Part shown: positions 1 to 11,722 of the stretch, one piece after another
How positions within the stretch are numbered: position 1 is the first letter of the stretch
How the letters are laid out: each line of letters starts with the position of its first letter
Program-made: the position numbers and the translations under genes
From: a virus
Taxonomy: Duplodnaviria; Heunggongvirae; Uroviricota; Caudoviricetes
DNA: 11,722 nucleotides
Direction: 5' to 3' (one strand)
Virus record (IMG/VR): IMGVR_UViG_2671180606_000004
Span: 1-11,722 of that record
The notes under the pieces: model-generated
Databases searched by the model: none
The model's input: the letters and a program-made list of their open reading frames with translations, nothing else
Told to the model about the DNA's origin: nothing

Positions 1-94
1 TTACCTGATTTTCCAGAGTGCTGATCCGGGTGTCTGCTGTTGCCAGATTTTGACGTAGCGTTGTGTTTTCCTCTTCCAGCGCGGTAAGCGGATT
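1..94 (-). other. ORF fragment in a different frame from V (…[31 protein letters not shown]…), open from the V junction and running off the window start; coiled-coil-like; probably part of a distal gene joined to V by deletion
   Basis: Minus-strand frame opens after a stop at 95-97 and has no stop before position 1; heptad-like, protein-like composition; lambda V homology ends at about 88. Identity unknown. Confidence 0.35.
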
Positions 95-420
95 TTATAG
101 GCACGGGTATCACCTTCATTAAACCACGCCAGCAGCGCCTGCTGCCCCTGCTCTCCGGGCATCCACGCCAGCGTGAAGCTGGTATCTCCGGCAGATTTCT
201 GCCCCTGCCCGGTCGCAGTCCAGTCTGCATCTTCATCATCGAGATAGCTGTCGTCATAGGACTCAGCGGTCAGTTCGCCGGGCGTCAGGTCTTTAACTTT
301 TGCCAGACGCGACCAGTCAACGTCTGAAAGCGGGTTCGCATAAGGGTCACCGCTCCCCTTATAAACCCACAGGGTGGTCCCGGCACCTTTCACCGGCATT
401 ACAGGATTTGGTACAGGCAT
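1..420 (-). pseudogene. V: Phage lambda major tail protein V, N-terminal ~111 aa only; C-terminal half replaced by unrelated sequence (junction about position 88), reading to a stop at 1-3
   Basis: Translation from ATG 420-418 ([36 protein letters not shown]…[11 protein letters not shown]) matches lambda gpV N-terminus as recalled; after AYKIR it diverges ([12 protein letters not shown]…). Lambda gpV is about 246 aa. The track ORF begins at an upstream alternative start (450). Confidence 0.85.
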
Positions 421-427
421 AGCGTCC

Positions 428-823
428 TCACATTTCATAGGTAATGACATAAGTCAGATCGGCTGAACTCCACAGGCCCGCATCATCGTCGCGCCGGTAG
501 TCATAGCCACTGGCCACCATACTGGTGATCAAATCTGACAGTGCCGGGATATCGCTCATCACCGGATAAATCCGGGACTCCATCCACGAATCCAGCTCTG
601 AATCCGGCACCTGAGCAGGCAGGAAAACTTCAATATGCAGCTCCGCCTGCCAGGTATCGCTGTCCAGCTCTTCGCCCGTGTATTCAGCGCCGGTGAGATA
701 AACGGCAATTGCCGGAAAATCTTCCTCATCAAAAACAGCGGGGCGACCATCAAAAAGCGTCGCCCCGGTGTCATGCTTCTCCAGTGCATCCAGTACGGCT
801 GCACGGAGTTCAGTATGTTTCAT
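428..823 (-). CDS. U: Tail terminator protein U (lambda gpU), 131 aa
   Basis: Full-length near-identity to lambda gpU as recalled ([22 protein letters not shown]…LTYVITYEM); ATGA stop-start overlap with Z as in lambda. Confidence 0.95.
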
Positions 824-1398
824 CGCTTTATTACCATTCTCAGTTGATGCTGCAGCGCATAGCCCAGCTCTTTCGGAAGACGTTCACGCCGTATCCGTTC
901 AATATTCTGTTTAAACGCCGTGGTCAGCGGCACCGCCATCGGGATTTTCACCACATCAATGGGGTAACGGTTTTTCCCGGCCACACGCTGCATGACATGC
1001 CAGCGGCCATTTTTCAGTTGCTGAATAAACGCGCCGGGAATACGACGGTTACCCACCACAAGCACGCTGCCGCCATCTTTCAGGGCTGAACGCTGCCCCT
1101 TTTTACGACGCCTGCGTCGGGACAGGACAACCCGCGCGTTACCCAGCTTGATTACGGGCAAATCCCCCCGGTTAACCTTGATTCTGGCCTGTGGATTTTT
1201 GACCGTGGCCCTTTTCAGCCTGGCCCTTTCCTTTACCAGTTTCCGGCGTACCTTTGTCTCACGGGCAACCTGTGCCACCGACTGCGATATCGCGGATGAA
1301 GCAACGCGGTTAATGGCCATTGCGGCGGCACCGGGCACCGCCGTTCTGCTGATACGGCTGAGGTTTTCAACGGCCTGCTCAAGACCTTTTATGGCCAT
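820..1398 (-). CDS. Z: Tail completion protein Z (lambda gpZ), 192 aa
   Basis: Full-length near-identity to lambda gpZ as recalled (MAIKGLEQAVENLSRIS…HQLRMVIKR); GGGGGA Shine-Dalgarno upstream of ATG. Confidence 0.95.
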   Translation of the reverse strand: MAIKGLEQAVENLSRISRTAVPGAAAMAINRVASSAISQSVAQVARETKVRRKLVKERARLKRATVKNPQARIKVNRGDLPVIKLGNARVVLSRRRRRKKGQRSALKDGGSVLVVGNRRIPGAFIQQLKNGRWHVMQRVAGKNRYPIDVVKIPMAVPLTTAFKQNIERIRRERLPKELGYALQHQLRMVIKR

Positions 1399-1409
1399 AC
1401 ATCCCCCTT

Positions 1410-1763
1410 TCAGCGGCGACGGTTAACGGCAGGCGGTACGCCCCGCCCAAGCCAGAGATGACAGCTTCCGCCATCATCCGGCGAAATCCGGTCTATCCAG
1501 AAGTTTTCCTCACCGATGCTCAGCGTGTCGCCGCGCCGCAGCTGCCGCACATCATCAGTCCGGACAAACAGGGACGGGCTGGAGCCTTCAACGCGCACGC
1601 CCTGTCCGGCATAGCTGATATTTTCAGGGTCATCAAAAACACCACGTATTACTGCGCCGGACTGCTCACCGGATGTAATGGTGGCTGACGTTCCCATGTA
1701 CCCGCGTATCGTTTCATCGGCGCGGGCAATGGCGGCATCGAACAGGTTATCGAAATCAGCCAC
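1410..1763 (-). CDS. FII: Head-tail joining protein FII (lambda gpFII), 117 aa, GTG start
   Basis: Near-identity to lambda gpFII as recalled (MADFDNLFDAAIARADETIRGYMG…GRGVPPAVNRRR); GTG start with GGGAGG Shine-Dalgarno, as in lambda. Confidence 0.95.
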   Translation of the reverse strand: MADFDNLFDAAIARADETIRGYMGTSATITSGEQSGAVIRGVFDDPENISYAGQGVRVEGSSPSLFVRTDDVRQLRRGDTLSIGEENFWIDRISPDDGGSCHLWLGRGVPPAVNRRR

Positions 1764-1774
1764 AGCGCCTCCCG

Positions 1775-2170
1775 TTATTGCATTCTGGCCTGGCCGCGCT
1801 CTGTCATTTCGGCTGCCACACCGGCAGAGACACGAAACGCCGTTCCCGGCAGCACAAATGCCACAGCCTCATCCCGCGTGGCGTGAAGTGCATCAGTATG
1901 CAGCGTCACCAGTGCCACAACCGTGACCAGAGCAGCCGTATCAGTCACGGTATCCGTCTGTGCTGATACCACCTCATTTTCATGTCCGGTCAGTGCATTT
2001 TCCGGGCTGACAGACGTGTCCTGACCGGCTGCGTCATCCGTGTCATCAAGCTCCTCTTCCAGCTCTGCCACACGGAGCGCCAGTTCTTCTTTCGTCCCCG
2101 TCAGGCTGACATCACGGTTCAGTTGCTCACCCAGCGACCGGAGACGGGCAATCAGTTCATCTTTCGTCAT
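1775..2170 (-). CDS. FI: Head DNA-packaging/stabilisation protein FI (lambda gpFI)
   Basis: From ATG 2170-2168 (GGAGGAG Shine-Dalgarno upstream) the translation MTKDELIARLRSLGEQLNRDVSLTGTKEELALRVAEL… matches lambda gpFI as recalled; the track ORF starts at an upstream GTG (2209). Confidence 0.9.
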   Translation of the reverse strand: MTKDELIARLRSLGEQLNRDVSLTGTKEELALRVAELEEELDDTDDAAGQDTSVSPENALTGHENEVVSAQTDTVTDTAALVTVVALVTLHTDALHATRDEAVAFVLPGTAFRVSAGVAAEMTERGQARMQ

Positions 2171-2211
2171 GAACTCCTCCACAGAGAGAAAATGGCCCCG
2201 AAGGGCCACGA

Positions 2212-2748
2212 TTACGCCAGTTGTACGGAAACGAACTCATCAGGGTCAGCCAGCAGCATCAGCGGTGCTGACTGAATCATGGTGAACTCACGCGCCGGAT
2301 CGCCGGTGGTCACCCAGTTTTTCGGGTAACGGGCAGAGGCGTTAATGCCTTCGCGCTGTGCGTCCGCATCCTGAATGCAGCCATAGGTGCGCAGACCGCG
2401 AGCCTGAGTGTTCCCCAGCACCATCGTGTTGTCCGGCAGGAAGTTCTTTTTGACGCCGTTTTCCACGTACTGTCCGGAATACACGACGATGGCCACATCG
2501 CCATACATTCCCTTACCCTGGCGACGCGCCTTACGCGTTAACCAGCCTTCTGCTTCCAGCCGTGCGATAGCCGTTCTGACGGTACTCATCCCCGCGCCAA
2601 TCTGGCGGGCAATGGTTTCAATTGATGGCCAGCACACACCTTCGTCATTACTGAAATCAGCCAGGCGGGCCATAATTGCCACGCTGGATAATTTCATGCC
2701 TGACGCAGCGCAACCATCCCATACATAGCCGGTTAATTTAGTGCTCAT
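2212..2748 (-). CDS. Chimeric ORF: N-terminal ~78 aa winged-helix/HTH domain (HTH_36-like, as in phage replication-initiator proteins) fused in frame to the C-terminal ~100 aa of lambda major capsid protein E (E-derived part about 2212..2511)
   Basis: Residues from about 81 (MYGDVAIVVYSGQYVENGVKKNFLPDNTMVLGNTQARGLRTYGCIQDADAQREGINASARYPKNWVTTGDPAREFTMIQSAPLMLLADPDEFVSVQLA) match the lambda gpE C-terminus as recalled. Residues 1-78 (…SSVAIMARLADFSNDEGVCWPSIETIARQIGAGMSTVRTAIARLEAEGWLTRKARRQ) resemble the N-terminal DNA-binding domain of phage replication initiators. Lambda gpE is 341 aa, so its N-terminal ~240 aa are missing. Confidence 0.8.
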   Translation of the reverse strand: MSTKLTGYVWDGCAASGMKLSSVAIMARLADFSNDEGVCWPSIETIARQIGAGMSTVRTAIARLEAEGWLTRKARRQGKGMYGDVAIVVYSGQYVENGVKKNFLPDNTMVLGNTQARGLRTYGCIQDADAQREGINASARYPKNWVTTGDPAREFTMIQSAPLMLLADPDEFVSVQLA

Positions 2749-2757
2749 GACCGACCT

Positions 2758-3096
2758 CTATTTCCCTGAATTTACGACGAAACTGTTCGAGCGGGCTGAA
2801 GCACTCATGCTCATAGCCCTCGCGGAGGTAGATAACCCGTTGTGTTTCCGGCTCCCAACGAATGACTCTGACGGGCACTCCGTAGTGATCTTTGAACCAG
2901 CGGTTAACTTGTCGCAAAGGACTGTCTCCTTCTGCCGGTTGAAATCACCCACAGCCCACTCTGCAAAGCTGTGGGTTACAATTTCCCTGTCACCTGGTAC
3001 ATTCACTGCATAGCAATATTCCACCTTCGCTTTTCCACCCGGTACAGGAAGCGCAATCAGTTGCGAGCGACGGTAGTGTGTTGTTAAACTGTTCAT
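2758..3096 (-). CDS. Hypothetical early-operon protein; possibly frame-disrupted (C-terminal part may continue in the -1 frame to a stop at 2738-2740)
   Basis: ATG at 3096 overlaps the stop of the upstream cII-like gene (ATGA coupling). The N-terminal 50 aa look protein-like; the annotated frame ends in low-complexity sequence ([16 protein letters not shown]), while the -1 frame from about 2944 reads a convincing peptide (…[61 protein letters not shown]) whose stop overlaps the ATG of the next gene. Confidence 0.45.
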
Positions 3097-3701
3097 GCGT
3101 TAGTTTCTCCACAGTCACGACACGCCACGGCGCCCGGAGCTGCACACTCGCGGGCGTCATTACTTTCTGAAATGCAAAAAATTTTGTAGACCAGTGCTGC
3201 ATGCTCCTGCAGCTTCGAAATTGAGAGGTAGAGCTCGTCATTAATTGCTGTCTTCTCATGCGGTTCCACTACACCGTCTTCGATTGCTGAACGAATCTGT
3301 TTTGAATAACTGCCGATCTGTTCAATGACTTCCAGCAGACGCTGGTTAATATCGGCGTTGTCCACATCCTCGACGTCAGGAAGAGACACAAAGACGCCAT
3401 TTGCAGACTGCGCCACAGCATCAGCAATGAAGTGAGTTCCACCAGCACGTTGCAAAATCATTGCCCATCCCAGCGGGAAAATCTGATCGCCATCGGCACG
3501 AAGGCGGTTAAATAATGCGTTCTCTGTTACATCCAGCCAGTCAGCAGCTTCAGCGTAACCCCCCGGCAACGCTGCGATAGTTTTTCTGACAGCTTTCACG
3601 TACCACTCAGGCTGTTTTTCTACTTTCCAGTGATGCTTACCCACGGTTAGCCTCATCGTTCTGTGGTTTCTGTTAATCGATTTATCCATTAGATTTTTCA
3701 T
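3093..3701 (-). CDS. Early regulatory protein in the cII position (CII/CP76-like or YdaT-like; family uncertain), about 202 aa
   Basis: ORF immediately downstream of the cro-like gene in the same operon. Start set at ATG 3701 (or 3689) rather than the track start 3758, which would overlap cro by 77 nt. Family assignment is by position and loose resemblance only. Confidence 0.55.
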
Positions 3702-3882
3702 AAAGCTCAGGTTTAAATGGCAACCGTCCGCAAGTTCTATATGCAGCTTCTGCTGCACGTCCTTTTGGAATTAACTGGCCCGGACGGTTTCGCCACTGAT
3801 AAACGGCTTCAGTTGTTATGCCGAAAAAAGCAGCAACTTTCTCAATACTGCCGAAGTAGCTTTCGATATCGTCAGTTGTCAT
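3682..3882 (-). CDS. Cro-like small HTH repressor (Cro/YdaS-type), 66 aa
   Basis: Small ORF divergent from the CI-like repressor; motif …[45 protein letters not shown] typical of Cro/YdaS-family proteins; GGAGGG Shine-Dalgarno upstream. Confidence 0.8.
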   Translation of the reverse strand: MTTDDIESYFGSIEKVAAFFGITTEAVYQWRNRPGQLIPKGRAAEAAYRTCGRLPFKPELYEKSNG

Positions 3883-3979
3883 ACGCCCTCCAAACTAAGT
3901 TTTATTAGATGCTAATTACAAATCTATCTTTGGTCAATAAAAACTAAGATTACTTAGTAATTAAAGAAATGGTGCTCCT
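3883..3979. promoter_or_regulatory. Divergent cI/cro intergenic control region: palindromic operator candidate ACTAAG-ATTA-CTTAGT (3943..3958), inverted repeat ATTAG-N3-CTAAT (3904..3916), two AACTAAG copies, candidate cro promoter on minus strand (-35 TTGACC 3932..3937, -10 TAGCAT 3909..3914)
   Basis: 97-bp AT-rich spacer between divergent repressor genes; perfect 6-4-6 palindrome; sigma70-like hexamers with 17-bp spacing read on the minus strand. Promoter assignment is by eye. Confidence 0.5.
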
Positions 3980-4606
3980 ATGGAAACGGTTGGTCAGCGT
4001 ATAAAAGCTCTGAGAAGAGTTACCAGAACGTCCCAGAAAGAATTGGGTAAATTTTGTGGAGTAAGCGACGTTGCTGTGGGGTACTGGGAGAAAGACATCA
4101 ATACCCCTGGTGGGGAGGCACTTTCGAAATTAGCGAAGTTCTTCAATACGTCAATAGATTACATTCTTTATGGTGCTGAGTTTGAAGGCAAACTCGTCAC
4201 AAACATGCGCAGAGTTCCTGTAATATCGTGGGTTCAGGCTGGGCAGTTTACTGAGTGCAGGGCAGCAGAAGTGTTTAGTGAAGTGGACAAGTGGGTAGAT
4301 ACATCATTAAAGATTGGTGATAACTCATTTGCATTAGAGGTTAAAGGTGACTCCATGACTAACCCTAATGGCCTCCCAACAATACCAGAAGGCGCAACAG
4401 TGATTGTAGATCCAGATGCAGAACCTCGTCATGGAAAAATAGTCATCGCTCGACTTGATGGAACAAACGAAGCTACAGTAAAAAAATTAGTCATCGATGG
4501 CCCTCAAAAGTTTTTAGTGCCATTAAATCCTCGGTATCCCAACATCCCTATCAATGGTAATTGCCTTATCATTGGTGTAGTCAAAGGAGTTCAATACGAA
4601 CTCTAA
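3980..4606 (+). CDS. CI-like prophage repressor: N-terminal XRE-type HTH plus C-terminal S24 (LexA/CI-type) autopeptidase domain, 208 aa
   Basis: HTH motif (QKELGKFCGVSDVAVGYWEKD…), catalytic Ser in GDSM and Lys in KKL with spacing typical of S24 peptidases; divergent from the cro-like gene. Confidence 0.9.
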   Translation: METVGQRIKALRRVTRTSQKELGKFCGVSDVAVGYWEKDINTPGGEALSKLAKFFNTSIDYILYGAEFEGKLVTNMRRVPVISWVQAGQFTECRAAEVFSEVDKWVDTSLKIGDNSFALEVKGDSMTNPNGLPTIPEGATVIVDPDAEPRHGKIVIARLDGTNEATVKKLVIDGPQKFLVPLNPRYPNIPINGNCLIIGVVKGVQYEL

Positions 4607-4690
4607 GACCTCTCTTCTCTAACTAAGGCACCGAACTAAGAAAAGTTTGGTGTTTTCTCTTGCCATAATAACTAAGTTAAGTTAGATTTT
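4607..4690 (+). promoter_or_regulatory. Candidate pL-like promoter/operator region downstream of the repressor gene: three direct AACTAAG repeats (4621, 4634, 4670) and possible -35 TTGCCA (4660..4665) / -10 TAGATT (4683..4688)
   Basis: Same heptamer as in the cI/cro spacer; hexamers with 17-bp spacing on the plus strand, pointing away from cI. By-eye call. Confidence 0.3.
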
Positions 4691-4812
4691 ATGTCAAAGA
4701 TAACGAACAGGCAGGACGCCCACGAAGTAGCCGCCTGGGGCATATGAAGTCCAGGATGATTCGTTGAGTCATGTTGTGCCACTAGGCACTCATGTTAAAG
4801 CAGGTGTATGAA

Positions 4813-5088
4813 ATGAAAGTCCAGATTTTAAACAATAACTGTGAAGTCGTTTGGTCATACGACATAGCCGCCCATGTAGATCAGAGCGGCGATAGCTGGG
4901 CCAATGGGAAACATCAGATTATGGCTGGAGTTGTATTCTCTTTACGCCGTGCTTTAGAACAGGCTGAAGTCTTTCCATCAGACCCTGAATGGAAATGGCC
5001 TTTTTCTATTTGTCCAAATTCGGAGAGTACATTTCAGAAAATTGGTCAGAAAGTCGCACTCGAAGAGCATCAGCCAACTGTTTCCTGA
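4813..5088 (+). CDS. Hypothetical protein, 91 aa (first ORF downstream of the repressor, N position of a lambdoid map; no N-like Arg-rich motif)
   Basis: ORF with AGGTG Shine-Dalgarno 7 nt upstream of ATG 4813 (track start 4792 lacks one). Its 3' end is overlapped by an equally plausible antisense frame (5006..5263, minus), so the call is uncertain. Confidence 0.4.
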   Translation: MKVQILNNNCEVVWSYDIAAHVDQSGDSWANGKHQIMAGVVFSLRRALEQAEVFPSDPEWKWPFSICPNSESTFQKIGQKVALEEHQPTVS

Positions 5089-5504
5089 TTTTTTCAGGTA
5101 ACTCGTCGGCATCGCAGAAACAACAACGCTCGATCATGTTGAAAGCCGATTCGTAGAACTGTTTTTGCTGAGTGTCGCTGAGACAGGAAAAGAGCGACGT
5201 TACGATGATTTTATTAATTGCATTATCAAGTTCTTTTTCATCAAAAGTTATTTGATTTTCCTTTTATGTATACGGGCTTAAAAGGATACCACCGAGCCTG
5301 AAGTGGTGAAAAGACAGGCACATAACAGCTAAGTATTTTCAACCAGAGAGAATCCTTAGCGTTGTGGTGAATGCGGCTCAGCGCACGCGGGTTAAGGTTG
5401 AGGCTGACAGTCGACCTTCTGTGGATACCCACCCGCCTGGTGTGCAACCTTCGCCAGGCACCGGGAGGCACCCGGCACCACAACTTTATGCTGTGTGTAG
5501 TCCT

Positions 5505-5552
5505 GGCGGTACCAGTTTGTACACTTGCTTCCGGCTGGTACCGCTCTTTTTA
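5505..5552 (+). terminator. Rho-independent terminator candidate: perfect 10-bp stem GCGGTACCAG/CTGGTACCGC, 19-nt loop, followed by TCTTTTTA
   Basis: Base pairing checked position by position (5506-5515 with 5535-5544); U-tract immediately 3' on the plus strand. Lies in an ORF-poor spacer upstream of the yfdP-like gene. Confidence 0.5.
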
Positions 5553-5688
5553 CAAAACAGAGAAGAGCATCACCGGACGACGGGCTCATAACCCAATCCA
5601 TCCGGGCGGCTGCCACCGCAGGTGTTCTTCTCTGTTTTGTGGAGAAACTAATCGGCCTTGCAGGGTCGATATGATGAGGAGCAACAAA

Positions 5689-6051
5689 ATGGCTAGCGAA
5701 CGCAGTACTGATGTGCAGGCATTTATCGGGGAGCTGGACGGCGGCGTATTTGAAACAAAAATCGGCGCAGTTCTCAGTGAAGTCGCTTCCGGTGTGATGA
5801 ACACGAAAACCAAAGGTAAGGTCTCACTCAACCTGGAAATCGAACCATTTGATGAGAACCGTGTGAAAATCAAACACAAACTCTCATATGTTCGCCCGAC
5901 TAACCGCGGGAAAATTTCCGAAGAAGACACCACCGAAACGCCGATGTATGTCAATCGCGGTGGTCGCCTGACTATTCTGCAGGAAGACCAGGGACAATTA
6001 CTGACTCTTGCCGGTGAACCTGACGGAAAACTCCGCGCAGCAGGTCATTAA
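5689..6051 (+). CDS. yfdP: YfdP-like hypothetical prophage protein, 120 aa
   Basis: ATG 5689 with GAGGAG Shine-Dalgarno 8 nt upstream; size and position match the yfdP-yfdQ-yfdR-yfdS block of CPS-53 as recalled. The track ORF start at 5371 is an upstream read-through of non-coding-looking sequence. Confidence 0.75.
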   Translation: MASERSTDVQAFIGELDGGVFETKIGAVLSEVASGVMNTKTKGKVSLNLEIEPFDENRVKIKHKLSYVRPTNRGKISEEDTTETPMYVNRGGRLTILQEDQGQLLTLAGEPDGKLRAAGH

Positions 6052-6116
6052 TATCGTTCTTAATTAACTGATTATTTATTTCATCACTGAATATCTTTAT
6101 ATAGTGAGGACTTATT

Positions 6117-6941
6117 ATGTCTCAGAACTTAGACGCAACCGCAATTAATCAAATCCATGCCCTTATTTCTGCTCAGGGTGTTAATGAAATTATCAGTAAG
6201 ATTGGTGCCGATGCTGTGGCATTGCCTGAGAATTTCCGCATTCATGATCTGGAAAAATTTAATTTAAATCGCTTCCGTTTCCGTGGTGCGCTTTCCACTG
6301 CCAGCATCGATGACTTTACCCGTTATTCTAAAGATCTTGCAGATGAAGGCACCCGCTGCTTTATCGATGCTGATAATATGCGTGCCGTCAGTGTGCTTAA
6401 CCTGGGTACTATTGATGAACCAGGTCACGCAGATAACACCGCCACTCTCAAACTGAAAAAGACAGCACCGTTCTCTGCTCTGTTGTCTGTTAATGGCGAG
6501 CGTAACTCCCAGAAATCACTGGCAGAATGGATTGAAGACTGGGCTGACTACCTTGTGGGCTTTGATGCTAATGGTGACACCATTCAGGCAACAAAAGCGG
6601 CTGCGGCGGTCCGTAAAATCACGATTGAAGCAAACCAGACCGCTGATTTTGAAGATAATGACTTCAGCGGCAAACGCTCCCTGATGGAGTCTGTCGAAGC
6701 GAAGACCAAAGACATTATGCCAGTGGCATTTGAATTTAAATGCATTCCGTTTGAAGGTCTGAAAGAACGTCCGTTTAAATTACGCCTCAGCATTATCACT
6801 GGCGATCGTCCGGTACTGGTTCTGCGCATTATTCAGCTGGAGGCGGTGCAGGAAGAAATGGCTAACGAATTTCGTGATCTGCTTGTTGAGAAATTCAAGG
6901 ACAGCAAAGTAGAAACCTTTATTGGTACTTTCACCGCCTGA
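6117..6941 (+). CDS. yfdQ: YfdQ-like hypothetical prophage protein (DUF2303-type), 274 aa
   Basis: Well-formed ORF with GAGGA Shine-Dalgarno; length and neighbourhood match K-12 YfdQ as recalled. Confidence 0.8.
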
Positions 6942-6953
6942 TTTCATTACTGC

Positions 6954-6981
6954 AAATGCCCCTGCGGGGGCATTTATGGAA
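6954..6981 (+). terminator. Hairpin AAATGCCCC-TGCG-GGGGCATTT (perfect 9-bp stem, 4-nt loop) downstream of the yfdQ-like gene; possible terminator or attenuator
   Basis: Perfect inverted repeat 6954-6962 / 6967-6975 with GC-rich core; only a short U-tract follows. Confidence 0.4.
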
Positions 6982-7068
6982 ACGTAATTGACTCAATAAT
7001 CGCCGGGTGGTGGGGGCTTCCTTTTACCAGAATTCAGCGCGGTGCAGCGCATATACGTGGAGAACAAA

Positions 7069-7605
7069 ATGTCATTTATTAAAACTTTTTCCGGGAAGCA
7101 TTTTTATTATGACAGGATAAATAAAGACGACATCGTTATTAACGATATCGCGGTTTCCCTTTCAAATATCTGCCGCTTTGCAGGACACCTTTCACACTTC
7201 TACAGCGTCGCCCAACATGCGGTGCTTTGCAGCATGCTGGTACCGCAGGAATTTGCTTTTGAAGCATTAATGCATGATGCAACAGAAGCGTATTGCCAGG
7301 ACATCCCCGCACCACTGAAACGCCTCCTTCCTGACTATAAACGGATGGAAGAAAAAATAGACGCCGTAATCCGTGAGAAATACGGGTTACCTCAGGCTAT
7401 GAGCACGCCCGTGAAATATGCCGATCTCATCATGCTGGCAACCGAACGCCGCGATCTCGGGCTTGATGATGGCTCTTTCTGGCCTGTACTGGAAGGTATC
7501 CCGGCAACAGAGATGTTCAACGTGATTCCACTGGCACCGGGCCATGCCTATGGGATGTTTATGGAACGCTTCAACGAGTTATCGGAGTTACACAAATACG
7601 CATAA
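7069..7605 (+). CDS. yfdR: HD-domain phosphohydrolase (YfdR-like, 5'-deoxynucleotidase-type), 178 aa
   Basis: H…HD…D motif (AQHAVLCS…LMHDATEAYCQDIP…); start at ATG 7069 (MSFIKTFSGKHFYYD…) with GGAG Shine-Dalgarno, rather than track start 7042; size matches K-12 YfdR as recalled. Confidence 0.85.
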   Translation: MSFIKTFSGKHFYYDRINKDDIVINDIAVSLSNICRFAGHLSHFYSVAQHAVLCSMLVPQEFAFEALMHDATEAYCQDIPAPLKRLLPDYKRMEEKIDAVIREKYGLPQAMSTPVKYADLIMLATERRDLGLDDGSFWPVLEGIPATEMFNVIPLAPGHAYGMFMERFNELSELHKYA

Positions 7606-7616
7606 ATGTTTTCGAA

Positions 7617-7957
7617 ATGGAAGGGTTTCTTCGCGGGAAATGTGTACCGCGAGATCTGAAAGTGAATGAAACAGATGCTGAATACCTGGTACGTAAATTC
7701 GATGCGCTTGAAGCTAAATGTGCAGCACTGGAAAAAAAGTAATACCAGTGTCAGCTGAACTGCCGCCAGCAAATGAAAGTGTTCTGTTATTTGATGCTAA
7801 TGGAGAAGGCTGGCTGATTGGCTGGCGTTCTCTCTGGTACACATGGGGGCAAAAAGAAACCGGAGAATGGCAGTGGACATTCCAGGTCGGGGACCTTGAA
7901 AACGTCAATATCACTCACTGGGCAGTAATGCCGAAAGCACCGGAGACTAAGAAATGA
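7617..7957 (+). pseudogene. yfdS: YfdS-like gene split into two frames at an A7 tract: 7617..7742 (41 aa, stop TAA) and the -1 frame continuing to 7957; frameshift mutation, homopolymer sequencing error or programmed -1 frameshift
   Basis: Upstream frame MEGFLRGKCVPRDLKVNETDAEYLVRKFDALEAKCAALEKK ends at TAA directly after the heptamer A AAA AAG (7733..7739); the -1 frame continues VIPVSAELPPANESVLLFDANGEGWLIGW… to 7957. Combined length about 114 aa (K-12 YfdS is 120 aa as recalled). Confidence 0.6.
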
Positions 7958-8169
7958 GCGTGATAAAAACTCATACAGGAATTGTTATCACGCAAGACGG
8001 TGACAAGCGGATGAAATTACATTCTACTGAAATGTCCTGGGTTGCCGGACGTTGTGAATCCTACGACAAAAAGACTGGTTACCATTGGGGGGCGCCAAAC
8101 ATGCGTCGCCGTCTGCTCCTGGACAGAATCAGGCCAATTAAACAGGTAGCAACCAGAGAGCAAAATTAA
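7954..8169 (+). CDS. Small hypothetical prophage protein, 71 aa (yfdT position)
   Basis: ATGA stop-start overlap with the preceding gene; GGAG Shine-Dalgarno 8 nt upstream. Confidence 0.6.
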   Translation: MSVIKTHTGIVITQDGDKRMKLHSTEMSWVAGRCESYDKKTGYHWGAPNMRRRLLLDRIRPIKQVATREQN

Positions 8170-8231
8170 TTATCAGGACTGGAATTTGATATTACTGCCC
8201 GTGTGCAGCGGGCTAAGTGGAGAAAAGACTC

Positions 8232-8456
8232 ATGAGCAACCGCTTCCTGACTGATGAAGAACTGATAGAGGCGACAGGGTCTTCCCAAAAGTCACTACAG
8301 AAAGAAGTCTTAACGCAGAATGGCATTTTTTTTATTGAACGCAGGGACGGTTCTGTAAAAACGACCTGGTTTCATATAAATCATCCCATTCATCGTTTGG
8401 CTCCACCAGCAGGTTTCTCGCCCACTCCGGGTATGAACTTTGATGCTATAGAGTGA
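8232..8456 (+). CDS. Putative excisionase / recombination directionality factor (small protein directly upstream of int), 74 aa
   Basis: ATG 8232 with GGAG Shine-Dalgarno (track start 8217 is GTG); stop 5 nt before int. Function inferred from position, size and N-terminal motif MSNRFLTDEELIEATG…; not similar to lambda Xis. Confidence 0.55.
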   Translation: MSNRFLTDEELIEATGSSQKSLQKEVLTQNGIFFIERRDGSVKTTWFHINHPIHRLAPPAGFSPTPGMNFDAIE

Positions 8457-8460
8457 AATT

Positions 8461-9447
8461 ATGGGTCGAAAACGAGCACCTGGTAATGAATGGATGCCGA
8501 AGGGGGTATATTTCCGCCCTTCTGGCTACTACTGGAAACCAGGGGGAACAACAGAAAAAATTGCATCAGCCAATGCAACAAAAGCAGATGTCTGGGTTGC
8601 TTTTGAAAAAATTGTAGAGGGGAGAAAAAGACGAATAACTTTTGCCCAGCTTTGGAAGAAATTTCTCAATAGTGCCGATTATGCAGATTTGGCACCACGA
8701 ACTCAAAAGGATTATCTAGCCCACGAAAAATATCTCCTTGCTGTTTTTGGCGAAGCGGAAGCAAAGACTATTAGACCAGAACATGTAAGGCGGTATATGG
8801 ATGCCAGAGGAAAGAAAAGTCGTGTCCAAGCTAACCATGAGCACAGTTCAATGTCTCGGGTATTTCGTTGGGGATACCAACGAGGATATGTTCCTGGAAA
8901 TCCTTGCGTTGGAGTAGATAAATTCCCTAAACCAAAGCGTGATCGCTACATCACAGATGAGGAATACATGGCGATTTATGAACACGCCAGTGAGCCAGTT
9001 AAAGCCGCAATGGAAATAGCTTATTTATGTGCAGCGAGGGTATCCGATGTCTTGAAAATGGACTGGCCGCAGATAATGGATAAAGGAATTTTTATTCAGC
9101 AGGGCAAGACGGGAGTTAAGCAGATCAAGGCGTGGACTGATCGCCTGCGCGCGGCAGTTGATATTTGCAGATCGTGGGGGGAAACAGGGTCAGTAATTAA
9201 AACCATGTATGGAGAGCGTTACTCTTACAAGGGGTTTAATGAGGCATGGCGAAAAGCAAGAACAGCGGCAGCCAACTATCTTGGAAGACCTCTGGATTGT
9301 ACATTTCATGATCTGAAAGCTAAAGGAATTTCTGACTATGAAGGATCATCAAAAGAAAAGCAGCTATTTAGTGGGCACAAAACTGAATCACAAGTCATGG
9401 TTTATGATAGAAAAATACGCATCACACCAACATTAAATAAAAATTAG
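8461..9447 (+). CDS. int: Tyrosine site-specific integrase, lambda Int family, 328 aa
   Basis: Aligns with lambda Int as recalled: N-terminal MGRKR…GYYW arm-binding region, catalytic-domain landmarks AARVSDV (Arg-I), QGKTGVK (Lys), TFHDLK (box II His), GHK, VMVYDR (Tyr nucleophile). Confidence 0.95.
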   Translation: MGRKRAPGNEWMPKGVYFRPSGYYWKPGGTTEKIASANATKADVWVAFEKIVEGRKRRITFAQLWKKFLNSADYADLAPRTQKDYLAHEKYLLAVFGEAEAKTIRPEHVRRYMDARGKKSRVQANHEHSSMSRVFRWGYQRGYVPGNPCVGVDKFPKPKRDRYITDEEYMAIYEHASEPVKAAMEIAYLCAARVSDVLKMDWPQIMDKGIFIQQGKTGVKQIKAWTDRLRAAVDICRSWGETGSVIKTMYGERYSYKGFNEAWRKARTAAANYLGRPLDCTFHDLKAKGISDYEGSSKEKQLFSGHKTESQVMVYDRKIRITPTLNKN

Positions 9448-9451
9448 ACTC

Positions 9452-9473
9452 TAAGTGCGCGTTAGCGCACTTA
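9452..9473. terminator. Perfect inverted repeat TAAGTGCGC-GTTA-GCGCACTTA between convergent int and the AT-rich operon; candidate bidirectional terminator
   Basis: 9-bp perfect stem with 4-nt loop in the 23-bp gap between convergent stops; the stop codon of the 265-aa gene lies in the 3' arm; T-rich flank on the plus side. Confidence 0.4.
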
Positions 9474-10268
9474 TTCAAATAGTTCAGGGAATACTAATTG
9501 TAGTGAATTCATGAATTTATCAATATCTTCAGGAGGTTCTTGCTCACGAAACCACTTGTCACACACTTCATTGACATAAATTTTCGCTTGTCCGACCTTC
9601 AAGGATTTATTCTCTCGTCCACTTTTATCAGCAGGGTTATAGTGCAAACTTAAAATAAAATTTCTAACCTTTACTTCTTTTCCCTTTTTTGAAACTATAT
9701 TGTAGTCAAAATAACATTCATCACCGGTAAACGCATTTGCTATGGGGCTCTTTTTAAAATGATATCGGCACTCATCAAGCCTATCAGAAATAGCCTTATA
9801 TTTTTCAAAATCACCAGAGCTAAGGTAGCTGAACCAATTTTTAAAGTAACTTAATGAATCAAGTTTCTGATGGTAAATAAAGAAACCTGCATGTTTCTCA
9901 TCAGAAATATATCTTGTTACTAACTGTAACATGCCTTCAAAGACACCATTATACGAATTCCCTCTTTTTGCTTCAGCGAGCCAAGTAAAGCTCTGATCAC
10001 GATCCTGAACTGTAATATCGACGGAACCATTAGATTTTGTTTGTTCAGATGCGTTGTACCCAACACCTTTGAGAAATAAAACCAGTAAATTAGTGATCTT
10101 ATCTTCATCATCTGAATAATATTTATCCGCAGTCTTCTCAATATGCTTAATTGCATTATTTATATCGGCATATAGACTTTGTACAAACACATCCTCATCG
10201 AATGGCTTCAAGTTTACCAGCGCGGCTAATTCGGCAGGTGTTATATTTTGAAGAAAATTATTTGACAT
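9471..10268 (-). CDS. Hypothetical protein, 265 aa, third gene of the AT-rich operon; possible PD-(D/E)xK nuclease-like core (…GSVDITVQD…FTWLAEAKRG…)
   Basis: Long ORF in a visibly AT-rich segment; ATG overlaps the stop of the upstream gene by 11 nt. The D…E-x-K spacing is the only motif recognised and is an inference. Confidence 0.7.
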   Translation of the reverse strand: MSNNFLQNITPAELAALVNLKPFDEDVFVQSLYADINNAIKHIEKTADKYYSDDEDKITNLLVLFLKGVGYNASEQTKSNGSVDITVQDRDQSFTWLAEAKRGNSYNGVFEGMLQLVTRYISDEKHAGFFIYHQKLDSLSYFKNWFSYLSSGDFEKYKAISDRLDECRYHFKKSPIANAFTGDECYFDYNIVSKKGKEVKVRNFILSLHYNPADKSGRENKSLKVGQAKIYVNEVCDKWFREQEPPEDIDKFMNSLQLVFPELFE

Positions 10269-10689
10269 TTAATATACAGTAAAAAGAAATGTTATTAACA
10301 TCGAAATCATCTATTTCGCGCCCAGACAATAAACTGATCGGAGAAATATCACAAATCAGAGCATTATAGTAGCATTCTGCTGAAATAGGGATTTCTTCAC
10401 CATCAAAATCATAATAGCAATAAGTTATATTAAATAATTTAGAATGTGCACCACAAAAATAACGGACTAACTTTAGCAAATCCGAGTCCGATTCACAGCC
10501 TGCCGCTTGCCTTAATACATTAATCGGGTAATAATTTTTATCATAATTATTTTGAATGAAATCCAAAACATTATTGAATAGAAAGATATCTTCTTCAGGA
10601 AAGATATCTTTCATTTCATCCAATAATATCCTTTGTTCAGACAAAAGCATCATTATGACCTTGATTCTATCATTTTCGTGAGATGACAT
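10258..10689 (-). CDS. Hypothetical protein, about 143 aa, middle gene of the AT-rich operon
   Basis: ORF overlapping both neighbours (about 20 nt upstream, 11 nt downstream), suggesting translational coupling; start taken at ATG 10689 (track start 10695 is TTG). No family recognised. Confidence 0.65.
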   Translation of the reverse strand: MSSHENDRIKVIMMLLSEQRILLDEMKDIFPEEDIFLFNNVLDFIQNNYDKNYYPINVLRQAAGCESDSDLLKLVRYFCGAHSKLFNITYCYYDFDGEEIPISAECYYNALICDISPISLLSGREIDDFDVNNISFYCILNVK

Positions 10690-11722
10690 TTTCAATTAAA
10701 CCATTTAATGAGATTGTATCTTCAGGAAAATCAACATAAAATTCGCCACAAAAATTATCATCCAACCAAGATTTCTTATTTGGATCTAGACCCAATTCTG
10801 TAAAGTCACCATTATTTCTGTAAAATCTTACGGCTACAGCACGTGGTGTATAAATATCATTTCTTTTCTTATTAGTAATCTCGACATCTCGAGCTTCATA
10901 TGTCGGATCTTTGCGGCCAATGACATTAGCATCACAACCTGTATTAGAACCAACATAAATTATCTGAACTGCTTTCCCGAACGATCTATCAGTAATAATG
11001 CTATTGATCACATTATAAAAATTCAATTGTTTGAAATGAATAGTATTATTAGTACTGATGAGCATATCAAAAAATTTATTACGCACCGATGCAAGCGCTT
11101 TTGCTGTCTCCCGTTTCCCTAAATTTTTTGGAAGACGATACTCGATCCTATTTTTATTATGGGGAACAAATACTGTTATAAATTGTTGCTGTGGGGTATA
11201 CGATAGTCCTAAACCGCGACTTCCCTTAATCTTAACACTATAAACATATGAGAAAATAAAAGCAAAGCCATCGCCAGTATCAATTAATTTAGTCAGATAA
11301 AGACCTTTGATATTGTTCCCAAGTGAATTACCATCATATAACTTTCTTGGATAAGAATTTTCATACCTTGAATCAGTTACACTTGTACTAAAAACATGTT
11401 GGATCACACTTTGGAAATTTGGGTCTTGTGTTTCGTCAATAGAATAATAGTGACTACCAGAGATTATTATTCTATCGATCATTTTCTCAAGTGAATTTAA
11501 TGTAGCATTAGGAAATGCAGCTGTTGGATTCTGTATAGATGCCTCGATTGCCTTCAAAACCGCATCCATTCCACCTTTAACAGGTGGAAATCCATACACA
11601 GTTGCTATCTGAGAAATAAATGAATATAGATTGGTCTGCTCAAGCGCAGTAATCAAATCAGATAATACTTGTTGACTATTGTTGGCAACAACAGGCGTAG
11701 CAAATGCGCTAGATGAATTCAT
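10670..11722 (-). CDS. Hypothetical protein, at least 350 aa, first gene of the AT-rich operon; the ATG coincides with the last 3 nt of the window, so the true start and promoter may lie beyond the window
   Basis: Uninterrupted 350-codon frame in an AT-rich segment; no Walker or other catalytic motif recognised by eye. Confidence 0.7.
   Translation of the reverse strand: MNSSSAFATPVVANNSQQVLSDLITALEQTNLYSFISQIATVYGFPPVKGGMDAVLKAIEASIQNPTAAFPNATLNSLEKMIDRIIISGSHYYSIDETQDPNFQSVIQHVFSTSVTDSRYENSYPRKLYDGNSLGNNIKGLYLTKLIDTGDGFAFIFSYVYSVKIKGSRGLGLSYTPQQQFITVFVPHNKNRIEYRLPKNLGKRETAKALASVRNKFFDMLISTNNTIHFKQLNFYNVINSIITDRSFGKAVQIIYVGSNTGCDANVIGRKDPTYEARDVEITNKKRNDIYTPRAVAVRFYRNNGDFTELGLDPNKKSWLDDNFCGEFYVDFPEDTISLNGLIENVISRK

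Follow-up and report, generated by a model that had tools for sequence, protein, structure and literature searches.

The E. coli K-12 elements Rac, Qin, DLP12, and e14 are the classical cases of deletion-decayed lambdoid prophages and of prophage domestication. Residing at tRNA sites, they have lost blocks of late genes by internal deletions with junctions of a few bases, and they have kept the integrase, the immunity region, 3' fragments of tail fiber genes, and cargo. The locus described here, contained in a window of 11,722 nucleotides (the whole stretch of DNA analyzed, positions 1 to 11,722 of IMG/VR record IMGVR_UViG_2671180606_000004), appears to resemble them in all of these respects. 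It differs from them in that its pair of junctions is strain-specific and apparently recent, with FI, FII, Z, and U still intact, and in that both att ends have been kept.

Two types of phage tail protein are relevant to the left end of the window. The first 111 residues encoded by a fragment termed V' are a close homolog of lambda gpV, and the corresponding DNA is 97.6 to 99.3% identical to lambda-like V; however, V' is devoid of the last third of the tube domain and of the entire C-terminal Ig-like domain and carries 28 out-of-frame residues from stf instead. The adjoining 87 nucleotides are identical to the coiled-coil-encoding 3' end of the genes for lambdoid side tail fiber proteins (Stf) of the S74 type (Ayreon, mEp460, and the HS prophage), but only 43 of their 1,044 to 1,258 codons survive, with neither phage_tail_N, fiber shaft, and S74 motif nor a start codon.

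Results

Structure of the V-stf junction

On the minus strand, homology to lambda V extends from position 420 down to approximately positions 86 to 88, covering V residues 1 to 111 and ending with the residues AYKIR, and is followed by 28 further codons up to the stop codon at the window edge (Table 1). This course had been described in the original prediction and was reproduced by base-by-base alignment, which placed the crossover at positions 86 and 87. The V frame is contained in a minus-strand ORF spanning positions 450 to 1, the true V start being at 420. The gene caller's product in assembly GCA_030004355.1 is identical to the 139-residue V' protein; the 149-residue version starting at the upstream ATG at position 450 gave no record in the exact-protein look-up. 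A megablast search with window positions 1 to 1200 as the query identified positions 82 to 1200 as lambda-like V-U-Z DNA (97.6 to 99.3% identity; for V at positions 88 to 420, 99.3% to ET201 and others), with over 3,400 complete E. coli genomes and approximately 90 phages matching, and all alignments ended at window position 82.

At the protein level, V' matched the Pfam family Phage_TTP_12 (PF16461; E = 9.6e-48) at profile positions 1 to 96 of 135 only, i.e., the complete N-terminal tube domain (positions 1 to 135) is not present. When the 28-residue tail was compared with 50,697 phage records by tblastn, four hits were obtained, all of them beneath side-tail-fiber genes in a different frame; the tail was never found under a major tail protein in these records, and full-length V homologs with the same C terminus, as expected for a natural variant, were sought there with no result. 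The chaperone genes G and T and the tape measure gene H were not found after V', their place being taken by stf and tfa remnants followed by OloA and OloB. Since the tail exists only as out-of-frame stf, the profile ends at position 96 of 135, and G, T, and H do not follow, V is truncated, as had been proposed, and the V' fragment does not qualify as a functional gpV.

A second minus-strand frame, bounded by TAA at positions 97 to 95, is open from position 94 and runs off the left edge of the window, continuing for 47 nucleotides past it to end in ...SELVALVRQLTGSEH and a stop codon. Its heptad-like sequence, noted previously, was confirmed: one register has L, L, A, L, L, L at its a positions and N, L, I, V, V, E at its d positions (10 of 12 hydrophobic), whereas the remaining registers have 2 to 7 hydrophobic residues of 12 to 13. 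This frame had been regarded as an unrelated coiled-coil ORF. A search with window positions 1 to 100, however, revealed a match of positions 1 to 87 to a tail fiber gene with 100% identity (E = 5e-36) in approximately 800 complete E. coli genomes, where the annotation was always prophage tail fiber, S74-family peptidase, or tail fiber domain-containing protein. In the phage collection, the same positions lie beneath the "side tail fiber protein" of Ayreon, mEp460, and PhiR70_1, and the stf gene of Ayreon, a viable phage, contains 87 nucleotides identical to window positions 1 to 87. The 87-nucleotide segment is located 48 to 134 nucleotides from the stf stop codon in HS, WCHEC035148, F3, and Ayreon; the stf-frame reading of the fragment agrees with the Stf proteins of F3 and HS, and identity to stf reached 87 of 87 nucleotides. 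From its position and identity in these four, the ORF represents the very 3' end of stf, with which V's own late operon closes; leftward extension and a search thus identified the coiled-coil gene as a tail fiber gene.

The surviving stf segment encodes residues ~1002 to 1044, i.e., the last 43 codons, and the Peptidase_S74 domain ("chaperone of endosialidase"), found by Pfam at residues 901 to 952 of the 1,044-residue F3 Stf, is located upstream of it. Both phage_tail_N and S74 are present in the intact Stf proteins of HS and WCHEC035148 and absent from the window, where the 43 codons retained lie 3' of these domains. The F3 Stf ORF matched Peptidase_S74 only, its N-terminal part being annotated as a separate pseudogene. 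When the C-terminal 165 residues of Stf were searched against PDB sequences, the S74 region resembled the chain "Long tail fiber distal subunit" of entry 6f45; the last 43 residues matched generic coiled coils only (APC, BicD, and P22 gp26; E of 0.04 or worse), which supports a coiled-coil character and not homology. As no in-frame ATG, GTG, or TTG occurs between the upstream stop codon of the stf remnant and its own stop codon, the remnant is a relic and not a gene, and the frame "opening" at position 94 is not a functional ORF. Judged from its sequence, the fragment likewise does not count as a functional Stf.

In every relative inspected, an S74-type stf is followed by a tfa gene without its N terminus (Table 1), so that the tfa truncation is older than the V-stf deletion; it may be explained by redundancy of Tfa for fibers that possess their own chaperone domain.

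The window strand at the junction (...CCAGCGCGGTAAGCGGATTTTATAGG...) was aligned with the parental stf of HS (...CCAGCGCGGTAACGCGATCATCTG...) and the parental V of ET201 (...GCCGTTCGGGAAGCGGATTTTATAGG...). The window corresponds to stf through position 87 and to V from position 86, with the crossover located within the AA at positions 86 and 87. Strictly common are these two bases only, T85 being specific for stf and G88 for V; the CGG at positions 82 to 84 is also common, giving 5 of 6 shared bases in an imperfect microhomology CGG(T/G)AA. The claim of a true recombination junction inside V, with downstream sequence in another frame, was thus borne out by alignment to the V of ET201 and the stf of HS. 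A microhomology of 2 bp is too short to be distinguished statistically from a blunt join, and the junction carries what appears to be the signature of illegitimate, microhomology-level joining. Site-specific recombination of the Pin/Gin/Cin type was rejected as the origin of the junction, since no gix/cix-like core (AAACC-NN-GGTTT, at most two mismatches) was found in window positions 1 to 300 or in either parental breakpoint region and the stretch from stf to att of the source contig contains no recombinase gene. Mechanistically, the junction is not unusual.

Table 1. Features of the locus and their coordinates in the window or in related loci (L006, F3)
Feature	Window position	Strand	Position in related loci	Description
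Putative deletion junction 2 (V'::'stf)	82..87			CGGTAA on the + strand; alignment with parental V (ET201) and parental stf (HS)
V'	88..420	-		5' part of V, the major tail tube gene (lambda type), encoding residues 1-111 of ~246
V' fusion ORF in its present form	1..420	-		139 aa: V 1-111 plus 28 residues of out-of-frame stf; TAA at 3-1
stf 3' remnant	1..87	-		Coiled-coil tail 3' of the S74 intramolecular-chaperone domain; start-less
U, tail terminator	428..823	-		Intact, 131 aa; Pfam Phage_tail_U; annotation in relatives
Z, tail completion	820..1398	-		Intact, 192 aa; Pfam Minor_tail_Z
FII, head-tail joining	1410..1763	-		Intact, 117 aa; Pfam Phage_attach
FI, DNA packaging	1775..2170	-		Intact, 131 aa; Pfam Packaging_FI
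O'::E' in-frame fusion ORF	2212..2748	-		N terminus of O-like replication protein plus C-terminal 100 residues of E
Putative deletion junction 1	2513..2515			TTA, 3-bp microhomology; blastn against F3
N-terminally truncated tfa			L005 10469-10650; L001 5780-5905; L004 4771-4905; L006 5352-5486	Source contig (L005) and relatives inspected
Block matching F3	1-87		L006 5582-5668	1 mismatch in 87 nt, 98.9% (97.8% over the 91-column alignment of window 1-90)
Block matching F3	82-2515		L006 19756-22189	97.0%
Block matching F3	2513-4765		L006 39516-41768	98.8%
Block matching F3	5289-11722		L006 42539-48971	99.6%

Comparison with co-linear relatives

E. coli F3 (NZ_CP195934.1) contains a co-linear, essentially full-length prophage of ~48 kb at the same tRNA-Ser (serU) site. 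Its gene order is IS4'-OloB-OloA-'tfa-stf-lom-J-I-K-L-M-H-T-G-V-U-Z-FII-FI-E-D-C-B-W-A-Nu1-lysis-Q in the left part and, after Q, ...-O-like HTH gene-DUF4222-ymfL-cro-cI-like-...-int-three hypothetical genes-tRNA-Ser-mtfA. A blastn comparison of the window with F3 yielded four blocks in the same order and orientation (Table 1), so that simple gaps relative to a co-linear prophage at the same attachment site account for the window. The gap at junction 2 comprises 14,093 bp (V codon 112 to stf codon ~1001) and that at junction 1 comprises 17,329 bp (replication gene to E). The order of V and stf is the same in the free-living phage Ayreon.

At junction 1, an O-like replication gene and E are fused in frame; in the product, Pfam found HTH_36 at residues 23 to 70 and Phage_cap_E at profile positions 228 to 328 of 329, and the fusion protein is on record in two contigs. 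The ~17.3 kb missing there relative to F3 comprises replication, Q, lysis, terminase, portal, and protease genes, D, and the 5' part of E, and the junction puts E'-FI-FII-Z-U-V' directly downstream of the early rightward operon. That only this block remains of the lambda structural module, as originally stated, holds for the block itself, which is present, but not for the word only: stf and tfa have likewise left their 3' ends, located at the left window edge and past it.

The E'-V' block (positions 82 to 2515) is 97.0% identical to F3, compared with 99.6 to 99.7% for its flanks, and up to 99.3% identical to other genomes (ET201 and others). Because the block is more diverged than the flanks, F3 is not the exact parent of the E'-V' module; an exchange of modules between lambdoid prophages before the deletions would have to be assumed, and the divergence probably reflects module-level mosaicism in the structural genes. 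The prophage of MLI104K1 at the same site carries a different head/tail module of the HNH/Terminase_4 type.

Positions 4766 to 5288 of the window (~520 bp, with a 98-aa ORF at 4792 to 5088 that had no family match) have no counterpart in F3, which contains a different segment of ~770 bp with an ECs1072-family gene at this place; this looks like a moron-type replacement beside the repressor gene.

JML285 was considered as a closer intact parent and rejected, as it carries a separate, independently rearranged remnant. There (NZ_AP024114.1, positions 3819500 to 3833300; L019), IS4'-OloB-OloA-'tfa-stf-lom-'J is joined directly to yfdR...int beside tRNA-Thr and proA, an arrangement that suggests recombination between prophages at two different tRNA sites.

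Source contig and prophage ends

Among 153 billion gene positions, the 139-residue V' protein had an exact match on one contig only, the 50-kb contig JAAQIM010000025.1 of GCA_030004355.1. The contig and the window agree in 10,419 of 10,420 bases and differ solely at window position 3558. At this position, which lies inside ymfL, the window has A and the contig C, and the YmfL allele of the window is very common in unrelated lambdoid prophages; the window thus probably derives from a sister assembly and not from this very record.

To the left of the window follow, in order, the stf end, the truncated tfa, a terminator-like hairpin, OloA/OloB, IS4 remnants, and att; beyond stf, this order is the same as in the relatives. 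The att site is an 80-bp copy of the tRNA-Ser 3' end (L005 15674 to 15753) next to yodB. At the other prophage end, as seen in the relatives, int lies beside tRNA-Ser and mtfA; the att repeats that border the prophage are thus retained. The chromosome past att encodes a cytochrome-b type protein (Ni_hydr_CYTB), ZinT, Ferric_reduct, Oxidored_molyb, and Transthyretin proteins, and a response regulator, presumably corresponding to the yodB-zinT-msrQ-msrP-hiuH-hprR neighborhood of K-12.

Just outside the left window edge, right after the stf/tfa remnants, two ORFs of 574 and 567 aa (L005 10949 to 14378) were identified by PADLOC as OloA (1e-110) and OloB (3e-207) of the Olokun system, which is listed among defense systems (PMC10121019). 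A query with the Olokun block was covered to at least 80% in 14 complete E. coli genomes. The alignments began at varied query positions (2, 176, 190, 332, and 643), so the adjoining stf/tfa end is kept to differing extents; direct inspection of the tail genes adjoining Olokun covered F3 (complete) and JML285 (rearranged). At the opposite end of the window (9471 to 11722, minus strand), three co-oriented ORFs of 265, ~131 to 145, and 350 aa are located between the integrase and the tRNA-Ser attachment site, a position typical of prophage cargo or defense genes. They are conserved in F3 and MLI104K1 and had no Pfam or PADLOC match.

The V-stf junction was absent from 5,426 complete E. coli genomes, and a 31-mer spanning window positions 70 to 100 had 0 matches in GTDB species representatives and 0 in JGI metagenome contigs, which tells that the scar is rare and no more. 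Besides the window, the junction is on record in one public draft assembly.

Discussion

We consider it very probable that window positions 1 to 120 represent a microhomology-mediated deletion scar in the late operon of a lambdoid serU prophage, in which V is joined out of frame to stf. The ancestral prophage was integrated at the serU tRNA-Ser gene, between mtfA and yodB of an E. coli-type chromosome, with the order ...E-FI-FII-Z-U-V-G-T-H-M-L-K-I-J-lom-stf-'tfa-OloA-OloB-IS4'-att. Missing are the ~14.1 kb between V codon 111 and the 44th-from-last stf codon, comprising the 3' part of V, the genes G, T, H, M, L, K, I, J, and lom, and the bulk of stf, very probably through a RecA-independent illegitimate deletion inside the late operon; the ends are joined at the common AA within CGG(T/G)AA. 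As the frames differ at the join, translation of V passes through 28 wrong-frame stf codons to TAA, and the real stf frame is left as a start-less, promoter-distal 43-codon relic for the C-terminal coiled coil. A second deletion of ~17.3 kb, from the replication gene to E and with a 3-bp microhomology, has created the in-frame fusion.

A different origin of the scar, proposed originally, is an illegitimate recombination in which the partner of V was an unrelated coiled-coil gene of foreign origin, for example, one for a tape measure or another structural protein. Such an event would agree with a coiled-coil frame that differs from the V frame and with a segment bearing no similarity to V or to the genes after V in lambda, but the segment matches the 3' end of stf with 100% identity, a co-linear prophage at the same att site has stf in the same operon and orientation and as far downstream as expected, and the relatives have an identical downstream flank ('tfa, Olokun, IS4', att). 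A foreign partner is hence highly improbable, and with stf in the same operon, order, and orientation as in intact relatives, the V-stf event is best read as a plain internal deletion of ~14.1 kb. An insertion in place of the two deletions appears very unlikely, too. In this case, a prophage whose lambda-type structural module was already gone or had never existed would have captured a 2.4-kb E'-V' fragment of another lambdoid phage, with the replication gene on one side and the stf end on the other. It could account for the 97.0% identity of the E'-V' block to F3, which is below that of the flanks, and related serU prophages can indeed have a non-lambda head module (MLI104K1). On the other hand, divergence of whole modules is usual among lambdoid prophages, F3 has a lambda-type module natively at exactly this place, and the insertion would require more events, namely, an illegitimate insertion with two ends in addition to the loss of the entire late region, with the native order and orientation between early genes and stf being a coincidence.

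The scar might also have been produced in silico, by wrong joining of V and stf reads from a tail region that is in reality intact: the source contig (50 kb) belongs to a short-read draft, E. coli genomes contain lambdoid tail genes repeatedly (a median of two places per genome), and no complete genome contains the junction. Assemblers, however, join at shared k-mers and not at similarities of 2 to 6 bp, and from one att site to the other, the contig remains co-linear with a single prophage, with a second similar scar 2.4 kb away. Moreover, the window and the database contig share the junction despite differing by one SNP, and the companion E-fusion protein was recorded on two contigs, so that we give an assembly chimera hardly any credence. 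Practically negligible is the probability of a natural V variant, that is, a short tube protein with a functional alternative C terminus present in some lambdoid phages. Although the ORF is intact up to its stop codon and was called as a 139-aa gene, phage genomes contain the alternative C terminus solely in the wrong frame of stf, the tube profile is cut at position 96 of 135, and none of the genes G, T, H, M, L, K, I, and J is present downstream; furthermore, the exact protein was encountered on one contig among 153 billion gene positions. Lastly, the O'::E'-FI-FII-Z-U-V' block could owe its retention to selection and not to the recent date of the deletions, serving, next to Olokun, as a dominant-negative structural decoy encoded by the prophage, an idea that we regard as very improbable. 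If it were true, the block could be expressed from the early rightward operon (cro-ymfL-...) upon repressor cleavage, and the tail or head assembly of superinfecting lambda-like phages could be poisoned by the E' fragment or by V(1-111) together with the basic tail of 28 residues.

Returning to the two deletions as the preferred reading, the sequences lost in all comprise the 3' 55% of V, the 5' 70% of E, most of stf and the replication gene, and, as whole genes or sets, G, T, H, M, L, K, I, J, lom, D, C, B, W, A, Nu1, the lysis genes, and Q. Replication, antitermination, lysis, and packaging functions are thereby gone, together with most of the head genes and the complete set of tail-tip genes. 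Both deletions are probably recent and lineage-specific, as FI, FII, Z, and U have their full length and the junction is present in one public assembly only. With terminase, portal, protease, D, the 5' part of E, the tail genes G to J, Q, and the lysis genes absent, the element would be unable to replicate, to lyse the cell, or to build heads or tails, and the earlier view that the prophage is defective for particle formation can be upheld on the basis of the missing head, tail, lysis, and Q genes. Presumably, the prophage is a grounded, non-inducible remnant that keeps its integrase, its immunity region (cI/cro-type), and its cargo, including Olokun.

For annotation, this means that the 139-aa "tail protein" and any "coiled-coil protein" at this place are pseudogene fragments, not a V variant or a new gene, and that the locus is to be scored as a non-inducible prophage remnant. 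The scar opens or settles no outstanding question; it is real and represents ordinary prophage decay, the standard route of lambdoid prophages to the cryptic state. As such, it is a clean illustration, on a small scale, of the reduction of lambdoid prophages, in this case by two microhomology deletions, with 31 kb gone and the integrase, the immunity region, and Olokun surviving.

Follow-up and report, generated by a model that had tools for sequence, protein, structure and literature searches.

The chimeric ORF and its surroundings

The window, i.e., the whole 11,722-nt stretch of DNA that was analysed, contains a minus-strand ORF at 2212..2748 that encodes 178 amino acids. Pfam searches identified an HTH_36 domain at residues 23-70 and Phage_cap_E (PF03864) at residues 76-176, the latter covering only the C-terminal stretch of its profile (positions 228-328 of 329; E = 2.7e-23 in the profile search). 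PHROGs assigned residues 1-81 to 'replication initiation O-like' (phrog_391) and residues 79-177 to 'major head protein'. The two halves were aligned separately, and both matched their parents at the nucleotide level. Residues 1-78 do not differ from the winged-helix N-terminal part of an O-like replication initiator. The corresponding DNA (2513..2748, minus strand), which holds the complete winged-helix/HTH_36 domain, was compared with the intact O-like gene of E. coli MLI104K1 (942 nt; L001:5295-6236(-)) and shows 100% identity to its nt 1-236. Residues 79-178 are 100% identical to residues 242-341 of lambda gpE (PDB 7vi9_A) and are encoded by the last 100 codons and stop codon of a lambda-type major capsid gene (2212..2515, minus strand). 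A three-way alignment placed the junction at 2513..2515 (minus strand), at codon 78/79, where 3 nt (TTA on the plus strand, TAA on the coding strand; O nt 234-236) are common to both parents; the crossover lies inside or beside them. An in-frame O-gpE chimera beginning with a 78-codon winged-helix domain had been proposed in the earlier note, and this was borne out in both respects. The note had also recognized the last 100 residues of gpE and an in-frame junction, which it placed at about codon 81 and about 2508-2514, respectively, near to the exact position given above.

The chimera was compared with full-length members of both parental families. The capsid E family (PF03864, HK97 fold, ~341 aa) is represented by an intact parent-type protein covering positions 1-328 of the Phage_cap_E profile, whereas the fusion holds only 100 of the 341 gpE residues and lacks residues 1-241, i.e., the N-terminal two thirds, and it is not a capsid protein. 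Compared with O-like initiators, such as the 313-aa 'DNA replication protein O' of phage PhiR29_1, the N-terminal HTH_36 domain (the winged-helix, origin-binding part) is identical and complete, but residues 79-313 are missing; the intact O protein aligns to phrog_391 over positions 1-298 of 298. Within the intact O gene, the origin iterons occupy nt ~293-449, past the break at nt 236, and they are lost from the element, so that the fusion should be unable to initiate replication. Because the defining parts of each family are missing, the ORF is, judged from its anatomy, neither a functional capsid-family nor a functional initiator-family member. A divergent but complete capsid gene, which the earlier note had considered as an alternative, was rejected since the N-terminal 236 nt are not capsid-like and are identical to the O gene.

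The fusion gene is preceded by a GAGG Shine-Dalgarno sequence 6 nt upstream of its ATG. A DUF4222 ORF (2738..2917, 59 aa) overlaps the fusion start with its 3' end by 11 nt, an arrangement that is native to the intact relatives and was kept by the fusion. Further upstream lie a YmfM-like ORF (2758..3096, 112 aa), YmfL, a cII-like protein (Phage_CP76; 3093..3644, 183 aa as annotated in relatives), and a Cro-like gene (P22_Cro; 3682..3882), ahead of which a pR-like sigma-70 promoter (3937-3909) was recognized by a consensus match only. All of these are on the minus strand; a cI-like repressor, whose S24 self-cleavage domain is intact, is located on the plus strand (3980..4606). Directly after the fusion stop codon follows a GC-rich hairpin with a T-run (2192..2209), which is the native E-FI intergenic stem-loop, and then, again on the minus strand, FI (DNA packaging protein, 1775..2170), FII (head-tail joining, 1410..1763), Z (minor tail, 820..1398), U (tail terminator, 428..823) and V' (86..420), comprising the first ~111 codons of the major tail gene. 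At window 86|85 (CGCTT|ACCGCG) V' is joined out of frame to a remnant of stf (1..85, minus strand). The operon described in the earlier note (cro-like, cII-like, small ORF, fusion, FI-FII-Z-U-V) was thus recovered in its order, with the correction that it is not intact at its far end, where V is truncated at 85/86.

On the longer contig L003 the window is part of an element of ~17 kb, bounded by 88-bp att repeats and adjoining tRNA-Ser/mtfA and zinT. Its order is three unknown genes, int, a DUF4224 gene, yfdR, yfdQ and yfdP; then the cI-like gene, cro, ymfL, ymfM/DUF4222, the fusion, FI, FII, Z, U and truncated V; and finally stf and tfa remnants, OloA, OloB and an IS4 remnant. Among those genes other than the fusion that were scanned with PADLOC models, only the OloA/OloB cargo, which lies outside the window, was matched. 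E. coli MLI104K1 carries a 42-kb prophage at the same tRNA-Ser site, and att repeats flank both elements. The early region of this prophage is the same as that of the fusion-bearing element, and it further contains an intact 313-aa O, genes of the nin type, Q, lysis genes and an HK97/Mu-like set of late genes. Compared with this intact relative, the ~17-kb element is a prophage without lytic functions.

Origin of the junction

The exact fusion protein is KXQ26990.1, annotated as a 'hypothetical protein' of E. coli, and it is found on two contigs from two independent draft assemblies. The O-E junction was absent from all 5,426 complete E. coli genomes and from every GTDB species representative (one genome per species). 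Since no complete genome has the junction, and since prophages are repeat-rich and draft assemblies are prone to misjoins there, a chimeric contig in which two prophage fragments were misjoined was considered, as the earlier note had also done. The junction is, however, present under two accessions, on contigs of about 50 kb, and a single nucleotide in 11,722 separates the 50 kb contig of GCA_030004355.1 from the window. The 3 nt common to the parents are too little for a graph misjoin, and the junction has the same anatomy as others in finished genomes (K-12, ETEC4073, LZHX12). Misassembly or a sequencing artefact accordingly appears very unlikely, with next to no probability left for it.

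To the left arm of the intact MLI104K1 prophage, window 2513-11722 shows a 99% match, and window 82-2515 is 98.7% identical at the nucleotide level to a lambda-type E-FI-FII-Z-U-V block. A comparison with related intact phages, as suggested in the earlier note, revealed both arms in a single collinear genome. The isolated, viable phage PhiR29_1 carries int, yfdR/Q/P, cI, cro, ymfL, ymfM, O, nin-type genes, Q and lysis genes, i.e., the shared early region, followed in the same order by the late genes Nu1-A-W-B-C-D-E-FI-FII-Z-U-V. PhiR29_1 thus unites the early genes of the element with late genes of lambda type without any change in their order, and the loss of a single segment of about 16.8 kb is enough to account for the fusion. 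Mapped on this phage, the O-E junction corresponds to one collinear deletion of 16,766 bp, which takes the origin iterons, nin, Q, lysis, terminase, portal, protease, D and E codons 1-241. The single deletion from inside the replication gene to inside E that the earlier note had postulated is therefore supported by the map, and so is its list of losses (replication, nin, Q, lysis, packaging and most head genes), which has to be extended as the element carries at least one further deletion.

We consider the ORF to be, with a probability of roughly 0.85, a deletion scar in a decaying lambdoid prophage beside tRNA-Ser, a by-product whose left, O-side end is non-random. The parent would have combined an e14/SfII-type early region (int, yfdR/Q/P, cI, cro, ymfL, ymfM, O) with lambda-type late genes. 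One deletion of ~17 kb without extended homology would then have joined O after nt 234-236 to E codon 242, in frame by chance, and a second deletion would have joined V to stf out of frame. The remaining element lacks the origin, the helicase-loading part of O, Q, lysis, terminase, portal, protease and D, together with E codons 1-241 and the tail genes past V'. As judged from this gene content, it is incapable of replication, lysis and particle making.

Illegitimate recombination between two resident prophages, an e14/SfII-type prophage at tRNA-Ser and a lambda-type prophage elsewhere, would give the same junction. The only intact relative at the tRNA-Ser site (MLI104K1) has Mu-like/HK97 late genes, and the best E-V matches are in prophages that differ in early region as well as in attachment site. 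For E itself the best match (99.4%; ETEC1720), like the closest E-FI match, is in prophages with a lambda O/P early region, which leaves room for an exchange between two prophages, and no immediate parent with both arms at at least 99% identity was found. Nevertheless, the hybrid phage PhiR29_1 has the required gene order and is viable, and two simple collinear deletions in one such hybrid are enough to account for the element. The lambda-type block is followed by stf-tfa'-OloA-OloB-IS4 up to the attR repeat of the tRNA-Ser site, which this right end abuts; the same lambda-type late block and right end are found in WP5-S17-ESBL-10 together with a different early region. An exchange would in addition require the intervening stretch of chromosome to be deleted or inverted, and every other mapped event at the same O breakpoint (see below) is a deletion within one prophage. 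An origin from two prophages is therefore improbable, and deletion within one hybrid prophage is the reading followed here.

A recurrent breakpoint in the O gene

The fusion is another chimeric ORF from internal prophage deletion, which is a known kind, and its nearest relative is YmfN (oweE/aaaE) of prophage e14 in E. coli K-12. In both, a collinear deletion has fused O residues 1-78 of the same allele, at nt ~234, to an interior segment of a phage gene lying further downstream. Residues 1-78 are identical, ymfT/cro, ymfL and ymfM lie upstream, and the O gene, broken at nt 234 in e14 and at nt 234-236 in the window, is fused in frame to the C-terminal part of a late gene. The K-12 annotation gives ymfN as a 'chimeric replication protein/phage terminase' with a 234-nt O remnant, oweE. 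The two differ in their partner, which for YmfN is the terminase large subunit of an HK97/Mu-like module (9.2-kb deletion) and for the fusion is gpE (~16.8 kb), as well as in the sequence shared at the junction (GGT and TAA, respectively). They also differ in distribution, as e14 is fixed in K-12 and widespread, whereas the O-gpE fusion occurs in two assemblies. A second K-12 gene, yfdO (oweS) of CPS-53, has the same O gene broken at the same nucleotide but keeps the opposite side (O nt 234-942; junction ...CATCA|TAACCGC), where a leftward deletion takes the immunity region and the O N-terminal domain.

The breakpoint is not confined to these cases. When viral and metagenome contigs as well as complete genomes, from databases dominated by E. 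coli, were scanned at the nucleotide level, the O-side break T234|A235 in GGGT|AACC, here termed HS1, was found to be reused by at least 21 independent deletions. These comprise 16 left-retaining and 5 right-retaining junctions, those of e14 ymfN and CPS-53 yfdO among them, and every HS1 crossover interval takes in T234|A235; a second site, HS2, accounts for 4 junctions. All mapped junctions are same-orientation deletions of 1.3 to 29 kb, and no inversions were seen among them. A protein search with the 78-residue domain returned only proteins of up to 137 aa. The break fell after G78 in 54 of 85 distinct same-allele fusion proteins, with ~17 after A60, 2 after L70 and ~11 elsewhere; the expectation is 1.5 per codon, and 54 of 85 on one of 58 codons corresponds to P about 5e-73. 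The 54 G78 proteins carry 49 distinct tails. Some of these run into DUF968, RusA, Q, both terminase subunits, gpW, a baseplate gene, an IS3 transposase or O's own C-terminus, and many of the rest represent read-through out of frame. The O-side end of the deletion in the window is thus non-random, and many independent deletions in related prophages use this site. No description of such a hot spot was found in the searchable literature, where older phage work, including the 2004 e14 analysis, is poorly covered.

Inspection of the hot positions pointed to a short, palindrome-like motif with ~67 copies per phage genome. GNTANC occurs exactly three times in O nt 1-420, with its T|A at 180|181, 209|210 and 234|235, and these are the three hot positions; all three sites fit (C/G)GNTANC(C/G). 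In the window, HS2 (GGCT|ATCG, O nt 177-184) and a minor site, HS3 (GGTT|AACG, O nt 206-213), are intact at 2565..2572 and 2536..2543, respectively, and HS1 is present as a hybrid remnant at 2511..2518 that reads GGGT|AAGG on the coding strand (intact O: GGGT|AACC); all three are on the minus strand. The partner sites resemble the motif as well, with a preference for (C/G)GNT|ANC(C/G). Among 26 distinct partners, 24 have T at -1 and 24 have A at +1; 18 carry G at -3 and 19 carry C at +3, while a G or C occupies position -4 in 19 and position +4 likewise in 19. GNTANC was present in 11 of 22 TA partners, compared with 9% of TA sites in the phage genome. Resemblance to HS1 and the structure of codons (RNY codon pairs) may account for part of this enrichment, and the motif was itself drawn in part from the sites to which it is applied. 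The first codon of the tail begins with A in 48 of the 49 G78 tails.

The same partner sites serve both HS1 and HS2 (RusA CCGGAT|AACC, DUF968 GCGGAT|ACCG), and in a deletion catalogue of ~150 related loci partner sites also recombined with each other. Deletions without O as a partner, among them the one behind the e14 beeE/jayE junction, were likewise found in these ~150 loci to join GG.TA-type sites. Both junctions in the window pair a good site with a weak one: at the first, O GGGT|AACC is joined to E CTAT|AAGG, and at the second, stf CGTT|ACCG is joined to V GCTT|CCCG. The poor fit of the E partner (TAT|AAG) and the G at +1 in the e14 partner indicate that the motif is a preference rather than a rule. 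A codon-boundary artefact was rejected since HS3 lies within a codon and the junctions from the DNA scans were unselected for frame; codon structure explains only part of the G..T|A..C bias.

We tentatively propose, at clearly less than even odds, that the (C/G)G(R)T|A(Y)C(C/G) sites are targets of a sequence-preferring breakage or break-and-rejoin activity in E. coli that produces nucleotide-precise deletions between such sites, including those behind the fusion, YmfN, YfdO and beeE/jayE. In such a working model, a break, or break and rejoining, at the central T|A would be followed by joining to a second T|A site, in the present case the weak TAT|AAG in E. The activity would then be one of the chief ways in which prophages of the e14/SfII/CPS-53 type and hybrid lambdoid prophages are trimmed.

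A recurrent breakpoint could also arise without any sequence-specific activity, through microhomology-mediated deletion combined with sampling, ancestry or selection. The junctions have 2-9 nt of common sequence, and the partner sites resemble HS1, as short-homology recombination predicts. Some junctions recur in several samples and represent resampled lineages, and because a hybrid site is regenerated after deletion, serial deletions from one ancestor could reuse it. However, a direct count showed that HS1-3 have average or below-average numbers of downstream near-matches relative to other O positions, and that positions richer in such matches are cold, so that the abundance of short imperfect homology fails to explain the hot spots and was rejected as their cause. 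Positions -3 and +3 of the partners match O, but -2 and +2 do not; the second base after G78 is T in 21, C in 15, A in 10 and G in 2 cases, so that the A of O is matched in only 10 of 48. Furthermore, the breakpoint is used both ways and in prophages whose integrases and attachment sites differ: e14 lies at icd, CPS-53 at argW and the present element at tRNA-Ser. The deletions without O join the same kind of site. An origin without sequence-specific activity is accordingly less likely than not, but by no means remote, and we retain the sequence-preferring activity as the working model.

Several known activities were considered as its source. Pin invertase acting at pseudo-sites was rejected, as the related prophage sites AAACC-TT/AA-GGTTT (AAACC-NN-GGTTT) are unlike HS1 and inversions were lacking among the junctions. 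A Dcm/Vsr site (CCAGG, O nt 228-232), a BstEII-type site (GGTAACC), a small upstream hairpin, a Ter-like core and IS ends were dropped, as were the cleavage preferences of RusA and RuvC, all of which we take to be unfit for the break position. By eye, the site AATAACCNGGTTATT of Gabija GajA was unmatched. Subunit exchange by DNA gyrase or topoisomerase IV appeared not to fit either, since the published determinants (cutting before G; -4G/+8C, -2A/+6T, -1T/+5A) could not be mapped onto the motif in a simple register, again by eye. In the searchable literature, GNTANC turned up only within a published eight-base context described as unfavourable to Himar1 insertion, the same eight bases as in the present motif.

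Deletion hot spots at fixed DNA ends are known from rolling-circle nick sites, the terB fork barrier and secondary sites of recombinases. They are similar to the O site in having one end-point fixed to the nucleotide, variable partners of short resemblance, and deletions only, but the O site differs in that both sides of the break are used. We know of no nickase, fork barrier or recombinase for this site.

Possible function and biological meaning

The fusion lies in the cro operon and would therefore be produced only on repressor cleavage, i.e., it would be transcribed together with cro once the cI-like repressor is cleaved after DNA damage. Its product would consist of a complete winged-helix domain without its cognate iterons and a 100-residue capsid fragment without gpE 1-241. 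Based on this anatomy and on its rarity (two near-identical assemblies), the fusion is most likely a functionless by-product. The reading frame is in line with such a verdict, as an in-frame join is expected 1/3 of the time and the V-stf junction of the same element is out of frame.

The earlier note had speculated that the capsid fragment might interfere with the assembly of superinfecting phages. A domesticated interference gene, in which the fragment poisons lambda-type heads or the O domain occupies the iterons of an incoming phage, would fit the in-frame fusion, the kept ribosome binding site and the predicted DNA damage-induced operon. It would also fit the complete winged-helix domain and the many independent deletions, including that of YmfN in K-12 e14, which leave the same 78-residue domain as an ORF. 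The retention of this domain is, however, better attributed to the position of the break, because elsewhere the same break discards it, as in CPS-53 yfdO and in four further cases. Among the 49 tails that follow G78, many seem to be read-through out of frame, so that the partner appears irrelevant, and a fusion confined to two near-identical assemblies gives no sign of selection. In addition, the gene would be silent under cI repression at the time of phage infection, and the capsid fragment is without the first 241 residues of gpE. Capsid interference found no support, and we regard a domesticated interference gene of either kind as a distinctly slim chance compared with a functionless by-product. 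The upstream YmfM homologue may perhaps matter more to the host than the fusion itself, as the YmfM homologue of e14 has been described as an SOS-inducible cell-division inhibitor.

By itself, the fusion is one more chimeric pseudogene of prophage decay and carries little weight. The breakpoint is weightier, as dozens of independent deletions have made use of one and the same nucleotide position in O. The erosion of prophages is commonly pictured as deletion at random that selection then filters. If the sequence-preferring activity is real, it would provide a mechanism by which lysogens disarm their prophages, and it would explain the anatomy of two textbook cryptic prophages of K-12.

A second deletion junction, and junctions in K-12 prophages

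The window carries a second deletion junction at 86|85, where the major tail gene V passes out of frame into the end of the side-tail-fibre gene (CGCTT|ACCGCG). V is broken after about codon 111 (window 1-420), and the resulting V' ORF of 139 aa ends with a stop codon at window 1-3. The site on the side-tail-fibre side, CGTT|ACCG, matches the hot-spot motif (C/G)GNT|ANC(C/G). In E. coli K-12, the junctions of ymfN in prophage e14 (L007) and yfdO in CPS-53 (L010) lie at one nucleotide of one O gene, the replication initiator gene, with opposite sides of it retained. The beeE/jayE junction of e14 is likewise of the GGTA type and corresponds to a deletion of 12.7 kb relative to MLI104K1, an E. 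coli strain with an intact relative at the same attachment site.

Other variation in O and in the nin-type region

The copy number of the iterons inside O, which form the origin, differs among otherwise intact phages by indels in a 15-nt register at O nt 340-373, as seen in the O genes of L037, L054, L061, L073, L090 and L124. The O gene of L077 looks intact, with a frameshift caused by the loss of 1 nt in the GGG run (O nt 231-233) of HS1, the recurrent breakpoint in O. About 10 of the short proteins that match the O N-terminal domain are frameshifted readings of O and not rearrangements. When L005 8541-9521 was compared with many loci, the nin-type region was found to vary by the presence or absence of whole genes, for example a methyltransferase, bounded by ATGA stop/start overlaps. 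These joints are a class separate from the T|A deletions.

Overlapping, unmatched and putative cargo genes

On the minus strand at window 2738-3096, two ORFs in different frames overlap by 160 nt, and both have a family match: a YmfM-like ORF of 112 aa (phrog_1170), whose e14 homologue YmfM is an SOS-inducible division inhibitor, and a DUF4222 ORF of 59 aa (Pfam, phrog_1343). Which of them is called as the gene varies among annotations. Between the repressor and yfdP, a 98-aa ORF on the plus strand (4792-5088) had no family match, and this interval is not alike among relatives.

Three minus-strand genes of 265, 145 and 350 aa (9471-11722), with the integrase on one side and the tRNA-Ser attachment site on the other, are also present in MLI104K1 and may be prophage cargo; comparison with Pfam and PADLOC gave no match. 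Outside the window, in the rightmost part of the element (L003:13277-16706), two cargo genes of 574 and 567 aa matched OloA and OloB of PADLOC, a candidate defence system. The pair shares this right-hand position with an IS4 remnant in two phage types that are not related to each other: the one in MLI104K1 has Mu-like late genes, and the one in WP5-S17-ESBL-10 has lambda-type late genes.

Hot-spot context and Himar1 insertion

The context published as ‘non-permissive’ for insertion of the mariner transposon Himar1 at TA sites is (C/G)GNTANC(C/G), and the hot-spot context (window 2511-2572) is identical to it. This match may be a coincidence or may reflect a common DNA-shape property.

Follow-up and report, generated by a model that had tools for sequence, protein, structure and literature searches.

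Genes and Features of the Locus

The window analyzed here is a stretch of 11,722 nucleotides (positions 1 to 11,722 of the virus record IMGVR_UViG_2671180606_000004) that represents a cryptic, e14-like prophage of Escherichia coli. The same neighboring genes are found in it as in e14 of E. coli K-12, namely a ymfK-like repressor gene, a cro-like gene at the position of ymfT, ymfL, and a remnant of a replication gene. In the identical locus of ETEC1730, the ymfK-like repressor belongs to the LexA/S24 family. The genes described below are encoded on the minus strand.

The cII-like gene ymfL (Phage_CP76) is located at positions 3093..3758, and its true start is probably internal, because PGAP calls a protein of 183 aa. 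The ymfL stop codon overlaps the ATG of ymfM (ATGA), a gene encoding 112 aa and extending over 2758..3096, from the ATG at 3096-3094 to the TAG at 2760-2758; its reading frame is referred to here as frame A. The −1 frame relative to it (frame B) contains a second gene, belonging to the DUF4222 family, which occupies 2738..2917, starts with the TTG at 2917-2915, ends with the TAA at 2740-2738, and encodes 59 aa. The two genes share a dual-coding stretch of 160 nt (2758..2917), in which the tail of ymfM lies over DUF4222. The part of ymfM preceding this stretch (2918..3096) encodes an N-domain of about 60 aa, ending in FAEWAVGDF, which is constrained in frame A. Inside the coding sequence of the N-domain, an mRNA hairpin is found at 2947..2976, 30 nt upstream of the internal start of DUF4222, with its 3′ end 15 nt ahead of the DUF4222 Shine-Dalgarno sequence.

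The replication-gene remnant follows at 2212..2748. It consists of an HTH_36 N-terminus joined to the C-terminus of a major capsid protein E (Pfam HTH_36 at residues 23-70, Phage_cap_E at residues 76-176), and the joint between them is a prophage deletion joint. At the junction between ymfM and this gene (2746..2760), the ymfM TAG (2760-2758), the GAGG Shine-Dalgarno sequence (2758-2755), and the replication-gene ATG (2748-2746) are packed together, while the frame-B TAA at 2740-2738 lies inside ATGAGCACTAA, downstream of that ATG.

On the plus strand, an oop-like antisense sRNA, known as ECS003 in K-12 (PMC3175480, Additional file 4), covers 3061..3165 together with its putative promoter (TTGCGA at 3061-3066 and TAAACT at 3085-3090). 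The RNA begins at 3094, and a GC hairpin with a U-rich tail, seen both in the sequence and in a fold check, ends near 3165.

The ymfM Reading Frame

In the initial annotation, ymfM was described as a gene with a frame break, and all the features listed there were located on the minus strand where they had been placed. The protein read from frame A and K-12 YmfM (b1148, annotated as “cell division inhibitor YmfM”) disagree in only 3 of their 112 residues, and their genes lie in syntenic surroundings, so that frame A is the orthologue of b1148. Frame A matches PHROG 1170, and the N-domain alone is covered by a 63-aa profile, PHROG 20047.

The N-domain is 61-78% identical across diverged homologs, and AlphaFold assigns a pLDDT of 66-76 to YmfM residues 10-66. 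Among 55 distinct e14-like sequences, the variable sites within ymfM codons 1-59 are distributed 12:1:0 over frame-A positions 3:1:2. The tail, comprising about 53 codons, is Ser/Thr-rich, predicted to be disordered (pLDDT 33-40), and only 26-51% identical between lineages, with the second codon positions of frame A being its most variable sites. No amino-acid-level constraint on the tail was detected in codon positions, tail identity, or pLDDT, so that the data lend no support to a functional peptide in the tail. The description of the annotated frame as good for about 50 codons and degenerate thereafter is borne out quantitatively by the codon-position counts, which change from 12:1:0 to 22:7:2 (the latter counted in frame B), by the Pfam match of the −1 frame peptide, and by the low confidence of the predicted tail structure. 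The pattern greatly exceeds what chance would produce. Matches of homologs to the whole annotated frame had been named as evidence that would speak against such a change. These matches do occur, but they do not refute it, since the DNA of the tail is conserved for frame B.

DUF4222, a Gene in the Second Frame

The −1 frame is interrupted by a TGA (2947-2945); from 2944 onward it stays open until the TAA at 2740-2738. The peptide encoded there, regarded from the outset as the more convincing one, matches Pfam DUF4222 (PF13973) with 64.7 bits against a gathering cut-off of 27 bits (E = 5.5e-18, model positions 6-52 of 53), and PGAP annotates exactly this CDS as “DUF4222 domain-containing protein” (WP_001250269.1). 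Similar to other members of the family, it is full-length and of the same size, and it lies between cII-like and replication genes, as in other lambdoid phages. DUF4222 homologs are standalone proteins of 59-70 aa.

The Shine-Dalgarno sequence AAGGAG (2926..2931, minus strand) is located 8 nt ahead of the TTG start, and both elements are present in 84 of 84 e14-like loci. Every relative has an ATG, GTG, or TTG at the aligned start position, and a GGAG or GGAGG-like motif is found at the equivalent position in all lineages. Additionally, 31 of 59 lineages carry a frame-B stop one codon ahead of the DUF4222 start; DUF4222 is therefore no extension of an upstream frame.

Beyond ymfM codon 59, the variable sites of the 55 e14-like sequences are distributed 22:7:2 over frame-B positions 3:1:2. 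By these counts, the DUF4222 start marks the point at which constraint passes from frame A to frame B, and purifying selection acts on frame B within the overlap. Across lineages, DUF4222 proteins are 40-78% identical and share a conserved motif set. The protein is predicted to adopt an SH3/Tudor-like beta-barrel (AlphaFold pLDDT 84), and a fold search returned generic SH3/Tudor/KOW barrels only, none of them pointing to a function. Taken on its sequence features, DUF4222 appears to be a real, independent gene with its own start. The initial annotation had offered a chance alternative ORF as one of two simple explanations; this fails because frame B encodes a protein of a Pfam family, and both its start codon and its Shine-Dalgarno sequence are conserved.

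Layout among Relatives

At least 1,932 E. coli genomes have the two-frame layout, which extends to relatives at about 40% DUF4222 identity, encompassing dozens of diverged loci, hairpin included. This diversity was obtained from contigs encoding the proteins and from a DUF4222-based viral scan; the N-domain run against genome contigs gave 7 loci only, and a first viral scan gave near-identical loci only. The ymfM/DUF4222 overlap is conserved across many enterobacterial phages.

Several relatives are organized differently. Morganella phages carry the two genes side by side without overlap (ATGA junction), and the +1 frame relative to DUF4222, which corresponds to frame A, contains 4-5 stops. 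The overlap is likewise absent from phages phiNP and EKP1, which have stops in the +1 frame. In Hafnia phage yong2, the +1 ORF over DUF4222 starts from its own ATG, and in Providencia phage PSTCR8lys it has an ATGA start. In Yersinia phage YeP2, the N-domain ORF is interrupted by stops and the +1 frame is still open, without an obvious start; a similar layout is seen in L133.

The Hairpin Upstream of DUF4222

As had been pointed out, the change of frame lies just 3′ of a 9-bp hairpin: the stem spans 2976-2968/2955-2947, and the −1 frame is open from 2944. The stem is formed by ACCCACAGC (2976-2968) pairing with GCTGTGGGT (2955-2947) around a 12-nt loop. The MFE fold of positions 2900-3000 contains this hairpin, with two additional G-U pairs bringing its stem to 11 (dG -33.9, z = -2.2).

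In an ungapped alignment of 25 lineages, the hairpin pair 10-33 is UA in 14, CG in 10, UG in 1, and unpaired in 0, and pairs 13-30 and 14-29 show changes on both sides too. The compensatory change takes the form of Tyr TAC/Val GTA versus His CAC/Val GTG. The covariation score is 0.276, whereas shuffles give 0.147, with none of 500 attaining the observed value, and slid controls give 0.123 at most. The hairpin sits in a conserved protein motif, and the number of independent switches inferable for the covarying pair is only about two. The hairpin is conserved through compensatory changes.

A search of positions 2500-3900 with Rfam covariance models gave no match up to E = 1. An intrinsic terminator on either strand was considered for the hairpin and rejected, as it is not followed by a T-run in any of the lineages and a promoter/terminator scan was blank there. 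A second small hairpin in the window pairs the Shine-Dalgarno sequence with the TTG; it shows no visible conservation in other lineages.

Frame A Is Kept Open across DUF4222

Over DUF4222, frame A contains 0-1 stops, versus 3-10 in the +2 frame (about 50 distinct loci), and it is stop-free in all overlapped lineages, about 19 in number. Under synonymous resampling, the probability that frame A would be open is 0.05-0.14 per lineage. The codons in use reflect this openness: valine ahead of a codon starting with A is encoded by GTT in 22 cases and GTC in 18, and by GTG or GTA in 0 of 40, while T and C interchange freely at the at-risk sites of DUF4222. At these sites, codons ending in A or G would create a frame-A stop, and they are avoided, being used at 3 of 99 at-risk sites versus 21 of 69 other sites of these genes (Fisher 6e-7; this test, like the shuffle statistics, treats lineages as independent, and the lineages share ancestry). 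Fourfold sites differ at 0.51-0.66 between lineages, and synonymous sites are therefore nearly independent between them (near saturation).

Selection thus acts to exclude stops from frame A over the length of DUF4222, and stop avoidance is the only selection detected on frame A in the overlap. Furthermore, the frame-A stop and the start of the replication gene are at most about 10 nt apart in each of the overlapped lineages that were checked; here the stop lies 9 nt ahead of the ATG. In e14-type loci, its position hinges on a conserved rare ATA codon.

Two Overlapping Genes and a Possible Translational Relay

We propose that there is probably no frame break at this locus and that two real genes overlap in different reading frames, a reading to which we assign a probability of about 0.8 on the sequence data. 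In this arrangement, ymfM would consist of a functional, constrained N-domain of about 60 aa followed by an unconstrained, disordered tail of about 53 codons, and DUF4222 would initiate independently at the internal AAGGAG-N8-TTG.

The ending of frame A precisely at the start of the next gene suggests that ribosome transit matters. The selected feature of the tail may be translation through it rather than its sequence, to which we give even odds or slightly less. Ribosomes would pass from ymfL to ymfM via the ATGA junction, reach the start of the replication gene, and terminate on its Shine-Dalgarno sequence, so that translation would be relayed without a break all the way from the cII-like gene to the replication gene. 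The output of DUF4222 would be set separately and would probably be lower, owing to a weak TTG start inside translated mRNA, and the hairpin probably tunes this internal initiation or the spacing of ribosomes. The complete proposal, in which the passage of ribosomes is itself the function, with a relay via ymfM and a second protein from a hairpin-tuned internal start, is put forward tentatively, with the odds leaning somewhat against it. In lysogens, both genes are repressed. A literature search for an internal ORF in ymfM and for ribosome-profiling or proteomic data on the locus found nothing.

It is also conceivable, although unlikely, that reading through the overlap has no function, so that DUF4222 and the YmfM domain of about 60 aa are the sole meaningful products and the tail is accidental, being open by chance or inheritance. 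The unconstrained sequence and predicted disorder of the tail would fit such an origin, as would its absence from Morganella phages, and for any single lineage the probability of an open frame is not negligible. YeP2, which keeps the +1 frame open without a connected upstream ORF, hints at a cause other than read-through. Chance would have to account, though, for about 19 lineages with near-saturated synonymous sites that all shun stop-creating codons at the at-risk sites, for a frame-A stop that always adjoins the start of the next gene, and for the independent +1 ORFs of yong2 and PSTCR8lys.

An indel, the other simple explanation in the initial annotation, would mean that an ancestral single gene for the N-domain and DUF4222 was broken near 2935-2950. 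A few database proteins do carry both parts in one frame, but such fusions are rare and sporadic, and the five recorded (P0030, P0053, P0060, P0065, and P0090) have five different junctions, whereas the two-frame layout is the norm in the E. coli genomes and in all diverged relatives. Together with the conserved start and Shine-Dalgarno sequence of DUF4222, the frame-B stops just upstream of it, and the standalone proteins of its family, this makes a frameshift mutation very improbable.

Programmed −1 ribosomal frameshifting, which would yield an N-domain::DUF4222 fusion beside YmfM, was judged unlikely from the beginning, and our data strengthen that judgment to the point where we give the mechanism hardly any weight. 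The order of frames that it would need, 0 and then −1, is conserved, and both the AAGGAG site, which is Shine-Dalgarno-like, and the hairpin are nearby. Nevertheless, no X XXY YYZ heptamer exists in frame A from the last stop of frame B to the stop of frame A, either in the window or in most lineages; the only recurrent heptamer, A AAT TTA, is absent here and elsewhere lies at the far 3′ end, in Lys-Phe codons of DUF4222. The hairpin is upstream of the frame-B opening, and there is no stimulatory structure 5-9 nt downstream of a slip site. Moreover, the 0 frame continues well past the shift point, DUF4222 has a start of its own, and in the 31 of 59 lineages mentioned above frame B opens just one codon before that start.

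Finally, the notion that the 112-aa ymfM is the sole genuine gene and that frame B holds just a spurious ORF, which the K-12 reference annotation and the preference of Prodigal-type callers for the long ORF might encourage, can be dismissed as next to impossible, being contradicted by the codon-position data and disfavored by the Pfam match, the confident fold, and the conserved start codon of frame B.

Comparison with Known Systems and Significance

Genes that overlap out of frame are known from other phages, such as Rz/Rz1 of lambda, A/B/K/E of phiX174, and the MS2 lysis gene over coat and replicase, where likewise two proteins are obtained from one stretch of DNA. Common to these overprinted genes and to ymfM/DUF4222 are an embedded gene with an internal ribosome-binding site and the pairing of one constrained frame with a fast-evolving one. 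The embedded products Rz1, E, and L are well-defined functional proteins. Unlike in those systems, the weaker frame of ymfM/DUF4222 is selected only against stops and not for its sequence, and it ends exactly where the next gene starts.

The locus also resembles the cII-oop-O region of lambda, in which a cII-like gene is likewise followed by a replication gene. In both, a short, abundant antisense RNA (ECS003 in K-12) begins a short way beyond the 3′ end of the cII-like gene and runs back into that gene, where it ends. In lambda, by contrast, there is no gene pair between cII and O, whereas here the antisense promoter lies within the first ymfM codons.

In published work, ymfM has been identified as SfiC, a cell division inhibitor, and handled as one gene of 112 aa (Ansari et al., bioRxiv 10.1101/2020.11.19.390815). 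The pBAD24 ymfM clone contains DUF4222 codons 1-53 together with the DUF4222 Shine-Dalgarno sequence and TTG, and the ymfM deletions remove both genes. As the clones and deletions cover both ORFs, the FtsZ-ring block is assignable to full-length YmfM, to the 60-aa domain, or to DUF4222. The SOS-inducible SfiC inhibitor credited to YmfM may thus be DUF4222 itself, may require DUF4222, or may be the 60-aa N-domain only.

Current annotation captures half of this locus at a time: the K-12 reference lists ymfM only and PGAP lists DUF4222 only, so that neither shows both overlapping signals. Hundreds of prophages, as well as phages such as SfII, SfIV, SfV, and ST64B, are half-annotated in the same way. 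If the proposed relay is true, the locus would represent a clean natural case of selection acting on the transit of ribosomes and not on the peptide they produce, with frame A required only to lack stops and to end where the next gene starts.

Two overlapping genes in an e14-like prophage

Over the 551 bases around the locus, the window matches a prophage of E. coli ETEC1730 at 100% identity and the K-12 cryptic prophage e14 at 97%. Along the minus strand, the cII-like gene ymfL (Phage_CP76) is followed by the small ymfM/DUF4222 gene and by the replication gene, of which the HTH_36 N-terminus alone is left in the window. It is joined to the C-terminal part of major capsid protein E, forming a chimera (2212-2748, minus strand) of HTH_36 residues 23-70 and the last 100 residues of the capsid protein (Phage_cap_E model positions 228-328). 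The chimera marks a large deletion inside the prophage; its joint differs from that of K-12 e14, where the replication gene is fused to the terminase. Given its sequence identity and gene order, the window represents an e14-like prophage remnant.

The small gene is in fact two overlapping genes, accompanied by a conserved hairpin, and the second of them, DUF4222, has independent initiation signals. The first, ymfM (frame A), extends from the ATG at 3096, which overlaps the ymfL stop codon (ATGA), to the TAG at 2760-2758 on the minus strand. It encodes 112 aa, and a Pfam search with this annotated protein matched no family. The initial annotation had described a frame break here, and its coordinates for the locus, frames and hairpin all proved correct on re-reading the sequence: the -1 frame (frame B) is closed by a TGA at 2947-2945 and open from 2944 to a TAA at 2740-2738, within ATGAGCACTAA. 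The peptide of this frame matches Pfam DUF4222 (E = 5.5e-18, 64.7 bits, cut-off 27), a family of standalone proteins of 59-70 aa. PGAP annotates it as a 59-aa "DUF4222 domain-containing protein" (WP_001250269.1; window 2738-2917, TTG start). The PGAP records of ETEC1730 and MG1655 contain this CDS and lack ymfM, whereas the curated K-12 record NC_000913.3 contains ymfM alone (b1148, "cell division inhibitor YmfM"); each displays one half of the locus.

An AAGGAG motif stands 8 nt 5' of the TTG, and the two occur together in 84/84 e14-like loci. Among the other homologous loci compared (L-numbers), the aligned start codon is ATG in L006, L091, L092, L099 and the majority of viral contigs, and GTG in L094, L096, L098, L100 and L102; a GGAG-like motif stands ahead of it in every diverged relative. 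A frame-B stop lies one codon 5' of the DUF4222 start in 31 of 59 lineages. The MFE fold also contains a small hairpin (2914-2935, minus strand) in which the Shine-Dalgarno GGA pairs with UCC and the TTG with an upstream CAG, and its conservation was not visible in other lineages.

Constraint on the two frames

Homologs of the 112-aa ORF share a strongly conserved N-terminal domain of ~60 residues, followed by a fast-diverging Ser/Thr-rich tail; identity to diverged lineages is 61-78% in the N-domain, 40-78% in DUF4222 and 26-51% in the frame-A tail. Variable sites were tallied in 55 distinct e14-like sequences. In the first 179 nt they fall at frame-A position 3 (12 sites) and position 1 (one site); in the overlap they fall at frame-B positions 3, 1 and 2 in 22, 7 and 2 cases, frame-B position 3 being frame-A position 2. 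Constraint thus switches frame at the DUF4222 start, which bears out the earlier impression that the annotated frame degenerates after about 50 codons. In the AlphaFold model of the frame-A protein, pLDDT is 66-76 over residues 10-66 and drops to 33-40 over residues 68-112. The sequence of the tail appears to be irrelevant, and the tail may have a purely compositional role, as a disordered Ser/Thr-rich extension. The YmfM N-domain is also kept as ORFs of 75-78 aa in prophage remnants of Atlantibacter (L007), Entomohabitans (L008) and Salmonella (L101), in which internal deletions have taken away most or all of DUF4222, so the N-domain can be retained when its partner is lost.

A classical programmed -1 frameshift had been considered unlikely, and this judgment holds, since frame B opens 3' of the hairpin and DUF4222 carries a start of its own. 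A heptamer scan found no X XXY YYZ in frame A of the window. The formal slippery heptamer A AAT TTA occurs in frame A of the majority of type (ii) lineages among the viral loci L127-L185, as Lys-Phe codons of DUF4222 near the end of the overlap (+144 nt, counted from the DUF4222 start); the window has A AAT TCA there. The initial annotation had offered an indel or a chance ORF as the simpler explanations of the frame change: the change itself is real, but these explanations fail, as DUF4222 is a Pfam match with its own start and the two-frame layout recurs in no fewer than 1,932 E. coli genomes and in each diverged relative having both parts. Database proteins joining N-domain and DUF4222 in a single frame (P0030, P0053, P0060, P0065 and P0090) were considered as support for an indel or pseudogene and rejected; their five different junctions indicate sporadic mutations or assembly errors.

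Maintenance of open frame A

Frame A is stop-free over the ~53 DUF4222 codons in the window, K-12, L006, L091, L092, L094, L096, L098, L099, L100 and L102. Another ~50 distinct viral loci have 0-1 stops in the +1 frame (frame A as seen from DUF4222), any single stop being near the 3' end, and 3-10 stops in the +2 frame. By synonymous-codon resampling of DUF4222, the probability of a stop-free +1 frame is 0.05-0.14 per lineage, and the lineages are close to independent at synonymous sites because fourfold sites are near saturation (0.51-0.66 differing between representative lineages). Where a Val, Leu or Ile codon ending in A or G would create a frame-A TGA, TAA or TAG, T or C is used instead, and both are seen; ahead of codons beginning with A, Val is encoded by GTT 22 times, by GTC 18 times and by GTG or GTA in 0 cases. 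A/G endings occur in 3/99 at-risk codons versus 21/69 not at risk in the same genes (Fisher 6e-7, kinship of lineages ignored). In Morganella prophages, which have no overlap, the N-domain ORF (63 aa) ends in a TGA overlapping the DUF4222 ATG (ATGA), GTG-ATT and CTG-AAA occur in DUF4222, and 4-5 stops interrupt the +1 frame; the other lineages without overlap have 6 (phiNP) and 2 (EKP1).

The TAG that ends frame A in e14-type loci arises from a conserved rare ATA (Ile) codon and GAG of DUF4222. It is placed on the GAGG Shine-Dalgarno, at a distance of 9 nt from the replication-gene ATG, which follows in the same frame. L094 has TAG-CGC-ATG at this place; in L096, L098 and L102 the stop is a few nucleotides 3' of the ATG, and all viral loci have it at the corresponding place. 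These comparisons indicate that selection keeps frame A open and ending at the replication-gene start. Ribosomes coupled from ymfL to ymfM through ATGA would read frame A through DUF4222 and terminate on the Shine-Dalgarno of the replication gene, which would leave the translation chain from ymfL through ymfM to the replication gene unbroken. In Morganella phages, the chain would pass from the N-domain to DUF4222 and on to the replication gene via two ATGA junctions. This relay does not explain Yersinia phage YeP2 (L186, 992-1456), where an unannotated N-module ORF of ~52 aa is followed by two stops before DUF4222 and the +1 frame is still stop-free, without an obvious start codon.

The hairpin and the antisense RNA

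The hairpin (ACCCACAGC at 2976-2968 and GCTGTGGGT at 2955-2947, minus strand) is present in the MFE fold (z = -2.2), and 25 distinct lineages, aligned without gaps over 42 nt, retain its core stem. U-A occupies pair 10-33 in 14 of them, C-G in 10 and U-G in 1, with 0 unpaired; at the codon level, Tyr TAC goes with the rare Val codon GTA, and His CAC goes with GTG. For pair 13-30 the counts are CG 14, GU 5 and AU 3, and for pair 14-29 they are AU 12, GU 4 and GC 2. Covariation scores 0.276, against 0.147 for shuffles (0/500 reaching 0.276) and at most 0.123 for slid controls. The G-U pairs on the sense strand favor an mRNA structure. No T-run follows the hairpin on either strand, and it matches no Rfam family. 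As its 3' end lies 15 nt 5' of the DUF4222 Shine-Dalgarno, it may set internal initiation or ribosome spacing.

An oop-like antisense sRNA locus (3061-3165, plus strand) lies at the ymfM start, with a putative promoter (TTGCGA, 17-18 nt, TAAACT) followed by a GC hairpin and U-rich tail. Its K-12 counterpart, ECS003, measured 116 nt by sequencing and about 70 nt on northern blots, was the most abundant of the nine cis-antisense candidates for which the paper's Table 2 lists predicted sigma-70 promoters, and extends from the complement of the ymfM ATG, its 5' end, into the ymfL 3' end (PMC3175480). Read on the opposite strand, the -10 element gives the Asn-Ser-Leu codons. At least three diverged types of N-module are found: YmfM-N, MNSLNRFRPAKQFRCLPLVGK... 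and MNSLTVNNRLPQLRGIPV... (L099, L100 and viral loci L127-L185). All begin with MNSL, possibly because the -10 element overlies these codons. The types are swapped mosaically 5' of nearly identical DUF4222 genes, the relative frame at the joint being always the same.

Other architectures

SfV orf37 and ST64B sb41 both begin with MNSL, cross DUF4222 out of frame and continue into an Ash/Rha-type protein. In SfV (L103, 1352-2188), ST64B (L104, 1358-2515) and Hafnia phage yong2 (L188, 884-1567), the frame over DUF4222 continues for a further 170-330 codons, through a conserved segment (KAGAGIGV...MVGWAGASKDAP...AAIMATVP) and then a Rha/Ash-type domain, so that a long annotated gene encloses DUF4222 completely. 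This long ORF may encode one protein, or a separate Rha gene may begin at MATVP. In yong2, the +1 ORF leading into the "Ash family protein" has its own ATG, in TTGAATG, which holds the TTG of DUF4222 and the upstream TGA together with this ATG. In Providencia phage PSTCR8lys (L189, 880-1062), the N-module is in the other frame, and three ORFs meet within 10 nt: the DUF4222 ATG is at 880, the +1 ORF ATG at 887 and the N-module TGA at 888-890. The +1 ORF, 55 codons long, overlaps the N-module stop in an ATGA, and 4 nt separate its end from the replication gene.

Implications for the division inhibition attributed to YmfM

Ansari et al. expressed the ymfM "open reading frame" from pBAD24, which caused filamentation without Z rings, and also worked with a ymfM deletion (10.1101/2020.11.19.390815); an earlier library clone was ymfL(142-185)-ymfM-ymfN(1-92) (PMC3614548). 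The ymfM ORF clone holds the DUF4222 Shine-Dalgarno, TTG and codons 1-53, and published deletions take out both genes (10.1101/2020.11.19.390815; PMC11410268). As clones carry and deletions remove both, and no frame-specific mutant is reported, the division-inhibition phenotype could stem from either gene. Our literature search found no paper on the ymfM/DUF4222 overlap. Overlapping phage genes are of an ordinary kind; at the ymfM locus the overlap was previously unrecognized, its selection pattern is unusual, and it matters in practice for a named E. coli gene.

Follow-up and report, generated by a model that had tools for sequence, protein, structure and literature searches.

Probable 18-bp operators built on an AACTAAG half-site flank the cI-like repressor gene of a P22-like immunity cassette

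The heptamer AACTAAG recurs on both sides of a cI-like repressor gene in this viral DNA, which raises the question of whether the copies are the operators of a phage immunity switch and, if so, which protein reads them. Within the window, meaning the whole 11,722-bp stretch of DNA that was analysed, copies start at positions 3893, 3942, 4621, 4634 and 4670, all on the plus strand, with no other copies present. The preliminary description had placed five copies far from chance, and both the recounted positions and the controls agree: none of 20,000 dinucleotide shuffles of 3892-4676 contained at least five copies on either strand, and a first-order Markov model gave an expectation of 0.12 for the plus strand of this interval (41% G+C). 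The earlier figure of about 0.05 per 800 bp was of the right order, being the one-strand value for uniform composition. Shuffling of the whole window gave an expectation of 1.15 copies, with at least five in 1 of 200 shuffles. The excess survives a multiple-testing view as well, because only 34 of 2000 shuffles (1.7%) showed any 7-mer at least five times.

The genes of the surrounding module are as follows:

3980..4606, plus strand: cI-like repressor of 208 aa, with a Pfam HTH_3 N-domain and a Peptidase_S24 self-cleaving C-domain
3682..3882, minus strand: cro-like gene of 66 aa (Pfam P22_Cro, E 4.4e-11, 42.8 bits against a cut-off of 30.2)
3093-3656, minus strand: CII-family protein (Pfam Phage_CP76)
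Downstream of cI, plus strand: an SfV orf33-like ORF, a DUF2303/YfdQ protein, an HD hydrolase, a DUF4224 protein that is probably xis, and int

The closest solved relative of the repressor N-domain is the P22 c2 N-terminal domain (phmmer against the PDB: 3jxb/2r1j/1adr, E 4.4e-11, residues 3-65). When the C-domain is aligned with that of lambda cI (E 7e-28), the Ala-Gly site, GDSM serine and KK lysine all coincide, and since these features are conserved the repressor should be cleavable on SOS induction. The cro-like gene is the first gene of the rightward-equivalent early operon, and in most related loci it is conserved together with the operators. Beyond int, PADLOC and Pfam searches of the ORFs found nothing.

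The preliminary description had also spoken of asymmetric direct repeats, a description that does not hold functionally, as four of the five heptamers are the left halves of 18-bp inverted repeats. The full design, AACTAAG-N4-CTTAGTT, is two-fold symmetric, and its strict core CTAA-N6-TTAG is matched three times in the window, with a one-mismatch version at a fourth place:

3895: strict match, CTAAGTTTTATTAG
3944: strict match, CTAAGATTACTTAG
4672: strict match, CTAAGTTAAGTTAG
4636: one-mismatch version, CTAAGAAAAGTTTG

With two flanking bases on each side, these matches become 18-mers of the form AACTAAG-N4-CTTAGNN. At least three strict matches were reached in none of 20,000 dinucleotide shuffles. 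The sequence ACTAAGATTACTTAGT at 3943-3958, earlier described as a perfect 16-bp palindrome, was read correctly but is self-complementary at only 12 of its 16 positions: its two 6-bp arms are perfect inverted copies of each other, but the 4 bp between them, ATTA, are not palindromic.

The 97-bp spacer between cro and cI contains three candidate operators, which, like those downstream of cI, are named OR and OL by analogy, and a predicted promoter for cro:

3893-3910: OR1, 18-mer AACTAAGTTTTATTAGAT, core CTAAG-N4-ATTAG at 3895-3908, a strict pattern match
3917-3934: putative OR2, 18-mer TACAAATCTATCTTTGGT, core CAAAT-N4-CTTTG at 3919-3932, degenerate
3942-3959: OR3, 18-mer AACTAAGATTACTTAGTA, with perfect 6-bp arms
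3937..3909, minus strand: PR-like promoter for cro, -35 TTGACC (3937-3932), 17-bp spacer, -10 TAGCAT (3914-3909)

The site at 3917-3934 had been overlooked in the earlier reading. The centres of OR1, OR2 and OR3 lie at 3901.5, 3925.5 and 3950.5, and are 24 and 25 bp apart. All sites were scored with a position weight matrix (PWM) built from 36 distinct sites in loci other than the window, taken from other genera only, and the top four hits in the window were OL1 (24.9 bits), OR1 (22.5 bits), OR3 (21.7 bits) and OL2 (13.3 bits). The PR-like promoter, a prediction of the consensus scan, matches the consensus at 9 of 12 positions and both of its hexamers are conserved across genera. OR1 adjoins the -10 and spans the expected start site, OR2 fills the promoter spacer and touches the -35, and OR3, the most conserved block of the cro/cI spacer, lies 6 bp upstream of the -35. 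OR3 also covers either candidate -10 for cI, TAAGAT at 3945-3950 or TAGTAA at 3955-3960, both of which are weak and indistinguishable; the consensus scan found no consensus-grade promoter for cI in the spacer, and the cI promoter and its activation are conjectural. The best-formed site is OR3, next to cI, which is not the intrinsic affinity order of lambda if symmetry predicts affinity.

In the window, OR2 scores 3.2 bits and ranks 7th of 11,705 positions. The arrangement was examined in 17 loci, comprising 16 OR regions and an upstream duplicate pair in one of the related genomes (L020), and in all of them OR1 and OR3 are 49 bp apart and the best middle site falls at exactly +24 bp from OR1, ranking 5th to 10th in 15 of the 17. 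The middle site has a negative score in five loci and is a full CTAA-N6-TTAG match in two Rahnella loci (L014 and L027). Because of the invariant +24 spacing and the full match in Rahnella, 3917-3934 is counted as a weak, putative OR2. Its right half, CTTTGG, shares bases with GGTCAA (the PR -35 as seen on the opposite strand) and is under double constraint there.

Downstream of cI, two further candidate operators coincide with a promoter and a hairpin:

4634-4651: OL2, 18-mer AACTAAGAAAAGTTTGGT, core CTAAG-N4-GTTTG at 4636-4649
4670-4687: OL1, 18-mer AACTAAGTTAAGTTAGAT, core at 4672-4685
4660..4688, plus strand: PL-like promoter, -35 TTGCCA (4660-4665), 17-bp spacer, -10 TAGATT (4683-4688)
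4625..4656, plus strand: cI terminator hairpin from RNA folding, 13-bp stem, loop AAGAAA, then CUCUU

The outward promoter that had been suggested to overlap the downstream cluster is accordingly present as TTGCCA-17-TAGATT at 4660..4688 on the plus strand, a predicted promoter that reads away from cI towards yfdP/yfdQ, xis and int, and appears in relatives as TTGAC(C/A)-17-TAGATT. OL1 occupies its spacer, with the last bases of the site forming part of the -10. A sigma-70 consensus scan of 3600-4900 gave three promoter-like sites, two of which, PR and PL, lie exactly at the operators. OL2 sits 36 bp upstream of OL1 within the cI terminator hairpin, and its right half, GTTTGGTG, is the descending stem of the terminator, again a position under double constraint. 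In Yersinia proxima, Providencia and Proteus, OL2 is a full-pattern site whose two halves pair in the RNA, and its CTAAG is kept even where it is located in the hairpin loop. From these comparisons, an operator function for OL2 is probable.

The copy at 4621-4627 (plus strand) was considered as a possible 'OL3' and rejected, as it has no right half-site and its 18-mer overlaps OL2 by 5 bp. It falls outside the top 12 PWM hits and is unconserved, reading AACCAAA in mEp460 and being absent in LLS, and is probably not an operator. In the RNA fold, the U-run at the foot of the cI terminator stem is paired with the AAG of this copy. Four of the five copies thus lie in operator-like sites, the exception being the one at 4621, with neither a partner half nor conservation.

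The double constraints at OR2 and OL2 allow a reading in which only OR1, OR3 and OL1 are real operators, the repressor bridges OR1 and OR3 (49 bp) across PR, and OR2 and OL2 are look-alikes arising from the -35 and the terminator stem. The low OR2 score in the window, the negative scores in five loci, the overlap of CTTTGG with GGTCAA and the identity of the OL2 right half with the descending stem are all consistent with it. However, this reading is unlikely given that the middle site is found at +24 in 17 of 17 loci and is a full match in Rahnella, that OL2 is the fourth-best hit in each whole phage genome scanned and matches the full pattern in Yersinia proxima, Providencia and Proteus, that the CTAAG of OL2 is conserved despite its position in the hairpin loop, and that P22 has sites at equivalent positions.

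The motif was then counted beyond the window. CTAA-N6-TTAG has exactly three matches per genome in mEp460 (42.9 kb), LLS (42.9 kb) and vB_EcoM-689R6 (43.5 kb) alike, two of them in the cro/cI spacer and the third just downstream of cI, with no match elsewhere. The preliminary description had made its own reading depend on the motif not being equally frequent in the rest of the genome, and in these three whole genomes the matches are confined to the immunity region. The four sites OL1, OR1, OR3 and OL2 also take the top four PWM ranks in all three, with OL1 the best hit and OL2 the fourth. Scattered PWM hits of 5.0-10.3 bits in the whole phage genomes were treated as background, as were two weaker hits of the window itself, at 10764-10781 (8.8 bits) and 10948-10965 (6.9 bits), which lie in a cargo region of 32% G+C.

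Repressor homologues of 63-90% identity were found in Enterobacter, Kosakonia, Kluyvera, Serratia, Rahnella, Yersinia, Rouxiella, Providencia and Proteus, in a scan of one genome per species, and all of them retain the recognition helix GVSDV(A/S/T)VGYWEKD. Across 23 loci (the window, two phages and 20 genomes from the nine genera), the strict matches fall, with few exceptions, some 79 and 30 bp ahead of the repressor start or about 25-116 bp from its stop. The exceptions are additional copies at three loci (L019, L020 and L030), located further upstream. Two of these, L020 and L030, have a duplicated 49-bp pair about 500 bp upstream, in DNA that is non-coding where it was read (L030), and L020 has no proximal match at about 30 bp. 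Ungapped footprints of the OR region in 19 distinct sequences, all with OR1 in register, are conserved only at the OR1 halves, the -10 hexamer, the degenerate middle site, GGTCAA and OR3, with the cI leader unconserved. The OL side gives the same picture, with conserved blocks only at the sites and promoter hexamers.

These comparisons bear directly on the simplest explanation, that the repeats serve no binding function and arise incidentally from A+T-richness between genes, from promoter hexamers and from a terminator hairpin. The intergenic stretches are indeed A+T-rich, the TAG of a right half-site forms part of the PL -10, one copy lies in a hairpin and the copy at 4621 looks non-functional. 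Yet no shuffle in 20,000 reached five heptamers or three CTAA-N6-TTAG matches, the pattern is found nowhere else in three 43-kb genomes, and the sites stay in register across nine genera while their flanks diverge. The comparative data effectively refute this explanation, and the probability left to it is close to nil.

The distribution of the cassette links the sites to the repressor gene. The immunity segment is 100% identical to that of the Escherichia phage vB_EcoS-569R4, 95% identical to that of mEp460 and 77% identical to that of phage LLS, and the cassette occurs in these active temperate phages and in 517 of 5426 complete E. coli genomes (about 9.5%). SfV shares both flanks (about 99% identity) but has a different cI/cro pair with operators TGTAC-N7-RTACA; its homology stops near 3669 on the left and resumes at 4691, 3 bp after the PL -10. 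Because this exchange, from about 3669 to 4690, encloses all five sites, all five travel with the repressor gene. A Q antiterminator takes the place of cro as the divergent gene in the Rouxiella and Serratia aquatilis loci, and the operator pair is retained there. Since the sites persist where Q replaces cro, they track the repressor.

More distant homologues (41-46% identity) have other recognition helices and other half-sites within the same layout, and three classes can be distinguished:

Window group: helix GVSDVAVGYWEKD, half-sites AACTAAG-N4-CTTAGT
Photorhabdus/Xenorhabdus: helix GVSHVAISQWEKE, close to the GVSNVAISQWERS of P22, half-sites TTTAAG-N4-CTTAAA
Morganella/Proteus: helix GVNRVTVTGWEKG, half-sites TGTAAG-N4-CCTACA

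The inner TAAG and a conserved valine are common to the three classes, which differ at the outer positions of the half-site and at helix residues 32, 36 and 37. The half-site covaries with the recognition helix, a pattern that, with only three specificity classes, is supportive rather than conclusive. Compared with the P22 c2 helix, the window repressor keeps Val33 and has the changes N32D, I35V, S36G and Q37Y.

Taken together, the heptamer is very probably the outer half-site of 18-bp operators that flank cI in a P22-like switch, with a dimer of the cI-like repressor the most likely ligand. The preliminary description had instead offered a cII-type protein as one possible reader of the repeats, and the same orientation of the five copies and the CII-family gene next door (Pfam Phage_CP76, 3093-3656) would fit direct-repeat sites for such an activator. 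Lambda CII binds TTGC-N6-TTGC at the promoters that it activates; sites of this type are direct repeats one helical turn apart on either side of the -35, and the promoter is directed to cI or int. Here, however, the heptamers are spaced by 49, 13 and 36 bp rather than one helical turn; they lie on PR and PL rather than on a promoter that is situated in or past cro and fires at cI; all but one are halves of inverted repeats; sites persist beside Q, where no cro/cII adjoins; and the half-site changes with the repressor recognition helix. A CII-like activator as the reader of these sites is accordingly very improbable.

The operators of P22 provide the closest model for binding by the cI-like repressor. 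Six natural 18-bp c2 operators are known, with the consensus ATTTAAGATATCTTAAAT, and c2 contacts their outer halves whereas the central four bp face the protein uncontacted (PMC5175364, PMC4267663). The window shares with P22 a homologous repressor N-domain, a Cro of the P22_Cro family, and 18-bp operators with 7-bp outer halves ending in TAAG, four variable central bp and a symmetry axis between base pairs. In the 36 sites of the PWM, core positions 3-6 and 13-16 are fixed by selection on CTAA-N6-TTAG and information is comparable only at the free positions, where it amounts to 0.93 bits at the outermost positions 1/18 versus 0.47-0.76 bits at positions 7-12. The OR regions are tripartite in both phages with a spacing of 23-25 bp, the P22 centres being 23 and 25 bp apart in our own reading of its sequence. 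By the same reading, PL of P22 is TTGACC-ATTT-[AATTAAGAAGTCTTAAAT]-T with a further site 35 bp upstream, and PL of the window is TTGCCA-TAAT-[AACTAAGTTAAGTTAGAT]-T with OL2 36 bp upstream. In each, OL1 begins 4 bp after the -35 and its end forms the -10, so that the geometries match almost base for base. The named set of P22 immC comprises the c2 repressor, Cro, OR1-3 and OL1-3.

The two cassettes also differ. The half-site is AACTAAG here and ATTTAAG in P22, whose own sites read ATTAAAG, ATTTAAG or ACTAAAG, and the ATTTAAG expected of a homoimmune relative is not what the window carries. Because both the half-site and the recognition helix differ, the window cassette and P22 should be heteroimmune. 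The cI start lies 20 bp beyond OR3 here, whereas the P22 c2 ATG abuts OR3; the cI terminator overlaps OL2 here, whereas in P22 c2 is followed directly by a separate hairpin, rich in GC; and the C-domain is closer to that of lambda cI among solved structures.

Like lambda, the window has cI and cro in divergent orientation, three OR sites placed about every 24 bp across PR and PRM and, past the end of the cI operon and on the same strand, OL sites covering PL; the S24 self-cleaving C-domain likewise keeps the cleavage site and the catalytic Ser and Lys. Imperfect inverted repeats with a common half-site at this spacing, about 2.3 helical turns, overlapping PR and PL and confined to the immunity region, are what characterizes a lambdoid OR/OL set. 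The lambda operators, in contrast, are 17 bp long with an axis through a base pair and unrelated sequences, and lambda Cro has another fold; OL and OR are about 0.75 kb apart here versus 2.4 kb in lambda, and OL1 and OL2 36 bp versus 24 bp. The gene order of SfV is the same, and its record marks a 'putative operator region' and a terminator at equivalent places, but with its other cI/cro pair and operators, SfV shows the window to be an alternative immunity cassette, swapped from about 3669 to 4690. The operators also resemble those of phage 434 in having a 14-bp core with four conserved outer bp per side and a variable, uncontacted centre, read by an HTH_3 (Xre-type) repressor. The 434 sequence, ACAA-N6-TTGT, is unlike the one found here, and 434 repressor was absent among the PDB hits for the N-domain at E<=0.01.

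The call of the cI terminator is based on RNA folding (-15.1 kcal/mol, z -2.5) and on compensatory changes in relatives, where a hairpin is found at the same place with, for example, CACCGAAC/GTTTGGTG replaced by CATCAAAC/GTTTGATG and z-scores down to -6. The SfV record has a terminator annotated at the equivalent position, and a consensus terminator scanner did not list the cI terminator. Since nothing in the whole window matched Rfam at its gathering thresholds, no known RNA family accounts for the conserved PL leader or the hairpin. The overlap with OL2 raises the tentative idea, put forward here as possible but doubtful, that this palindrome is dual-coded, serving as a repressor operator in the DNA and as the top of the cI intrinsic terminator in the RNA, so that repressor bound there could both help OL1 to shut PL and back up termination as a roadblock. 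If so, OL2-bound repressor would keep transcription begun at the cI promoter from running on into the early leftward operon.

The layout first proposed, with OR-type sites between cI and cro and OL-type sites beyond cI, is supported by the sites, their spacing and the P22-like geometry, and allows a mechanism to be outlined. In a lysogen, the repressor, whose binding to the OR and OL sites is predicted from their sequence and context, would occupy OR1/OR2 and OL1/OL2 and keep PR and PL off. Occupancy of OR3, which lies over the weak cI promoter, would cap the repressor's own synthesis. Repression would end when the S24 domain cleaves itself under RecA stimulation, after which Cro, by analogy a likely user of the same sites in addition to the repressor rather than in its place, would take over the operators. 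For this scheme we infer an order of occupancy, cooperativity and activation of the cI promoter.

Among the papers that could be searched by operator sequence, none printing these sites was found. Hall et al. 2005 reportedly compiled many Cro/OR half-sites. No description of this immunity type was found in the literature on mEp460, the SfV operators or ymfK/e14, and no operators are annotated for this cassette in the phage and E. coli records examined. The cassette is a heteroimmune relative of the P22-type switch, an ordinary lambda/P22-style switch of a well-known kind, and the understanding of how such switches work is unchanged by the finding. What the finding adds is a concrete operator sequence and a five-site map for this immunity cassette, which may be used to predict homoimmune prophages. 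The pair may also be a candidate for an orthogonal repressor/operator system, and offers a naturally occurring variant in which to examine the reading of the outer half-site by P22-type repressors. If the assignment is true, the D32/G36/Y37 helix with the AAC outer half-site would represent a defined new specificity in the P22 c2 recognition series.

The immunity cassette (window 3683-4700) comprises the cI-like repressor gene, the divergent cro-like gene and their flanking operator sites. Of 5426 complete E. coli genomes, 513 carried it at 95% identity or more, and 517 did so when matches of any identity were counted. In every carrier the cassette was located on the chromosome.

To the left of the cassette, the window carries lambda-like head and tail genes with 97% identity to mEp332 and 2G7b. 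Fused to these at approximately position 2513 is a piece of a replication O gene of the SfV/e14 type, namely its N-terminal HTH_36 part, and the ORF spanning this point is therefore a chimera.

82-2515: lambda-like head and tail genes (end of E, then FI, FII, Z, U and V)
2212-2748, minus strand: chimeric ORF, HTH_36 with the last ~100 aa of the major capsid protein E

The lambda-like head/tail half and the HTH_36 half were found together in no complete E. coli genome. The junction either arose as an assembly chimera or is what remains after a deletion or recombination, in which case the prophage is defective but has kept its immunity region intact.

The opposite end of the window is occupied by three ORFs directly past the integrase gene.

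9471-11722, minus strand: three ORFs of 265, 145 and 350 aa

The G+C content of this segment is 32-35%, against 43-58% across the remaining window, and neither Pfam nor PADLOC returned a match for any of the three ORFs. The segment looks like a cargo island of unassigned function at the prophage end.

The predicted transcript from PL, the putative rightward promoter leading away from cI, carries CAGGCAGGACGCC in its initial part (window 4700-4730). The same element was found again in several genera (L087 1199-1212, and the downstream regions of L011, L012 and L018), and the PL leader of P22 contains the similar CAGCAGGACGCTGG. CAGGCAGGACGCC is a conserved early-leader element, for which Rfam gave no match; it is perhaps nut- or processing-related. 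Further along, a long, apparently non-coding, hairpin-rich stretch separates the first PL-proximal ORF from yfdP (5241-5370; for example CCACCGAGCCTGAAGTGGTG), and a comparable stretch is present in phage LLS (L004 2470-3005; for example CCACCGCGCCTGATGTGGTT). In SfV-type phages, a transcription-termination-based immunity element has been reported somewhere in this early-left region.

In five loci that encode repressor homologues, the DNA some 200-600 bp upstream of the homologue's gene was inspected. Three of these loci, L013, L017 and L030, from Rouxiella and Serratia aquatilis, lack cro, and the gene divergent from the repressor there encodes a Phage_antitermQ protein; no P22-type cro was found upstream of the repressor in L016 or L019. 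Despite the missing cro, the Rouxiella and Serratia aquatilis loci retain the 49-bp operator pair (OR1 and OR3). In L030, and also in L020, the pair is present a second time about 500 bp upstream. The loci with Q in place of cro represent the same repressor/operator module, wired differently.

Follow-up and report, generated by a model that had tools for sequence, protein, structure and literature searches.

The 600-bp segment examined here (5089–5688) is part of an 11,722-nt stretch of viral DNA (Caudoviricetes), referred to below as the window. It belongs to an SfV-like prophage and occupies the early-left region between the repressor region and the yfdP start codon. The segment had been described as GC-rich throughout and as lacking a credible gene. 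However, a high GC content (56%) is confined to 5360–5688, while 5089–5359 reaches only 39–40%. In addition, 5089–5251 forms part of a minus-strand ORF of 81 codons that matches phrog_3311, and the remainder is assigned to RNA genes. Taken together, the segment is likely to be a mosaic of a minus-strand ORF remnant, an STnc100-type sRNA gene and an operon leader, none of them a nut site; the presence, strand, structures and conservation of these elements are documented below and their coordinates are collected in the Table. In agreement with the original prediction, long plus-strand ORFs over 5364–5674 give translations rich in Arg, Cys, Pro and Trp.

The 81-codon ORF matches phrog_3311 from end to end (E = 1e-55), has a good AAGGA Shine–Dalgarno sequence and shares an 83-nt overlap with the end (3′) of orf33. 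It had been overlooked in the six-frame reading because its start codon is ATA in the window; the window is alone in this, as all 14 of the 14 relatives compared carry ATG and an intact ORF. The left of the segment would then be the 5′ portion of a small ORF on the minus strand in which a very recent mutation has turned the ATG start into ATA. An earlier suggestion of a decayed gene remnant holds for these 163 bp, which belong to an ORF without a start codon, but not for the GC-rich part. A homologue search returned near-identical E. coli proteins only, which gives no depth to judge whether this is a real gene, and a Pfam search of ORF81, orf33 and YfdP found no match.

Table. Elements of the segment and its immediate context (window coordinates)
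Feature	Position	Strand	Details
Likely OL/pL (context, outside the segment)	4620–4690	+	three ACTAAG operator half-sites
81-codon ORF, phrog_3311 (function not assigned)	5006–5251	−	5′ 163 nt fill the left of the segment
−10-like hexamer GAGAAT	5348–5353	+	7 nt upstream of the predicted RNA 5′ end; putative assignment
Small RNA gene, ~191 nt, STnc100/PasD/sRNA-17 family	5360–5550	+	ends by homology to RACE-mapped sRNA-17
Structured 5′ domain	5361–5484	+	folding and covariation
P1	5361–5369/5476–5484	+	closed by UGGUG/CACCA
P2	5373–5388	+	loop UCAGC
Pseudoknot (probable)	5394–5400 with 5445–5451 (P4 loop)	+	per-sequence helix search
P4	5436–5458	+	helix of 5′ domain
P5	5461–5475	+	CCGGG-AGGCA-CCCGG, loop AGGCA
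Linker, presumed seed	5485–5505	+	predicted unstructured
Intrinsic terminator of the sRNA	5506–5553	+	stem 5506–5515/5535–5544, U tract 5545–5553
Conserved leader, three-way junction	5550–5648	+	basal stem ~24 bp, 5550–5574/5621–5642
Leader arm A	5573–5605	+	holds CGGGCUCAUAACCC (5581–5594)
Leader arm B	5606–5619	+	second arm of junction
Conserved GGAGAAAC	5641–5648	+	after three-way junction
Second conserved leader hairpin, UGCA loop	5651–5670	+	stem sequence varies among relatives, loop kept
yfdP GAGGAG Shine–Dalgarno and ATG (5689)	5676–5691	+	start of yfdP

The small RNA gene and its relatives

An Rfam scan of the whole window returned nothing at gathering thresholds, while a search in E-value mode identified STnc100 (RF02076). 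The match extends over 5331–5553 of the plus strand and over the entire model (1–206 of 206), with 46.5 bits and E = 1.1e-8. It falls 0.5 bit under the gathering cut-off of 47 bits and is thus unlisted at that threshold. The shortfall is due to complete substitution of the P2 stem, whose pairs appear as non-canonical in the alignment although the sequence does pair in a register of its own. STnc100 is also matched by homologues in ST64B and phiES15. All conserved blocks of the family are present in the 5′ domain, namely the P1 closure, AAU, the UNNGC-loop P2 hairpin and P5. STnc100, PasD1 and PasD2 have in common with the present sRNA the blocks UGGUGAAU, the UNNGC-loop P2 hairpin and CACCGGGAGGCACCCGGCACCA, followed by a variable tail with a Rho-independent terminator, and like the present copy they are prophage-borne. 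The present sRNA differs from STnc100 in the P2 stem, which reads GCGGC instead of CCCCC, and in having additional internal arms.

The plus strand folds with −94.4 kcal/mol (z = −3.7), compared with −82.6 kcal/mol (z = −1.8) for the minus strand. The core signature was found in at least 120 IMG/VR contigs, which yielded 73 distinct cores. Across 26 diverse members, P1, P2 and P5 were 89% paired, as opposed to 37–50% with slid partners, and double-sided changes in these helices filled 43 cells, against 17 ± 3 in shuffles. Whole stems are exchanged in this way: the P2 stem swaps CCCCC/GG-GGG for GCGGC/GC-CGC while the UNNGC loop is retained, and in Klebsiella the P5 stem changes from CCGGG/CCCGG to GGUGG/CCACC. 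In fixed alignment columns, the pseudoknot and P4 were just 57–62% paired, because the subfamilies differ in register. A per-sequence helix search placed the pseudoknot at a consistent position, with a weak shuffle control (7.5 vs 6.3 bp). In view of these controls, the pseudoknot in the 5′ domain is graded as probable. Judged from sequence and fold, the region probably encodes an independently terminated prophage sRNA of the STnc100/PasD/sRNA-17 family, with the present allele scoring just under the cut-off. The RNA of ~190 nt would comprise a compact pseudoknotted 5′ domain, a single-stranded linker of ~20 nt and a Rho-independent terminator. IpeX/DLP12 was also considered as a relative and ruled out, since the K-12 DLP12 late region contains no STnc100-like match.

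The same locus between cI and yfdP encodes sRNA-17 in the mEp460-like prophage of E. coli K1 RS218. We transferred the coordinates of sRNA-17 through its published primers, which map to mEp460 2354–2547 on the cI-to-yfdP strand; the published northern probe is antisense to this strand. The 5′ end of sRNA-17, CGTTGTGGTGAATGCG, equals window 5360–5375 (PMC7719688), and its 32-nt 3′ primer equals 5519–5550 exactly. The two RNAs have the first 16 nt and the P1 closing helix in common, and their terminator and downstream leader are identical. In contrast, the interior of the 5′ domain (~100 nt) is unrelated in sequence, and the linker reads AGCCACUGCUUUG in sRNA-17 but UUUAUGCUGUGUGUAGUCCUG in the present allele. 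Megablast and blastn against mEp460 aligned only window 5504–5688. By this comparison of sequences, the present sRNA is an allelic variant and not the same RNA as sRNA-17. CP018976, whose sequence is 99.8% identical to the window, appears as 'degenerate sRNA-17' in a supplementary alignment (PMC7719688). Control by ArcA and a blood-survival phenotype were shown for sRNA-17 only (PMC7719688). The phage mEp460_4F5 is a natural hybrid of sRNA-17 and the present allele.

Canonical STnc100/PasD copies are late-region elements, preceded by Q or stx2B and followed by nanS-p and the lysis genes (PMC12370729; bioRxiv 10.64898/2026.05.13.724894). The present copy differs in its early-left position just after cI and in its fusion to an operon leader. 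The family is not restricted to the late, toxin-linked region but includes an early-left lineage at the immunity boundary that is expressed in lysogens. Hfq RIL-seq identified PasD, a structural homologue of STnc100 (bioRxiv 10.64898/2026.05.13.724894). The RNA ends, the expression in lysogens and the association of PasD with Hfq are known from homologues in the literature, and by analogy we infer that they carry over to the present allele. The sRNA would thus be made in the lysogen and act in trans through Hfq, presumably by pairing of its linker with target mRNAs.

The linker is the hypervariable part among family members. In the present allele it contains UGCUGUGUGUAGUC (5489–5502), 14 nt that are identical to a conserved 3′-proximal segment of RprA (RF00034), a core-genome Hfq-dependent sRNA, in which the segment is single-stranded and located just 5′ of the terminator. 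For this comparison the Rfam RprA consensus was aligned with the phiES15 homologue. The Cronobacter phiES15 allele scores 41 bits with the Rfam RprA model and is identical to RprA for ~25 nt, reaching into the terminator; in the window, the same model gave no match at E ≤ 10. The 5′ hairpins of RprA and its rpoS-pairing stretch are absent from the present sRNA. UGCUGUGUGUAGUC is seen again in alleles from E. coli, Salmonella, Cronobacter and Klebsiella whose terminators are unrelated; alleles exchange linkers like cassettes. The segment in common with RprA may be a seed, a site for Hfq or RNase E, or a mimic of a target. Through a linker of the RprA type, the prophage would be able to exploit an envelope-stress sRNA of the host or to compete with it. 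Because the sequence-conserved, pseudoknotted 5′ domain exceeds the needs of a base-pairing sRNA, the family may have another activity, possibly the main one.

Terminator, promoters and operon context

The perfect 10-bp inverted repeat noticed in the original prediction is present, with a loop of 19 nt, and is followed by TCTTTTTAC. Its RNA folds with −21.2 kcal/mol (z = −4.0), and 0 of 200 shuffles fold as well. A simple promoter and terminator scanner missed this hairpin because its loop limit is 8 nt; the inverted-repeat and folding analysis supports an intrinsic terminator. In the mEp460-type homologue, whose terminator sequence is identical, the 3′ end determined by RACE falls within the U tract (PMC7719688; primers mapped here). 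The hairpin travels with the sRNA, including the copies in late operons. The idea of a terminator was hence correct insofar as a genuine intrinsic terminator separates the likely pL/OL from yfdP-xis-int, but it is not a free-standing regulatory terminator of the tL/nut type.

As a side effect, this terminator would shield the silent yfdP-xis-int operon from transcription initiated upstream. In an sRNA-17 replacement mutant, yfdP rose about 95-fold (PMC7719688). According to our primer mapping, this mutant kept the terminator in place. Hence either transcription from a strong promoter upstream leaks through the terminator, or yfdP is additionally repressed by the RNA.

The putative −10 hexamer of the sRNA was placed with the help of the homologue's 5′ RACE (PMC7719688). 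The sigma-70 logo of the family shows TTGAC at about −37 to −32 and TAAATT at −13 to −8, ending 8 nt before UGGUGAAU, and is positioned for a transcription start at the base of P1. In the present allele, no recognisable −35 was found upstream of the sRNA and a promoter scan had no match there, so that the RNA could be processed from a longer transcript. The sole sigma-70-like site found in 4600–6200 is TTGCCA-17-TAGATT, which belongs to the likely OL/pL at 4620–4690. The pL/OL region appears to lie upstream of the segment, and early-left transcripts must therefore cross the sRNA terminator. This much of the proposed gate stands, without the nut site. Passage of a terminator located between the apparent pL and the excision genes would bear on prophage induction. 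An upstream element complementary to P1 (5113–5130/5358–5375, 18 nt, 78% complementary), which could have enabled read-through from pL, was considered and set aside as unconserved and probably due to chance.

The leader of the early-left operon

The hairpin had been reported to lack a boxB-like structure downstream. In fact, a very stable structure follows directly (5547–5645, z = −5.7), although it is not a boxB. Pairing in this leader is 96.5%, compared with 38–53% for slid partners, and nine pairs show double-sided changes; its fold is strongly supported by covariation. G-U pairs make the structure strand-specific. The leader is present irrespective of which gene comes first in the operon. 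Rfam contains no match for 5550–5670, and the papers searched give no earlier account of the leader or of an initiator-tRNA mimic in a prophage.

Within arm A, CGGGCUCAUAACCC represents 14 contiguous nt identical to the anticodon stem-loop of the metY tRNA-fMet, comprising three G-C pairs and the CUCAUAA loop. Klebsiella phages have a sister form of the leader next to tRNA genes of their late region; it has a closing stem of 6 bp followed by ACCA, like a tRNA acceptor end. ARAGORN called no tRNA in the window, an Rfam E-value scan of 4900–5900 gave no tRNA match, and the sister form from Klebsiella phages is likewise not recognised as a tRNA. Compared with tRNA-fMet and with tRNA-mimicking operators such as the thrS leader, the anticodon arm is what tRNA-fMet and the present leader have in common. 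The leader has no D arm and no canonical T loop, and the 'acceptor' is replaced by a ~24-bp stem in an mRNA leader.

The lambda pL leader and HK022 putL occupy the same position, each being a structured RNA at the start of a leftward early operon with distal xis and int. In the lambda pL leader, a hairpin sensitive to RNase III lies between nutL and N, and a stem of more than 20 bp is a plausible RNase III substrate. The present leader differs from both in having a three-way junction and neither a conserved boxA or boxB, nor an N gene, nor similarity to putL. It is best viewed as a conserved 5′ leader of the yfdP-xis-int operon that would be transcribed only upon read-through of the terminator, and it may serve as a processing site or as a binding site for a protein or the ribosome.

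More tentatively, the leader could represent a class of cis-acting RNA not previously described, which marks where the leftward early operon begins in lambdoid prophages of Enterobacterales that lack N. It would operate through tRNA mimicry, with the sRNA in the same control unit. The leader might be excised by RNase III or RNase P, freeing a tRNA-fMet-like decoy or regulator. Alternatively, a factor that binds the initiator anticodon arm might act on the leader to control elongation, stability or translation of the yfdP-xis-int transcript. A leader carrying a copy of the initiator-tRNA anticodon arm offers a testable entry to the control of early-left operons in N-less lambdoid phages.

Competing readings and distribution

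The sRNA 5′ domain, the leader or both might instead be cis-acting RNAs that render RNA polymerase resistant to termination, in the manner of HK022 put, and so serve an N-less early-left operon. Both RNAs have conserved loops, which suggests binding of a macromolecule. Such a role would also suit the presence of the leader regardless of the first gene's identity, and its position in L198 and L246, where it is ~25–40 nt from a promoter/operator cluster and precedes an operon with xis-int at its end. We nevertheless regard this reading as unlikely. Neither sequence nor architecture resembles HK022 putL, and a comparison by eye of the HK022 pL-nun leader with the sRNA domain and the leader revealed no common sequence blocks. 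The leader is located after the terminator, not before it. Moreover, the sRNA accumulates in terminated form, and yfdP is silent while sRNA-17 is expressed: in the RS218 lysogen, sRNA-17 was detected when yfdP had ~0.5 reads (PMC7719688, Table 1).

The boxA-like motif had raised the prospect of a regulated site of the tL/nut type, at which boxA and the downstream structure recruit Nus factors or an N-like protein, so that transcription from an induced pL reads into yfdPQRS-xis-int. Several observations agree with such a gate. The terminator has to be passed by transcripts from the apparent pL/OL, hairpins with fixed loops are conserved downstream of CGCTCTTT, and in two relatives without the sRNA the leader directly follows the promoter/operator region. 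The string CGCTCTTTTTACAAAA does occur at 5542–5557, and CGCTCTTT is identical to lambda boxA at seven of eight positions.

As a signal, however, the motif does not hold up, and a nut-like gate is distinctly improbable. The boxA-like string consists of the 3′ arm and U tract of the terminator, so part of it is buried in the terminator stem, and the hairpin moves with the sRNA even to late operons. It is not conserved even in SfV, which reads CGTCCTTTTT (with CGTCCTTT as its form of CGCTCTTT), nor in Salmonella ST64B (CGACCTTTTT) or Klebsiella (CGCCCTTTTT); GCUCUUU is absent from all three. YGCTCTTT occurs at chance level: the window has two copies where 1.0 would be expected, and at least as many turn up in 52 of 200 shuffles. 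The rrn boxA consensus, allowing up to 3 mismatches, fails to find the site. Instead of a small boxB there is a three-way junction on a 24-bp stem. Finally, an arginine-rich N-like gene is lacking: orf33 and YfdP, which were checked, match PHROGs of unknown function only and are not Arg-rich.

Decay of a protein-coding gene across all 600 bp is suggested by a PGAP 'frameshifted hypothetical protein' at window 5364–5674 in Ecol_545 (a 99.8% identical genome) and by hypothetical proteins annotated over the stretch in several phage records, but is highly improbable, as the annotated ORFs differ in strand and frame between records, their translations are of low complexity, core lengths among relatives range from 101 to 130 nt and do not differ in steps of three, substitutions compensate one another within RNA helices, G-U pairs included, and an RNA of exactly the same extent was mapped by RACE and northern blot in a homologue (PMC7719688).

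The mosaic of ORF remnant, sRNA gene and leader would call for a correction of annotation: an sRNA gene and a structured leader would take the place of what current records leave blank, call a frameshifted pseudogene or fill with hypothetical proteins that conflict with one another. Some part of the stretch is present in 2786 of 5426 complete E. coli genomes (about half). In K-12 CPS-53, both the sRNA and the leader have been lost, and the final 31 nt before yfdP remain.

An sRNA gene that ends in the hairpin

The perfect hairpin named in the original prediction was confirmed: its arms are fully complementary and enclose a 19-nt loop followed by TCTTTTTAC, with a folding energy of -21.2 kcal/mol (z = -4.0). 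This is an ordinary feature: a known family of prophage sRNAs has a new allele here, and the hairpin is its terminator. An Rfam covariance scan, a check suggested at the outset, was run in E-value mode and aligned the whole STnc100 model (RF02076) to the + strand at 5331-5553, with a score of 46.5 bits (cut-off 47; E = 1.1e-8). On this strand, GUUGUGGUG/CACCACAAC closes a multi-branch domain that leads into a ~20-nt linker, open in the fold prediction, and then the hairpin; the minus strand folds more poorly.

A pattern search of IMG/VR with two conserved blocks returned STnc100-type cores from at least 120 contigs (73 distinct cores, 101-130 nt). Helices P1, P2 and P5 were 89% paired in a 26-sequence alignment, compared with 37-50% when the partners were slid, and carried 43 double-sided changes versus 17 +/- 3 in shuffles. 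P2 reads CCCCC-UNNGC-GG-N-GGG in most members and GCGGC-UCAGC-GC-A-CGC in the window's lineage, with all stem pairs replaced and the loop kept; in Klebsiella alleles, CCGGG/CCCGG of P5 becomes GGUGG/CCACC around an unchanged AGGCA loop. Nearly all of the 75 cores examined also hold a long-range helix of 6-11 bp, which joins the segment just 3' of P2 to the hairpin loop that precedes P5. Its sequences differ widely (AAGGUUG/CAACCUU in the window, AAGGCUGG/UCAGCCUU in Cronobacter phage phiES15, CCAGUC/GACUGG, CUGGUG/CACCGG and more in other members). This helix, absent from the Rfam STnc100 consensus structure, is a probable pseudoknot, and is graded no higher because register shifts blur the fixed-column count.

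The experimental anchor is sRNA-17 of E. coli K1 RS218, a 193-nt RNA from an mEp460-like prophage defined by 5'/3' RACE and northern blotting; it is under ArcA repression and becomes more abundant in stationary phase (PMC7719688). Mapping of the published primers placed it at 2354-2547 of mEp460 on the cI-to-yfdP strand, to which the northern probe is antisense. The sRNA-17 3' primer and window 5519-5550 are identical, as are the first 16 nt of the RNA and 5360-5375. The shared start, closing helix and exact terminator mean that an RNA of such design has already been seen in cells, and by homology the window RNA would span 5360-5550. The supplementary alignment lists CP018976, a 99.8% match to the window, as 'degenerate sRNA-17' (PMC7719688). 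In contrast to these shared ends, the internal arms of sRNA-17/mEp460 are unrelated to the window's and the mEp460 linker is AGCCACUGCUUUG; phage mEp460_4F5 joins the core seen in the window to the linker of mEp460. A common structure and probable shared ancestry have been reported for STnc100 and the Hfq-RIL-seq sRNAs PasD1/2, and the copies of these sRNAs lie in the late region (bioRxiv 10.64898/2026.05.13.724894), as does a Stx-phage copy (PMC12370729), whereas in the window, ST64B, mEp460 and phiES15 the RNA lies just after the repressor region. The gene that follows it there varies (yfdP, or kil in phiES15), and the sRNA position is unaffected.

A promoter logo from 40 non-redundant upstream regions of the family shows TTGAC at about -37 to -32 and TAAATT at -13 to -8 relative to UGGUGAAU, a spacing that sets the transcription start at the base of P1. 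Independent transcription of the window sRNA is graded only likely, because this allele has a GAGAAT (5348-5353) correctly spaced from C5360 and no -35 element upstream of it. The linker core UGCUGUGUGUAGUC is identical to the conserved segment preceding the terminator of the host sRNA RprA. This likeness is longer in the phiES15 allele (41 bits with the Rfam RprA model), and alleles with unrelated terminators, among them those of Salmonella, Klebsiella and Citrobacter, have the motif as well; the remaining alleles have quite different linkers. Such a pattern, a recurrent motif with variation elsewhere, is as expected of a seed region, which the linker putatively is.

Upstream of the sRNA lies a conserved block, hairpin ACCACCGAGCCTGAAGTGGT followed by GAAAAGACAGGCACATAAC, also found in three other loci (L006 ~2440-2480, L243, L251). 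In Enterobacter (L243) and Mixta (L251) it runs directly into linker and terminator, and resembles an sRNA copy that is reduced in size or has an internal deletion, GUGGUGAA...CACAAC. In three phages the sRNA is preceded by two pieces that resemble tRNA T arms, CTGGTTCAATTCCAG and GTCCGTTCGATTCGGAC, both with acceptor-like bases after them; ARAGORN called no tRNA at these pieces, which could be remnants of tRNAs or signals for processing.

Coordinates of the features (window positions unless a locus is named; + strand gene layout from the SfV annotation plus ORF list)
Feature	Position	Strand	Remark
cro	3682-3882	-	SfV annotation and ORF list
cI	3980-4606	+	SfV annotation and ORF list
Likely OL/pL	4620-4690		
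orf33	4792/4813-5088	+	SfV annotation and ORF list
81-codon ORF	5251..5006	-	preceded by AAGGA; matches phrog_3311 end to end, E = 1e-55
Conserved upstream block	5286-5326		
sRNA (by homology)	5360-5550	+	
Closing helix	5361-5369/5476-5484	+	
Probable pseudoknot helix	5394-5400/5445-5451	+	
Linker; core	5485-5505; 5489-5502	+	
Terminator hairpin arms	5506-5515/5535-5544	+	
Leader junction; anticodon-arm copy in arm A	5547-5645; 5581-5594	+	
yfdP	5689-6051	+	directly after the studied segment; then yfdQ, yfdR, onward to xis and int
Sister junction form	L135 1511-1580; L134 1511-1580		also other Klebsiella-type late regions
T-arm-like pieces	L007 ~2250-2350; L010 ~1400-1500; L011 ~1265-1290		Stx2a_1447; Salmonella 118970_sal3; Klebsiella Kp4866-6

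A three-way-junction leader fused to the sRNA

What merits further study here is the leader RNA, as well as its fixed fusion to the sRNA. The leader folds with z = -5.7 into a three-way junction conserved in relatives from E. coli, Salmonella, Klebsiella and IMG/VR. Its basal stem of ~24 bp starts in the terminator's own UUAC; arm A is invariant in sequence and arm B variable. Across 15 diverse sequences, 96.5% of cells were paired versus 38-53% when slid, with double-sided changes at nine pairs (for instance CG:8/GC:7 at one position), and U-G/U-A alternation at several positions settles that the RNA is from the + strand. Within arm A, CGGGCUCAUAACCC is identical to the anticodon stem-loop of the E. 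coli initiator tRNA (metY). The junction is followed by conserved GGAGAAAC, a second hairpin, a Shine-Dalgarno sequence and the first gene, not always yfdP; the stem of the second hairpin varies among relatives, whereas 101 of 111 copies have UGCA or GGCA as the loop.

Two loci lack the sRNA (L198 from IMG/VR and L246 from Mixta tenebrionis). Both have a promoter with repeated operators downstream of a cI-like gene, and the junction comes a few tens of nucleotides further on. Same-strand ORFs downstream of the junction continue to xis-like and int-like ORFs in L198; for L246 the sequence read covers only the immediate surroundings of the motif. Among 185,579 species genomes, 23 contain the exact 22-nt leader core, 22 from Enterobacterales and one under a record titled Chryseobacterium sp. 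We found no published description of the leader in the literature searched.

Klebsiella phages carry a sister form of the junction in their late region, downstream of Q, where tRNA-Asn and tRNA-Arg genes immediately precede it. This tRNA-like RNA is closed by an acceptor-like stem of 6 bp followed by ACCA; it also has an elongated arm, whose loop is GGGCUCAUAAUCC, and another hairpin. Neither this form nor the window leader was called by tRNA finders or matched by Rfam. K-12 CPS-53 has lost both sRNA and leader upstream of yfdP (L133 4248-4604); there, replication-region iteron-like repeats (GATTTTGACGGGTCA...) adjoin the last 31 nt before yfdP. The PGAP 'frameshifted hypothetical protein' pseudogene of NZ_CP018976 (E. 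coli Ecol_545; L002 1776-2086) equals window 5364-5674, exactly sRNA plus leader, and in phage records this stretch carries hypothetical ORFs that conflict with one another and lie on both strands. These are probably ORF-calling artefacts in GC-rich structured RNA.

Locus layout and possible mechanism

The window is an SfV-like lambdoid prophage; its 5089-5688 segment shares 98.7% identity with Shigella phage SfV, a figure that reaches 99.8% for several E. coli chromosomes. Of seven ACTAAG hexamers in the window, six form two clusters, one at the cro/cI operators (3894-3958) and another at 4622-4676. The latter cluster overlaps TTGCCA-17-TAGATT (4660-4688), the sole sigma-70-like site found in 4600-6200. 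We also observed that 4620-4690 holds three ACTAAG half-sites and that AACTAAGTTAAGTTAG overlaps the sigma-70-like site. This region is likely OL/pL, which would make orf33, whose sole match is phrog_3195 of unknown function, the first leftward early gene ('N position') and place the whole segment between pL and yfdP-xis-int.

The GC-richness described for the 600 bp applies to the right part (5360-5688, 56% GC), and the long + strand ORFs are junk-like as noted; the left part, 5089-5359, is 39-40% GC and holds the 5' part of a minus-strand phrog_3311 ORF of 81 codons. Its first codon (5249-5251) is ATA in the window only and ATG in 14 of 14 relatives compared (phage 720R4, SfV, the 99.8% identical Ecol_545 genome and eleven from IMG/VR), a single C-to-T change on the + strand. 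All its homologues are near-identical E. coli sequences, and the ORF would be a recently disabled passenger. The SfV GenBank record places a 'putative rho-independent terminator', different from the 5506-5544 hairpin, at 5239-5271, where the sole hairpin is an A+T-rich 8-bp stem (5259-5266/5279-5286) without a U tract.

In the best-supported reading, the sRNA would be a lysogen-expressed Hfq-type riboregulator acting through its linker. Its terminator would end the sRNA and incidentally insulate the silent early-left operon, and the leader, made only upon read-through, would control how the operon mRNA is processed or translated. Functions beyond this simple riboregulator/insulator picture are hinted at by the conserved, probably pseudoknotted 5' domain and by the tRNA-like leader.

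In the sRNA-17 replacement mutant, yfdP increased by a factor of about 95, and reads of yfdR went from 0 to ~8 (PMC7719688). Primer mapping indicates that the replacement left the terminator intact. We suspect read-through from the cat cassette, given the presumed pKD3 orientation; if so, the terminator leaks under a strong promoter. Alternatively, the rise may reflect the loss of repression that the RNA exerts on the leader.

Antitermination of the HK022 put or lambda nut type drew support from none of the membership features tested; a functional analogue of it might act here. The proposed boxA was rejected: it is made up of the terminator's 3' arm and U tract, reads otherwise in SfV (CGTCCTTTTT), ST64B (CGACCTTTTT) and Klebsiella (CGCCCTTTTT), YGCTCTTT occurs at chance frequency, and a search for an N-like protein found none. 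A gate on the downstream genes survives only as a consequence of the terminator's position.

Separately, the early-right region of Salmonella phage ST64B (L004 21-97, minus strand) contains an isrK/C4-type antisense RNA match that scores 64 bits (gathering score 50), overlapped by a weaker second match, c4-a1b1.

Follow-up and report, generated by a model that had tools for sequence, protein, structure and literature searches.

A recent one-base deletion very probably inactivated a prophage yfdS gene and left a fortuitous A_AAA_AAG heptamer before a stop codon

Does the A_AAA_AAG heptamer that ends a yfdS-like reading frame in this viral DNA direct a programmed -1 frameshift, or was the gene broken by the loss of one base? 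The question concerns one locus in a stretch of 11,722 nucleotides, which was analysed as a whole and is called the window hereafter. A previous reading made from the sequence alone had placed an ATG at 7617, the heptamer A AAA AAG at 7733..7739 and a TAA codon at 7740..7742, with a -1 shift joining the interrupted frame to the downstream one. All of these elements were found at these positions. That sequence-only reading likened the site to the recoding site of dnaX, and offered a one-base deletion or a homopolymer sequencing error as alternatives, towards which it leaned, no strong stimulatory hairpin having been seen by eye. The features of the locus are as follows.

7596..7957, plus strand: span homologous to yfdS (Eae/DUF551 family), 362 nt here versus 363 nt in relatives; probable pseudogene
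7584..7587, plus strand: GGAG, the Shine-Dalgarno sequence for the start codon of the family, located 8 nt before 7596, conserved in all aligned sequences shown
7596..7604, plus strand: ATA CGC ATA, versus ATG CGC ATG in relatives, from alignments
7617..7742, plus strand: zero-frame ORF of 41 aa ending in ALEKK and a stop; it begins at the first remaining ATG and encodes an N-terminal helical (coiled-coil-like) module
7617-7619, plus strand: first remaining ATG, without a Shine-Dalgarno sequence
7732..7738, plus strand: run of seven A (A7), site of the missing base; AAAACAAA in relatives, AAAAAAAA in one of them
7733..7739, plus strand: A_AAA_AAG heptamer in the -1 slippery phase X_XXY_YYZ, from a direct reading of the zero-frame codons
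7740..7742, plus strand: TAA stop codon put in frame by the deletion, read from the sequence
7739..7957, plus strand: -1-frame continuation from VIPVSAELPP to PETKK, encoding the DUF551 domain (Pfam), with its stop codon at 7955-7957

Starting from the ATG at 7617, the zero frame of the window ends with the codons GCA CTG GAA AAA AAG TAA. Past the heptamer, the -1 frame continues with GTA ATA CCA GTG (VIPVSAELPP) and runs to the stop codon at 7955-7957, the segment 7739..7957 being free of further lesions. Over this segment, the DNA is the same in the aligned A7 copies of the E. coli genomes E-ge-1 and F3, and differs at one site in the intact copy of AL.H8. When recomputed from the ATG at 7617, the conceptual -1 product has 113 amino acids, instead of the approximately 114 given earlier. 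Within the window, the heptamer is not enriched, since A_AAA_AAG was counted 3 times on both strands as compared to 4.24 ± 2.03 expected from shuffled sequences.

The identification of the gene as yfdS-like was corroborated by profile searches and by gene order. The fused product matched phrog_583 (120 positions) from end to end, with an E value of 2.6e-76 (fused residues 1-112 versus profile positions 8-119). Residues 43-110 were assigned to the Pfam domain DUF551 with 22.3 bits, the cut-off being 22. Both matches require the frame to be conceptually repaired. By itself, the N-terminal module matched phrog_614 and phrog_14548. A search of solved structures returned no YfdS homolog; residues 29-56 of the intact protein showed a weak resemblance to designed coiled coils (E 0.08). 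The intact yfdS product is composed of a short helical N-terminal module and of a DUF551 domain, and the position of the break corresponds to the boundary between the two. DUF551 has been described as a portable C-terminal domain, which is also present in an Ea22 variant (Ea22 paper).

Immediately upstream of yfdS, the window encodes YfdQ (DUF2303) and the HD-domain protein YfdR, and the order yfdQ-yfdR-yfdS is usual for the family. Downstream are found a 71-aa phrog_1226 gene, a DUF4224 excisionase-like gene and a tyrosine integrase gene. K-12 differs in this region, as yfdT is located downstream of yfdS where the window has the phrog_1226 gene. In the matching genomes, the element adjoins tRNA-Ser/mtfA. 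The locus forms the early-left arm of a prophage of lambdoid type, with CPS-53, mEp460, SfV and the Stx2c phages as relatives; the phage records name the yfdS homolog 'Eae'. Within the YfdS/Eae family (CPS-53, mEp460, SfV, Stx phages), the fused frame of the window fits the family profile and occupies the usual position after yfdQ and yfdR; it departs from the family in that its frame is broken and its start codon is lost. As regards function, cells without yfdS show sensitivity to H2O2, and yfdQR in multicopy, with either yfdS or yfdT alongside, has an inhibitory effect on replication initiation (Noguchi & Katayama 2016).

The nucleotide comparison with K-12 and other homologs proposed in the sequence-only reading was run, and it showed that one base is missing in the window at the break. 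K-12 reads GGAAAACAAAATA at this position and most other relatives read GGAAAACAAAGTA. The codons of the relatives are GAA AAC AAA GTA, the last one being ATA in K-12, so that the run of A is split by a C (A4-C-A3). In the alignments, the coding sequence runs uninterrupted over 363 nt in AL.H8, GTEN_24, MLI104K1 and a K-12 derivative, and the window is exactly one base short at the break. With close relatives, this appears as a single-base gap within alignments that are otherwise 97-99% identical. When E. coli was searched in sensitive mode, 2,304 records matched; a sample spread over them had 58 full-length rows other than the A7 copy, and the extra base was present in 58/58. An uninterrupted yfdS of 363 nt is accordingly attributed to K-12 and to more than 2,000 other E. 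coli genomes. Among the matches listed, it was also present in 40/40 phage records, including mEp460, SfV, SfII, SfIV, Stx2c phages and cdtI. We then searched IMG/VR with a pattern permitting 5-11 bases between the conserved flanks, and the spacer was 8 nt long in 56/56 matches. Finally, the spacers of 148 matches in fetched loci were tallied: 145 read AAAACAAA, one was A8 and two were A7, these last being the E-ge-1 and F3 copies. An ATG-started protein of 120 aa is encoded by 139 of the 146 fetched loci, which were obtained largely with a C-containing pattern.

The single A8 sequence deserves a separate description. It belongs to one IMG/VR contig (L006), where the gene is intact and encodes a 120-aa protein containing ALEKKVIPV. 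Across yfdS, this contig is the nearest relative of the allele found in the window. A8 was found in no other contig of IMG/VR, and a synthetic query with A8 on these flanks matched none of the 5,426 complete E. coli genomes exactly. The earlier premise that orthologs carry A8 consequently stands for this closest relative, and fails for K-12 and nearly all others, which have the A4-C-A3 form.

The family as a whole was further examined for the selection acting on it. With 48 distinct alleles, pN/pS was 0.16 overall, 0.15 upstream of the site and 0.17 downstream. Because the values are alike on both sides of the site, the yfdS family is maintained as one reading frame, which is under purifying selection over its whole length. 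A conserved two-gene arrangement was found in none of the homologs examined (E. coli sample, listed phages, fetched loci).

The A7 allele itself was found in 6 of the 5,426 complete E. coli genomes, namely E-ge-1, F3, GPEC657, GPEC1352, GPEC1354 and GPEC1356. These six are all 100% identical over 449 nt. A megablast search with positions 7550-8000 matched 2,752 E. coli records, six of them at an identity of at least 99%, and the next-best matches among those listed were one base longer. The exact A7 string had no match in IMG/VR, in JGI metagenome contigs or in GTDB species representatives. The sources of the A7 copies in E-ge-1, F3 and the GPEC genomes comprise a pigeon isolate (China), a wastewater isolate (Panama) and, among the submitters, the GPEC chicken series. 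In E-ge-1 and F3, the PGAP/RefSeq annotation already labels the identical stretch as a 'frameshifted' hypothetical protein. Over 4.9 kb, only 1-3 mismatches separate the prophage arms of the window, E-ge-1 and F3, whereas the chromosomal flanks of E-ge-1 and F3 show 7 differences in 1.4 kb. Nearly identical prophage arms within more divergent chromosomal flanks indicate that the A7 allele is young and present in more than one background. As at least two chromosomal backgrounds carry it, the allele has persisted or spread; neutrality would allow for this, a benefit being possible as well.

A second lesion accompanies the missing base. The annotated start codon of the family is an ATG equivalent to position 7596, 21 nt upstream of 7617, and a second in-frame ATG follows at 7602. 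Both are ATA in the A7 allele. The loss is caused by three clustered G>A changes, which also modify the C-terminus of YfdR and its stop codon (TGA>TAA). The ATA...ATA haplotype is confined to the same six A7 genomes, the next best match being 95.3% identical, and the start-codon changes are fully linked to A7. Signs of decay extend beyond yfdS. On the minus strand of the window, the open reading frame 2212-2748 fuses the N-terminus of an HTH_36 replication gene with the final third of capsid protein E. Every right-arm match starts at 2513, which marks a large internal deletion in the prophage of the window. IS1 insertions are present in the E-ge-1 copy, where some genes are truncated. Independently of A7, premature stop codons were found in two other yfdS copies of the fetched loci.

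We conclude that a recent, lineage-specific deletion of one base very probably inactivates yfdS, an early-region gene of this lambdoid prophage. The one-base-deletion pseudogene offered as an alternative in the sequence-only reading is supported by the single base missing relative to every other homolog examined, by the confinement of A7 to six near-identical RefSeq prophage copies and the window, and by the RefSeq label 'frameshifted'. A single base deleted from GAA AAC AAA GTA A, or from its A8 form, accounts for the heptamer in phase, the TAA next to it (from G|TAA) and the seamless -1 join. The three are one event and not independent coincidences. The segment encoding DUF551 is undamaged; this counts against inactivation, yet is equally expected of a young lesion.

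Other explanations were weighed against this deletion. The other alternative raised earlier was a homopolymer error of sequencing or assembly, the true sequence being A8 and the gene intact. Under-calling of A8 as A7 is a typical long-read error, and the closest allele, that of L006, does have A8. Every sequenced copy of the haplotype reads A7, and A8 on these flanks is seen in no complete E. coli genome. However, the six genomes, from at least three independent submitters, and the window all agree on A7, and this agreement of independent assemblies makes an error unlikely. Moreover, a T8 run at 8326-8333, about 600 nt downstream, is called the same in E-ge-1, F3 and MLI104K1 and leaves its open reading frame intact. 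In a 50-kb housekeeping stretch of F3, 1/48 features is frameshifted, an accessory fimbrial usher. Finally, the start-codon substitutions of the haplotype cannot be homopolymer errors. Assembly agreement, the T8 call and the clean core region together argue for A7 as a real allele, and we consider a sequencing error improbable.

A programmed -1 frameshift of the dnaX/IS type would yield the 41-aa zero-frame product and the 113-aa trans-frame product in a set ratio. The phase of the heptamer fits such a site, as the upstream frame reads it as X_XXY_YYZ (GAA AAA AAG TAA) directly before its stop codon, and the -1 frame enters a recognisable domain. In reporters, AAAAAAG with stimulators gives 4-39% frameshifting (Sharma et al. 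2014). The dnaX site has the same heptamer in the same phase, and A_AAA_AAG is read by a single tRNA-Lys (Atkins et al. 2016). However, dnaX also has an upstream Shine-Dalgarno-like element and a downstream stem-loop, and yfdS has neither. The best pairing with the anti-Shine-Dalgarno 16S tail in the 25 nt upstream reached -2.4 kcal/mol, and no Shine-Dalgarno-like stimulator, which would be expected 6-17 nt upstream, was recognised there. Four windows around and after the heptamer were folded and compared with shuffled sequences. At the working distance of 5-9 nt, no downstream hairpin stood out from the shuffles: 7740-7800 folded at -9.3 kcal/mol (z +0.16), and 7743-7790 was no better than chance (z +1.01). 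A 101-nt fold gave z -1.93, its stability being owed to a hairpin about 60 nt from the heptamer. This hairpin, at about 7802-7832, is the only stable one and lies in coding sequence common to intact relatives. No Rfam frameshift element was detected in 7560-7960, either at the gathering threshold or at E values up to 10, the scan up to E 10 returning solely a chance match to mir-462 (E 0.22). Neither the shift site nor a two-frame arrangement is conserved, since the other homologs examined are single open reading frames with AAAACAAA or, in one case, A8. The clusters of conserved heptamers given by Sharma et al. 2014 (supplement) include neither yfdS nor DUF551. In addition, the A7 allele has lost the start codon served by the Shine-Dalgarno sequence. 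A further difference is that the shift shortens the dnaX product and would lengthen that of yfdS. The dnaX-like recoding considered in the sequence-only reading is unsupported, and we regard a programmed frameshift as extremely unlikely. The A_AAA_AAG of yfdS is a fortuitous by-product of the deletion and not a recoding signal.

Further readings were considered as well. In one of them, the deletion is a selected 'compensated indel', YfdS being cut to a trickle made by slippage so as to tune the dose of this partner of YfdQ and YfdR in replication initiation. Around the site, the slip product is the same as the intact protein of the A8 allele. The allele also occurs in more than one chromosomal background, and initiation is inhibited when yfdQRS is supplied in excess (Noguchi & Katayama 2016). 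Examples of 'savior' indels have been described in other systems (Atkins et al. 2016), and in pDEST17 the C-AAA-AAA restores the frame after one-base deletions with an efficiency of 25-60% (Belfield et al. 2007). Against it, the A7 copies show no sequence divergence, hence selection is undetectable; the allele is very rare, its start codon is lost too and the prophage copies are visibly decaying. We hold it to be very unlikely. The same small credit is given to a newly arisen, stimulator-free recoding site that would have spread for a low useful dose of YfdS together with the 41-aa peptide; if this were true, the A7 allele would show a programmed frameshift at its beginning. Alternatively, the tract may be a phase-variable contingency switch, toggling yfdS between A7 and A8 through slipped-strand mispairing. 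Intact A8 and broken A7 are indeed both seen in closely related alleles. However, the tract shows no length polymorphism, A7 being present in each of the seven copies of the haplotype (six genomes and the window), and nearly all homologs lack a homopolymer at the site. Besides, with seven or eight A the tract is short if it is to switch efficiently in E. coli with functional mismatch repair. This reading is extremely unlikely. Gene fission, lastly, would have the DUF551 frame translated alone from the ATG at 7718, or after re-initiation at the GTG at 7748, so that both modules are made. The break does fall exactly at the module boundary, and DUF551 is portable according to the Ea22 paper. One plasmid copy keeps the DUF551 part only, with homology from the junction onward, and reads AAACAAAG. 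However, the annotation of this plasmid fragment is, in turn, that of an incomplete pseudogene, the ATG at 7718 and the GTG at 7748 have no recognisable Shine-Dalgarno sequence, and the homologs examined offer no conserved two-gene arrangement. Fission is accordingly a highly doubtful reading, and the one-base deletion is retained in what follows.

The origin of the deletion is best described as a two-step history, which is likely and the most economical one for the aligned alleles. In a first step, the common AAAACAAA would have become AAAAAAAA through a C>A change (AAC>AAA, Asn>Lys), completing a run of eight A. In a second step, this A8 run would have dropped one A by replication slippage, giving A7. 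The C may instead have been lost directly, with no A8 intermediate. The order of events, that is the A8 intermediate and the loss of the start codon before or after the deletion, is suggested by the single A8 relative. A parallel is found in APC I1307K, where a substitution makes a slippage-prone A8 tract (literature). The likeness of this pre-mutation lies in the same presumed two-step route, a point change completing A8 and the run then losing a base; the difference is that the A8 intermediate of yfdS comes from one contig alone, its place in the order of events being set by parsimony. The allele series AAAACAAA, A8 and A7 makes a tidy natural example of a slippage-prone tract created by substitution and then collapsing.

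What may still be produced from the broken gene was considered next. Most ribosomes would stop at the TAA at 7740-7742 and release the 41-aa peptide corresponding to the helical N-terminal module. A small fraction would slip by -1 on the heptamer and yield the protein of the A8 allele (ALEKKVIPV). The stop codon that follows might raise slippage somewhat, as a slowly decoded stop codon in the A site may aid slippage in the P site (the 'shifty stop' idea). A_AAA_AAG is the most shift-prone heptamer known in E. coli. With such a heptamer in phase and directly followed by a stop codon, some trans-frame product is plausible. In a reporter, AAAAAAG without stimulators gave 0.291% of -1 frameshifting, as compared to 4.3% and 39% with the IS911 and IS3 stimulators, respectively (Sharma et al. 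2014, Table S3). The context of C-AAA-AAA in pDEST17 raises slippage to 25-60% (Belfield et al. 2007). By analogy with the stimulator-free reporter, a low-level compensatory leak of about 0.3% may be expected at the yfdS heptamer. Rare slippage of RNA polymerase on A7 is also possible and would likewise remake the A8-allele protein. The high-efficiency slippage of RNA polymerase described in the literature concerns runs of nine A or T, so that slippage of this kind should be minor on A7. The sequence comparisons gave no sign that the leak is selected or used. The 'pseudogene' label may overstate the loss of function of yfdS.

Comparable situations help to place this allele. It resembles the homopolymer-slippage pseudogenes of defective prophages that PGAP labels 'frameshifted', with a one-base indel relative to intact relatives, a decaying prophage and a RefSeq flag. 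Nothing essential sets it apart from these, apart from the leftover tract, which happens to be highly shift-prone. It also shares with the G-run mutants of herpes simplex thymidine kinase, and with the attB1 C-AAA-AAA of pDEST17, a homopolymer indel partly reversible by ribosomal slippage. In those cases, the rescue was shown by experiment, and for thymidine kinase it matters, whereas in yfdS it is deduced and would be near 0.3%.

The finding has little biological weight: it adds another case of gene decay to those of defective prophages. For sequence scanning, it carries a caution: one base lost from A-rich codons gives a heptamer, a stop codon and a -1 join together, and this trio is no evidence of programmed recoding unless it is conserved in homologs. 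Frameshifting without stimulators at A_AAA_AAG before a stop codon could also be studied on the A7 allele of yfdS, as a native test case. The junction peptide of the trans-frame product reads (K)KVIPVSAELPPANESVLLFDANGEGWLIGWR.

The A8 form of yfdS was found by sequence comparison in a single locus, L006, carried on an IMG/VR contig. Its gene is intact, with an Asn to Lys change, and it is the nearest relative of the yfdS allele in the window. It is the likely intermediate on the way to A7. Similarity to yfdS also identified a DUF551 gene fragment in L159, a plasmid locus. A heptamer scan of the window returned a second copy of the slippery sequence.

L006 1482-1506 (IMGVR_UViG_2713897196_000002): A8 yfdS allele
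L159 501-728 (plasmid pEND_Eco 123-2, NZ_CP126957.1): DUF551 gene fragment
Window 9684-9690, minus strand: second A_AAA_AAG, within the ORF at 9471-10268

In the plasmid fragment, annotated by PGAP as an incomplete pseudogene, the likeness to yfdS starts exactly at the A-rich junction, the upstream sequence being different. This suggests that the junction is a recombination or module boundary. In the window, the 13 nt at 7592-7604 hold a cluster of three G>A substitutions (CGC>CAC, TGC>TAC, TGA>TAA), all confined to the A7 haplotype. As a result, the C-terminus of YfdR becomes HKYA* instead of RKCA* and both upstream ATGs of yfdS are abolished. The clustering of the three changes suggests one event or a small recombination patch. 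Counted from the start codon at 10268, the second heptamer lies at offset 578, which by arithmetic puts it in slippery phase as well. Its host ORF is uninterrupted, showing that in-phase copies of A_AAA_AAG occur without consequence.

Further features were identified in the rest of the window.

2212-2748, minus strand: chimeric ORF from domain matches, with a junction near 2512/2513
5331-5680, plus strand: strongly structured stretch, from folding and an Rfam match
7954-8169, plus strand: phrog_1226 gene (71 aa), directly downstream of yfdS
9471-11722, minus strand: three consecutive hypothetical genes, with the integrase at one end and the tRNA-Ser attachment side at the other

The start codon of the phrog_1226 gene and the stop codon of yfdS overlap in the sequence ATGA. 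This gene occupies the position held by yfdT in K-12 and is therefore a mosaic replacement. The chimeric ORF joins HTH_36, a replication-protein N-terminus (residues 23-70), to major capsid protein E, of which it has the C-terminal third (residues 76-176). Every E. coli match to the right arm starts at position 2513, and no record spans the junction. Taken together, the fusion and the common start of the matches point to a large internal deletion, which would render the prophage defective.

The 5331-5680 stretch is probably a prophage sRNA wrongly annotated as a pseudogene. Folding of 5360-5680 gave -143.5 kcal/mol (z -5.46), a value equalled by 0 of 100 shuffles. Positions 5331-5553 match the whole Rfam STnc100 model (RF02076) with 46.5 bits (E 6.7e-9), slightly below its gathering score of 47. 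PGAP labels the equivalent region "frameshifted hypothetical protein" both in F3, an E. coli genome with an A7 prophage copy, and in MLI104K1, a relative with intact yfdS.

Finally, neither Pfam nor PADLOC gave a match for the three hypothetical genes, which encode 265, 145 and at least 350 aa. They look like cargo, in a location typical of moron or defence genes.

Follow-up and report, generated by a model that had tools for sequence, protein, structure and literature searches.

The tyrosine integrase encoded in the window, the 11,722-nucleotide stretch of Caudoviricetes DNA that was analyzed here, possesses lysine (Lys-286, K286) at the position of the second catalytic arginine (Arg II). The protein very probably is an intact lambda-type arm-binding integrase of the ST64B/Sp14/mEp390 family which targets the 3′ end of serU, is partnered by a DUF4224 excisionase, and in which lysine has long been fixed at Arg II. 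The features that bear on this reading are collected in Table 1.

Table 1. Positions in the window of the integrase gene, its active-site codons and neighboring features.
Feature	Position	Strand	Basis
In-frame fusion ORF with capsid and replication gene parts	2212..2748	-	Junction near 2513
xis-like gene (DUF4224), directly upstream of int	8217..8456	+	Pfam PF13986, E = 2.6e-13; PHROG 1266 'excisionase', E = 3e-29
int, 328-aa lambda-type tyrosine integrase of the ST64B/Sp14 Lys-type clade	8461..9447	+	Pfam, PDB and AF2/Foldseek matches
C190 (TGT), Arg I minus 3, canonical Thr of 'TGxR'	9028..9030	+	Strongest co-variation with K286
R193 (AGG), Arg I, lambda R212	9037..9039	+	Invariant in alignment A1
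D196, Glu/Asp I, lambda D215	9046..9048	+	Alignment
K216, beta2-beta3 catalytic Lys, lambda K235	9106..9108	+	Alignment; invariant
Box II segment FHDLKAKGI, including His II H283 (9307..9309) and family-conserved K288	9304..9330	+	Homologue alignment
K286 codon (AAA), Arg II position, lambda R311	9316..9318	+	HMMER and two MAFFT alignments; codon read directly
H306, His III, lambda H333	9376..9378	+	Alignment
Y315, nucleophile Tyr, lambda Y342	9403..9405	+	Alignment; invariant in alignment A1

Residues 163-316 of the integrase matched the Pfam family PF00589 (Phage_integrase) with 39.5 bits against a cut-off of 27.1, weak Pfam matches to PF22022 and SAM-like domains were located at residues 60-150, and NCBIfam contained no specific family for the protein. 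The best PDB sequence matches in HMMER searches were lambda Int chains (E = 1e-14). An AF2 model of the integrase (pLDDT 87) was compared with PDB structures using Foldseek, for which full-length lambda Int was the top match with an alignment of 339 columns, followed by Tn1549 Int, XerA/XerD and Cre. The model and the structural alignment revealed the three-domain architecture of lambda Int with N-terminal arm-binding, core-binding and catalytic domains: residues 16-56 form a three-stranded sheet with a helix, residues 61-140 form a helical domain, and the catalytic domain lies thereafter. The fold and the three domains therefore are common to the integrase of the window and lambda Int (PDB 1Z1B, 1Z1G, 5J0N), as are the R-D-K-H-x-H-Y landmarks and the pairing with Xis, which in the window has its counterpart in the xis-like neighboring gene. 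In contrast, overall identity between the two proteins is only about 23%, and lambda Int possesses Arg-311 and the threonine of TGQR where the integrase of the window has K286 and Cys-190 (C190).

The register of box II was examined by alignment of the two proteins. HMMER paired the query segment 'tfhdlkakgisdyeg' with 'tfhelrslsarlyek' of lambda Int, which sets K286 opposite R311 and H283 opposite H308, and K286 also occupied the R311 column in two independent MAFFT alignments. The original prediction had placed the lysine at this position by ungapped alignment with a lambda Int sequence; the placement and the coordinates stand, and the lambda sequence given there was correct when compared with the lambda Int PDB chains. 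The further claim that the other landmarks are present likewise was borne out by the alignment of R193, D196, K216, H283, H306 and Y315 with lambda Int. Thus, Arg I, the hairpin Lys, His II and His III of the canonical R-K-H-R-H/Y signature are retained, and Arg II alone among these is substituted, by K286. There is no arginine in box II of the integrase (FHDLKAKGISDYEG), nor any between residues 277 and 316. In the AF2 model, K286 is part of a predicted helix that spans residues 283-292 (mean pLDDT of 91 for residues 281-290) and is situated one helical turn past His II, as is R311 in lambda Int. The tyrosine segment at residues 309-316 was modeled with pLDDT below 50 and provides no usable geometry.

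The distribution of the lysine was assessed in two protein searches. Among the best 120 of 923 relatives of the integrase that were recovered from 5.8 billion proteins, every homologue that covered the region carried HD[LI]KAK, at identities from 91% down to 53%. Close homologs thus share the lysine. The genera with HD[LI]KAK homologues included Escherichia, Citrobacter, Klebsiella, Salmonella, Enterobacter, Dickeya, Pectobacterium, Sodalis and Hamiltonella, among others. HMMER was also run exhaustively against 1.84 billion cluster representatives and identified 4792 relatives, and Lys and Arg were counted in an alignment of the full-length sequences among the best 150 of these, each of which represents a cluster at 50% identity. 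Lys was present at Arg II in 84 of the 121 representatives, down to about 31% identity to the integrase of the window, and Arg in 33, almost all of which were ≤36% identical; lambda Int, which was added as a reference, accounts for the remaining one of the 34 Arg rows in the alignment. Box II of the integrase (FHDLKAKGISDY) conforms to the pattern HD[LI]KAKG[IV]SD of the Lys-type clade, and the Arg-type motif, HD[LI]RAK[AS]xx[ST]D, is otherwise the same as that of the Lys-type proteins.

In a neighbor-joining tree the Arg-type relatives formed sister groups to the Lys-type proteins. Parsimony on this tree, which comprised 118 taxa and was rooted with lambda Int, required only two changes between Lys and Arg: one from Arg to Lys at the base of a large clade, and a second that produced a small Arg-type group nested inside it. 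Although the tree is rough and has no bootstrap values, the pattern clearly points to one old and stable switch from Arg to Lys in the family. The neighboring residue K288 was conserved in Lys-type and Arg-type proteins alike (111 of 117 representatives), and therefore is not a Lys-specific compensator. More extensive changes were seen in a few distant relatives: in P0193, Arg I, His II, Arg II and His III are all missing, and in P0165, Arg II is Gly and His III is Lys. These proteins are genuinely degenerate or non-catalytic members of the family, unlike the integrase of the window.

Selection on the gene was investigated at the nucleotide level. The IMG/VR scan used the pattern FHD[LI]KAK, and as a Lys-biased scan it informs codon usage and dN/dS and not the frequency of Lys. 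Among 82 related DNA loci, the lysine codon at the K286 site was AAG in 70 and AAA in 12, and the neighboring codons all displayed synonymous variants (TTT/TTC, CAT/CAC, CTG/CTA/CTC/CTT and GCG/GCT/GCA/GCC). As dS was saturated in most comparisons, dN/dS is quoted for two close homologues, 89-91% identical to the integrase, which gave values of 0.02-0.04. Comparison with the ST64B gene yielded pS of 0.84, at which synonymous sites are saturated, and pN of 0.10. These values indicate that the Lys-type clade is under strong purifying selection. Since a single transition converts a Lys into an Arg codon (AAA/AAG to AGA/AGG) and the divergence is large, retention of the lysine reflects selection for Lys itself. 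Selection on the copy in the window may now be relaxed, given that the prophage apparently is truncated.

Lys-type integrases are encoded by the phages ST64B, mEp390, ZF40 (sequenced from an induced lysogen), KpF5 and BUCT708, and by Pseudomonas phage Dobby. These relatives came from a protein-level search, and the DNA of the integrase gene had no megablast match in the phage collection. The integrase of phiCTX had been suspected to be Lys-type because Dobby is phiCTX-like, but was dropped as its box II, NQCRHT, contains Arg. The integrase of ST64B (Sb28; NP_700401.1) is 83.5% identical over the full length to that of the window, and the two proteins have identical box II (FHDLKAKGISDYEG) and box I (CAAR) sequences. 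In both elements xis is directly upstream of int and the prophage borders a moron region. The cargo downstream of int differs, however, with sseK3 and pin in ST64B and three AT-rich ORFs of unknown function in the window, as does the host genus. The attP site of ST64B forms in vivo, and reintegration was credited partly to a second integrase, IntA (PMC12455584). The ST64B site is empty in strain LT2 (PMC3060822).

The Sp14 integrase of E. coli O157:H7 Sakai (ECs_2773; CP-933U type) is 57% identical to that of the window with a Lys-type box II. Its gene adjoins the serU tRNA-Ser(CGA) gene, the same attachment site as that of the window family, and has a small xis-like ORF upstream. Sp14 differs from the prophage of the window in its lambdoid siphovirus backbone and in the absence of cargo between int and the tRNA gene. 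By PCR of attP, circular forms were detected for both Sp14 and Sp4, whose excision the authors ascribed to the respective integrases; circularized Sp14 was far scarcer than other excising Sakai prophages (PMC2669165). For Sp14 as for ST64B, these observations on excision are indirect evidence of integrase activity. The Sp14 allele group, a Lys-type relative 58% identical to the integrase, occurred in 1148 of the 5426 complete E. coli genomes. The window allele was found in 14, in ten of which the DNA was 100% identical and in four 99.9% identical. The suggestion that the protein might be an unusual natural variant thus was correct in that the variant is natural, but in view of the wide occurrence of the 58%-identical relative it is not very unusual.

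Lysine at Arg II has also been described elsewhere. Among >12,000 tyrosine recombinases, Arg II was Arg in 99.1% and Lys in 0.5% (Gibb et al., 2010; PMC2943603). The Cre R292K mutant shows activity in vivo as well as in vitro but builds up the covalent intermediate, which denotes a ligation defect, the R223K mutant of vaccinia TopIB retains about 10% activity, and modeling cited in the same paper placed a lysine at Arg II within reach of O1P (PMC2943603). The statement in the original prediction that Arg to Lys at this position normally cripples tyrosine recombinases consequently was overstated. The two mutants share with the integrase of the window both the substitution and its place in the active site, and demonstrate that Lys can support catalysis. 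They harbor a single change in a site adapted to Arg, however, and have reduced activity and defective ligation, whereas the lysine of the window integrase is an evolved native state on a background of co-varying changes. A 2026 paper reported two Pseudomonas integrases with Lys in place of Arg II, one of which, Pal_Y-Int_1, promoted integration in 18.7% of plasmid-receiving cells (PMC12884075). This enzyme, classed by its authors as Y-BPP1Arm (PMC12884075), also has a natural Lys at Arg II and is site-specific by experiment. Natural Lys at Arg II is, in sum, a documented minority state of which the integrase of the window is a member.

An integrase gene 100% identical to that of the window resides in E. 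coli MLI104K1 within a complete prophage of ~42 kb that includes terminase, portal, capsid, sheath, baseplate and lysis genes. A direct repeat of 65 bp, which corresponds to the 3′ part of the tRNA-Ser(CGA) gene serU, is carried at the two ends of this prophage. Direct repeats of this type at both ends of an element are a standard signature of integrase-mediated insertion. The 3′ end of serU thus is the target both of the MLI104K1 prophage, with the identical allele, and of Sp14; the window itself stops before the tRNA gene and the att site is positioned ~140 bp past its end. The attB site of lambda is a non-tRNA site, unlike that of the family to which the window integrase belongs.

The xis-like gene that precedes int probably specifies the recombination directionality factor of the integrase, as suggested by its Pfam and PHROG matches. 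The same xis-int order was observed in ST64B, mEp390, ZF40, BUCT708 and many E. coli prophages. Sp4 and Sp14 have small ORFs upstream of int that were judged previously to be non-functional as Xis because DNA-binding motifs were absent (PMC2669165). The Sakai ORF in question is located at 45894..46097 (locus L092), and its equivalent in the window is the DUF4224/PHROG 1266 'excisionase' gene. ORFs of the DUF4224 type are found upstream of Lys-type integrases generally, and DUF4224 may constitute an unrecognised family of directionality factors that is specific to the Lys-type clade. A mosaic boundary also was noted at ~8225: many E. coli prophages match positions 2513..8225 of the window at 98-99% and then continue with a different xis/int module. 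In view of this module swap, the xis-int pair behaves as an exchangeable cassette.

Positions 2513..11722 of the window matched the MLI104K1 prophage at 99%, whereas positions 1..2512 comprise lambda-like E/FI/FII/Z/U/V genes that are joined in frame to a replication-protein gene. The N-terminal ~75 residues of the resulting fusion ORF correspond to an HTH_36 replication-initiator-like protein and the C-terminal ~100 residues to the end of the lambda-type major capsid protein E (PF03864 positions 228-328), with the FI/FII/Z/U/V-like genes at 1..2209. The junction at 2513 was present in none of the complete E. coli genomes of the collection. It looks like the product of a large deletion or of recombination between prophages, which would denote a defective prophage, or else like an assembly chimera. 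The prophage of the window accordingly appears to be deleted or defective by virtue of the capsid/replication fusion and independently of K286.

On the other side of int, three ORFs of 265, 145 and 350 aa occupy 9471..11722 (-) between the integrase gene and the serU att site. At 33.6%, the GC content of these ORFs is below the 43-47% of the neighboring genes. The three ORFs had no match among Pfam, PADLOC or PDB sequences, and the 265-residue protein matched only phrog_9664, of unknown function. By eye, the segment 'VDITVQD...WLAEAKR' of this protein recalls a PD-(D/E)xK nuclease motif. The ORFs lie in the usual hotspot on the int side and are candidates for moron or anti-phage cargo. At 9449..9476, where int and the cargo genes converge, an inverted repeat (aagtgcgcg tta gcgcactt) was discerned by eye that probably acts as a bidirectional terminator.

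How the lysine should be interpreted depends on the weight of several alternatives. According to the original prediction, K286 might impair the enzyme, in keeping with a fixed defective prophage; on this view, an inactive or strongly impaired integrase would help to fix the defective prophage. The loss of activity and the buildup of covalent intermediate in engineered Arg II to Lys mutants (PMC2943603) fit this proposal, as do the defective appearance that the capsid/replication fusion confers on the prophage and the low abundance of circular Sp14 (PMC2669165). However, the lysine is the ancestral and invariant state throughout the clade and not a private mutation, the clade is under strong purifying selection, and the residue occurs both in excising prophages and in phages that were obtained as virions or by induction of lysogens. 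Moreover, the prophage in which the identical allele resides is complete and has clean att repeats of 65 bp, and reversion from Lys to Arg, which needs a single transition, almost never is found within the clade. Impairment of the integrase by K286 is highly improbable on this evidence, and the claim of an impaired enzyme in a fixed defective prophage was not sustained.

It is also very unlikely that K286 is a bystander and that another basic residue fills the Arg II pocket. There is precedent for a relocated catalytic arginine in the CTnDOT integrase (IntDOT), which supplies Arg I from another position (PMC8138268), and the Lys-type clade possesses the specific basic residues K300, R110 and R141 that might assume such a role. 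Against this, K286 is placed exactly at Arg II by three alignments and by the predicted helix at 283-292, R110 and R141 belong to the core-binding and not the catalytic domain, a lysine at Arg II can reach O1P by the modeling mentioned above, and the invariance of K286 would not be expected of a bystander. Finally, no support was found for the view that the lysine reflects an alignment artefact or chance and that the true Arg II is nearby, even though overall identity to lambda Int is low. The invariant His II sets the H-x-x-[KR] register, the Arg-type sister proteins differ in the motif only at this site (HDLRAK versus HDLKAK), and there is the lack of any arginine at residues 277-316. Misalignment of K286 was excluded by the HMMER and MAFFT alignments together with the motif of the Arg-type sisters, and the chance that a nearby arginine has been overlooked is negligible.

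The favored reading, an intact integrase with lysine fixed at Arg II, raises the matter of accommodation. Engineered Arg II to Lys mutants are slower and ligation-defective, and so full activity with Lys implies compensation; presumably, native Lys-type enzymes have changes by which the lysine is accommodated. The two types are told apart best at residue 190, which is Cys in 72 of 84 Lys-type representatives but Thr in 32 of 33 Arg-type representatives, and Thr recurs at this position in the Arg-type group that is nested in the Lys clade. The association between residues 190 and 286 is confounded by phylogeny. K300 was present in 68 of 84 Lys-type representatives with mostly Ala in the Arg-type proteins. 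R110 and R141 also were each present in 68 of 84 Lys-type proteins, and both lie in the core-binding domain, outside the catalytic domain.

The identity of the residue, its conservation, the purifying selection and the site-specific ends of the prophage with an identical allele are shown by these comparisons, and we infer from them that the integrase of the window is catalytically competent and that K286 acts as follows. The second catalytic arginine was replaced by lysine long ago across the family, and the lysine has been kept since then. From its location on the His II helix, K286 would take the part of Arg II, with a positive charge and a hydrogen bond directed at the non-bridging oxygen of the scissile phosphate. 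The remainder of the active site, namely R193, D196, K216, H283, H306 and Y315, is canonical, and the change from Thr to Cys three residues before Arg I may form part of the accommodation of the lysine. A more far-reaching proposal is that the active site of the Lys-type clade has been re-tuned, with the change at Arg II coupled to loss of the almost universal Thr in box I 'TGxR' (C190 here) and the balance between cleavage and ligation shifted, for example toward a longer-lived covalent intermediate like that of Cre R292K, and maintained by selection in these phage integrases with tRNA targets. This proposal is tentative and rather unlikely to be correct; if true, the clade would be a natural system in which to dissect the role of Arg II in activating the leaving-group tyrosine.

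The replacement of arginine by lysine is a mechanistically modest issue and will not surprise specialists. Nevertheless, roughly a fifth of complete E. coli genomes contain a Lys-type relative, and annotation rules or integrase mining that demand an intact R-H-R-Y set would wrongly drop the Lys-type family. The absence of an 'invariant' catalytic arginine here is no evidence for a dead integrase or a domesticated prophage, which guards against over-calling of pseudogenes. The Lys-type clade, with its Thr to Cys change near Arg I, provides a natural background for understanding how lysine replaces Arg II without the ligation defect of the engineered mutants.

What the first reader, a model, noticed from the sequence alone, without database searches (positions are those of the whole stretch)
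9471..11722. AT-rich three-gene operon of unknown function next to the integrase: candidate undescribed accessory or defence system
Three tightly overlapping genes (350, about 143 and 265 aa) on the minus strand, convergent on int and separated from it by a 23-bp perfect hairpin. The segment is visibly much more AT-rich than the lambdoid backbone, which suggests separate horizontal acquisition. None of the three proteins matches a family I can name; the last one has a D…E-x-K arrangement compatible with a PD-(D/E)xK nuclease fold. Overlapping starts and stops suggest coupled expression of a multi-component system. Integrase-proximal positions in prophages are common cargo sites for anti-phage systems.
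Basis: partly seen in the sequence, partly recalled or inferred. Interest (0 to 1): 0.85.

Follow-up and report, generated by a model that had tools for sequence, protein, structure and literature searches.

The report
Undescribed three-gene prophage nuclease cassette
Next to the integrase of an E. coli prophage sits a rare, conserved three-gene cassette (a DNA-binding-like protein, a small acidic protein and a restriction-enzyme-like nuclease) that travels between unrelated temperate phages at the spots where they carry anti-phage genes, so it is a strong, untested candidate for a new phage-exclusion system.

Summary
Three packed minus-strand genes lie at 9471-11722: A (350 aa), B (131-145 aa) and C (265 aa). 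They converge on int, are separated from it by a 22-nt perfect hairpin, and have 33.6% GC against 45.5% in the flanks.

No protein matches Pfam, NCBIfam, PADLOC or any PDB sequence. C matches only PHROG 9664, of unknown function.

- **A:** an orphan family with 28 representatives among 1.84 billion proteins. Its model is closest to RdgC, the fold class reported for lambda RexA.
- **B:** always acidic, fold unknown.

The A-B-C order is kept down to 16-24% identity. It occurs only in cargo loci of temperate phages: int-att slots of lambdoid prophages, the P2 gpA-gpQ hotspot, between Q and stx1 in Stx1a phages, a 14.8-kb PM2-like Vibrio phage, and beside a filamentous prophage.

A sister prophage carries DarTG in the same slot. 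The cassette is unrelated to the validated "hp+hp+hp" P2 system.

It is most likely a new prophage-encoded exclusion system with a nuclease effector. Function is inferred, not shown.

The parts
10670..11722 (-). Gene A, 350 aa. Orphan family with an RdgC-like predicted fold. Proposed DNA-binding or sensor subunit.
   Evidence: - ORF.
- No Pfam, NCBIfam, PADLOC or PDB sequence match.
- Only 28 representatives with E<=1e-3 among 1.84 billion proteins.
- AlphaFold2 model: pLDDT 74, pTM 0.75, good for residues 14-250.
- Foldseek against BFVD: three of the four best matches are phage RdgC or recombination-associated proteins (the other is uncharacterised), probability 0.99-1.0.
- pI 7-9.2 in eight cassettes.
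10258..10689 (-). Gene B, 143 aa by the RefSeq start. Alternatives are TTG at 10695 (145 aa) and ATG at 10653 (131 aa). Small acidic protein of unknown fold. Proposed adaptor or inhibitor.
   Evidence: - ORF.
- No significant family match.
- Seven clusters found by word-based search.
- Homologues recognisable in distant cassettes by hhalign: L011 probability 99.6, L002 BLASTP E 4e-25.
- pI 4.2-5.3 and net charge -4 to -15 in all eight cassettes.
9471..10268 (-). Gene C, 265 aa. PD-(D/E)xK (restriction-endonuclease-like) nuclease. Proposed effector.
   Evidence: - Model: pLDDT 81, pTM 0.68.
- PHROG 9664, E 1e-44.
- Weak Mrr_cat hits in 3 of 13 family members, best E 0.005.
- The L002 homologue hits PADLOC candidate PDC-S54, E 2e-5.
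9966..10106 (-). Codons of the predicted catalytic core of C: E55 (10104-10106), D84 (10017-10019), E99 (9972-9974), K101 (9966-9968).
   Evidence: These residues are invariant in 16 close homologues, in 13 homologues down to 28% identity, and in eight cassettes from different phage types. In the model, E55 begins helix 55-69, D84 lies next to strand 85-88, and E99-x-K101 lies in strand 95-102.
9452..9473 (.). Perfect 9-bp stem and 4-nt loop hairpin between the convergent stop codons of int and C. It overlaps the stop codon of C. Probable bidirectional transcript-end structure.
   Evidence: free energy -14 to -15 kcal/mol, z -3.8. The stem is conserved and the loop differs in L007. It is not called as an intrinsic terminator because it has no T-run.
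8217..9447 (+). Integration module that travels with the cassette here: DUF4224 gene (8217-8456) and tyrosine integrase (8461-9447). Sister prophages stop matching the window at about 8225.
   Evidence: -.
- int at >=99% identity is found only in the 14 complete E. coli genomes that also carry the cassette at >=99% identity.
- Sister prophages match window 2513-8225 and then diverge.

Best explanation
The segment is a lysogeny-carried accessory ('moron') operon that encodes an undescribed three-component phage-exclusion (anti-phage defence) system.

- **Effector (C):** a PD-(D/E)xK nuclease of the restriction-endonuclease type.
- **Sensor or targeting subunit (A):** a neutral-to-basic protein with an RdgC-like fold. 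This is the fold class that lambda RexA, the sensor of the RexAB exclusion system, is reported to share. A is proposed to bind DNA.
- **Regulator (B):** a strongly acidic small protein, translated just before C. It is proposed to act as adaptor or inhibitor and to keep the nuclease off until infection.

The system has no methyltransferase and no NTPase. Self-protection therefore has to come from gating of the nuclease, not from host DNA modification.

My working model is as follows. A engages invading or replicating phage DNA, for example free ends or replication and recombination intermediates. This relieves B-mediated inhibition. C then cuts DNA, either the phage's alone or phage and host together (abortive infection).

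**Shown here:** the gene structure; the nuclease fold and its invariant catalytic motif; the RdgC-like model of A; the acidity of B; the strict A-B-C synteny; the exclusive location in cargo loci of temperate phages.

**Inferred:** defence itself; DNA binding by A; the role of B; the trigger; the target of C.
For: **1. Position**
- The cassette lies inside the prophage, 136 bp from the 65-bp att repeat at tRNA-Ser.
- A sister prophage has DarT/DarG in the same slot.

**2. Mobility with conserved synteny, always in cargo loci of temperate phages**

| Location | Source | A-B-C sizes (aa) | Identity / call |
|---|---|---|---|
| P2-like prophage, between portal and gpA | Enterobacter | 358/145/277 | A 32% |
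| P2-like clone, between gpA and portal | Klebsiella KP12 | 368/142/215 | |
| P2-like prophage, between CI and int | assembly GCA_003025595.1 | 349/134/278 | A 24% |
| Other lambdoid prophages, convergent on int | Logan contig and E. coli QRB17 | 359/140/274 and 361/146/265 | |
| After tail-fibre genes | Pantoea | 351/149/266 | |
| Between Q and stx1A in Stx1a phages | E. coli | 350/130/221 | |
| Next to int of a 14.8-kb Vinavirales phage | Vibrio | 339/140/276 | |
| Beside a Zot/Rep filamentous prophage | assembly GCA_033760715.1 | 355/138/281 | |

- The gpA-gpQ locus is an experimentally supported anti-phage hotspot (PMC9122126).
- Small Vibrio prophages have a defence-enriched accessory locus (PMC11630473).

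**3. Effector**
- The nuclease fold and motif of C are supported.
- One homologue matches the nuclease region of PADLOC candidate PDC-S54.

**4. Sensor**
- RdgC is the top match of the A model in two independent searches.
- RdgC, CHL4 and IML3 are the same structural relatives reported for RexA (PMC11077077).

**5. Shared properties**
- All eight cassettes are AT-rich relative to their flanks (0.33-0.38 against 0.45-0.50).
- All share the same charge pattern across A, B and C.

**6. Patchy distribution, as expected of accessory cargo**
- 16 of 5426 complete E. coli genomes carry this type.
- 23 of 5426 carry the Stx1 type.
Against: - No experiment exists, and guilt by position is not proof. 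The same hotspots also carry partition systems, toxins and virulence genes (PMC9122126).
- No component matches any model in PADLOC 2.0.0.
- A shows no sequence-profile similarity to RdgC or RexA.
- B has no structural model, so its role is a guess from its charge and gene order.
- Nothing indicates the trigger or whether the target is DNA or RNA. Some PD-(D/E)xK enzymes cut RNA.
- The newest DefenseFinder and PADLOC models and the paywalled literature could not be searched.
Confidence: 0.6

Rival explanations
1. It is a tripartite toxin-antitoxin or addiction module whose main role is to stabilise the prophage. C is a DNase toxin, B its acidic antitoxin, and A a regulator or chaperone. Any anti-phage effect would be secondary.
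For: - A small acidic protein is encoded immediately upstream of, and overlapping, a nuclease gene.
- The cassette is compact, AT-rich and mobile, and sits at element ends.
- The equivalent slot in a sister prophage holds a toxin-antitoxin-type system, DarTG.
- Small Vibrio prophages often carry toxin-antitoxin pairs in their variable locus (PMC11630473).
Against: - The largest gene, A, is as strictly conserved as B and C across eight cassettes. That is unusual for an accessory regulator.
- No HTH or known antitoxin domain is detectable in A or B.
- DarTG and many prophage toxin-antitoxin systems are themselves defence systems, so this rival overlaps the main explanation.
Confidence: 0.2
2. 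It is a solitary restriction system that depends on DNA modification or DNA structure (Type IV-like). C cuts foreign DNA carrying a modification, A and B provide recognition, and no gating or abortive infection is involved.
For: - The closest folds to C are classical restriction enzymes and McrC.
- Members show weak Mrr_cat hits, and Mrr is a Type IV enzyme.
- There is no adjacent methyltransferase in any of the loci examined.
Against: - No recognisable modified-base reader (SRA, YTH, DUF3578-type, winged helix) and no NTPase motor was detected.
- Several host prophages themselves encode DNA methyltransferases. This would risk self-restriction if methylated DNA were the target.
- The Mrr_cat hits are far below the Pfam threshold.
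Confidence: 0.12
3. It is not a host-protective function but a phage-benefit module. Examples are a recombination or replication accessory (an RdgC-like RecA modulator plus a nuclease), or a counter-defence or host-takeover function used in the lytic cycle.
For: - RdgC homologues are common in phage early operons. An example is rdgC in the early region of the L007 prophage, and BFVD holds phage RdgC proteins.
- Nucleases are frequent in phage recombination modules.
Against: - The cassette lies outside the early, late and immunity operons. It is transcribed towards int from its own upstream region next to att.
- It is absent from nearly identical sister prophages and sits in variable loci of at least four unrelated temperate-phage types. 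A core life-cycle function would not be this dispensable or this portable.
- A has no sequence relationship to RdgC.
Confidence: 0.08

Closest known systems
Lambda RexAB phage-exclusion system and Rex-like systems of actinophages
   Same: - Both are prophage-encoded and sit in a lysogeny-associated accessory position.
- RexA is a DNA-binding sensor whose reported structural relatives are RdgC, IML3 and CHL4 (PMC11077077).
   Different: - A has no sequence-profile similarity to RexA (hhalign probability 0.2).
- The partner is not a 4-TM membrane protein like RexB. It is an acidic soluble protein plus a PD-(D/E)xK nuclease.
- The cassette has three genes rather than two.
RdgC (recombination-associated DNA-binding ring protein, PF04381)
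   Different: - No Pfam RdgC hit in any of 21 A-family members.
- hhalign against a phage RdgC gives probability 0.1.
- TM scores are only about 0.3.
- RdgC acts alone and is not linked to a nuclease.
Nuclease-effector defence systems with a PD-(D/E)xK subunit, such as Hachiman HamA, McrBC McrC, CBASS NucC/Cap4 and Shedu
   Different: - There is no helicase, GTPase, cyclase or DUF4263 partner.
- There is no PADLOC match.
- The closest folds are type II restriction enzymes, not these effectors.
Rst_3HP ('hp + hp + hp'), the three-gene system without predicted domains from the P2 hotspot, validated against P1 (Rousset et al. 2022)
   Same: It is also a three-gene cassette of hypothetical proteins in the P2 gpA-gpQ hotspot (PMC9122126).
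   Different: - It is unrelated. Profile HMMs of A, B and C score about 0 bits on its three proteins, and hhalign probability is below 1%.
- The sizes differ: 333/359/227 aa.
DarTG in the same int-att slot of a sister prophage
   Same: It occupies the same position and orientation, convergent on int and just inside att, in a prophage 98.8% identical over the early region.
   Different: The proteins are unrelated: an ADP-ribosyltransferase toxin and a NADAR antitoxin, in two genes.

Membership tests
PD-(D/E)xK nuclease superfamily (protein C) | Restriction-endonuclease-like alpha/beta core fold | tested here: met
PD-(D/E)xK nuclease superfamily (protein C) | Conserved acidic residue, then D, then (D/E)-x-K, on the helix and the two central strands | tested here: met
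   E55, D84 and E99-A-K101 are invariant in all alignments, including eight divergent cassettes. Their positions fit helix 55-69 and strands 85-88 and 95-102.
PD-(D/E)xK nuclease superfamily (protein C) | Match to a curated sequence model of the superfamily | tested here: inconclusive
   The window protein has no Pfam hit. Three of 13 family members hit Mrr_cat (PF04471) weakly, best E 0.005, below threshold.
PD-(D/E)xK nuclease superfamily (protein C) | Metal-dependent nuclease activity | not testable with these tools
   This needs purified protein.
RdgC family (protein A) | Match to the PF04381 sequence model or profile similarity to RdgC | tested here: not met
   There is no Pfam hit in 21 members. 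hhalign of the A profile against a phage RdgC gives probability 0.1.
RdgC family (protein A) | RdgC-like three-dimensional fold | tested here: inconclusive
RdgC family (protein A) | Ring-shaped dimer that binds DNA non-specifically | not testable with these tools
   No multimer prediction or biochemistry was available.
Lambda RexAB-type exclusion system | RexA homologue by sequence | tested here: not met
   hhalign of the A profile against lambda RexA: probability 0.2, E 0.37.
Lambda RexAB-type exclusion system | RexB-like multi-pass membrane partner | tested here: not met
   B is acidic (pI 4.2-5.3) and shows no similarity to RexB. C is a nuclease.
Rst_3HP (hp+hp+hp) of Rousset et al. 2022 | Sequence homology to its three proteins | tested here: not met
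   hmmsearch scores are about 0 bits and hhalign probability is below 1% for all nine pairings.
Any system or candidate in PADLOC-DB 2.0.0 | HMM match of the component proteins | tested here: not met
   There are zero hits at E<=1 for the window proteins. Of nine proteins from two distant loci (the three cassette proteins and the adjacent ORFs of each), only one C homologue hits the single-gene candidate PDC-S54, at E 2e-5 over the nuclease core.
Type II restriction-modification system | Cognate DNA methyltransferase encoded beside the endonuclease | tested here: not met
   No methyltransferase lies next to the cassette in any of the loci inspected.
Type II toxin-antitoxin module | Small protein encoded upstream of, and coupled to, a toxic enzyme | tested here: met
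   B precedes C with an 11-nt overlap, and B is acidic. This is an architectural feature only.
Type II toxin-antitoxin module | Toxicity of C and its neutralisation by B | not testable with these tools
   This needs expression experiments.

The most novel reading that the evidence does not exclude
A-B-C is a new class of prophage exclusion system. An RdgC/RexA-fold DNA sensor is wired, through an acidic adaptor, to a restriction-like nuclease instead of to a membrane channel. If so, the classical Rex sensor fold would be a reusable immune sensor module. The cassette is exchanged between tailed phages (lambdoid and P2-like), a tailless PM2-like phage and probably filamentous prophages, that is, across viral realms.
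Probability: 0.35. Interest if true: 0.8.

Novelty: new variant of a known kind. Interest (0 to 1): 0.68.

Why it matters
- **A clean candidate.** If it is confirmed as an immune system, its three protein families are absent from every library searched here. That makes it a clean addition to the catalogue of prophage-borne defences.
- **A link to Rex.** It would tie the long-enigmatic Rex sensor fold (RdgC/RexA) to a nuclease effector. That would give a tractable soluble system for asking what this fold senses during infection.
- **Spread across phage types.** The cassette occurs in lambdoid, P2-like and PM2-like temperate phages and beside a filamentous prophage. This is a concrete case of cargo exchange across very different viruses.
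- **Pathogen relevance.** A distant version lies between Q and stx1A in Stx1a-converting phages of pathogenic E. coli. This bears on phage-phage competition in Shiga-toxin strains.
- **Easy to test.** The cassette is small (2.25 kb) and the catalytic residues to mutate are clear.

Tried and rejected
**Family and sequence searches that found nothing**
- Pfam, NCBIfam and PADLOC gave nothing for A, B or C. Scans of 21 A homologues and 13 C homologues gave nothing significant either.
- PDB sequence searches with single proteins and with profiles found nothing.

**Known systems compared and rejected**
- A against a phage RdgC, A against lambda RexA and B against RexB showed no sequence relation. 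Membership of those families is rejected and only fold-level resemblance is kept.
- The validated hp+hp+hp system was rejected.
- None of the other P2 or P4 systems tested by Rousset et al. matches by size or description.
- KELShedu, a dsDNA-binding protein plus a nuclease, was rejected. Its nuclease is a DUF4263 protein of 38.6 kDa and its partner is a 12.6-kDa protein.

**Literature and accession searches**
- The RefSeq accession numbers occur in no searchable paper. The six RefSeq accessions tried occur in none of the DefensePredictor supplement files held as text.

**Ideas tested on the sequence**
- Zinc binding by B was rejected. Its four cysteines are invariant only among enterobacterial members and are replaced in distant homologues.
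- The hairpin as a canonical intrinsic terminator is not supported, because it has no T-run.

**Searches that could not be run**
- The search for related loci with divergent A alignments failed for lack of a conserved stretch.
- The afdb50 library was unavailable.

**Null result**
- A megablast of the cassette against phage records found nothing. tblastn was needed to find the phage copies.
Full report
**1. The observation**

The window ends with three minus-strand ORFs:
- A lies at 10670-11722 (350 aa).
- B lies at 10258-10695 (145 aa from a TTG). RefSeq aa from the ATG at 10689. Many homologues start at the Met at 10653 (131 aa), which has an AAGG 7 nt upstream.
- C lies at 9471-10268 (265 aa).

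B and C overlap by 11 nt. A and B overlap by 20 nt or are 16 nt apart, depending on the start chosen for B. The ATG of A is the very last codon of the window, so the promoter region is not in the window.

The three genes converge on a tyrosine integrase at 8461-9447 (Phage_integrase, E 6e-10).

Between the two stop codons lies a perfect hairpin, TAAGTGCGC-GTTA-GCGCACTTA (9452-9473).
- Its free energy is -14 to -15 kcal/mol, with z about -3.8, and none of 200 shuffles folds as well.
- In a 79%-identical version of the locus the stem is identical and the loop differs.
- It lacks a T-run and is not called as a canonical intrinsic terminator.

GC is 0.30-0.35 throughout 9400-11600 against 0.44-0.61 elsewhere. 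The cassette is 0.336 and the flanks 0.455.

**2. Where it sits**

- **Frequency.** The segment is found at 99-100% identity in 14 of 5426 complete E. coli genomes, and at 79% in two more. It always lies next to an integrase and is always annotated as three hypothetical proteins.
- **Inside the prophage.** In E. coli F3 it lies between int and tRNA-Ser (next to mtfA). A 65-bp exact direct repeat that overlaps the 3' part of the tRNA recurs 48.9 kb away, beyond the tail-fibre genes. The repeat bounds a lambdoid prophage, and gene A starts 136 bp inside the right repeat. The cassette is therefore prophage cargo, not a chromosomal locus.
- **Module boundary.** The integrase at >=99% identity occurs only in the 14 genomes that also carry the cassette at >=99% identity. 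Sister prophages that are 98.8% identical over window 2513-8225 diverge at about 8225. They carry a different integration module.
- **Same slot, known system.** In one of those sister prophages (ETEC1730), the equivalent slot, downstream of and convergent on int and just inside the element end, holds DarT and its NADAR antitoxin. I know DarTG from the literature as an anti-phage system. I did not test that here.

**3. The three proteins**

None matches Pfam, NCBIfam or PADLOC-DB 2.0.0, or any PDB sequence. The only significant family hit is C to PHROG 9664, annotated 'unknown function'.

*Protein C*
- AlphaFold2 on 16 homologues gives pLDDT 81.
- E55, D84, E99-A-K101 and Q115 are invariant in close homologues and in eight cassettes from different phage types. 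They fall on the helix and strands expected for the motif.
- Three family members give weak Mrr_cat hits (best E 0.005).
- One homologue hits the nuclease region of PADLOC candidate PDC-S54 (E 2e-5).

*Protein A*
- A is an orphan. A profile search of 1.84 billion representatives found only 28 proteins, and none of 21 members has a Pfam hit.
- Its model has pLDDT 74 and pTM 0.75. It is good for residues 14-250 and poor beyond.
- An independent Foldseek search of predicted viral structures puts phage RdgC or 'recombination-associated' proteins in three of the top four places, the other being uncharacterised. Probability is 0.99-1.0 but TM is only about 0.3.
- RdgC, IML3 and CHL4 are the structural relatives reported for lambda RexA, the DNA-binding component of the RexAB exclusion system (PMC11077077).
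- At sequence-profile level A is related neither to RdgC nor to RexA.

*Protein B*
- It has no relatives outside the cassette.
- It is acidic in every cassette: pI 4.2-5.3, net charge -4 to -15.
- It is not RexB-like.
- Its cysteines are not conserved in distant members, so it is not an obvious zinc protein.

**4. Distribution and synteny**

The A-B-C order, the sizes (about 340-370 / 130-150 / 210-280 aa) and the tight packing persist as identity falls to 16-32% for A. Every occurrence is in an accessory locus of a temperate phage.

| Location | Source | A-B-C sizes (aa) |
|---|---|---|
| P2-like prophages, between portal and gpA | Enterobacter hormaechei | 358/145/277 |
| P2-like clone, same locus | Klebsiella KP12 | 368/142/215 |
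| P2-like prophage, between CI and int | assembly GCA_003025595.1 | 349/134/278 |
| Other lambdoid prophages, convergent on int | Logan contig and E. coli QRB17 | 359/140/274 and 361/146/265 |
| Behind tail-fibre genes | Pantoea sp. At-9b | 351/149/266 |
| Between the Q antiterminator and stx1A of Stx1a-converting phages | E. coli, 23 of 5426 complete genomes | 350/130/221 |
| Next to int of a 14.8-kb PM2-like (Vinavirales) temperate phage | Vibrio cyclitrophicus | 339/140/276 |
| Beside a Zot/Rep filamentous prophage | assembly GCA_033760715.1 | 355/138/281 |
| Unannotated ORFs of matching size | Moraxella phage Mcat13 | 352/153/210 |

- All eight cassettes compared are AT-rich relative to their flanks.
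- Rousset et al. 2022 showed that the P2 gpA-gpQ locus is a hotspot containing anti-phage systems (PMC9122126).
- Steensen et al. 2024 described a defence-enriched accessory locus in tailless and filamentous Vibrio prophages (PMC11630473).

**5. How it most likely works**

*Shown:* a restriction-type nuclease with an intact catalytic motif; a co-conserved larger protein with an RdgC-like model; a co-conserved acidic small protein encoded just before the nuclease; no methyltransferase and no NTPase; exclusive residence in phage cargo loci.

*Inferred:*
- The operon is expressed from the lysogen and excludes other phages.
- A binds DNA and acts as sensor or targeting subunit.
- B holds the nuclease, or A's DNA-binding surface, in check.
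- Infection relieves this inhibition, and C then cuts DNA.

I put 0.6 on 'anti-phage or exclusion system with C as nuclease effector', and much less on the specific roles of A and B.

*Rivals:*
- A tripartite toxin-antitoxin or addiction module (0.2). This overlaps with defence.
- A Type IV-like solitary restriction system (0.12).
- A phage-benefit recombination or counter-defence module (0.08). This is disfavoured because nearly identical sister prophages lack the cassette, and because it sits outside the early and late operons.

**6. Comparison with what is known**

- **Not RexAB:** A has no sequence relation to RexA, and there is no membrane partner.
- **Not an RdgC family member:** the sequence model is not matched.
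- **Not in PADLOC 2.0.0**.
- **Not the validated 'hp + hp + hp' three-gene system from the P2 hotspot:** all pairings score about 0 bits.
- **Not any other system tested in that study**.
- **Not KELShedu**.
- The RefSeq accessions appear in no searchable paper. The six accessions tried appear in none of the DefensePredictor supplement files held as text.

It works like the broad class of 'sensor plus gated PD-(D/E)xK nuclease' defences and shares a sensor fold class with Rex. By every test available here it belongs to no described family.

*Limits of this comparison:*
- The PADLOC copy dates from 2023.
- Current DefenseFinder models and subscription-only literature could not be searched.
- B has no structural model.
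- The model of A is of medium confidence.

**7. Verdict**

The finding is real and its interpretation is supported. It is a rare, portable three-gene cassette with a nuclease effector. It is very probably a new prophage-borne exclusion system, a new variant of a known kind. It is readily testable by cloning 2.4 kb and mutating four residues.

Noticed in passing
window 1-2748 (junction at about 2513): Window 1-2512 (tail and head genes) is not contiguous with 2513 onwards in any of 5426 complete E. coli genomes. Every listed match starts at 2513. ORF 2212-2748 looks like a fusion of an HTH replication-protein N-terminus with a stretch of another protein (possibly capsid; not checked). The prophage in the window therefore seems to have lost the region from the head genes to the replication genes (lysis, Q, terminase, portal). 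It is probably defective.
   Followed up: partly
L019 14302-15618 (E. coli ETEC1730, NZ_CP122832.1): A sister prophage, 98.8% identical over window 2513-8225, carries DarT plus a NADAR antitoxin in the same int-att slot. Its integrase is interrupted by an IS3 element.
   Followed up: yes
L017 3454-5561 (Stx1a-converting phage Stx1_499, LC567825.1): A distant version of the cassette (350/130/221 aa) lies between the Q antiterminator gene and stx1A, on the opposite strand. It is present in 23 of 5426 complete E. coli genomes. Whether it affects stx expression or phage competition is unknown.
   Followed up: partly
NZ_CP158503.1 1184349-1187548 (E. coli E-ge-1; hit H6): In one genome the cassette match is split into two pieces by an IS1B element. 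This suggests insertional inactivation of the operon in that strain.
   Followed up: no
L018 2324-5753 (E. coli F3): At the other end of the same prophage, between the left att repeat and the tail-fibre genes, lie two large hypothetical proteins (567 and 574 aa) and an IS4 remnant. This is another possible cargo locus.
   Followed up: no
L001 15898-23658 (E. coli F3): Just beyond mtfA and tRNA-Asn lies a second integrase-bounded island. It carries a type III restriction-modification system and a 462-aa hypothetical protein, so the cassette borders a wider variable and defence region.
   Followed up: no
L002 10472-11143; L008 9343-10008: Some versions of the cassette have extra downstream genes without family matches. 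In the Enterobacter P2-like prophages there are two small ORFs (102 and 119 aa). In E. coli QRB17 there is a 221-aa ORF between C and int. Whether they belong to the system is unknown.
   Followed up: no
protein P0120 (2267 aa; no locus fetched): The A-family profile matches six separate stretches of one 2267-aa protein, through the N-terminal helical region of A (profile positions 44-97). It may be a repeat protein that shares that helical module.
   Followed up: no
L021 1955-4082 (Moraxella phage Mcat13, KR093637.1): Three overlapping ORFs of 352, 153 and 210 aa lie in a stretch with no annotated genes. The third is 30% identical to C. This is a probable unannotated member of the same cassette family outside Enterobacterales and Vibrio.
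   Followed up: partly
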